Positions 1 to 26,080 of a stretch of DNA of 26,080 bases are shown piece after piece (the first letter of the stretch is position 1; each line of letters begins with the position of its first letter). Location: positions 1 to 26,080 of IMG/VR virus record IMGVR_UViG_3300005764_000075; one strand, 5' to 3'. The notes beneath the pieces were generated by a model. That model worked only from the letters and a program-made list of their open reading frames with translations, was not told the DNA's origin and searched no databases. The position numbers and the translations under genes are program-made. This DNA comes from a virus. Its lineage: Duplodnaviria > Caudoviricetes.

Positions 1-752
1 CCATTTATTTGCAGTTGTGGAGAATTGTTTATCGTTGTCGGACCAAGTTCAAGGGTGGCTCCACTTGGAATTGTGAGAGTCGCGCCCTGCGCCCAAATGA
101 GAGCATTTTGATCGCCAGCGCGCGGGGAAATTCCCGCCGTAACGCGGAATCCATCAATGCTGTAATTCGCCCCGCTTAGCAGGAGCATGGTGGTGCCAAG
201 CGGACAACCAATGACACAGGATGCAGGGCTGGCGCTGTTGCCGACCAGCGCAATGGTGCCAGAGCCGTTCTGCGGGTAGCCTCCGATGGTCGATGAAGTA
301 TAAGTGCCGTCAGCGCATTTGATCGTATAATTAAACCCGCCAAGATTATATTTCAGCGCTTCGGTAATGCCGCGCTGAATGGTAGCGAACGGCCCATGCG
401 TGCCGCTGACGGTAGCAGACGTGCCATCATAAGCCGTGTCTGACCCAAGCGTGGCGTTGATGTAAGAAGTCGTATTGGCCTTGAGCAGAGGAAACGGCTG
501 TTGCGACCGAATGAATCCCTCAATGGCCTTGCGCAACTGCTGAAGGTCAAGATTGGTTGGCGCGGCGCACAGTGTACCGGTTTGATCCAAGTAGCCATGA
601 TCAAATGCCCACTGGATTACATTGACAATTTCCCGCTGCGGAAATTCGATGGCCTCTGCTGGCGGAATTGATCCATCGGTGCCGGTGGCCGGATTGCCGT
701 TGTTGTACGGCGCGTTCGGGTCGGTCTGATCGAATGGCTTATTATACTGCAC
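1..752 (-). CDS. Tail fibre protein, N-terminal part (runs off the window edge)
   Basis: Not in the ORF track; translated by hand. GTG at 752 follows AAGGAG and reads MQYNKPFDQTDPNAPYNNGNPATGTDGSIPPAEAIEFPQREIVNVI..., an N-terminus typical of fibres following gp48 in Mu-like tails. Later TFYINATLGSD...PFATIQRGI...TIKCADGTY resembles the start of a beta-helix domain. Confidence 0.8.
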   Translation of the reverse strand, partial: MQYNKPFDQTDPNAPYNNGNPATGTDGSIPPAEAIEFPQREIVNVIQWAFDHGYLDQTGTLCAAPTNLDLQQLRKAIEGFIRSQQPFPLLKANTTSYINATLGSDTAYDGTSATVSGTHGPFATIQRGITEALKYNLGGFNYTIKCADGTYTSSTIGGYPQNGSGTIALVGNSASPASCVIGCPLGTTMLLLSGANYSIDGFRVTAGISPRAGDQNALIWAQGATLTIPSGATLELGPTTINNSPQLQIN

Positions 753-765
753 GGTTCAACTCCTT

Positions 766-2454
766 TTAGAGTCCGTACTTCAAACGGAAGTATTGATCGA
801 GGTTGTTCTGATCGGCCCCTGACAACAAGCCGCCAATAATAACTATTTCGGAGATCGGTCCGTGCCAGAAGCGCCACGGCTGATTGCCCTGATAGCCTGC
901 TCCAACTGTCAGATAGGCGTTCTGTGCAAACGGAGCCGTACTGGTTATTTGTGCTGATCCAACGACATTATTGACGTAGCTGACGCCAATGCCGTTACCG
1001 ACTGCCATGCCAAGACGCATCGGAGTGCCATAGGCTGGCGCGCTCTTGGAACCGAGTTCGGCAAGATTGCGATAAACACGCACAGTTTGATTTGTTGATT
1101 CGCGGCCAAAGGCCAGCGACACCACGTTGTCGTAGTCATTGATCTGAGTTGTTCCACTAAACGAAGCCAATCCAGCATCAGATTCACTTGCCGAATTCAT
1201 AATTGCGACGGCAAAAATGGACAGCGCCCCCGGCGTTCCGCTGAGACCTAAAAATGCGGACATGCCGCTGCTTGAACTGAAGTCAACAGTAGGTTTCCCG
1301 TTCAAGCCAGCAGAACGATATATCGGGCTTGATCCGCCGCCTACAAAAGTCGGATGCAAGTGCATCGCGTTGGGACTACTGTCATGCCACACGTTGATGG
1401 CATCACCATCAGCCGGTAACTGATTGGCGCTGTTCAGCAGACCTTCCGGGCGATACCAGAGTACAGCGTTGCCCCAAACAGCCGGTGTCCAACCGATCAC
1501 CGTCGGTGCGGTCGTGCTGAGCGCCAAATCGCGCCTTGTCGGACTCCTGAAGATGGCCGGTACGCCGACACGGAGGAATGGCGCGGTTGTGCTCAACACG
1601 GCATTAGCTTGCGCAATGCTGAATTTACCTAGTGACGCACGTTGCGGACTTGTCGTTGACAGCGCCAAATTAGCCGAGTTTGGCGATATCTTCTTTGGAT
1701 CGCGCGAGTAGACCTTGACTGGAGCAACTGGACTGAGAGTTAGCTGCGCCGCTGGCGGACTGATTTTGATATGCAGGTGTGAATAGTCGAACAGCGCGAT
1801 GGTATGCGCCGGTTTGCTACGATTGATGATGCACTCCAGATCGGTCGCCTTGCCATTGCGCAACAGCGGATCGATGCCGCATTGTCCCGCCGCACAGTGG
1901 AAATAAAATTCAGCGAGCTTGCCGACATCGATGGTCCAGAAAAACCGCATTTCCGGCGGCCCGAGATACCAGCGGTAACGGCTCGGCGCATCCTTGTTGT
2001 AGCCCTTGGTGTAGCCGACATGCGACACGCCGATCTGGAACGGCGAATATTCGGTGATGTTGATGTCGTAGCCGATATCTTTCGCCAGCCCGATGAAATA
2101 TTGCCTGCTCTGCGCGCCGATGGTGGTGATGCGCCGAAGCAAAGCCGCGCGTCGTGCCGTGATGCCTTGCGGTTCATTGACGCACAGATCTGGCAGGCCG
2201 TAAGCGCGCTCCCAATCGTCCAACATCTCCAGCGTGGCGCGCGGATCGGATTCGCGCTCCAAGAGATCGCCTGCCCGGCCATCGACGAAGCCCCAGACAT
2301 TGGCCAGCCCGCTCACTGTGTGCATCAGCAGCGATGCGGCATCGCGCGGCCACGCTATTCCGGTCGGCAGCAATGCCGAAAGCGCCGTGGCATAGTCGCT
2401 GCCAGAACGGCGGACGTGTCGGTCGACAGCGTGCGGAATTTCGGCGCTAGACAT
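766..2454 (-). CDS. Baseplate wedge protein, Mu gp48/YmfQ (DUF2313)-like, with repeat linker and C-terminal LamG/ConA-like domain
   Basis: N-terminal LLPTGIAWP...LLERESDPRATLEMLDDWERAYGLPD...LECIINRSKPAHT is the YmfQ pattern, and the gene follows baseplate J. ATG 2454 overlaps the upstream stop. C-terminal WYRPEGL..DGDAINVWHDSS..GLNGKPTVDF..GPISEIVI..YFRLKYGL is LamG-like. Confidence 0.8.
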   Translation of the reverse strand: MSSAEIPHAVDRHVRRSGSDYATALSALLPTGIAWPRDAASLLMHTVSGLANVWGFVDGRAGDLLERESDPRATLEMLDDWERAYGLPDLCVNEPQGITARRAALLRRITTIGAQSRQYFIGLAKDIGYDINITEYSPFQIGVSHVGYTKGYNKDAPSRYRWYLGPPEMRFFWTIDVGKLAEFYFHCAAGQCGIDPLLRNGKATDLECIINRSKPAHTIALFDYSHLHIKISPPAAQLTLSPVAPVKVYSRDPKKISPNSANLALSTTSPQRASLGKFSIAQANAVLSTTAPFLRVGVPAIFRSPTRRDLALSTTAPTVIGWTPAVWGNAVLWYRPEGLLNSANQLPADGDAINVWHDSSPNAMHLHPTFVGGGSSPIYRSAGLNGKPTVDFSSSSGMSAFLGLSGTPGALSIFAVAIMNSASESDAGLASFSGTTQINDYDNVVSLAFGRESTNQTVRVYRNLAELGSKSAPAYGTPMRLGMAVGNGIGVSYVNNVVGSAQITSTAPFAQNAYLTVGAGYQGNQPWRFWHGPISEIVIIGGLLSGADQNNLDQYFRLKYGL

Positions 2455-3541
2455 AGGTGATGGTGCCCAGCACGCCGATGTTGCCATTATTCGGCATCAC
2501 ATGGTCAGTCATGATCAACGTGAATGAGACCACGCCGGGAGCCTGAATGATGGCGTCAGACACCCATGCCGCGTAGATCGTTTGCGCCGGATAGAGCACA
2601 CCATCGACCGAATAGGATGGTCGCGCCTTGACGCGCAGCATATCGCTGACCGACTGGCTGATCGCCGCCTTCACCGTCGAGGTGTTCGGATTGAGAGCCT
2701 GAATCGTGAAGCTGACAGGTTCTGGAATTGGCGCTTCGATAAATCGGTCCTTGACGCAAACCGGCCGCACCGTGTCGAGATAAGACGTGACAGCGGCAAT
2801 ATCGCCAGCCAGCGGAATTCCGTCGGCGCGCAGATCATCCATCATGAAGCGGATGGTCACCGTGCCCATGCCCATTTCGTTGGGCGCGACCCATACGCGC
2901 GTCACGCCGTCGACGCGCAAGGTCCAATTGACATAGTCTTCGGCGCTGCCGCCCATCGGCGGATTACGAATGCGTTCCAGCACGCGCGCGCGCAATTCCG
3001 CATCGGTTTCCTGATCGGTGCCGCCGGTCATGCTATCGACGGTGCCCGCGCTGTCGACACCCGCGATAGGTGCAGCAAAGGCAATGTCGGTGCCGGGATC
3101 GAGATTGCCTGCCGATCCTGCATCGAGCGCGCGCACATGCCCGGTCGTCGTACCGAGACCAAGGATAAGCTCGTCGACCACTTCGTAGTTGACGCCTTCC
3201 GAGGTGAGTTCCGCGCCTGCTGGAATGATGCTTCCGGCCAGCCCGGAGAATTCCACGGCACCATCGGCATAGGATGGCGATTTCCGGCCAACGCTGCCGT
3301 CGGCATTGGTCAGCCAGATGTCGCCATGCCGGTCGAGCCATTCGGTGCTGGCGGTGTCGGGCAGCAATTGCAGCGCCAGCCAGTCGAGATAACGCAGCGT
3401 CAGATGCGCCAGCCCAGCCATGGCATCGGCCATGACGCGCAACACAGAGTTGGCGATCATGATCGATCCGGCGACAGCGGCCTTGCAATCGTTTCTCACC
3501 ATCTCGCGGACGGCGCGAAGCGTCGGGGTCGTCCATGCCAT
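2447..3541 (-). CDS. Baseplate J-like protein (Mu gp47)
   Basis: LLPDTASTEWLDRHG, GGTDQETDAELRARVLERIRNPPMGGSAEDYVNW and GTVTIRFMMD motifs; 364 aa; synteny. Confidence 0.92.
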   Translation of the reverse strand: MAWTTPTLRAVREMVRNDCKAAVAGSIMIANSVLRVMADAMAGLAHLTLRYLDWLALQLLPDTASTEWLDRHGDIWLTNADGSVGRKSPSYADGAVEFSGLAGSIIPAGAELTSEGVNYEVVDELILGLGTTTGHVRALDAGSAGNLDPGTDIAFAAPIAGVDSAGTVDSMTGGTDQETDAELRARVLERIRNPPMGGSAEDYVNWTLRVDGVTRVWVAPNEMGMGTVTIRFMMDDLRADGIPLAGDIAAVTSYLDTVRPVCVKDRFIEAPIPEPVSFTIQALNPNTSTVKAAISQSVSDMLRVKARPSYSVDGVLYPAQTIYAAWVSDAIIQAPGVVSFTLIMTDHVMPNNGNIGVLGTITYV

Positions 3542-3542
3542 G

Positions 3543-4325
3543 TTAGGCGCTCAAACCTCTGAGGTCTCGCGGACAAAAGGCTGGGTGAACAATCGCGTTC
3601 TCGTCGACAACTTCCTGCGCCCGCGTTGTGTCTTGATAAACCAGATACGCCACTTTGTAGACCGGGAATGTCAGCGGCATCGGAATGCGAATCATGCGCG
3701 GCAGCGGCCGTGATGTGTTGTCGAGAAATTCCATCAACGAGGCATACAGGCTGACGATCTCCTGATAGGTCTGCGAATCCATCGCATCGGCTGCCATCTC
3801 GCGCGCCTGATCGAAAAAACTTTTCATGCTCTTGATGGCTTGGTCAACTTCGTCGCGCGATTTGAATATCGTCGTCGTCCACATCCGGCTCTGCGTGGTC
3901 AGGTTGAAGACGATGGCCAATTGCAGAATGCTGATCGAGATGTGGCTGTTGAGCGGCGGATTGGCGAACAGCTTCTCCAGCATGATGCCCATGCTGAGAA
4001 TGGATGCTCCAGCTTGGCGGATGGTCGTGTAGCAAGCGAGCAATTCTGTCGCAAATGTGCCAGCGCTGAGCATGGTCAGATAAAAGGCGCGCACATCGCC
4101 GATCTGCCGTCGGGCCGCGCCGCCAGCTTCACCGGCCAGCGACGACACCGTCTGCGCCAAGCCATCGAGAATTCCATTGACCACGGCCTTGACCTCGTCG
4201 GCCTCGGTCAACTGGATAAAGGCTGGCGTCGGTGCAAGACGAAATGGAAAACCGATGGTGATGCGCGGCTGCGTCGTTGACAGCAGGGCATCGCGGTGCG
4301 TGGGGGAAATAATTATGTTTGCCAT
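3543..4325 (-). CDS. Protein resembling the C-terminal half of the Mu DNA-circulation protein (gp43/N)
   Basis: C-terminal LPRMIRI...PVYKVAYLVYQDTTRAQEVVDENAIVHPAFCP matches the LysM-like end of Mu N-like proteins; adjacent to the DNA_circ_N gene. Confidence 0.7.
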   Translation of the reverse strand: MANIIISPTHRDALLSTTQPRITIGFPFRLAPTPAFIQLTEADEVKAVVNGILDGLAQTVSSLAGEAGGAARRQIGDVRAFYLTMLSAGTFATELLACYTTIRQAGASILSMGIMLEKLFANPPLNSHISISILQLAIVFNLTTQSRMWTTTIFKSRDEVDQAIKSMKSFFDQAREMAADAMDSQTYQEIVSLYASLMEFLDNTSRPLPRMIRIPMPLTFPVYKVAYLVYQDTTRAQEVVDENAIVHPAFCPRDLRGLSA

Positions 4326-4329
4326 CTAC

Positions 4330-4881
4330 CTAAAGCTGTCCGGTTGGGCTGAATTTCTCTGATCCGGGGAGAACATTGAAGTTATCGACCGCAGACTTTT
4401 CCGTGCTCGTCGCACCATCCGTAACGGCCGCTGTTGTGTCCTTGATTGCCACGAGATTGCCCGGCTGACCAAGCTCGACGAATTGCATGTCGAATTCGGT
4501 GAAGCCGCCACGCTGGCGATTCTCGACCATTGAATAGCGTTCGCACATGCATTGCAGCGCCTTACCGAATGTAAACACCGGGTGGATCAATGCGCCGGGG
4601 CCGTCCGCGTCAAGCGCCCTCACAAGAAGTTCGCGCTGCTGCGTATAGACGTAAAACGGATTACCGGGCCGATAGACCAGATAGCCGGAAAAATGAAAGC
4701 GCTGCGCCTGCTGGCCCATGTCTTCGGCATAAGGCTGATCCTTCTTCGGATATTCATGCACCACCGTGCGTCGCCCGCTCAGCTTAGCCCCGGTCTCGAC
4801 ATTGAAGATGACACCACGCCACGAAGCTGGCGTCTTCAGTAGCTTGCGCCATGGATTCTGGATATCGGTGATGGCAGCCAT
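4330..4881 (-). CDS. DNA circularisation protein N-terminal domain (Mu gp43/N-like)
   Basis: ASWRGVIFNV...GRRTVVHEYPKKDQPYAEDMG...LDADGPGALIHP...FDMQFVE signature. Confidence 0.9.
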   Translation of the reverse strand: MAAITDIQNPWRKLLKTPASWRGVIFNVETGAKLSGRRTVVHEYPKKDQPYAEDMGQQAQRFHFSGYLVYRPGNPFYVYTQQRELLVRALDADGPGALIHPVFTFGKALQCMCERYSMVENRQRGGFTEFDMQFVELGQPGNLVAIKDTTAAVTDGATSTEKSAVDNFNVLPGSEKFSPTGQL

Positions 4882-4884
4882 GCC

Positions 4885-5880
4885 TCACCTGTTTTCCAGC
4901 ATGGCGATGCGCGCTTCCAGTTGCGCGACTTTCTGCTCAAGCATGAGCATCATATCCGGCGGAGATGGCACGGTGCCTTTAACAAACACTTTATTCGTCA
5001 GTATCTCACCGCCAGAATTTGCCATAACAGGATCAGTTGCTCCGGTTTCGAGGTTATGCTGGGACGAAACCTGATCATCCATGAACGGCGTCGTGCTCAC
5101 CATCTTTTCGCTAAAGTTCATGGTGTTGACGTTGCCTTCCATGTGCCACGTCTTGCTCGACGCCTCGAAATAGCCGACCACGCTATCGCCAGCGCGAAAC
5201 TCGATGCGATCCTTGGTGCATCGTACTTCGGTGTTGACCGATTTGCCTTCATGCGGATAGCGCTGCTGCTGTTGTTGCTGGTCTGTGGTTACGGCTGCTG
5301 CCGATCCACCTTGCTGCTGTGCCTGCTGGATTTTGTGCGTCTGCATGTCCTTGTTGACGTGGCGCAGCGAGGCCATGCGCGTCTTGTTTTCCTTGCTGCC
5401 ATGCGCTGGACCATCAAGCGAAACGACGTAGTAGCCATTTTCGTTGACATAGGACATCTGCTCCGAGCCATCCGGCGCGTAGTGCGCGCCTTCGCCCGCC
5501 TTCATGCCGTAGGGCCGCACGCGCCGGTCATCGACCATGGCCACGGGATGCGAGCGCGAACCTCCGACATAAACCATCAGCGCTTCGGCAGAATCGCCCT
5601 TGGGCTGGTTGTGATTGAAATCGGCGTTGCTGTTGTTTTCTGCCGTCTTTTGTTGCTGCTTCTGTTGCTGCTGCTGCTGATCCTCGTCCTGCTTCAGCGG
5701 CACGGCGGTCAGGCCGACCATCTGCCACCGCTCAAAATTGCTAGGTGTCTCGGAATGAAACACGTCAGCGTATTTGATTTCCTGCATCAGATGTTCGTCA
5801 TCGAACTCGCGTACGCTGGCACGCGCCGTTGACATCGATGCCATGCGGCCAATTTGGGTTGGAGAGTTGCGATAGGACAT
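4885..5880 (-). CDS. Baseplate spike, Mu gp45-like
   Basis: Likely start MSYRNSP at 5880 (TAATG overlap with the gp44 stop). ERWQMVGLTAVP, VGGSRSHPVAMVDDRRVRPYGMKAGE match gp45. Confidence 0.82.
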   Translation of the reverse strand: MSYRNSPTQIGRMASMSTARASVREFDDEHLMQEIKYADVFHSETPSNFERWQMVGLTAVPLKQDEDQQQQQQKQQQKTAENNSNADFNHNQPKGDSAEALMVYVGGSRSHPVAMVDDRRVRPYGMKAGEGAHYAPDGSEQMSYVNENGYYVVSLDGPAHGSKENKTRMASLRHVNKDMQTHKIQQAQQQGGSAAAVTTDQQQQQQRYPHEGKSVNTEVRCTKDRIEFRAGDSVVGYFEASSKTWHMEGNVNTMNFSEKMVSTTPFMDDQVSSQHNLETGATDPVMANSGGEILTNKVFVKGTVPSPPDMMLMLEQKVAQLEARIAMLENR

Positions 5881-6980
5881 TAGCCCTCCGAAGTTGAGCC
5901 CGGCGATCCGCGCGGGATCAAGCCTTGCAACGCTGCCGGGTTGCACAATTCCAAAATTGTCCGCGTCCCGACGCTGTTATCCTGCACGAACGTGACTGAG
6001 CGTGAGGTCAATGGCAGCGAGCCGTCCATGATCAGCATCGGCGAATTGACAAAGTAGGTCTCATTCTCTTTCCACAGACTCCCGTCGGCCTTGGTCCAGC
6101 CGTAGACCGTGACGAAGACCGTAACCTGATCGCGTTGCTGCCAGCCGAACTCGGTGTTTACGCGCCCTTGCGGAATTGCATTCGACCAAGAAGGAATTTC
6201 CGCCGGATGCACTTGCGGCAGAAACAGTTGACCAAGCGATTCAATGCCCTCTTTGGAAAAGAAGGGCATGTGCGACACTTTCGGGCCGTATTGCTGATCG
6301 TTGCCCGTTCGTTGCCCAACGCCGTAAAGAGCCTGCGCCATGTCCGGGTTGTAGATGATCTCACGACCCTCGATGATATCCTTGCCTTCGGTAAAGGTAT
6401 TTCCACCTCCAGTCGGCCCCATCGCCGCGACCAGATTTCCCTTTACGTTGCTGGTAAAATCAATTCCGAGAGGTCGCGCATGTATATCCAGAACATCCAT
6501 GATGCTTGTACCCGGCACAATGGACACCCGATCAAATTTGTGCGTCGGCAACATGCCGCCGACAACTTCAAGCGCAACTCTCGTCGGCGAAAGCAACGCG
6601 CGCGCCAGTTGACCGAAATCCACATTCTTGAATTCGTGTGTTTGTGTCACGGCGGCGGCCGTCGTCAGCGACATCACGTTGCTCGCGCCCTGTATCTCGA
6701 TGTAGTGGCGCGTCGCGTTGTAAAAAACCTGTCGTGAAAAAACCAATCCGCCAAACGCGGGCTGACCTGCCAGAGTAATTTGACATTCATCGCCGGGCAC
6801 GATCTGCATTTTCGACCAGCCAACTGCGCCACTGCCCATCGGCGTCGGCTCGGAACAGGTCATGCGAAAAGTGAAAAACGGCGGCTGCTGAAAAACGTGT
6901 TTGACTTCTACGGATTCCCAGTCAGTGAAATTCCGTCCCTTGACGTTGAGAACGGCAATCTCGGCTGGCTTGAACGGCAT
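5880..6980 (-). CDS. Baseplate hub, Mu gp44/P-like
   Basis: VLNVKGRNFTDWESVEV start, PGDECQITLAG, VTVYGW...LWKEN and GTRTILEL end; 366 aa; follows the tape measure gene. Confidence 0.85.
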   Translation of the reverse strand: MPFKPAEIAVLNVKGRNFTDWESVEVKHVFQQPPFFTFRMTCSEPTPMGSGAVGWSKMQIVPGDECQITLAGQPAFGGLVFSRQVFYNATRHYIEIQGASNVMSLTTAAAVTQTHEFKNVDFGQLARALLSPTRVALEVVGGMLPTHKFDRVSIVPGTSIMDVLDIHARPLGIDFTSNVKGNLVAAMGPTGGGNTFTEGKDIIEGREIIYNPDMAQALYGVGQRTGNDQQYGPKVSHMPFFSKEGIESLGQLFLPQVHPAEIPSWSNAIPQGRVNTEFGWQQRDQVTVFVTVYGWTKADGSLWKENETYFVNSPMLIMDGSLPLTSRSVTFVQDNSVGTRTILELCNPAALQGLIPRGSPGSTSEG

Positions 6981-6983
6981 TTA

Positions 6984-9056
6984 TCAACCGTAGGCCCATG
7001 TGTTGAAGCTGTCGGCCACGGTGCCATCCTTGGCGGCAATCGGATATGAACGCGCTACTTTCAGTTCCTTGAAGATGCCGTCCGCGTCAGCCGTGGCACT
7101 GACACCGCGCGGCATGTTCTTGAAGTCAACCGCGATCTTGGCCGTGCCGAGATCGGAATCACCGTCCCAGCCGCCGCGCATCGATTGCTTGTCGATGGTT
7201 TCGCGCTGCTGGCGGCGCTGCATTTCATCGGTCGTAAGGTTGTCCCGGCCTTGCGCGCCTTCACGAACCCTGCGCTGCTGTTCCTCGCGGAATCGTCTGG
7301 CCCCTTCATGTCCGCCCGGTCCGCCGCCCCAATCATTGTAAACTTCGCCAAACCGTTTGATGCGCCCGCCGGACCAGCCGACGTTCGGATCGGCCCCGCT
7401 GCCCTGATCGGTCGCGCCTTTAAGCAGGTTGCTCCCGGCCAACGCGGCATCAATCGCGGCCATGAGGCGCGCCATGCGTTTTGGATCGCGCTCCAGTTGG
7501 CGCACGCGGCCGGGGAGAAAATTAGGATTGCGCAGCGGTCCATAAAACGCCTTGGTGAGACGTGCCGCGACTGAGCTTTTTGTATATTCAGCACGATTGA
7601 GCGCGCTTTCTGCCACCGCAACCGGATCACTCTCATGCTCGGCGCTGATGATTGCCGCGAATTGCTTTTTCAATTCCGGGTCGGCGTTCAATTCATCAGC
7701 CATGCGCTGACGACGTGCTTTCAGATATTCTGATCCAGCCAAACCCGCGCCAGACTCGTCATCTGCTTTCCCGCCTTCTGGCACCAGCGGCCCCGGCTCT
7801 CCGCCCGGTCCGGCACCACGACCGCCGCCAAGACCGCGACGGAAGCCGCCCAGCGTTGCCTGCAATGCACCGGTTGCGGTACGCGCACCGGTTTGCCCAC
7901 CCATTCTGCTCGGATCGACGAGATCGCGAATCTCTTTCAATACGCGGTTGCTATCTTCCTCGGTCTTGAGCAGTTCATTATCGTTGCGGCCTTGAAACAT
8001 CATCGGCCGCGCGCCACGCGGCAATCTGTCGTCATCAGTCGGCTGGAATCGTCCGCCGGGCAAAATTGGCGTGCGGCCGATGTCAGGTGCATTTTCCATC
8101 GGCAATGGCGGCAAGCCCATCTGCTGCCGTATACGCGGATTGGTGATCTCTGGCGCAATCGGTGTACCCTTCTCGTGCGGCACCCCCTGTATGCCAAACA
8201 GATCGCGAAATGTCTGACCGAGCGTCCTTTCCCCTCGCTCTAGTTTCTTATAAAGCCCAAGCACTTCGTCGACACCAATCCTTGTCGCATTGACAATGTT
8301 CGTCCAGTTTTGATTGACCTGCCGCACGAAGTCTTCAGTGTTTTTCAGATTGAGATCGATTTCCGCCTTCACGCCCTTATTGAATTTTGCGTATTCCGCC
8401 AGCATCGCTTCATCGATTCCGGTTTGCGAGGTGAACCAGAATTGTGCGTCGCGTGTCCACGTTTCATATTTATGCGTCATCATCTCATGGGCCTGCGCAA
8501 AATCGCCGGTCCTGATGACCTTCAGAAGATTTTGTGCCCATGCGCCCTCGCCCATCTGGTTGAGCGTTCTGATCAATTGGCTGCCGACACCAGTGGCTGA
8601 TGCTTCACGGAAACTTTTGCCGATGCCTGCAATGGCATTCCTAGCCTGCTCGCTGCTGATCCCCATGTTGGCGAGCGTTTGCGTCATGATCGAAATGTTT
8701 TGCGTGGTGAAGCCAACGGACTTGGAAAACAATTCAAGCTGGATGCGCTGCACGGACACATTGTAAAGCGCCTTGCCGAACTGCTCCAAGGCGGCGACCG
8801 ATCCCAGCGGAGCCAGCAAGCCCTTGGCAAAGCCGCTGAAGAAACTGCCGACGACATTGAGTTCTTCGCGAGATTTTTTGATCGTCTCGGTGGCGTTGCC
8901 GACAGATTTGCTGAACTTGTCAACACCGGTTCCCGCGCTGTCGCTCATATCGCGCGCCACGCGCTGCACGTTGCGCATCTCGTCGGCGATCTTGCGCAGT
9001 TCGCTCGATATTGAATCGCGTAGCGCTATTTCGAATTCGGTTCTTTGGTCTGGCAC
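6984..9056 (-). CDS. Tape measure protein with putative cell-wall hydrolase domain
   Basis: 690 aa, helical Ala/Gly-rich, immediately after the chaperone genes; C-terminal IAVDFKNMPRGV is typical of Mu-like tape measures. Confidence 0.8.
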   Translation of the reverse strand: MPDQRTEFEIALRDSISSELRKIADEMRNVQRVARDMSDSAGTGVDKFSKSVGNATETIKKSREELNVVGSFFSGFAKGLLAPLGSVAALEQFGKALYNVSVQRIQLELFSKSVGFTTQNISIMTQTLANMGISSEQARNAIAGIGKSFREASATGVGSQLIRTLNQMGEGAWAQNLLKVIRTGDFAQAHEMMTHKYETWTRDAQFWFTSQTGIDEAMLAEYAKFNKGVKAEIDLNLKNTEDFVRQVNQNWTNIVNATRIGVDEVLGLYKKLERGERTLGQTFRDLFGIQGVPHEKGTPIAPEITNPRIRQQMGLPPLPMENAPDIGRTPILPGGRFQPTDDDRLPRGARPMMFQGRNDNELLKTEEDSNRVLKEIRDLVDPSRMGGQTGARTATGALQATLGGFRRGLGGGRGAGPGGEPGPLVPEGGKADDESGAGLAGSEYLKARRQRMADELNADPELKKQFAAIISAEHESDPVAVAESALNRAEYTKSSVAARLTKAFYGPLRNPNFLPGRVRQLERDPKRMARLMAAIDAALAGSNLLKGATDQGSGADPNVGWSGGRIKRFGEVYNDWGGGPGGHEGARRFREEQQRRVREGAQGRDNLTTDEMQRRQQRETIDKQSMRGGWDGDSDLGTAKIAVDFKNMPRGVSATADADGIFKELKVARSYPIAAKDGTVADSFNTWAYG

Positions 9057-9057
9057 G

Positions 9058-9231
9058 TTATTCCTCTTCCGCCATAGGTCGTTGTGACTCGATCAATTTC
9101 GATGTCCAGTACACGTGGCGTTGAATTTCGGAAAGGGGTTTACGTAGGAACTCTGCCGGATCAACAGAGTAATATTTGGCCATCCGATAGCAATCGAGAA
9201 TGTCTACATCTGACGACCCGGCAGGAAAAAA
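9058..9231 (-). CDS. -1 frameshift extension of the tail assembly chaperone (G-T type)
   Basis: Open -1 frame (..FPAGSSDVDILDCYRMAKYYSVDP..) starts at the slippery heptamer T-TTT-TTC (9225-9231) and ends 1 nt before the tape measure ATG. Confidence 0.7.
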   Translation of the reverse strand, partial: FFPAGSSDVDILDCYRMAKYYSVDPAEFLRKPLSEIQRHVYWTSKLIESQRPMAEEE

Positions 9232-9533
9232 CGGTACTTGATTTGCAGCGCCGCCCACTCCCAATCGCTGCCGCTCATTTGTCGGATAGTCGATGGTGGC
9301 ACCGCCGCCAATAACGACATCATCTGCGTCATCGCCTTGGTATCATAACGCTCGGCTGGCGGATCGGTGGTGAAGTCGATGATGACAGGACTTCCGGCGC
9401 GCTCGATATCAGCACCGGTCGGCTCACGAAAGACCAGCTTCGTCGTTTCTTCGCCGTTGGCGATGACGGCTTTCTGCAGTGTCACTTCCAGCGAGTTTGC
9501 GCCATTAAGCGGCTTTTTTTCATCCTCGGCCAT
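9204..9533 (-). CDS. Tail assembly chaperone (Mu gp41-like)
   Basis: LVFREPTGADI...VPPSTIRQMSGSDW motif; lies between tube and tape measure. Confidence 0.85.
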   Translation of the reverse strand: MAEDEKKPLNGANSLEVTLQKAVIANGEETTKLVFREPTGADIERAGSPVIIDFTTDPPAERYDTKAMTQMMSLLAAVPPSTIRQMSGSDWEWAALQIKYRFFLPGRQM

Positions 9534-9534
9534 T

Positions 9535-10152
9535 TTACGATCCTATTTCGTCACACGTGATCCCTTCGAATCGGATGCGAGTCTGGCCCTCGCGAGTGTT
9601 GAGTTCAAGTGCCGAGCGGCACCATGCCTCGCGCAAGACGTAGGTCTTGCCATTGGCCAGTTCCGCCGTCACCGTCGCTTGCGTCACAGCTTCCACGTCG
9701 TCCATCGACAGCAACGGGTCGAGCGACACGTCGCCTTCGATGTACGGCACGCGCGGCAGTTCGCTGTAACCATGGATGTAGTCCTGTCCCGCGATGCCAG
9801 CGCGTTCCAGCGCCGATGGCGAGACGGTGAAGTTGCCCCTCAAAGGGTAGAGGCTGCCGTCGACTTTTAGGAAGGCGATCCAATTTCTTCGCAACGACTC
9901 GCTAAGTCGTTACCGCCTTTCGGCTGCTACATATTCCTATGCAGTGGAGACTATGTCATCACCCTCGGAAGAGGGGCCGGGCGCTTCGGGCCGCTTGGCC
10001 CTACGATCTTTCGATCTAGTCGTTGCACCTTCCGCCTTTGCGGCAGCTTGGCTCAAAGTTGTCCGATCTGGACGTTCTTTGAATTCACCCGGATTTGTTC
10101 GGTATCGATTGCTCGATAGAGGGGCCAATTAACCCGCAATTCGTTGCGCCAT
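9535..10152 (-). CDS. Tail tube protein, spliced: exon 1 10152-10132 and exon 2 9879-9535 (121 aa)
   Basis: Exon 1 MAQRIAG has an AAGGAG RBS and is followed by an in-frame TAA. Joining it to exon 2 gives MAQRIAGIAFLKVDGSLYPLRGNFTVSPS..., a coherent Mu-like tube protein. Confidence 0.88.
9880..10131 (-). ncRNA. Group I self-splicing intron, probably subgroup IA2, no internal ORF
   Basis: The 5' exon ends in U with P1 GGGU/GCCC, and the intron ends in G. Core elements: P AAUUCAAAGAA, Q CAACUUUGAGCCAAG, R GCAACGACUA (10026-10017), S GACAUAGUC (9957-9949). P3 CCGGGU/GCCCGG. Two hairpins lie between P7 and P3' (GAUC-GAAA-GAUC, GGGCC-AAGC-GGCCC). P8 CCCUC/GAGGG. Confidence 0.93.
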
Positions 10153-10837
10153 TCTCTTTCTCCTTTGTTGGAAACCGACGGATTCTTTTCCGCCAATTCT
10201 GATTTCCAAGGCCCTTGCCAGTACGCCCGGCGCTAATATTAGCGCGCTGTTCAGGCGACAACTTTGCACCAAGCCTTGTGCGCTTCCCGCGCATCCGCAG
10301 AGAAATTGCATCACGTTGCTCTTGCGGCATGATGCGTCCTGCTGCGTTTTTATTTCCGACAGCGTACTTATTTCCGAGCATTTTTACCCGACGTTTGGCG
10401 CGCTCTTGTTCGGACTGTTTCTGGCCAGTCCGGCTTTTATTGCCCAAAGCAAGCCGACCAAATTTAGCTCGCAACTCTAGTGACCTGTTTGCGTGAGCCG
10501 CGCGCTTCCGCGCGAGCGTTTCTTCGGAATCTTTGCGACCTATTTGATTTGCGCTAATTTTTCTTCGCACTTCTGGTGAATAAGTTTTACCAGACGTGCC
10601 GCCAGAATTTGCATTCCATCCAATGCCAGCCGTTGGCCGATATCCAATCTCTTTTTCAAGACATTTATTCCGTGTGCCTACAAAAAGAATTTCTACGCCA
10701 TCAAATTTGAATCGCCCTTTTGATCGGTGTTCACTCAAACGCTGTTGAAGTTTATTTGTGATGCCAACATAGCCATCATTTTCTGGAACGCTGCAGTTGA
10801 CATCATAAAGCCAGTAGACACAGCATTGTTCAGCCAT
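10085..10837 (-). CDS. GIY-YIG homing endonuclease with NUMOD3-like repeats
   Basis: VYWLY...YVGIT...RLSEH...E...N motif set; basic repeats (GKTYSPEVRRKIS, GRKDSEETLARK, GAKLSPEQRANIS); GGAGG RBS; visibly more AT-rich than its neighbours. Confidence 0.88.
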   Translation of the reverse strand: MAEQCCVYWLYDVNCSVPENDGYVGITNKLQQRLSEHRSKGRFKFDGVEILFVGTRNKCLEKEIGYRPTAGIGWNANSGGTSGKTYSPEVRRKISANQIGRKDSEETLARKRAAHANRSLELRAKFGRLALGNKSRTGQKQSEQERAKRRVKMLGNKYAVGNKNAAGRIMPQEQRDAISLRMRGKRTRLGAKLSPEQRANISAGRTGKGLGNQNWRKRIRRFPTKEKENGATNCGLIGPSIEQSIPNKSG

Positions 10838-10865
10838 TTGAAACCTCCAGCGTTTCGAGTGGTTA

Positions 10866-10912
10866 GAATCGGCGCGATGATTTCAGGCACCGCGCCGATT
10901 CGCATTATATCA
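10866..10912 (-). promoter_or_regulatory. Candidate extended -10 promoter (TGnTATAAT) and leader hairpin for the endonuclease
   Basis: The minus strand reads TGATATAAT at 10912-10904, followed by the inverted repeat GAATCGGCGCG...CGCGCCGATTC. Confidence 0.5.
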
Positions 10913-12421
10913 GATGATCGCTGTATCACCCCTATTGTACTGCAAACGGAACTGAGCAAGCACGGCGAAGATTCGTAAAGCGTTGACCAAATCCGGCGGA
11001 TAAAGGACGTTCAATCTATTAGGGTCCTGTGAATCGCGCTCGACGATCAGGTTGTCCTTGAACGCTTGCGCATTTTCCACCAGACCGTTGAACTCGTCGA
11101 AGCGATATTGCGCGACCAGTTCAGCCTTGATTGTCTTCGGCGTAACGATAGCCTGCCCGGCCCCGAAACGCGTCCCATCATCCGCTAGTTTGTGACGCGG
11201 ATATTTCGACGTGATCGCCTGCCGCTGATTGCGTATCAGCTTGGCCAAGGTTGCCAGCGTCGTGACGTCGGTATAGGCGTCATCGCTCTGGCCGTAGAGG
11301 TTGACCGTCGCTGTCGTCGTTTCCCGGGCGATCACCGGAACGCCATCGGCATAGGTTCGCTGCGTGGCCAATCCGGCTGTCGATAGCGTGTTCAGTTCCG
11401 GCGTATTAAAGCGGGTCTGATTCGGCGCTGGCAGCAGACCCTCCAGATGCAACGATTGCAATGGACGCGCCGGATCGTTGGACAGCGCGCGAGCCGCCTT
11501 GCCGCAATAGGCCGCCGCCCACATGAAGTTGGGCGACTGCGCCGTATCCTCGACGGCGAGCACCGACAGTTGCGCCGAGTTGCGCGTCCCGCCGAATGCC
11601 AAGACCGTGGAGTAGGTGCCACGCAGGCAAGTGAAGATGTGGCCATAGAGTTGCCGCAACCAGCCCCAGCGCCCGTTATCAGAGAAACCGAATTCGGTTT
11701 CCCATGCCGTCAGCGAGTTGCTGTCGGTCTCGGCGATAGCAACGAACTCAACCGCCGTTTCACCGAGATTGGCGATGGCGTTGGTGAAGCTCGGTACGCC
11801 AGCGCCGCCAGCGGGCTGTACGATGGTCAGCGTCAAGCCGGTCGGCAAAATCTCGCCGCCGATTGCGCCGTAATAGTTGTATGTGATGTCGACATCGTTG
11901 CCGCTCACACCTTTCCATTTCACATTGACCGGACACAGGCCAGCCGCCACGGTGCCTTTGACCACCGGCAAATTCGGATTGGCCGCGATGGCATTACCGA
12001 TGTTAGTGGCAACGATGCTCACGGTGTCACCGGCTTGCACCGCAACCGGCACATGGATGCCAGCGATGTAAAGATCAATCGTGCCAGCCGCCGTCGGCGG
12101 TGACGCCACCGTGATCGAACCGGCGGCTGCGGTCGAGCCTTCCAAGACCGGCAGGCCCCACACCTCTTGGCTGAAGTTGTTGGCAAAGAATGCCGTGAAC
12201 ATCATCGCCAGTTGCGAGCCTTGGCCGAATGCCGCATCGGCCTGCGCCTGCGAGGCAATCGGCAGCGGCACGTCCTGCGCAGCGGTGCCAGCCGTCAGTT
12301 TGATGCCGACCAGCAGCGCTGGCATTCGGATGATGGATGAACCGGCTTTCGATGGGTCCACCTCGACGTAGTAGAGCGGAATTCTCCAGCCAGCCGGGAT
12401 GTTGTTGAAGCTAACGGGCAT
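10910..12421 (-). CDS. Tail sheath protein (Mu gpL-like)
   Basis: MPVSFNNIP..RIPLYYVEVD start, DPARPLQSL, KYPRHKLADDGT, RLNVLYPPDLVNALRIFA end; 503 aa. Confidence 0.95.
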   Translation of the reverse strand: MPVSFNNIPAGWRIPLYYVEVDPSKAGSSIIRMPALLVGIKLTAGTAAQDVPLPIASQAQADAAFGQGSQLAMMFTAFFANNFSQEVWGLPVLEGSTAAAGSITVASPPTAAGTIDLYIAGIHVPVAVQAGDTVSIVATNIGNAIAANPNLPVVKGTVAAGLCPVNVKWKGVSGNDVDITYNYYGAIGGEILPTGLTLTIVQPAGGAGVPSFTNAIANLGETAVEFVAIAETDSNSLTAWETEFGFSDNGRWGWLRQLYGHIFTCLRGTYSTVLAFGGTRNSAQLSVLAVEDTAQSPNFMWAAAYCGKAARALSNDPARPLQSLHLEGLLPAPNQTRFNTPELNTLSTAGLATQRTYADGVPVIARETTTATVNLYGQSDDAYTDVTTLATLAKLIRNQRQAITSKYPRHKLADDGTRFGAGQAIVTPKTIKAELVAQYRFDEFNGLVENAQAFKDNLIVERDSQDPNRLNVLYPPDLVNALRIFAVLAQFRLQYNRGDTAII

Positions 12422-12422
12422 G

Positions 12423-12623
12423 TCACTGCTCCTTCGTTGTCTTACGTGACGGCTCTTTCTGCTCCGCTTTCGGTTCGGCCAGCGTCACATCGCCGTCCCT
12501 GAGTCTGCGTGTCGTGAACTGATCATCCGGCCAGTTCGCCGGACCCTCTTCTGGAAACGCACCGCCGATAGGATGCTTGAGCAGCTTCCGCATGGCGTCG
12601 TCTTTCGGCAAAACTTTGGGCAT
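12423..12623 (-). CDS. Small protein preceding sheath (DUF2635-like)
   Basis: HP....PEEG..WPDDQFTTRRLRDGDV pattern and position. Confidence 0.7.
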   Translation of the reverse strand: MPKVLPKDDAMRKLLKHPIGGAFPEEGPANWPDDQFTTRRLRDGDVTLAEPKAEQKEPSRKTTKEQ

Positions 12624-12632
12624 CGTTCGCTC

Positions 12633-13280
12633 CTATTGGTCCATGTCCCATTCGGCAATGATCGGTTGCCGGTTCGGATCGTCGTCGGGGTACACTTCTT
12701 TGAAATGGACGGTTTCCAGCATATCGGGCACCAGCGGCTCGTAGATGATCGCGCCAAGATCGATGGTCAGGTTGAATTGCAGTTCAGCCACCGGCAATTC
12801 GTTGTTCTGCCCGACATGCCCGAAGACGTGCGTGCGCCGCCCGCGCGTGTAGCCCTGAATCTTGAAATCCTTGTTGTAGATATTGTTCAGCTTTGGGTCT
12901 TTGAACAGGCCACGGCTGATGACCTGATAGGCATCGTCCAGCGTAAGCTCGGCTCGCTCTGGATCATTGTTTTCGATCATTACCGAAAACCCTAGCTGCA
13001 CCAGCGAATGAAAGCGCGGCTCGCCGGAATCGGCCAAACCATCCGGCGATAAACTTTCATCGACAAAATAAACCGCCGCATAGGGAATGTGATTGGGCAT
13101 CACGCGAAAGGCTTTAGACGTCGCAAACATAAACCCGCTGAAAAACGGAAACCCCTTCATGCGCGTTATCACCGCATCACGCAGCGCCATCCCTTCCGAG
13201 CGGGGAATTTGCTGGATGGCCGGTAGCTTGCCGTGCGCATGAAGTTGCCGCGCCAGCGGCTTTTTAATGACTGTCGTCAT
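12633..13280 (-). CDS. Putative tail terminator/completion protein
   Basis: 215 aa ORF between head-tail joining gene and sheath; assignment mainly by synteny. Confidence 0.55.
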   Translation of the reverse strand: MTTVIKKPLARQLHAHGKLPAIQQIPRSEGMALRDAVITRMKGFPFFSGFMFATSKAFRVMPNHIPYAAVYFVDESLSPDGLADSGEPRFHSLVQLGFSVMIENNDPERAELTLDDAYQVISRGLFKDPKLNNIYNKDFKIQGYTRGRRTHVFGHVGQNNELPVAELQFNLTIDLGAIIYEPLVPDMLETVHFKEVYPDDDPNRQPIIAEWDMDQ

Positions 13281-13624
13281 GGCTTCTTCGTCAGCACCTT
13301 GCGCAGCGTTAACGTGGTTTCGCCGCCGCCGTTGGTGACCGCATCGATGATTTCATATTCGCCCAGTTCCGGCATGCCGTCAGCTTCGGGAATGAAGATG
13401 TGATCGCGCTGCACCGGCAAAGTGGCGAATTCGGTTTCCAGAATATCAAGAATGGTTTTCTGGTCAGACAGGATCGCGCCATCCTCGCTCAGCACGTCGA
13501 GCGGCACGGTGTTGAAGATGCCGCGCCCGAGAAACGCATCGCCGATTAGCGGCATGAACGTCACGTCGCGCGCGAAAACTTGGTAGCACGGCTCGTAGAC
13601 CACTTCGGGAAAGTTGATGGCCAT
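13277..13624 (-). CDS. Head-tail joining/head closure protein (lambda FII-like)
   Basis: 115 aa; RGIFN, PVQRD.I, GGGETTLTL pattern; synteny. Confidence 0.65.
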   Translation of the reverse strand: MAINFPEVVYEPCYQVFARDVTFMPLIGDAFLGRGIFNTVPLDVLSEDGAILSDQKTILDILETEFATLPVQRDHIFIPEADGMPELGEYEIIDAVTNGGGETTLTLRKVLTKKP

Positions 13625-13891
13625 TTATTCCTCGTCGAAGATATCCTGAAAATGTGCGGCAAATGATTTCGGCGTCAGTTCGGCTTTCTCGATGGGCGGG
13701 CGCTTGCCGATGAAGCGGCGCTTGCCGGATTTCAGTCGGCGGATGCGGCGGAAGCGCACGCGCCTGTCCCGGCGTTGATGCTCGAAACGACGCTTGACCT
13801 TTTTTGTAAGGCGTTCGCCGAGATCGAAACCTTTTTTCTCCAGCGCATCGGCCCATTTGCCAAGATCGCCAGTTGTCATTTCGATCTTCAT
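13625..13891 (-). CDS. Hypothetical basic neck-region protein (88 aa)
   Basis: ATG 13891 overlaps the upstream TGA (ATGA); Arg/Lys-rich; fills the operon gap exactly. Confidence 0.55.
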   Translation of the reverse strand: MKIEMTTGDLGKWADALEKKGFDLGERLTKKVKRRFEHQRRDRRVRFRRIRRLKSGKRRFIGKRPPIEKAELTPKSFAAHFQDIFDEE

Positions 13892-14538
13892 ACCGGGAAC
13901 CGCATGAAGTGTCGCAGCAGATCGAACACCGCGCGCTGCGTTGCGCTGCCGATCATGCCCAGCGTGCCAGCCCCGGCACCGCCGAGCAGCGCGTTGGGAT
14001 CGAAGTACGCCACGCGGCTCTCCTTGTGCGAAATCAATCGGACGCCACCGGTCACGAGGCCGCGCTGCGCCTGAATGTAAGCCTCGCGTGTCAGCAGCAG
14101 GCACGACTGCTGCACCGCCAGCGGCGCTTTCACCGGCACCTCGTAGCCGCCGATATAGGTCACCGTCACCGGCTCGGCCCATGGCCCGTTGACGGCGTAG
14201 AGCGTGCCGGATCGCGAATCGAGATCGTACTGGATGTCGGTGCCGCCATCGGTCGTCACGCTGTCGATGTCGGACTGCTCGACCGGATAATGCGAGAGAA
14301 AAATCCGCTTGTCAGAACGCCAGTTGATCTCGCGGAAGGTCTCGCTGACTTTCTCGCGCGCAAAAATCCGGTTGCAGTAAGTCTCTATTTCGCCCGATGC
14401 CCACTTGATGAACAGTTGAATCATGTCATCGCGCGTGGCGTCGGACTGCGCGATCTTCAGCGCGGTCTTGGCATCATATAGCGTCACCAAGGAATGGTCC
14501 GGAGCCTCTTCGATGACGCGCATGGTGATCTGCATCAC
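13888..14538 (-). CDS. Head-tail connector (gp6-like)
   Basis: LVTLYDAKTALKI..D..D....I..AS..IETYCNRIF and VTVTYIGGY..P motifs. Confidence 0.8.
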   Translation of the reverse strand: MMQITMRVIEEAPDHSLVTLYDAKTALKIAQSDATRDDMIQLFIKWASGEIETYCNRIFAREKVSETFREINWRSDKRIFLSHYPVEQSDIDSVTTDGGTDIQYDLDSRSGTLYAVNGPWAEPVTVTYIGGYEVPVKAPLAVQQSCLLLTREAYIQAQRGLVTGGVRLISHKESRVAYFDPNALLGGAGAGTLGMIGSATQRAVFDLLRHFMRFPV

Positions 14539-15881
14539 GATCCCCGCAGACTGTCGAACACTTCGAACAGATCGCGCATCGACAAGGGCGCGCCGCGCTC
14601 GCCGTCACTCAGGAGCGGAACGACAATGAAATTCCGCCGATCAATTTCCCATCCGGCGACCTCACGGCCGGGCGCGCCTTGCTCTCCGCGTGGTCCAGCC
14701 GGTCCACGCTCGCCGGGCTTGCCGGTCTTGCCGACCGGACCCGACTTCCAGCCGGGGCCGGGACATGGACCCGGGTTGTCGTGCTTGGCGACAAACCAAC
14801 TTGCATTGAGCGTGACGATGTCGAGCGCATGGTAATTTTCATTTGCATCGTAGGTGTCCTTTATCGTCAAAGAGCGGCCGTCATGACCATCGTTGCCGTC
14901 AACGCCGGGCGCTGCCAGACAAATCCAGTCCGCAACTTTTGAATTACCGGCATTCGGCTGCGGCTCGCGGGCCGTATCGAACTGTGCCTGATATGTGCCG
15001 CCCTTGTGCACGACTACGTCACCTTCGTAATGCACGCGCTCGGTCCACGCTTTCGCGGGCGGCAATTTGCCGGGCCGTCCTTCCGGTCCCTGCGGACCTT
15101 GCGGACCGGGATCGCCCTTCAGGCCGGGTGCTCCGTCTTTTCCGGCTGGTCCTGCGGGACCGGTTGCTCCGATAATGGTTTCTCCGGGCTCGCCTCGCTC
15201 ACCTCGCTCACCTCGTTGTCCGGCTGCTCCGATGTTGCCTGTTGCTCCGGTCGGCCCGGCTGGTCCGTCTTGTCCGGCTGGTCCGGTTTCTCCTGCGGGT
15301 CCTGCTGGCCCGGCTGGTCCGGCGATACCGGCGGGGCCGGGGCTTCCGTCGAATCCTTTTTCCCCCTTTTCCCCCGCTTGCCCCTGCGGCCCGCATGGAC
15401 CGGCAGGGCCGACAATAGTTTCTCCCGCTTCGCCTTGCGCGCCGCGTTCGCCGCGTTCGCCTTTTTCGCCCGGCGCGCCCGGATAACCCCTCTCGCCTTG
15501 CGCGCCTTGCGCGCCTGTTTCGCCTTTTGCCCCCGCTTCGCCTTGCGGCCCGTCCTTCCCATCTGCGCCATCCTTTCCATCTTTGCCGTCGTGTAATTCC
15601 GCCAAGCGCTGGGCGATCTCGCCGTCCAGCTTCATGGTGAGCAGTTGATGCGTGGCCTTGATCTCGGCAACAAGTTCAAGATTGGCCGCACGCAAAGTCG
15701 CGATGACTTCGCGTGATTGTGCGGCCATCAAATCGTATTCCCGCCGCCACTCGCGCCGCTGCTCGGAAATGACAAAGCCCAACGCCTCGCGTAATGCGTC
15801 AGGCAGTGTGTCGTCTATCGTATTGTTCTGCGGTGCTGAGAAGACTGCGGGCATAGTGCTGTCCGCGTTCCCTGCTGTCAT
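14535..15881 (-). CDS. Collagen-like (Gly-X-Y repeat) protein
   Basis: Long Gly-X-Y run (~15070-15590) after a helical N-terminus. Probable start ATG 15881 after AAGGA, overlapping the portal 3' end; alternative start 15854. Confidence 0.8.
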   Translation of the reverse strand: MTAGNADSTMPAVFSAPQNNTIDDTLPDALREALGFVISEQRREWRREYDLMAAQSREVIATLRAANLELVAEIKATHQLLTMKLDGEIAQRLAELHDGKDGKDGADGKDGPQGEAGAKGETGAQGAQGERGYPGAPGEKGERGERGAQGEAGETIVGPAGPCGPQGQAGEKGEKGFDGSPGPAGIAGPAGPAGPAGETGPAGQDGPAGPTGATGNIGAAGQRGERGERGEPGETIIGATGPAGPAGKDGAPGLKGDPGPQGPQGPEGRPGKLPPAKAWTERVHYEGDVVVHKGGTYQAQFDTAREPQPNAGNSKVADWICLAAPGVDGNDGHDGRSLTIKDTYDANENYHALDIVTLNASWFVAKHDNPGPCPGPGWKSGPVGKTGKPGERGPAGPRGEQGAPGREVAGWEIDRRNFIVVPLLSDGERGAPLSMRDLFEVFDSLRGS

Positions 15882-17286
15882 TGGCAAAATCCTTTTGAGC
15901 CGGTTTTGGCGGCGGTTCGCCCGCTGCCGGTGCCGGTGGTGCCGGTGGGACAGGTGACTTCGTGCCAGCCGCGCCGACCGGCGACGTCGGCGGTGCTGTT
16001 GCGGGAACCTGTCCACCAATGACGCCCGGGATCGCCGCTGCTGCCGATAGGGGCACTTGTTGCTGTTGCATTCTCGGCTCCCCACCGAACGGTTTTTCGG
16101 GCAGATCAAATTCGTCGCGTGCTTCATTCGGCGATTGGATGCCTGACGTGACTGCGCGCGCATGCGCCTCGATGCGCGTCTTAAAATCGGAACGCAGCAA
16201 CGCGGCGGTGTCGAATTCCAGATACTCGTGCGGCAACCCTTCAAGCTGGAACAGCTTGCCGAACGCCTCTTCGATGTGGTTGAGGCAGAAGCCCAAGCCG
16301 GAAGCGATCCAGCTTTGCATCAGCGCTTCGGTCGAACCCATCGGAGCGCCGCCGATGCCGAGTATCTGCAACGGGATGCGATAGGCCAGCGCGATCTTCT
16401 GGTCGCTCAGCTTCATGATGTCGGCGAGTTGCGATTGTTCTGGCGTTGACGTGATCGTTTGCGCCTTCAGTCCTGCGGTCAGCACCGCCGTGCCGCCCGC
16501 ATTCAAGCCACTCGCCTGCTCGTTCCAGCGGTCGCGCAGCGCGGCGACCTGATCCTTGTCCAAGACCATGTCGGTCTGCAACACCGTCGAGGGCCGCGCC
16601 TGATTGAGATAGAACCTGATCTGTTGCCCGACGATTGCGTCGGTCAGCATGACATCGCGGGCGATGGCCATCAGCGGACTGTCGCCGCGCAATTCGTCGT
16701 ATGACGTATGCAGCCGTATATGCAGCACGTCGCGCTCGGGCACGATCAGCGGATATTCCGGCAGCAGCTTCTGCACAATTTTGTTGCCGCCAAGGCTGTA
16801 AAACACTTCGCCGGTTTCGGCGACGAGGGCTTGGCATTGCTGCGGCTTCATCAGATGTAGTGAAGAAATTTCAAAGCGATTATTGCGTAGAGCAAGAGCG
16901 TAGCAATTACCATCCAGATAAAGAGAGCGCGTCCCATTGAGCATGAAGTCCGAAATCGTCTGATAGGCATTCGGCACGCGCAGGATGCGCGAGAGGTCCG
17001 ACGTCATGATGCGATTGCGCCCGCCATTGTCGAGCTTGATCCAGTGGTCGCCGGGCAGCATGGCGACGGTTTCCGCATAGGCGGACACGCAGGCTTCGAC
17101 CAGCGCCGATGGCGAATAGCCGCCGGTCAGCGTGTAGCCGTCCTGCCACCAGTTCAGATTGTTGCCGACGCTGGCGGGCAGAACTCCGCCCGAGACCGGG
17201 AGGAACCAAGGTCCCGGGCGATACTGGCCTTCCAAGCCGATCATGCGCTGGACAGTTGCCAGCGCGCGCGAGAGTACGTTCGCCAC
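15799..17286 (-). CDS. Portal protein, HK97 family
   Basis: PNAYQT..F......LYLDGNCY, DVLHIR, G.SPL, IALAYRIP, SPNEAR motifs. Confidence 0.95.
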   Translation of the reverse strand: MANVLSRALATVQRMIGLEGQYRPGPWFLPVSGGVLPASVGNNLNWWQDGYTLTGGYSPSALVEACVSAYAETVAMLPGDHWIKLDNGGRNRIMTSDLSRILRVPNAYQTISDFMLNGTRSLYLDGNCYALALRNNRFEISSLHLMKPQQCQALVAETGEVFYSLGGNKIVQKLLPEYPLIVPERDVLHIRLHTSYDELRGDSPLMAIARDVMLTDAIVGQQIRFYLNQARPSTVLQTDMVLDKDQVAALRDRWNEQASGLNAGGTAVLTAGLKAQTITSTPEQSQLADIMKLSDQKIALAYRIPLQILGIGGAPMGSTEALMQSWIASGLGFCLNHIEEAFGKLFQLEGLPHEYLEFDTAALLRSDFKTRIEAHARAVTSGIQSPNEARDEFDLPEKPFGGEPRMQQQQVPLSAAAAIPGVIGGQVPATAPPTSPVGAAGTKSPVPPAPPAPAAGEPPPKPAQKDFANDSRERGQHYARSLLSTAEQYDRRHTA

Positions 17287-17589
17287 TTATTTTTTCTCGT
17301 GTGCGACCGGCGTTGCTGTTCTGGTTTTGTAGCTGCCACCGCTGCCGCCAGCTTCCAAGGCTCGCACTTTTTCGAATGCTTCGGCATTGGCCTTCTCGGT
17401 CTTTTCTGCCGCTTCGGCGTAGGCCGCCATGCGCTCGTCTTCGGCCTTGCGCCAAGCTTCATAGTCGACCGGATGCAGCGCCCGCTGCACTTCTTCGGTG
17501 GTCGGATGCACAACAGCGTCATCCTCGCCCCGCATATCCTGCCGTGGCTTTTCGATGACGTGCTTCGCTGTCGATTTTGCTTCAGGCAT
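17287..17589 (-). CDS. Hypothetical protein (100 aa) between capsid and portal
   Basis: ATG after GAAAGGA; stop abuts the portal start; ends GSYKTRTATP. Confidence 0.65.
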   Translation of the reverse strand: MPEAKSTAKHVIEKPRQDMRGEDDAVVHPTTEEVQRALHPVDYEAWRKAEDERMAAYAEAAEKTEKANAEAFEKVRALEAGGSGGSYKTRTATPVAHEKK

Positions 17590-17653
17590 AGCTCGATCCT
17601 TTCTGTCTGACAAAAATATACGCGCGGGTTTAACGCCCGCGCGCAGCATTCGA

Positions 17654-19954
17654 TCAGTTCCACGTCATGCCAGTGATCCACGCACCAACAGCCTGCCGTT
17701 TCCAGACCCAGTCCAAATCCCAGATGAGCCGGATGGCCATGCTGTCAGTCTGATAGAGCGAACGCATCGGGGCCGCGACCGTATTCGGCGTTGCGACCGA
17801 TGCCAGTTGCTGCGGTGACGTGTCCTCCATGTGCAGGACGGCGCTGTCGCTGATATCGAATCTTGGTGCACCTTGCGAGGTGGCAAAGTCAGCCGCATCG
17901 ACAAGATACATCGTATCGTTTGTCGCCGTCGTTGTCTGTAGCACCGGATAGCCGAGCAAGGTGCCCTGCGCCAGTTCATCGCGGAACGGCAACATGCCGC
18001 CCGCTGCGGCTTGCGTCAACGACATGGCCAGCACGTCGGACGGATTGATGATCCACACCGGCTTGCGGATGTTGCCAGCCGTCGTGGTAATCACCTTGTT
18101 GACCAGCAACTTGAGATCGCCGATCAACGCTCCAATGCCGCCAGCAGCCGTCGGGCCAAGCGCGGCACCCGCCATGTTCTGGATACCCTGCGGACGCACT
18201 GCCGTGGCCGCATTGTTGTCCATGAGGACGACATCGATGGCCGTGCCGGTGTCTTCCAGCATGCCATTGCGCAAGATGCCTTCCAGCGCGGGAGTCGAGT
18301 GGATGGCCATTTCGCGCGTGAGGGTCGTGATCACGCCGAGTTTCTTCGGCGTCATCACCACGGGAGTGAACGCCCCCTGCTTGACGGGGATCGGCGCGCC
18401 TTGCGCGATGAAGCCGCCACCGATGTTGCCGACCGTGCGGGCGGGCAGTGTGATCTGACCGTTGACCCCGAACGTGTACGATCCGCCAAGACCAGCGAGA
18501 CGCGGCAGGATCGATACCGGATACAAGGCATCGATCAGGTCGCCGATGATCTTGTTGACCAGCGTGTCGGCCCAGCCCGAGACCGTGGTCATGGCCGGGG
18601 CCGAGGCGGCGCGGGTGACGATGTCCATCACCATCTTGGTGTTGACGTCCTCGCCGTAAGACTCGACCAAGATGTCGTTCATGCTGCGCTGTGCGCGCAG
18701 GCCGTGGTGTTTGAAGGCAATGGCGACCGAACGCCAGAAGTAGTCAATCGCCTTCAGCTTCTGCGCGGGTATGGCAAACGGCTGCCGGTTCGACACCTCC
18801 AGCGCGCTTGCGCCGCCGTTGCTGAACTGCGTCACGGCGTTCTGCCTCACGACCGCCGGAAGAGGCGCTTCGGTTTTCACCGATTCGATGATGTGGCTTT
18901 CGGCCCGCTTGAGGGCTTCCAGCGATCTCTGCTGCGCCTCGATCTTGCCGGTGAGGTCGTTGGTGATTGCCAACGAATCATCGCTCGGATTTTCGTCGTC
19001 GATACTCTTCAGATGCGTGTCAAGTTGATCCTGCAACTTGACGATGCGCGTTTGCGTATCAGTGATACGCTGTGCAATGGGCGACATAGTCGTCCCTTTC
19101 GTGATGCGTTGAGTCCGGGCGTACTCGCCATTGCCGCGTTGCTTCACGCCATCGTCTTTTTTGCCGTGCTTGGCAAAGACGAGATCGCGAGTCTCGGCGG
19201 AGATGTTCAGCGCCTTGACGATGGCCAAGGCATTCGGATTGGCCGGGACAGCGACCAGCGATGTCTCGACCAATTCAGACTTGAGATAAATTTCCCCTTT
19301 TTCTTCACCGTTCTTGGTGCTGCGGGACCTTCTCTCAATCGGAGTGAAGCCGACCGACACCGCGCGCAGGATGTCGGCGTCGATCAACTTGCGGATTTCG
19401 TCAATGCGTTCCGACGTGCCAGCCGGGGCCATCTTCAATCGGCCGCGCAGCGCACCGTTCTCGACGCGCAAATTTTCCCACTTGCCGACGATGAAGTTCG
19501 GATTGTGATTAAACAGGGCGATGGGATTTTTTCGATAATTCGACAATTCCCAGCCGTCGGCCATGATGATGTCGCCGAAGCGATCCGGCGTTGCATCGGA
19601 AAGAATGAATTCCATGCCGCTGACTTGAGCGGCATGCGTCTTGTGCCGGATGCCGTTGGCGGCGCGTTCAAACTCGGCCCATGCAAATTGGCAGCCTTCA
19701 AAGTCGCCGGTCTCGTCGACACACTCGTCGATAAATTCCGAATAAGTCTGTCCCGGGTCGGGGATCATGGCGGGGCTGTCTTGACCGAACTGCTTCGACG
19801 GTTTCTCGCCGCCGTGCTCCTTGCGCCAGTAGTTCAGGCAGATGGCGACGGCCTGATCCTGCGGGCGCTTGCTGTCGCCCGTGCCAATCGTTTCTGGGAC
19901 GCAGCGCGCCATGAAGTCTGACTGGCTCTCGCCCTTGTGCGGTGTCATCGGCAT
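17654..19954 (-). CDS. Fused HK97-type prohead protease and major capsid protein
   Basis: DRFGDII..GW...Y.KNPIALFNH..VGKW, AVSVGF, ELVETSLVAVPANPNAL (protease) are in frame with an HK97-fold capsid (KKLGVITTLTREM, SLYQTDSMAIR). Likely start MPMTP at 19954 after AGGAAA. Confidence 0.92.
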   Translation of the reverse strand: MPMTPHKGESQSDFMARCVPETIGTGDSKRPQDQAVAICLNYWRKEHGGEKPSKQFGQDSPAMIPDPGQTYSEFIDECVDETGDFEGCQFAWAEFERAANGIRHKTHAAQVSGMEFILSDATPDRFGDIIMADGWELSNYRKNPIALFNHNPNFIVGKWENLRVENGALRGRLKMAPAGTSERIDEIRKLIDADILRAVSVGFTPIERRSRSTKNGEEKGEIYLKSELVETSLVAVPANPNALAIVKALNISAETRDLVFAKHGKKDDGVKQRGNGEYARTQRITKGTTMSPIAQRITDTQTRIVKLQDQLDTHLKSIDDENPSDDSLAITNDLTGKIEAQQRSLEALKRAESHIIESVKTEAPLPAVVRQNAVTQFSNGGASALEVSNRQPFAIPAQKLKAIDYFWRSVAIAFKHHGLRAQRSMNDILVESYGEDVNTKMVMDIVTRAASAPAMTTVSGWADTLVNKIIGDLIDALYPVSILPRLAGLGGSYTFGVNGQITLPARTVGNIGGGFIAQGAPIPVKQGAFTPVVMTPKKLGVITTLTREMAIHSTPALEGILRNGMLEDTGTAIDVVLMDNNAATAVRPQGIQNMAGAALGPTAAGGIGALIGDLKLLVNKVITTTAGNIRKPVWIINPSDVLAMSLTQAAAGGMLPFRDELAQGTLLGYPVLQTTTATNDTMYLVDAADFATSQGAPRFDISDSAVLHMEDTSPQQLASVATPNTVAAPMRSLYQTDSMAIRLIWDLDWVWKRQAVGAWITGMTWN

Positions 19955-20541
19955 GGATTTGTTTCCTAGCTTTTTCGGTTGTGGTCGCAATGCGCGCAAC
20001 CGGGCCTGAATTTCCTTTATGTGTCCGTGGCCTGCATACGTTGAATCGGCTGCTGGCAACTTGAAAACCCTGCAAAAACCTTTATCTTTTAGGTGAGGGG
20101 TAAGGCCCCCTCAGATGCCCCTGCCTACAAGGCCCTTTCACGCTGGGCCACCGCAGGGGAGGTCCCGGTCCCGAGGGGAAAAAGTCGCGCTCCGTCGCTC
20201 GCCCTCCCGCCAAGCCCCAGATGGGCACAGCTAGTGCAAGGGAGTCCGCGCCGCCAGACATGACGGGGAAAGTGCCCGAGAGGGCCGACGCATCCTCGCC
20301 GCCCAAGCTTTGCAAGAGCTTCGGCTTTCACTCTGGTCCCGAGAAAAACATTCGCGACACACCGCTAATCAAGGTGTGTTGCGTCCATGCCCTACGATCT
20401 CCTTTCGACTTAGCAACCAACGAAAAGAGTAGGTCGCGAAAGCCGAGACCGACGGGCATGAACGCAACACATTTCCGCGAATAACCAAGGGCGCTACCGC
20501 AATCGCCGAACGATTGACGCGCCAGACGCCGGATACACGAC

Positions 20542-20746
20542 CGGCCGCAGTCGGGTGAAAGCCCCGACACTGAATTGACTGTGCGGCGTAAGACTTCGCC
20601 ATCCCAGTCCCGCAATTGAGCGAATAGCTGCAAGTGGCCCGAAAGGCTTGAAGGGCAGCCGGGGGAAAGTTTGGCGAGACGTAGTGTGGCAGCCTTGCCA
20701 GCGAACGACCACTGTTGCGCACAGTCGCTAAACAACGGAGTCGAAA
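20542..20746 (+). ncRNA. Putative structured leader RNA of the rightward operon
   Basis: Non-coding stretch dense in helices: GTCGGGT-GAAA-GCCCCGAC, GCCGCA/TGCGGC, TCGCCA/TGGCGA, GCC-CGAAA-GGC, TGGCA/TGCCA, ACTGT/ACAGT. Confidence 0.5.
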
Positions 20747-20917
20747 ATGAAAACTGTACGAAAAGGCAAAGAGAAACTTCCCTTCACGTGCGGCGAGAAG
20801 GCAATCATCCAGAATGCCTTGGAGAAATACGCCGAAGGTTTCGAGGTTCAGTATCCGGTGCAGTGCAAGCAAATCCTCAAGCTTGCAAAGCGCATCGGAC
20901 GATCCGAACCAGAGTGA
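20747..20917 (+). CDS. Hypothetical protein (56 aa, MKTVRKGKEKLPFTCGEK...)
   Basis: Below the ORF-track cutoff; has the same GGAGTCGAAAATG start context as downstream genes; TGA lies 1 nt before the first repeat element. Confidence 0.75.
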   Translation: MKTVRKGKEKLPFTCGEKAIIQNALEKYAEGFEVQYPVQCKQILKLAKRIGRSEPE

Positions 20918-20918
20918 T

Positions 20919-21006
20919 CACTAAGCGCCGCCTACGGGCGGCGTCGTAGTGCTCATGCACTCGCCCGCTTGCAACGGGCGTTCACAAGCAAACGGAGTCA
21001 AAAATG
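20919..21006 (+). repeat. Structured intergenic element, copy 1
   Basis: CACTAAG-CGCCGCC-TACG-GGCGGCG-TCGTAGTGC-TCAT-GCACTC-GCCCG-CTTGCAA-CGGGC...GGAGTCAAAAATG. Confidence 0.9.
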
Positions 21007-22047
21007 CTTGCACCTACTGTCAACTTGGAAATTGAAAATCCAGTCACCTCGAAAGAGCTAGTTGACCTCTTGATCATGCACTTCGCCGTCAATCAGGCGG
21101 TGATGGTGTGGGGTGACTCAGGCATTGGCAAATCTGAACTGATGGACTTGATTTGCGCACTGACCGGGCGAAGGAAGGTTGATATTCGCCTGAACGTGCG
21201 CGAGCCGGTCGATCTGCGCGGCTTGCCCGTTCCTGATCTGGCAAAGCTAGTCACCAAATGGCTAGTCCCCAGCGAGTTGCCGCCCTCGGACGGCAGTTGG
21301 GGTCCGACGTTGCTCGTGCTCGATGAAATCAACACCGGCACGATGCAGATGATGTCGGTTGCCATGCAACTGGTAAACGAGCGGTGCATCGGTGAACACC
21401 GCTTGCCGGATAACTGCGCAGTTGTCGCCATGGGCAATCGTCCCAAGGACAGCCGTGCGGTGATCCAGATGCCCAAGCCGCTGCGCAAGCGCTTTGCTCA
21501 TTACAGCATGGTCGTCGACCATGATGCGTGGGTCGAGCACTGCAAGCGGACCGGTCTTACTCCCGAGATCATCGCCTTCATTCGCTTCCGGCCTGAGTAC
21601 CTGATCCGCGAAGCGCAGGGCGATGAAAACGCCAGCGCCAATCCCCGCACGATCTACAAGTGCGGCGTCTATGTGAAGCAACCCCCTCGGTTGCGGCACA
21701 AGGCATTCGTCGCGCTGGTCGGCAAAGACATTGGCAGCGAGATGGAAAGCTTTGTTTCGATGTATCAAGCGCTATCGAACATCGACGACATTCTTGCCCA
21801 TCCCGACACCGCCAATGTGCCGAGCGAGCGTTCTGAAGCCTACGCGGTCGCTACCGCGCTGGGCCGTTTGGCGGATCGTAAAAACTTCGCCAACGTCATC
21901 AAGTACGCCCGGCGTCTGGGCAAAGAGTACAGCCGCGAACTGGAAATCGTCGCGGTGACCGATGCCACGTATCGCGATCCGAAACTTGCCGAAGTGAAAG
22001 CCTACGGCGAGTGGGCGGTCGACAACGCGGACATCACTGCTCAATAA
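21004..22047 (+). CDS. AAA+ ATPase, MoxR/dynein-related type
   Basis: Walker A GDSGIGKS, Walker B LLVLDEIN, DLRGLP, MGNR...RF, NPR motifs. Confidence 0.9.
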   Translation: MLAPTVNLEIENPVTSKELVDLLIMHFAVNQAVMVWGDSGIGKSELMDLICALTGRRKVDIRLNVREPVDLRGLPVPDLAKLVTKWLVPSELPPSDGSWGPTLLVLDEINTGTMQMMSVAMQLVNERCIGEHRLPDNCAVVAMGNRPKDSRAVIQMPKPLRKRFAHYSMVVDHDAWVEHCKRTGLTPEIIAFIRFRPEYLIREAQGDENASANPRTIYKCGVYVKQPPRLRHKAFVALVGKDIGSEMESFVSMYQALSNIDDILAHPDTANVPSERSEAYAVATALGRLADRKNFANVIKYARRLGKEYSRELEIVAVTDATYRDPKLAEVKAYGEWAVDNADITAQ

Positions 22048-22053
22048 ACGCTT

Positions 22054-22141
22054 CACTAAGGACGGCGGTAAGTCCCGCCGTCTCGTAGTGCAGCATGCAC
22101 TCTGGCGCTTGCAACGCCAGCAATTCAAGGAGTCGAAAATG
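22054..22141 (+). repeat. Structured intergenic element, copy 2
   Basis: CACTAAG-GACGGCGG-TAAGTC-CCGCCGTC-TCGTAGTGCA-GCA-TGCACTC-TGGCG-CTTGCAA-CGCCA...GGAGTCGAAAATG. Confidence 0.9.
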
Positions 22142-23668
22142 TTACAGAACAGAATCGACACGGAACGACAAGCGGCCGACGCCATCGCTAAGGCGCGCGC
22201 GGCTCTCGTTCTCACTCGGAAGTTCTACGCGGTGCTGGTTGGCCAAGTTGTTGCCAAGCCGTGCTGGAGCATTCCGACAATGGCAACGGACTCGGTGACG
22301 CACTACTACAATCCCGCGTTCATTGTCAGCCTGCCCCCGGTCGAAGTGCTGGGGACGCAGGCGCACGAAAGCGAGCATGACGCGCGCCATCATTCGACGC
22401 GGCGTCAAGGTCGCGACCCCAAAGACTGGAATCGAGCCTGCGATTACGCAATCAACGGCGACCTGATGGCCGAGGGGTTCGTGCTGCCGAAGGGTGCGCT
22501 CTATCGTGAGGACTTCGTCGGGCTTTCCGCCGAGGAAATCTACCGCATCCTTCAGCTAGAGAAACAAAAACAGACACCTCCGCCGCCGCAGGGTGGCGAA
22601 GGCGAGAAATGCGAAGACGGCGACGACAGCGATAAGCCGTCCGACGATAAATCCGAGGAATCTGAAAATGATTCCGACGATGAAAAGTCGGACGACGAAT
22701 CCGATGGCGGCGACGGATCGGACGATGACGAATCTGAGGATGAAGAGTCCGAGGACAAGGAATCGGACGATGGCGACGGCGAAGGTGAAACCGAAGCCGA
22801 AGGCGACGACGAAGCCGGTGACGAAGCCGGTGACGAGGAAGCCGACGGCGATGGCGATGGCGACGACACTGGCGAAGACACCGATGTCGAGGCCGACGCC
22901 GAAGACGAAGATGAGAACGGTGACGGTGATAAAGGCGACGAGCCGACATCATGCGGCGAAGATGGCGGATGCGGCGAAGTGCTCGACGCGCCCGGCGACG
23001 AAGCCGAAGTTGCCGATCTCGATGCCAAATGGGAAGTCGTTACGCGGCAAGCGGTCGCGTTGGCCAAGAAGGCGGGCACGTTGCCCGGTCATTGGGCAAC
23101 CGAGATCGAGCGCCGCAAGACGCCGACCCAAGACTGGCGCGCCATCCTGCGTGAATACATCGATGCAGGCGCACGCCGGATCGAAACGTGGAACCGACCC
23201 AATCGGCGGTTCGCGCATTCCGGGTTTATCCTTCCCGGCAATCAACGCGACGGCATCAACAAGGTCGTGTTCATTATCGACGCTTCCGGCAGCATGGTTG
23301 GCCAGCACGTCAAGGTGGCCAACGAGTTGCAGGCCGCGCTCGACGATGGCGCGATCAGCGAAGTGGTCTTGGTCTACATCGACACCGAAGTCTATCGCGT
23401 TGATAGGTTCGCCGATGGCGACAAGATCGAATTCGGCGAGATCAAGGGCGGCGGGACGGCGATGTTGCCTGCTTTCCGCTGGGCCGCCGAGAACGAGTCG
23501 GATGCAAACCTGATCGTTTGCCTGACCGACTTGTATATCGAAACCATCACGCCAGCCGATGAACCGGCCTGCCCGGCGCTTTGGTGCGCGTATGGCGATC
23601 CACGCGCAATCAAGTCCGAAGGCGCGAAATTGCCTTGGGGCAAAGTTGTCGACGTGGACAACGAGTGA
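22139..23668 (+). CDS. Putative metallopeptidase plus vWA-like domain protein (DUF2201 family)
   Basis: TMATD...YYNP.F, HESEH (HExxH), WNRACDYAIN, acidic linker, then DASGSM (MIDAS DxSxS), GGGT and LTD. Start 22139 after GGAG. Confidence 0.88.
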   Translation: MLQNRIDTERQAADAIAKARAALVLTRKFYAVLVGQVVAKPCWSIPTMATDSVTHYYNPAFIVSLPPVEVLGTQAHESEHDARHHSTRRQGRDPKDWNRACDYAINGDLMAEGFVLPKGALYREDFVGLSAEEIYRILQLEKQKQTPPPPQGGEGEKCEDGDDSDKPSDDKSEESENDSDDEKSDDESDGGDGSDDDESEDEESEDKESDDGDGEGETEAEGDDEAGDEAGDEEADGDGDGDDTGEDTDVEADAEDEDENGDGDKGDEPTSCGEDGGCGEVLDAPGDEAEVADLDAKWEVVTRQAVALAKKAGTLPGHWATEIERRKTPTQDWRAILREYIDAGARRIETWNRPNRRFAHSGFILPGNQRDGINKVVFIIDASGSMVGQHVKVANELQAALDDGAISEVVLVYIDTEVYRVDRFADGDKIEFGEIKGGGTAMLPAFRWAAENESDANLIVCLTDLYIETITPADEPACPALWCAYGDPRAIKSEGAKLPWGKVVDVDNE

Positions 23669-23669
23669 G

Positions 23670-23762
23670 CACTAAGGGCGGCCCCGTGCGGGCCGCCTCA
23701 TAGTGGTCATATCGATCACTCCCGCGCTTGCAGCGGGTTCACATGCATAGGAGTCAAAAATG
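23670..23762 (+). repeat. Structured intergenic element, copy 3
   Basis: CACTAAG-GGCGGCCC-CGTGC-GGGCCGCC-TCATAGTGGTC-ATATC-GATCACT-CCCGC-GCTTGCA-GCGGG...GGAGTCAAAAATG. Confidence 0.9.
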
Positions 23763-24653
23763 AACAAGCATGTTTCTGTTCCGTCCGTCCTGCAACGCAA
23801 GGCGGTGCTGGTCTCGCTCAACATCTCGACGTGGGCGGCGCGCAAGCTTGACCGCAAGGTCACGCGCGAAACCAACCAGCGCTATCATGCGGCGGCGGAC
23901 GCAGGCCGCTTCAACAAGCTTCTGATCGAAGCGGCACGCCTGAAGGAGATCAACGGATGCGTGTCTCGCGCCCGCGATCTCTACTACTCGATGACCAAGC
24001 CTTGGGCGGATGAAGGTCAGCGCATTCTGCCGAACGCGCTGTATCTTGATTTCGTCAATCAACTGCGCGTCATCAAGCAGGACTTTGAGAAAGCGGCCGA
24101 GGATTTCTGCCGCGAGTATCCGTCCTTTGTCGCCGAGCGCAAGTCAGTGCTCAACGGCATGTTCAACGAAGCGGACTATCCGACCCCCGGCATGATCCGA
24201 GGCAAGTTCAAGCTTGAACATCGCTTCTCCAATCTGCCTGCGGCCGGTGACTTCCGCAGCGATGATCTGGACGCGGAAACCGTCGAGGACATCCGCGCCG
24301 AGATCGAGAAGACGACGACGGCCGTCGAGCACGAGGCCATGGCCCACACCAAAACACAGATCGTCGAGGTGGTCGGCCATATGGCCAAGAAGCTGGGCGA
24401 GTACAAGAGCGAAGGCGGCGACGAGCGGCGTTTCTTCTTCGACTCGCTGGTCGACAACATCCGCGATCTGGTCAAGTTGCTGCCTGCCTTCAACCTGACC
24501 GGCGACACGAAGCTCGATGCGCTGATCAAGCGGATCGACAAGGAATTGTGCAGCGAAGATGCGAAGGTGCTGCGCAAGAACGACGACTTGCGCGAAGGCG
24601 TGCGCAAGAGTGCCGAGGACATCCTTGCCGAAGTCGAGCGCGTGATGGCCTAA
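23760..24653 (+). CDS. Conserved phage hypothetical protein, DUF3150-like
   Basis: AVLVSLNISTWAARKLD, TKPW...G.RILP, F...Y, DYP...IRGKF, FNLTGD; this kind of protein is often found beside AAA/vWA pairs. Confidence 0.65.
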   Translation: MNKHVSVPSVLQRKAVLVSLNISTWAARKLDRKVTRETNQRYHAAADAGRFNKLLIEAARLKEINGCVSRARDLYYSMTKPWADEGQRILPNALYLDFVNQLRVIKQDFEKAAEDFCREYPSFVAERKSVLNGMFNEADYPTPGMIRGKFKLEHRFSNLPAAGDFRSDDLDAETVEDIRAEIEKTTTAVEHEAMAHTKTQIVEVVGHMAKKLGEYKSEGGDERRFFFDSLVDNIRDLVKLLPAFNLTGDTKLDALIKRIDKELCSEDAKVLRKNDDLREGVRKSAEDILAEVERVMA

Positions 24654-24658
24654 CGAAG

Positions 24659-24753
24659 CACTAAGGGCGGCCCCGTGCGGGCCGCCTCGTAGTGTTCCGG
24701 TGAACACTCGCCCGTCTTGCACGGGCGTCTTACTTAAAACGGAGTCGAAAATG
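24659..24753 (+). repeat. Structured intergenic element, copy 4
   Basis: CACTAAG-GGCGGCCC-CGTGC-GGGCCGCC-TCGTAGTGTTC-CGGT-GAACACTC-GCCCGT-CTTGC-ACGGGC...GGAGTCGAAAATG. Confidence 0.9.
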
Positions 24754-24969
24754 AACCTCAATCCAAACTGCTGTGGCGGTCATTGCTGGTTCGACAAAGG
24801 CGAAGTCCGCGTCTATCCGATAGGCGCTGGCGGCAATCTCATTCTTTGTCGCGCCTGCTGGAATCACGAGAACGCCTACAACCGCTGGCGCGGCCGGGAA
24901 ACCGGTCGCCCGGAAAACTGGCCCGTCCGCAACTGGGACGAAGCGGAGGTCTATGCCAATGCAGAATAA
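24751..24969 (+). CDS. Small Cys-rich hypothetical protein (72 aa), possible Zn-binding
   Basis: GGAG RBS; NCCGGHC...LCRACW. Confidence 0.75.
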   Translation: MNLNPNCCGGHCWFDKGEVRVYPIGAGGNLILCRACWNHENAYNRWRGRETGRPENWPVRNWDEAEVYANAE

Positions 24970-25153
24970 AATCTGTCCTTTTGGCGGCCAGCATCCTAGT
25001 GCCCGCGAAGTCCGCGAGTTCTGCCTGTATCTGCGCAACTGCACAGACCGGCAGGTTCGCGGCGTCTACGAGAAAGAAAAAAAGGCCAAACGTGAAGTCT
25101 ATATGGCGCTCGCCGAAGTCGAAGCCGAGCGGCGCGGTTTGTTTTTCCTGTGA
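24953..25153 (+). CDS. Hypothetical protein (66 aa)
   Basis: GGAGGT RBS 5' of the ATG; overlaps the previous gene's end. Confidence 0.65.
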   Translation: MPMQNKICPFGGQHPSAREVREFCLYLRNCTDRQVRGVYEKEKKAKREVYMALAEVEAERRGLFFL

Positions 25154-25173
25154 TTCACTAAAGGAGTCCAAAA

Positions 25174-25569
25174 ATGAAACTCTACCAACACATCGCTACA
25201 CTCGTACAGGCACGCGACAACTGTCTGGCCAACCATAATACGCACTGGTTCGGCGAGCACACCGAGAGCCTTGTGCGGCTGGGCAAAGAGCGACTGCCCA
25301 GCGGCAGCGGTTTCGACAACGGCACGACCGTCGATCTTGAGCAATCAAGACCGCAGCGGCTCGTGCTGCAAACCGCATTCCATCACATGGACGAAAACGG
25401 CTCATATGATGGCTGGGAGGATTACACCGTCGTGGTCACGCCCGATCTAGCGAGCGGGTTTGACCTGCATGTCTACGGCGTCAATCGCAATGACATCAAA
25501 GAGTACATCGGCGATGTCTTCCACAATGCGCTGAGCGAGGAAGGCGAAATCGAAAAGCTGCCTGCCTGA
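25174..25569 (+). CDS. Hypothetical phage protein (131 aa)
   Basis: AAGGAG RBS; LPSGSGFDNG...FHHMDENGSYDGW; ends just before the terminator. Confidence 0.8.
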   Translation: MKLYQHIATLVQARDNCLANHNTHWFGEHTESLVRLGKERLPSGSGFDNGTTVDLEQSRPQRLVLQTAFHHMDENGSYDGWEDYTVVVTPDLASGFDLHVYGVNRNDIKEYIGDVFHNALSEEGEIEKLPA

Positions 25570-25572
25570 AAC

Positions 25573-25612
25573 AATCCCCCCTGTGGAGCGATCCACCGGG
25601 GGGATTTTTTTT
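25573..25612 (+). terminator. Intrinsic (rho-independent) terminator
   Basis: AATCCCCCC-TGTGGA-GCGA-TCCACC-GGGGGGA followed by T8, directly after the last gene. Confidence 0.88.
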
Positions 25613-25795
25613 GCCCATTTTCTTGAATTGTGCGGGCCATCCAGCCTTGCAAGCCGGATGGCCCTGATCCGGGGCCTGCGCGGAGTCGCGAAAATCTTTC
25701 GGTGTCGTGAGCCCGAAAGCAACGCTGTGACGCGGCCCGGCGGACTTCCTTAATCTATGTGCGCGCTGCCCCGCTGTCCACGCGAGGCTGGCGCA

Positions 25796-25966
25796 TTACT
25801 TGGCATCCTTCGTTGTCTTGCGCTTGGCCAGCCATTCGGCACGATACTTGTCGCGGATCGCCTGCTTGGACGGAGAATCAGGGTTCTGCTTCTCGACCGG
25901 ATCGAGCCAGTAGGGCAGGTTTTCCTTTTTCTCTTTGTCGAGGATGTCGAGTTTGTATGTTGCCAT
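25796..25966 (-). CDS. Hypothetical protein (56 aa, MATYKLDILDKEKKENLPYWLDP...)
   Basis: Hand-translated; ATG is 1 nt after the upstream TAA; convergent with the rightward operon. Confidence 0.6.
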   Translation of the reverse strand: MATYKLDILDKEKKENLPYWLDPVEKQNPDSPSKQAIRDKYRAEWLAKRKTTKDAK

Positions 25967-25967
25967 C

Positions 25968-26080
25968 TTATGCTGCTATCTGGTGACCGATCTTGACACT
26001 TTCAAACGGCGGCGCGCTGTTCTGCCATGCATCCCATCCCTTCCACGCGGTGCCCGCCACCACGACCTCGTGTTCGCCAT
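25968..26080 (-). CDS. C-terminal end of a gene entering from beyond the window
   Basis: Open frame ...GEHEVVVAGTAWKGWDAWQNSAPPFESVKIGHQIAA-stop. Confidence 0.5.
   Translation of the reverse strand, partial: GEHEVVVAGTAWKGWDAWQNSAPPFESVKIGHQIAA

Follow-up and report, generated by a model that had tools for sequence, protein, structure and literature searches.

A free-standing GIY-YIG endonuclease gene and the predicted group I intron in the neighbouring tail tube gene have probably spread as one package. The run-on of the nuclease frame into this intron is probably incidental, and the product would be a 218-residue enzyme with dispensable tails. This reading is based on the layout of the locus, the intact catalytic residues of the nuclease, the conserved intron core, the co-occurrence of the two elements and their scatter on the tube tree. 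The DNA analyzed (the window) is a whole contig of 26,080 nt, which by gene content belongs to a tailed phage or prophage. Pfam and PHROG profiles gave the gene order protease-capsid, portal and adaptors, followed by a Mu-like contractile tail module on the minus strand; no match to a terminase was obtained among the 31 ORFs scanned. The region between tail sheath and tail tube contains the following features:

10910..12421, minus strand: tail sheath gene, 503 aa (PF17482; phrog_165, E=8e-161), upstream flank of the nuclease slot
10866..10901, minus strand: 14-bp hairpin between the sheath stop and the nuclease start, without a U-run (fold of 10925-10820)
10085..10837, minus strand: free-standing GIY-YIG endonuclease gene, 250 aa, between sheath and tube, with the RBS GGAGG at 10848-10844
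10085..10183, minus strand: non-conserved nuclease tail, aa 219-250; it covers the tube RBS and exon 1 and extends 47 nt into the intron
10160..10165, minus strand: tail tube RBS AAGGAG with a 7-nt spacer, read as Lys-Glu in the nuclease frame
10132..10152, minus strand: tail tube exon 1, 21 nt (7 codons), ATG at 10152, placed by comparison with relatives
9880..10131, minus strand: predicted group I intron without ORF, 252 nt, two extra stems after P7 (Rfam RF00028)
9535..9879, minus strand: tail tube exon 2, 114 codons and stop (PF10618, E=6.5e-31)
9605..9879, minus strand: shadow frame in exon 2, into which splicing would lead the nuclease frame; 91 residues rich in Arg and Gly, ending at 9605

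The intron scored 75.8 bits with RF00028 (against 50; E=7.9e-18) and, judged by the two extra stems after P7, we take it to be of subgroup IA2. Splice sites are predicted between 10132 and 10131 and between 9880 and 9879. Joining the exons at these sites would generate the tube start found uninterrupted in 78 of 80 relatives and a Mu-like tube of 121 aa. The tube frame is opened by 19 splice combinations, and the others were dropped because only the joining of 10132 to 9879 reproduced the junction of the relatives. P1 consists of 4 bp closed by a U.G pair and P9.0 of 2 bp beside the terminal G. All 11 introns of the clade form P9.0, using three different base-pair sets, and also have the U.G pair of P1. 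The first intron codon is a stop in the tube frame, and a stop in the host frame lies within 0-3 codons of the intron start in all 11 introns. Note that splicing, and with it both protein forms of the nuclease, are predictions from sequence. A generic intron-core pattern proved too broad; the clade pattern covered 20 of 64 parts of the data, and intron counts are thus lower bounds. For annotation, the arrangement carries a warning, as the real tube start lies inside the nuclease gene and the ORF called for exon 2 has a false start. Tubes of cultured phages were all distant (<60% identity, 35 records), with partial matches to the intron core. No sigma-70 promoter-like site and no minus-strand terminator was predicted in 9400-11200, and terminator prediction did not call the hairpin at 10866..10901. 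The gene orf142 of phage Twort reportedly contains three introns with exon skipping. According to the available part of the report on Twort, orf142 encodes a tail tube protein and its introns are of group I, as in the window; it differs in tube family and host, and an adjacent nuclease is not mentioned there (PMC11878797).

The nuclease matched the Pfam GIY-YIG profile weakly (PF01541, E=4.6e-5, 24.1 bits at a cut-off of 22.6) and also PHROG 314, homing endonuclease (E=4.7e-8). Its catalytic domain comprises approximately aa 5-80 and is followed by basic NUMOD-like repeats; a NUMOD3 assignment is precomputed for many relatives and absent for the window protein. The residues Y8, G22, Y23, G25, R33, H37, E63 and N75, which presumably correspond to the catalytic residues of I-TevI, were invariant in 15 and 13 aligned relatives, one N-terminally short row excepted. 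T5orf172 proteins belong to the same GIY-YIG superfamily. Conservation stops at aa 218, the end of the final conserved motif NQNWRKR (aa 212-218; 10204-10184). This motif is also C-terminal in sheath-slot nucleases without an intron, and hence not specific to the tube site. A structure model had a mean pLDDT of 61, falling below 50 from aa 205. The top Foldseek rows were GIY-YIG proteins (UvrC and Slx1, with the I-TevI domain lower), none reaching E 0.001, and no sequence match was found in the PDB. As a single query against viral contigs the nuclease retrieved no relatives; an alignment query retrieved 19 and 7 loci, one being the window itself and several repeating earlier contigs. A 10-bp hairpin lies just upstream of the tube RBS within the nuclease frame (window 10198-10173, minus strand), and loci L069 and L074 have a shorter CGG/CCG stem at this position despite different encoded residues.

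The initial annotation had placed the nuclease outside the intron, as a 250-aa frame containing the tube RBS and exon 1 and stopping in the intron at 10085, and these coordinates hold. It had also proposed that the spliced RNA would join the open frame ending at 9605 to give ~326 aa, a product that we reproduced from the sequence. Exon 1 is read in another frame, and the nuclease frame continues for 47 nt into the intron, across P1, P2 and the 5' strand of P3. The unspliced (250 aa) and predicted spliced (326 aa) forms have their first 235 residues in common. A separately assembled contig, possibly of the source sample, agreed with the window without a gap over the part it covered (9977-11062), with one differing letter at 10739; the read-through is therefore not an assembly indel. 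The shadow tail had no family match in Pfam or PHROG profiles, and its single-sequence fold without alignment reached a pLDDT of 55 and a pTM of 0.18. Across 76 distinct tube alleles, window included, the shadow frame was open for at least 90 codons in 16 (median 37), almost all of them without any nuclease. Thus, a length of 326 aa is ordinary for these GC-rich genes.

Comparison with relatives argues that the run-on is real but likely an accident, as half of the intron-bearing relatives lack it. The overlap tail was common only to the window and L074 among 120 related proteins, and none of these was a second protein with the shadow tail. In L074 the nuclease frame ends at the same intron stop, but its predicted gain on splicing is 6 residues, compared with 91 in the window. 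The nuclease of L069 stops directly before the tube ATG, without overlap, and L229 contains a remnant in which the two ends of the gene, its first and its last codons, are joined; this frame, too, terminates ahead of the ATG. The alleles with an intron after codon 7 are thus divided into two that read through and two that stop before the tube start. Measured from the tube start, nuclease stops at seven loci were at -19, -14, -9, -1, 0, +65 and +68. The stops of sense GIY-YIG genes cluster at the RBS of the next gene, with 5 of 7 in the tube slot and 6 of 10 in the sheath slot at or before the start codon. The remaining 4 of 10 in the sheath slot extend past the sheath start, and three of these end at +17, again in the -1 frame, where there is no intron. 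An EndoVII-type gene in L327 also overruns the tube start and stops in exon 1. Since the -1 frame of exon 1 is almost free of stops (a stop in 4 of 106 intron-less alleles), the frame enters the intron once the nuclease stop is lost. Read-through in the tube slot occurred in 2 of 4 intron alleles, with the same frame and the same stop, versus none of the four intron-less loci plus L225. In so small a sample, a tolerance or mild benefit of read-through tied to the intron is still conceivable.

We next consider how the two elements are distributed. Among 110 distinct tube loci, four distinct alleles were interrupted by an intron after codon 7 (the window, L069, L074 and L229). All four carried a sense GIY-YIG gene or, in L229, its internally deleted remnant. 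The tube-centred sample consisted of the best 80 of 189 and the best 80 of 99 matches, together 96 distinct loci, 95 of which were counted, one being left out for lack of upstream DNA. Both elements were present in 3 of these loci, the intron alone in 0, the nuclease alone in 1 and neither in 91 (Fisher p=2.9e-5); the GIY-YIG gene was patchy (4 of 95) and scattered on the tube tree. Including the nuclease-centred scans, which contributed L205/L223 and L224, the nuclease was found without an intron in three lineages (the third being L055). Tube starts in these lineages are near consensus, and the nuclease that they carry is 50-58% identical. The pairing proposed in the initial annotation is supported: the survey of relatives found the intron always with the nuclease or its remnant, and scattered on the tube tree, whereas the nuclease also occurred free of the intron. 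The intron may therefore not be the sole possible shield of the donor, or the target may lie elsewhere. An allele with neither element was present in the same sequencing run.

In a tree of exon 2 (108 rows, two short rows left out), the four intron alleles fell on four branches, requiring four changes, and a single clade was rejected (p-AU 5.7e-12). Each was sister to an allele without intron or GIY-YIG gene, and three of the four fell in one larger tube clade. Formally, many losses instead of gains would be an alternative explanation of the scatter of only four intron alleles. The codon-7 introns were 77-82% alike and their second exons 66-79%, the tubes of the window and L074 being 66% alike. 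Nuclease aa 196-218 were 78-91% identical among the three intact intron-linked proteins, 61-70% identical between these and L055, and 13-22% between these and L205 and L224. The nucleases are mosaics, the catalytic end following other partners and not the intron. By these comparisons, the part of the nuclease gene that travels with the intron appears to be its 3' end, and the pattern fits lateral movement of a cassette comprising nuclease 3' end, RBS, exon 1 and intron. No signal of co-conversion was detected in exon 2 (third-position identity of 0.50 versus 0.42 in the first five codons) or in the sheath 3' end, and for this reason the cut site was not located. The motif CNNNG, conserved in exon 1 and matching the cleavage motif of I-TevI, was considered as a guess at the target and dropped, because L205 has lost it while L055 and L224 retain it.

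The slot between sheath and tube is used more widely. HNH or EndoVII-type genes occupied it in six intron-less loci, by inspection of 11 loci with gaps >300 nt (four with gaps >2 kb left out), and antisense GIY-YIG genes were in it in three loci. Introns of the same ORF-less clade were seen at 10 or more sites, most of them no further than codon 21 of a sheath or tube gene (L327, L338, L348, L337, L438, L225, L398, L403, L084, L146, L219, L221, L396, L061 and L127). The tube sites are at about codons 7, 10, 14, 17, 41 and 51 and the sheath sites at about codons 14, 16, 19 and 21; the intron of L127 interrupts a different type of sheath-like gene. The slot contained a nuclease gene or remnant at 9 of 10 tube introns (six sites, several families) versus 7 of 92 intron-less loci, two sets that were ascertained differently. 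The codon-14 tube intron was accompanied by a GIY-YIG gene in L225, where only the intron start is visible, and by an EndoVII/HNH-type gene in L438, where only the last 29 nuclease codons are visible. Five sheath introns (L084, L146, L221, L396 and L219) had no nuclease just upstream. L229 (1-420, 1840-2260) contains two introns, at sheath codon 14 and tube codon 7, each behind an internally deleted GIY-YIG remnant. These remnants keep only their ends and show the nuclease caught in decay while the intron persists. Separately, an insertion of 250-300 nt near sheath codon 200 (L146:2755-3005, L221:4067-4323, L039:902-1197) had no Rfam match at gathering score, and in L055 (730-2023) unrelated genes lie between the sheath and the nuclease-tube pair, one encoding an iron-permease-like membrane protein (by eye).

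Spread as one package would proceed as follows. During a mixed infection or prophage encounter, the nuclease would cut the empty allele in the vicinity of the sheath-tube junction, the surroundings of the tube start being the likeliest place. Repair would then transfer the whole stretch from nuclease to intron, with RBS and exon 1, since the nuclease end and the intron are separated by only ~35 nt of tube start and the next long homology is exon 2. In this scenario, we consider it about as likely as not that the intron shields the cut site as well, and pure hitch-hiking somewhat less likely. As genes of this nuclease family terminate within or close to the RBS of the next gene, a small indel in the spacer would shift the frame to -1 of the tube. 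The shifted frame would end at whichever stop comes first, in the intron on unspliced RNA or in the shadow frame on spliced RNA. In either case the 218-residue enzyme would be the same and the tail added to it dispensable.

Nuclease and intron likely constitute a co-homing pair of a known kind, in which strict collaboration is one possibility. The strictest version, a sub-case of the one-package reading, has the recognition site spanning the codon 7/8 junction, so that the intron alone makes the donor immune and the overlap is incidental. We give this version a nearly even chance. Only this GIY-YIG clade accompanies the codon-7 intron (0 of 6 HNH/EndoVII-type slot genes do), first and second codon positions around the intron site are nearly invariant in 106 alleles, and a cut deep in exon 2 is made less likely by the lack of co-conversion there. 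However, near-consensus junctions persist beside the nuclease in the three intron-less lineages, the difference in partner of the codon-14 intron between L225 and L438 does not suit it, and linkage alone predicts the same co-occurrence.

An intron beside a free-standing nuclease is known as collaborative homing from psbA/F-CphI of phage S-PM2, from T7-like phages and from terL of ICP1 (PMC6083498, PMC2988022, PMC3984707, PMC10448857). The S-PM2 system is the precedent for the strict version: as in the window, a group I intron without ORF interrupts an essential gene next to a free-standing nuclease, but cleavage at the insertion site and protection by the intron were demonstrated there (PMC6083498), while for the window pair both are putative. 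The window differs further in having a GIY-YIG nuclease, a tail gene and a nuclease frame that overlaps exon 1 and intron. In the Vibrio phage ICP1, a T5orf172 nuclease is located beside a short N-terminal exon of a morphogenesis gene, as in the window, and nuclease turnover and domain swapping at such sites are described (PMC10448857). In contrast to the window, splicing was shown by RT-PCR, the gene and phage group are others, and frame overlap goes unmentioned in the available text of that paper (PMC10448857). No free-standing nuclease reading across a 5' splice site was found in the literature covered, which was partial.

A somewhat less than even chance attaches to the possibility that the intron merely hitch-hikes, the nuclease cutting elsewhere near the slot, either at the sheath end or at a junction broken by its own insertion. 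Whatever intron interrupts the following gene in its first codons would then be carried along, because exon 1 (21 nt) is too short for repair to resolve within it. From the homing mechanism, the ~35 nt between nuclease end and intron would make this so whichever side the cut lies on. The slot nucleases of several families beside 9 of 10 tube introns (with the different ascertainment of the intron-less set) and the nuclease without intron in three lineages are in favor. On the other hand, the sheath introns without a nuclease just upstream indicate that the clade can persist without an adjacent partner, and the sheath 3' end lacks co-conversion. The Seg and Mob nucleases of T4, including mobE homing in trans, are likewise optional genes wedged between conserved genes, with frames overlapping their neighbours by 1-24 bp (PMC2988022). 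They differ in that the overlap is with the upstream gene and the cut sites are hundreds to thousands of bases away (PMC2988022). Such distant cutting, if true in the window, would favor hitch-hiking.

It is improbable that the overlap has a function of its own, with the intron controlling two genes, splicing switching the nuclease C-termini and nuclease ribosomes gating tube production. Read-through to the same intron stop in the window and L074 (tubes 66% alike), the good RBS of the nuclease and the impairment of splicing by ribosomes on intron structure (PMC3073962) speak for it. However, the initial annotation's idea that one intron acts on two genes and rewrites a C-terminus is not supported as a functional design: the overlap is absent in L069 and the L229 remnant, and the spliced tails (91 versus 6 residues) lie beyond the last conserved motif, have a length typical of chance and are modelled at low confidence. 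Its suggestion that ribosomes crossing P1/P2 modulate splicing is possible as a side effect, but the conserved feature, the host-frame stop in 11 of 11 introns, is the opposite. According to two reviews, group I introns are protected from ribosome entry by in-frame stops, and splicing suffers when ribosomes occupy the intron (PMC3073962, PMC3984707). For these reasons, passage of a ribosome through P1-P3 would more probably be a slight cost than a switch. The GIY-YIG frame of I-TevI in the T4 td intron is comparable in that its last codons are intron structure and ribosome entry impairs splicing (PMC3073962). It differs in being inside the intron, with the overlap encoding part of its DNA-binding domain, whereas the window gene is outside and its overlap residues are not conserved. 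A coupling device, in which nuclease ribosomes would melt P1-P3, delay splicing and throttle tube output while splicing swaps the nuclease stop and tail, is equally doubtful. If true, a selfish gene would hold an essential structural gene hostage through a ribozyme and, in a wider view, the slot between these two genes would act as a nursery, with a single intron clade colonising many sites within reach of whichever nuclease is resident there. Two isoforms would matter more if real; the comparative data count against them. Finally, the proposal of an intermediate in intron-endonuclease fusion, towards a mobile intron carrying its endonuclease, is very improbable, although the published pathway sets out from such adjacency (PMC3984707, PMC2988022): no nuclease of this family was inside an intron among the 155 loci listed with the clade's P7.2 motif.

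With spread as one package as the preferred reading, the pair extends the short list of introns flanked by a nuclease gene with one that combines GIY-YIG and tail tube. The loci form a natural series: some alleles lack both elements, some have the nuclease alone, some have both, and an intron also occurs beside a decayed nuclease; alleles with read-through exist as well as alleles lacking it. This series makes the question of true collaboration versus hitch-hiking directly testable.

Elsewhere in the window, a Mu-like DNA-circularisation/baseplate protein (phrog_184; 4881-3543, minus strand) appears as two ORFs of 183 and 260 aa, both downstream of the hub and spike genes. An ORF of 569 aa with collagen repeats is located between portal and head-tail adaptor, and its longest start overlaps the end of the portal ORF (16244-14535 and 17286-15799, minus strand). 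Directly upstream of the capsid gene and on the opposite strand (21004-24653, plus strand) are genes for a MoxR-like AAA ATPase, a DUF2201 metallopeptidase/vWA protein and a DUF3150-like ORF.

Follow-up and report, generated by a model that had tools for sequence, protein, structure and literature searches.

Each of four repeated intergenic elements in an operon of an uncultured phage probably forms a two-state RNA. In state A it is predicted to be a site for the host RNase III, cut before an AGUG motif, and in state B it would cap the end of the downstream message; to this reading, which is drawn from sequence comparison and folding, we assign a probability of about 0.6. The element is best read, with comparable confidence, as a processing signal of the T7/SPO1 type that would release and cap the downstream message. 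It is not a new class and works like the signals of T7 and SP82.

According to the proposed mechanism, the strand that contains the stop codon, a GC hairpin and a middle strand of the nascent polycistronic RNA would fold into a hairpin of 16-21 bp with a small internal loop. RNase III would read helix A, with AGUG/CACU as the proximal box, and would cut where the helix ends at its top: just ahead of AGUG, at the staggered site of the 5' strand, or at both. The helix B partner strand would displace the upstream RNA, and helix B would stack on a hairpin with a UGCA loop such that 0-1 bases remain unpaired at the new 5' end, the stable GC hairpin remaining at the 3' end of the upstream RNA. A ribosome terminating on UGA may aid release of the product. 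As with the early sites of phage T7, the outcome would be messages that are stabilized separately and that each carry a ribosome site of their own.

In the window, which is the whole 26 kb stretch of DNA analyzed (26,080 nucleotides), CACTAAG occurs on either strand only at 20919, 22054, 23670 and 24659, where the initial annotation had placed the four copies. In line with that annotation, CACUA begins 1, 6, 1 and 5 nt past the upstream ORF stops in copies 1-4 and every copy terminates at GGAGUC-R-AAAAUG. Helix A is about 10 bp long rather than the 5 bp first described, and the UGA stop forms its foot in copies 1 and 3. The copies and the genes of the operon are arranged as follows.

20747..20917, + strand: first ORF of the operon, 56 aa, without family
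20914..21006, + strand: copy 1, whole element
20914-20923, + strand: copy 1, helix A 5' strand, holding the stop UGA at 20915-17
20924-20946, + strand: copy 1, GC hairpin with cUACGg loop
20947-20956, + strand: copy 1, middle strand, predicted cut before A20948
ending 20961, + strand: copy 1, helix B partner
20962-20980, + strand: copy 1, UGCA-loop hairpin
20994-99, + strand: copy 1, SD, with AUG at 21004
21004..22047, + strand: MoxR-like AAA ATPase, 347 aa (Pfam AAA_5; phrog_1297)
22049..22141, + strand: copy 2, whole element, upstream stop UAA ending at 22047
22049-22058, + strand: copy 2, helix A 5' strand
22059-22085, + strand: copy 2, GC hairpin
22087, + strand: copy 2, AGUG, with the predicted cut before it
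22102-22120, + strand: copy 2, UGCA-loop hairpin, the helix B partner ending at 22101
22129, + strand: copy 2, SD, with AUG at 22139
22139..23668, + strand: DUF2201 putative metallopeptidase plus VWA-like protein, 509 aa
23665..23762, + strand: copy 3, whole element
23665-23674, + strand: copy 3, helix A 5' strand, including the stop UGA that ends at 23668
23675-23700, + strand: copy 3, GC hairpin, with AGUG at 23702
23721-23737, + strand: copy 3, UGCA-loop hairpin, the helix B partner ending at 23720
23750, + strand: copy 3, SD, with AUG at 23760
23760..24653, + strand: 297-aa protein, weak DUF3150 match (20.1 bits, below the 24.9 cut-off)
24654..24753, + strand: copy 4, whole element, upstream stop UAA ending at 24653
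24654-24663, + strand: copy 4, helix A 5' strand
24664-24689, + strand: copy 4, GC hairpin, with AGUG at 24691
24709-24727, + strand: copy 4, UGCA-loop hairpin, the helix B partner ending at 24708
24741, + strand: copy 4, SD, with AUG at 24751
24751..25569, + strand: three small ORFs of 72, 66 and 131 aa, without family
25576..25611, + strand: terminator-like hairpin and U tract ending the operon, read from the sequence and absent from the consensus scan list

The 56-aa ORF has the shared SD/start motif, with the element absent in front of it. The second small ORF overlaps the first and the third follows after a 20-nt gap; neither is preceded by the element. A covariance model built from 43 copies, including the four of the window, scores these four at 60-91 bits and the next full-length match on the + strand of the window at only 10 bits; therefore, the window holds no fifth full copy. 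The state-A hairpins are far more stable than shuffled sequences (z -4.6 to -6.1; 0 of 200 shuffles as good for each copy), and the state-B double hairpins reach z -1.6 to -4.0, with copy 2 the weakest (15/200).

The family comprises 88 distinct copies at 36 loci, window included. They remained from 100 distinct matches after removal of 6 antisense shadows, which left 94, and of 6 partial, mis-anchored or duplicate rows; 5 of the 88 are without helix B, and 82 of the other 83 were folded. Since the copies are related, counts across them are not independent. Six records carry 5-7 full-length same-strand copies per phage, in one operon and within 4.3-6.6 kb, and none beyond the operon, these records having also contributed to the covariance model. 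The intergenic gaps at the copies measure 76-119 nt, and the linkers are mostly A/C-rich. Both helices covary across the family, which supports the earlier proposals that they are mutually exclusive and that selection acts on the RNA. AGUG is retained in 84 of 88 copies, including 12 of the 14 without UGA, an invariance that could also come from double pairing together with common descent.

The family is uncatalogued. As the initial annotation had supposed, no described family matches: an Rfam 15 search of the window gave no match over any copy at E<=1, and among six related loci at E<=2 there were only five weak matches (E 0.08-1.5), all below gathering. In the openly accessible literature, neither the family nor a cap that refolds at RNase III sites of phages was found described. 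Four motifs and two contig numbers were unmatched in the parts searched of the supplements of PMC10690425, a study of candidate structured RNAs in phages; the element may be an unnamed candidate within the alignments of that study. A loose pattern scan of 120 loci found the element in only two (L018 and L067). Two complete phages with closer ATPases (69% and 63%) have zero copies, the DNA of copy 3 is unmatched among cultured phages, and the element is absent from 80 bacterial chromosome loci with distant ATPases. Among the cultured-phage matches listed, identity was only 26-31% for the ATPase and 26% for the capsid, which does not point to a host. The covariance model was unmatched in 2 + 151 bacterial genomes, a result that shows little because only 26 candidates were scored per genome, without a positive control, and the rRNA flanks of the bacterial order searched do not look like one alphaproteobacterial group.

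Several features of state A resemble RNase III substrates. The whole hairpin measures 16-21 bp in 83 of 88 copies, with an internal loop of 1x2 or 2x2 in 65. The E. coli RNase III consensus of 8 positions, quoted in PMC4357697 and PMC5141509, which may not be that of the host, is matched by the middle strand at all 8 positions in 48 of 88 copies and at 7 or more in 75. When 38 cut registers were scored with the rules of PMC1540722, likewise from E. coli and possibly not those of the host, the register before AGUG was best or tied in 65 of 88 copies, the next best in 26. The same scan recovered the R1.1 register and, tied, the E. coli -115 site; the E. coli pre-16S cut sites are -115/+33 (PMC8708148). 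In the register before AGUG, proximal-box position 2 is U-A in 83 copies and G-C/C-G in none of the 88, position 1 is G-C in 72, and the distal box has U-G in 38 and U-A in 9. For the Aquifex enzyme, the distal box is dispensable (PMC3074117).

Other observations argue against an RNase III site. In the favoured register, 78 of 88 copies have G-C at position 2, where A-U is preferred, distal-box position 1 is U-A in only 9, the proximal box contains mismatches (A.C in 13, G.G in 9), and the GC arm carries a G-C/C-G antideterminant in 47 of 88. Moreover, the resemblance was noticed only after the data had been seen. The consensus is itself weak, as zero new sites matched it fully in PMC5371410, and RNase III sites have no strong consensus in common (PMC8708148).

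The cap concerns the end that the predicted cut would leave. Helix B starts exactly at AGUG; the pair that precedes AGUG is formed in state A in 87 of 88 copies, against 26 of 83 in state B. If the product begins with the A of AGUG, no more than 0-1 bases at its 5' end stay unpaired in any of the 82 copies folded, and helix B adjoins the next hairpin with zero gap in 69 of 82. By construction, a cut at the start of helix B leaves a paired end; when the cut is shifted inwards by 1-3 nt, the end is still paired in 81, 73 and 66 of 82 copies. With the helix B partner present, the cut product is predicted to bind the upstream RNA at only -1.8 instead of -7.5 kcal/mol. Normally, a 5'-monophosphate end accelerates decay (PMC3997798).

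One close comparison is with the T7 early mRNA signals (R0.3-R1.3, with R1.1 as the model substrate), which are likewise repeated homologous hairpins of stem, internal loop and stem between the genes of a polycistronic transcript. The T7 precursor contains five RNase III signals (PMC3867540), and single-strand cuts drive maturation and protection (PMC8708148). In most copies, helix A read from AGUG fits the R1.1-derived rules at positions 4, 2 and 1 of the proximal box. In T7, the arm that bears the consensus is the upper stem and the loop is larger, whereas in the element the conserved arm is the lower stem, which contains the stop codon. Unlike T7, the element has a variable GC hairpin as its upper arm, and downstream a conserved helix B partner and the UGCA-loop hairpin. 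The likeness is one of architecture and rules. Five intergenic hairpins of SPO1 likewise have an internal loop between a lower and an upper stem, and their 3' strand can re-pair just downstream (a-b-a', by eye); the foot contains the stop codon in three of the five, and a further hairpin precedes the SD after two of the five (both by eye). The sequence and the host phylum differ from those of the element. We take these SPO1 hairpins to be probable RNase III sites; the SPO1 record used carries no such annotation. Sites for Bs-RNase III in the early mRNA of the Bacillus phages SP82 and SPO1 were reportedly described by Panganiban and Whiteley in 1983, as cited in PMC4838370. The E. coli pre-16S stem GUGGGCACUC/UAGUGCUCAC and copy 3 (GUGAGCACUA/UAGUGGUCAU) share a nearly identical helix of 9-10 bp, which in E. 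coli lies between the -115/+33 cuts; this motif pair also occurs on both sides of 16S in 4 of 18 other genomes. In E. coli the helix extends into a long duplex, with cleavage at its GUG end, whereas the favoured cut in the element is at the AGUG end.

The initial annotation proposed a translational relay, in which the ACUC freed in state A pairs with GAGU of the SD and keeps the next gene silent until a terminating ribosome flips the RNA. Its selection on RNA, exclusive covarying helices and feasible flip have held up; the hiding of the ribosome site has not, and the relay is very unlikely. ACUC and GAGU are present and complementary in all four window copies, but the 4-bp helix forms in none of their four state-A minimum-energy folds. 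Across the family, the 4-mer after the C of CACU has a complement no more than 16 nt from the start codon in only 25 of 85 copies, and the ACUC/GAGU step is contradicted on the terms of the annotation itself, which had named loss of this pairing in homologues as refuting it. Of 300 scrambled strands, 299 pair with the ribosome site at least as well as the freed strand does, and the step from A to B brings no gain in accessibility: the median difference in opening cost, A versus B, is -0.19 kcal/mol, opening being more than 1 kcal/mol costlier in state A in 11 and in state B in 20 of 82 copies. Processing, named there as an alternative, fits better. Coupling by RNA unfolding is known from E. 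coli rpmI-rplT and MS2 coat-lysis (PMC12548453); in the element too, a terminating ribosome could melt the stop-containing helix and flip the fold, but the inhibitory structure over the downstream ribosome site that defines such coupling is not conserved. A flip to B, a melted pairing between stop strand and ribosome site, or a protein bound to B and the UGCA hairpin might instead boost initiation from uncut RNA, which we consider quite improbable. It would accord with the conserved UGCA loop, also found alone before other genes of these operons, and with a stop-containing strand that pairs with the ribosome site better than scrambles (0/300), a pairing that is not copy-specific, however (48/300 cross-copy shuffles as good). 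Masking lowers the median opening cost of the ribosome site from 6.5 to 5.9 kcal/mol, by more than 1 in 22 of 63 copies, a result without a control for the mere removal of upstream partners. The gaps of the element are long for coupling, which is most efficient at short distances (PMC12548453), and the RNase III-like sequence and register would be left unexplained.

The ribosome might instead gate processing, with A as an RNase III substrate, possibly cut at its foot, and B as a non-cleavable form trapped by a ribosome terminating on UGA; this is unlikely. A related and somewhat less doubtful idea is an operon-wide switch, in which a ribosome that terminates before the enzyme binds would flip the RNA, so that translation decides the cutting and capping of each junction. 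The structure lies within reach of the upstream ribosome: among 68 copies with a callable stop (20 had none called; one copy was re-anchored), 45 have their upstream stop in the UGA of helix A, and in the others the stop lies 3-15 nt upstream. UGA/UCA is retained in 13 copies despite a true stop upstream. States A and B are close in energy (A minus B has a median of -0.9 kcal/mol, and the two differ by no more than 2 in 55 of 82 copies), which is partly expected because one strand serves both helices, and computed masking of the stop plus 6 nt raises the median P(B) from 0.19 to 0.98 (n=63), in line with the flip proposed earlier. The foot register, second best, corresponds to the site of cleavage in the E. 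coli 16S stem. Against gating, the second arm or duplex that would lie below helix A was rejected (194 of 200 shuffles as good), the foot-register rules are lost in the 14 copies that have no UGA, to which copies 2 and 4 of the window belong, and 6 of the 14 gain an antideterminant, a 5'-strand cut in that register would land just before the stop, and several copies have no plausible upstream ORF ending nearby (e.g., L276+3451, L182+4239 and L181+1114). Another cleaving activity with the same cap as outcome is hardly to be expected, whether the RNA cuts itself, is cut by a nuclease of the phage or is trimmed by RNase E/J as far as helix B. Helix B would shield any 5' end made just upstream, but no Rfam ribozyme matched, the RNase III-like helix would go unexplained, and a phage-encoded RNase III was rejected, since none of 5 related records, among which 3 are at least 90% complete, has the domain (PF14622). 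Least credible of all is an element that acts as DNA, as an operator or a site at which gene cassettes recombine through single strands. Such an element would suit the inverted and direct repeats that lie at gene boundaries, a gene order around the copies that varies between phages, and sense hairpins only slightly more stable than antisense (50/88); G-U pairs recurring in all helices, RNA-type loops (cUACGg, cUUCGg, GCAA), a variable helix B spacer and strict orientation to stop and ribosome site speak against it. Four further candidates were rejected: an intrinsic-terminator attenuator (of the element's hairpins, only the last one of copy 4 appeared in the terminator scan, with 6 sites found and 6.7 expected by chance), a stimulator of stop-codon readthrough (the gaps of 63 copies fall into frames 0/1/2, modulo 3, as 16/26/21), base pairing between the B loop and the SD (278/300 scrambles as good) and kissing of the last loops (CGCA variants lose the palindrome).

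For the preferred reading, RNase III processing with a helix B cap, the 88 copies offer three-way compensatory changes and a cut predicted to the single base, which makes both the cap and ribosome gating directly testable. The unit of about 95 nt could serve as a portable cut-and-stabilize part in synthetic operons. If the reading is true, the phage stabilizes messages cut by an endonuclease through a conserved second pairing that buries the 5'-monophosphate end at once.

The repeated intergenic element of the window belongs to a real, conserved and uncatalogued two-state RNA family. The four copies described in the initial annotation are present; CACTAAG occurs at those four places only, and a search with the family model revealed no fifth full copy in the window. 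The state-A hairpins of the copies have z-scores of -4.6 to -6.1. The expectation that the element would match no catalogued family held, in that Rfam gave no match over the window copies and sub-threshold matches only, in six related loci. Neither the family nor a refolding cap is described in the literature covered; the largest supplements of PMC10690425 may hold the family unnamed.

Features of the window
20060-20746 (+): non-coding leader of ~690 nt preceding the operon, with several GAAA-looped hairpins
20747-25569 (+): operon encoding, in order, a 56-aa ORF, a MoxR-like ATPase, a DUF2201 protein, a protein whose DUF3150 match is below threshold and, last, three small ORFs
20919, 22054, 23670, 24659 (+): CACTAAG of element copies 1-4
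25153-25176 (+): 20-nt gap before the start of the last operon gene, with CACTAA running directly into GGAGTC
25634-25700 (+): CUUGCAA-loop hairpin, then GGAGUC, past a terminator-like hairpin and resembling the element's final module
9927-10837 (-): group I intron (Rfam RF00028, 75.8 bits, match over the 3' part), between a 503-aa ORF (10910-12421) and an ORF at 9535-9894
10085-10837 (-): GIY-YIG endonuclease ORF inside the intron
14535-16244 (-): long collagen-like (Gly-X-Y) repeat ORF adjoining a portal-like gene

The window is a phage contig of 26 kb. Its minus strand carries the head and tail genes, including a prohead protease/capsid fusion, and the plus-strand operon with the element copies is presumably an early operon. 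The ORFs flanking the intron are likely the tail sheath and tube region. The leader folds better than its shuffles (z -3.6; 0/20); its part 20578-20727 matches positions 3110-3256 of the related locus L123 at 75%, and shorter parts match L289, L189 and L169. It has no Rfam match and is possibly a separate structured RNA. Window 25574-25671 weakly matches L123 3266-3361 (E 0.015), directly past the leader-like segment of that locus. The gap at 25153-25176 resembles an element that has lost its middle.

The family was collected by protein- and pattern-based scans and iterated nhmmer over 351 loci plus the window. Together these searches yielded 100 distinct matches, from which six antisense shadows and six partial, mis-anchored or duplicate copies were dropped; one of the remaining 88 copies was re-anchored by hand. 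They are spread over 36 loci, window included, every one in phage or metagenome contigs. Six records searched whole contain 5-7 full-length copies each, on a single strand within 4.3-6.6 kb, and none outside this cluster. The two complete phages with the closest ATPases, L121 and L122, have no copy, so this operon can occur without the element. They possess other repeated pre-gene signals, such as short GC hairpins before AAUCAUAGGAG in L121.

The element is modular. Helix B is missing in 5 of the 88 copies, and the last hairpin, with its UGCA or CGCA loop, A/C-rich linker and Shine-Dalgarno sequence, recurs on its own in front of further genes in related operons, which identifies the hairpin as a separate module. 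The conservation of its loop suggests a protein ligand.

Lone UGCA/CGCA-loop hairpin modules in related loci
L131: 7880-7924
L125 (- strand): before its 115-aa ORF
L182: before 651 and 3306
L189: before 2179 and 4915

Helix A, in which the strand at the stop codon pairs with the middle strand around a GC hairpin, and helix B, in which the middle strand pairs with a downstream partner, are both under selection. Helix A exists as initially annotated but is longer than was recognized there, about 10 bp; the UGA stop forms its first bases in copies 1 and 3. In a 43-copy MAFFT alignment compared with 500 shuffles that ignore the relatedness of the copies, 88.6% of the state-A cells were paired versus 76.0% in the shuffles (0/500) and 95.3% of those of helix B versus 86.7% (0/500), with two-sided changes at four of six helix B pairs; slid registers reached 57% at most. 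Since the shuffles ignore relatedness, three-way changes are more telling: at L189+6312 the middle strand is AGUC and both partner strands are GACU, and at L165-10743 it is CGUG and both partners follow. The claim that two mutually exclusive helices are maintained by paired changes is thereby borne out. The energy gap, A minus B, has a median of -0.9 kcal/mol and lies within 2 in 55 of 82 copies, a near-equality that is partly expected because the helices share one strand.

State A resembles an RNase III substrate. In 48 of 88 copies the middle strand agrees with the E. coli consensus, as quoted in PMC4357697 and PMC5141509, at all 8 defined positions, and in 75 copies it agrees at 7 or more. 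The whole hairpin spans 16-21 bp in all but five of the 88 copies, and in 65 its loop is 1x2 or 2x2. AGUG, which is as long as a proximal box, comprises the four most conserved middle-strand bases (84/88). In E. coli, the pre-16S stem (NC_000913), GUGGGCACUC/UAGUGCUCAC, is nearly helix A, and the same pair of motifs lies on either side of 16S in 4 of 18 other genomes. As AGUG-NN-CAU is nearly palindromic, helix A can be read from both ends, and 38 cut registers per copy were scored by the rules given in part of PMC1540722, which are those of E. coli and may not be the host's. A cut just before AGUG scored highest, alone or in a tie, in 65 of 88 copies, the register from the lower end (foot) of helix A in 26. 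Of known sites, the scan recovered the register of R1.1 and also, as a tie, that of the E. coli -115 site (position from PMC8708148). In the top register each window copy conforms to three of four rules, and G-C or C-G at proximal-box position 2 occurs in 0 of 88 copies; in the foot register copy 2 conforms to one rule and copy 4 to none. No duplex continues below helix A. Against an RNase III reading, the distal box agrees by half, the GC arm often contains an antideterminant, and cleavage of the pre-16S stem in E. coli falls at the opposite end of the same helix. That natural sites often depart from the consensus (excerpts of PMC5371410 and PMC8708148) also counts against it.

The initial annotation proposed instead a translational relay, in which ACUC freed in state A masks GAGU of the Shine-Dalgarno until a terminating ribosome flips the RNA. 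Folding predictions allow the flip itself: with the stop plus 6 nt masked, the median P(B) is 0.98, up from 0.19 (n=63). Among the 68 copies whose upstream stop could be called, that stop is the helix A UGA in 45; of the other 20 copies, about seven probably stop there too, and for several no plausible ORF ends close by. By eye, putative mini-ORFs of 2-5 codons, which may be there by chance, end at or just before helix A in some copies that lack a long upstream gene, near L189 5300, L153 870 and L124 3620. Masking of the Shine-Dalgarno by ACUC is unlikely: the ACUC/GAGU complement is kept in only 25 of 85 copies and pairs in none of the four window state-A folds, scrambled sequences pair with the ribosome site better than the freed strand does (299/300), and opening that site costs the same in A and B (median difference -0.19 kcal/mol). 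A single result points toward coupling through another output: pairing of the stop-containing strand with the ribosome site exceeds scrambles (0/300) but is not copy-specific (48/300 cross-copy shuffles), and masking of the stop region modestly lowers the opening cost in an uncontrolled comparison. The element differs from unfolding-type translational coupling as defined in an excerpt of PMC12548453.

The element most likely belongs to the RNase III processing signals. By eye, it has a layout in common with the SPO1 intergenic hairpins, which we take to be the mapped RNase III sites; their 3' strand, too, looks able to re-pair, and the stop lies in the foot in three of five. It is proposed to work like the T7 early processing signals, as excerpted from PMC3867540, with cleavage here a prediction.

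We give a probability of roughly 0.6 to a processing signal of the RNase III type that carries its own cap. RNase III would cut state A just before AGUG, whereupon the B partner would displace the upstream RNA, its predicted hold weakening from -7.5 to -1.8 kcal/mol. State A includes the base pair directly above AGUG in 87 of 88 copies and state B in 26 of 83, so that helix B begins at the base predicted to become the new 5' end. In each of the 82 copies folded, RNA starting at AGUG is predicted to leave 0-1 bases unpaired at its 5' end; helix B adjoins the next hairpin in 69 of the 82. Placing the cut where B begins makes a paired 5' end automatic; the non-circular support is that the RNase III rules independently choose that position. 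Decay is sped by monophosphorylated 5' ends and 5' hairpins are protective, according to parts of PMC3997798 and bioRxiv 10.1101/2023.03.12.532304, and helix B would cap and protect the new 5' end of the downstream message. Gating of the cut by the ribosome is a possibility, and would be more novel than a plain processing signal.
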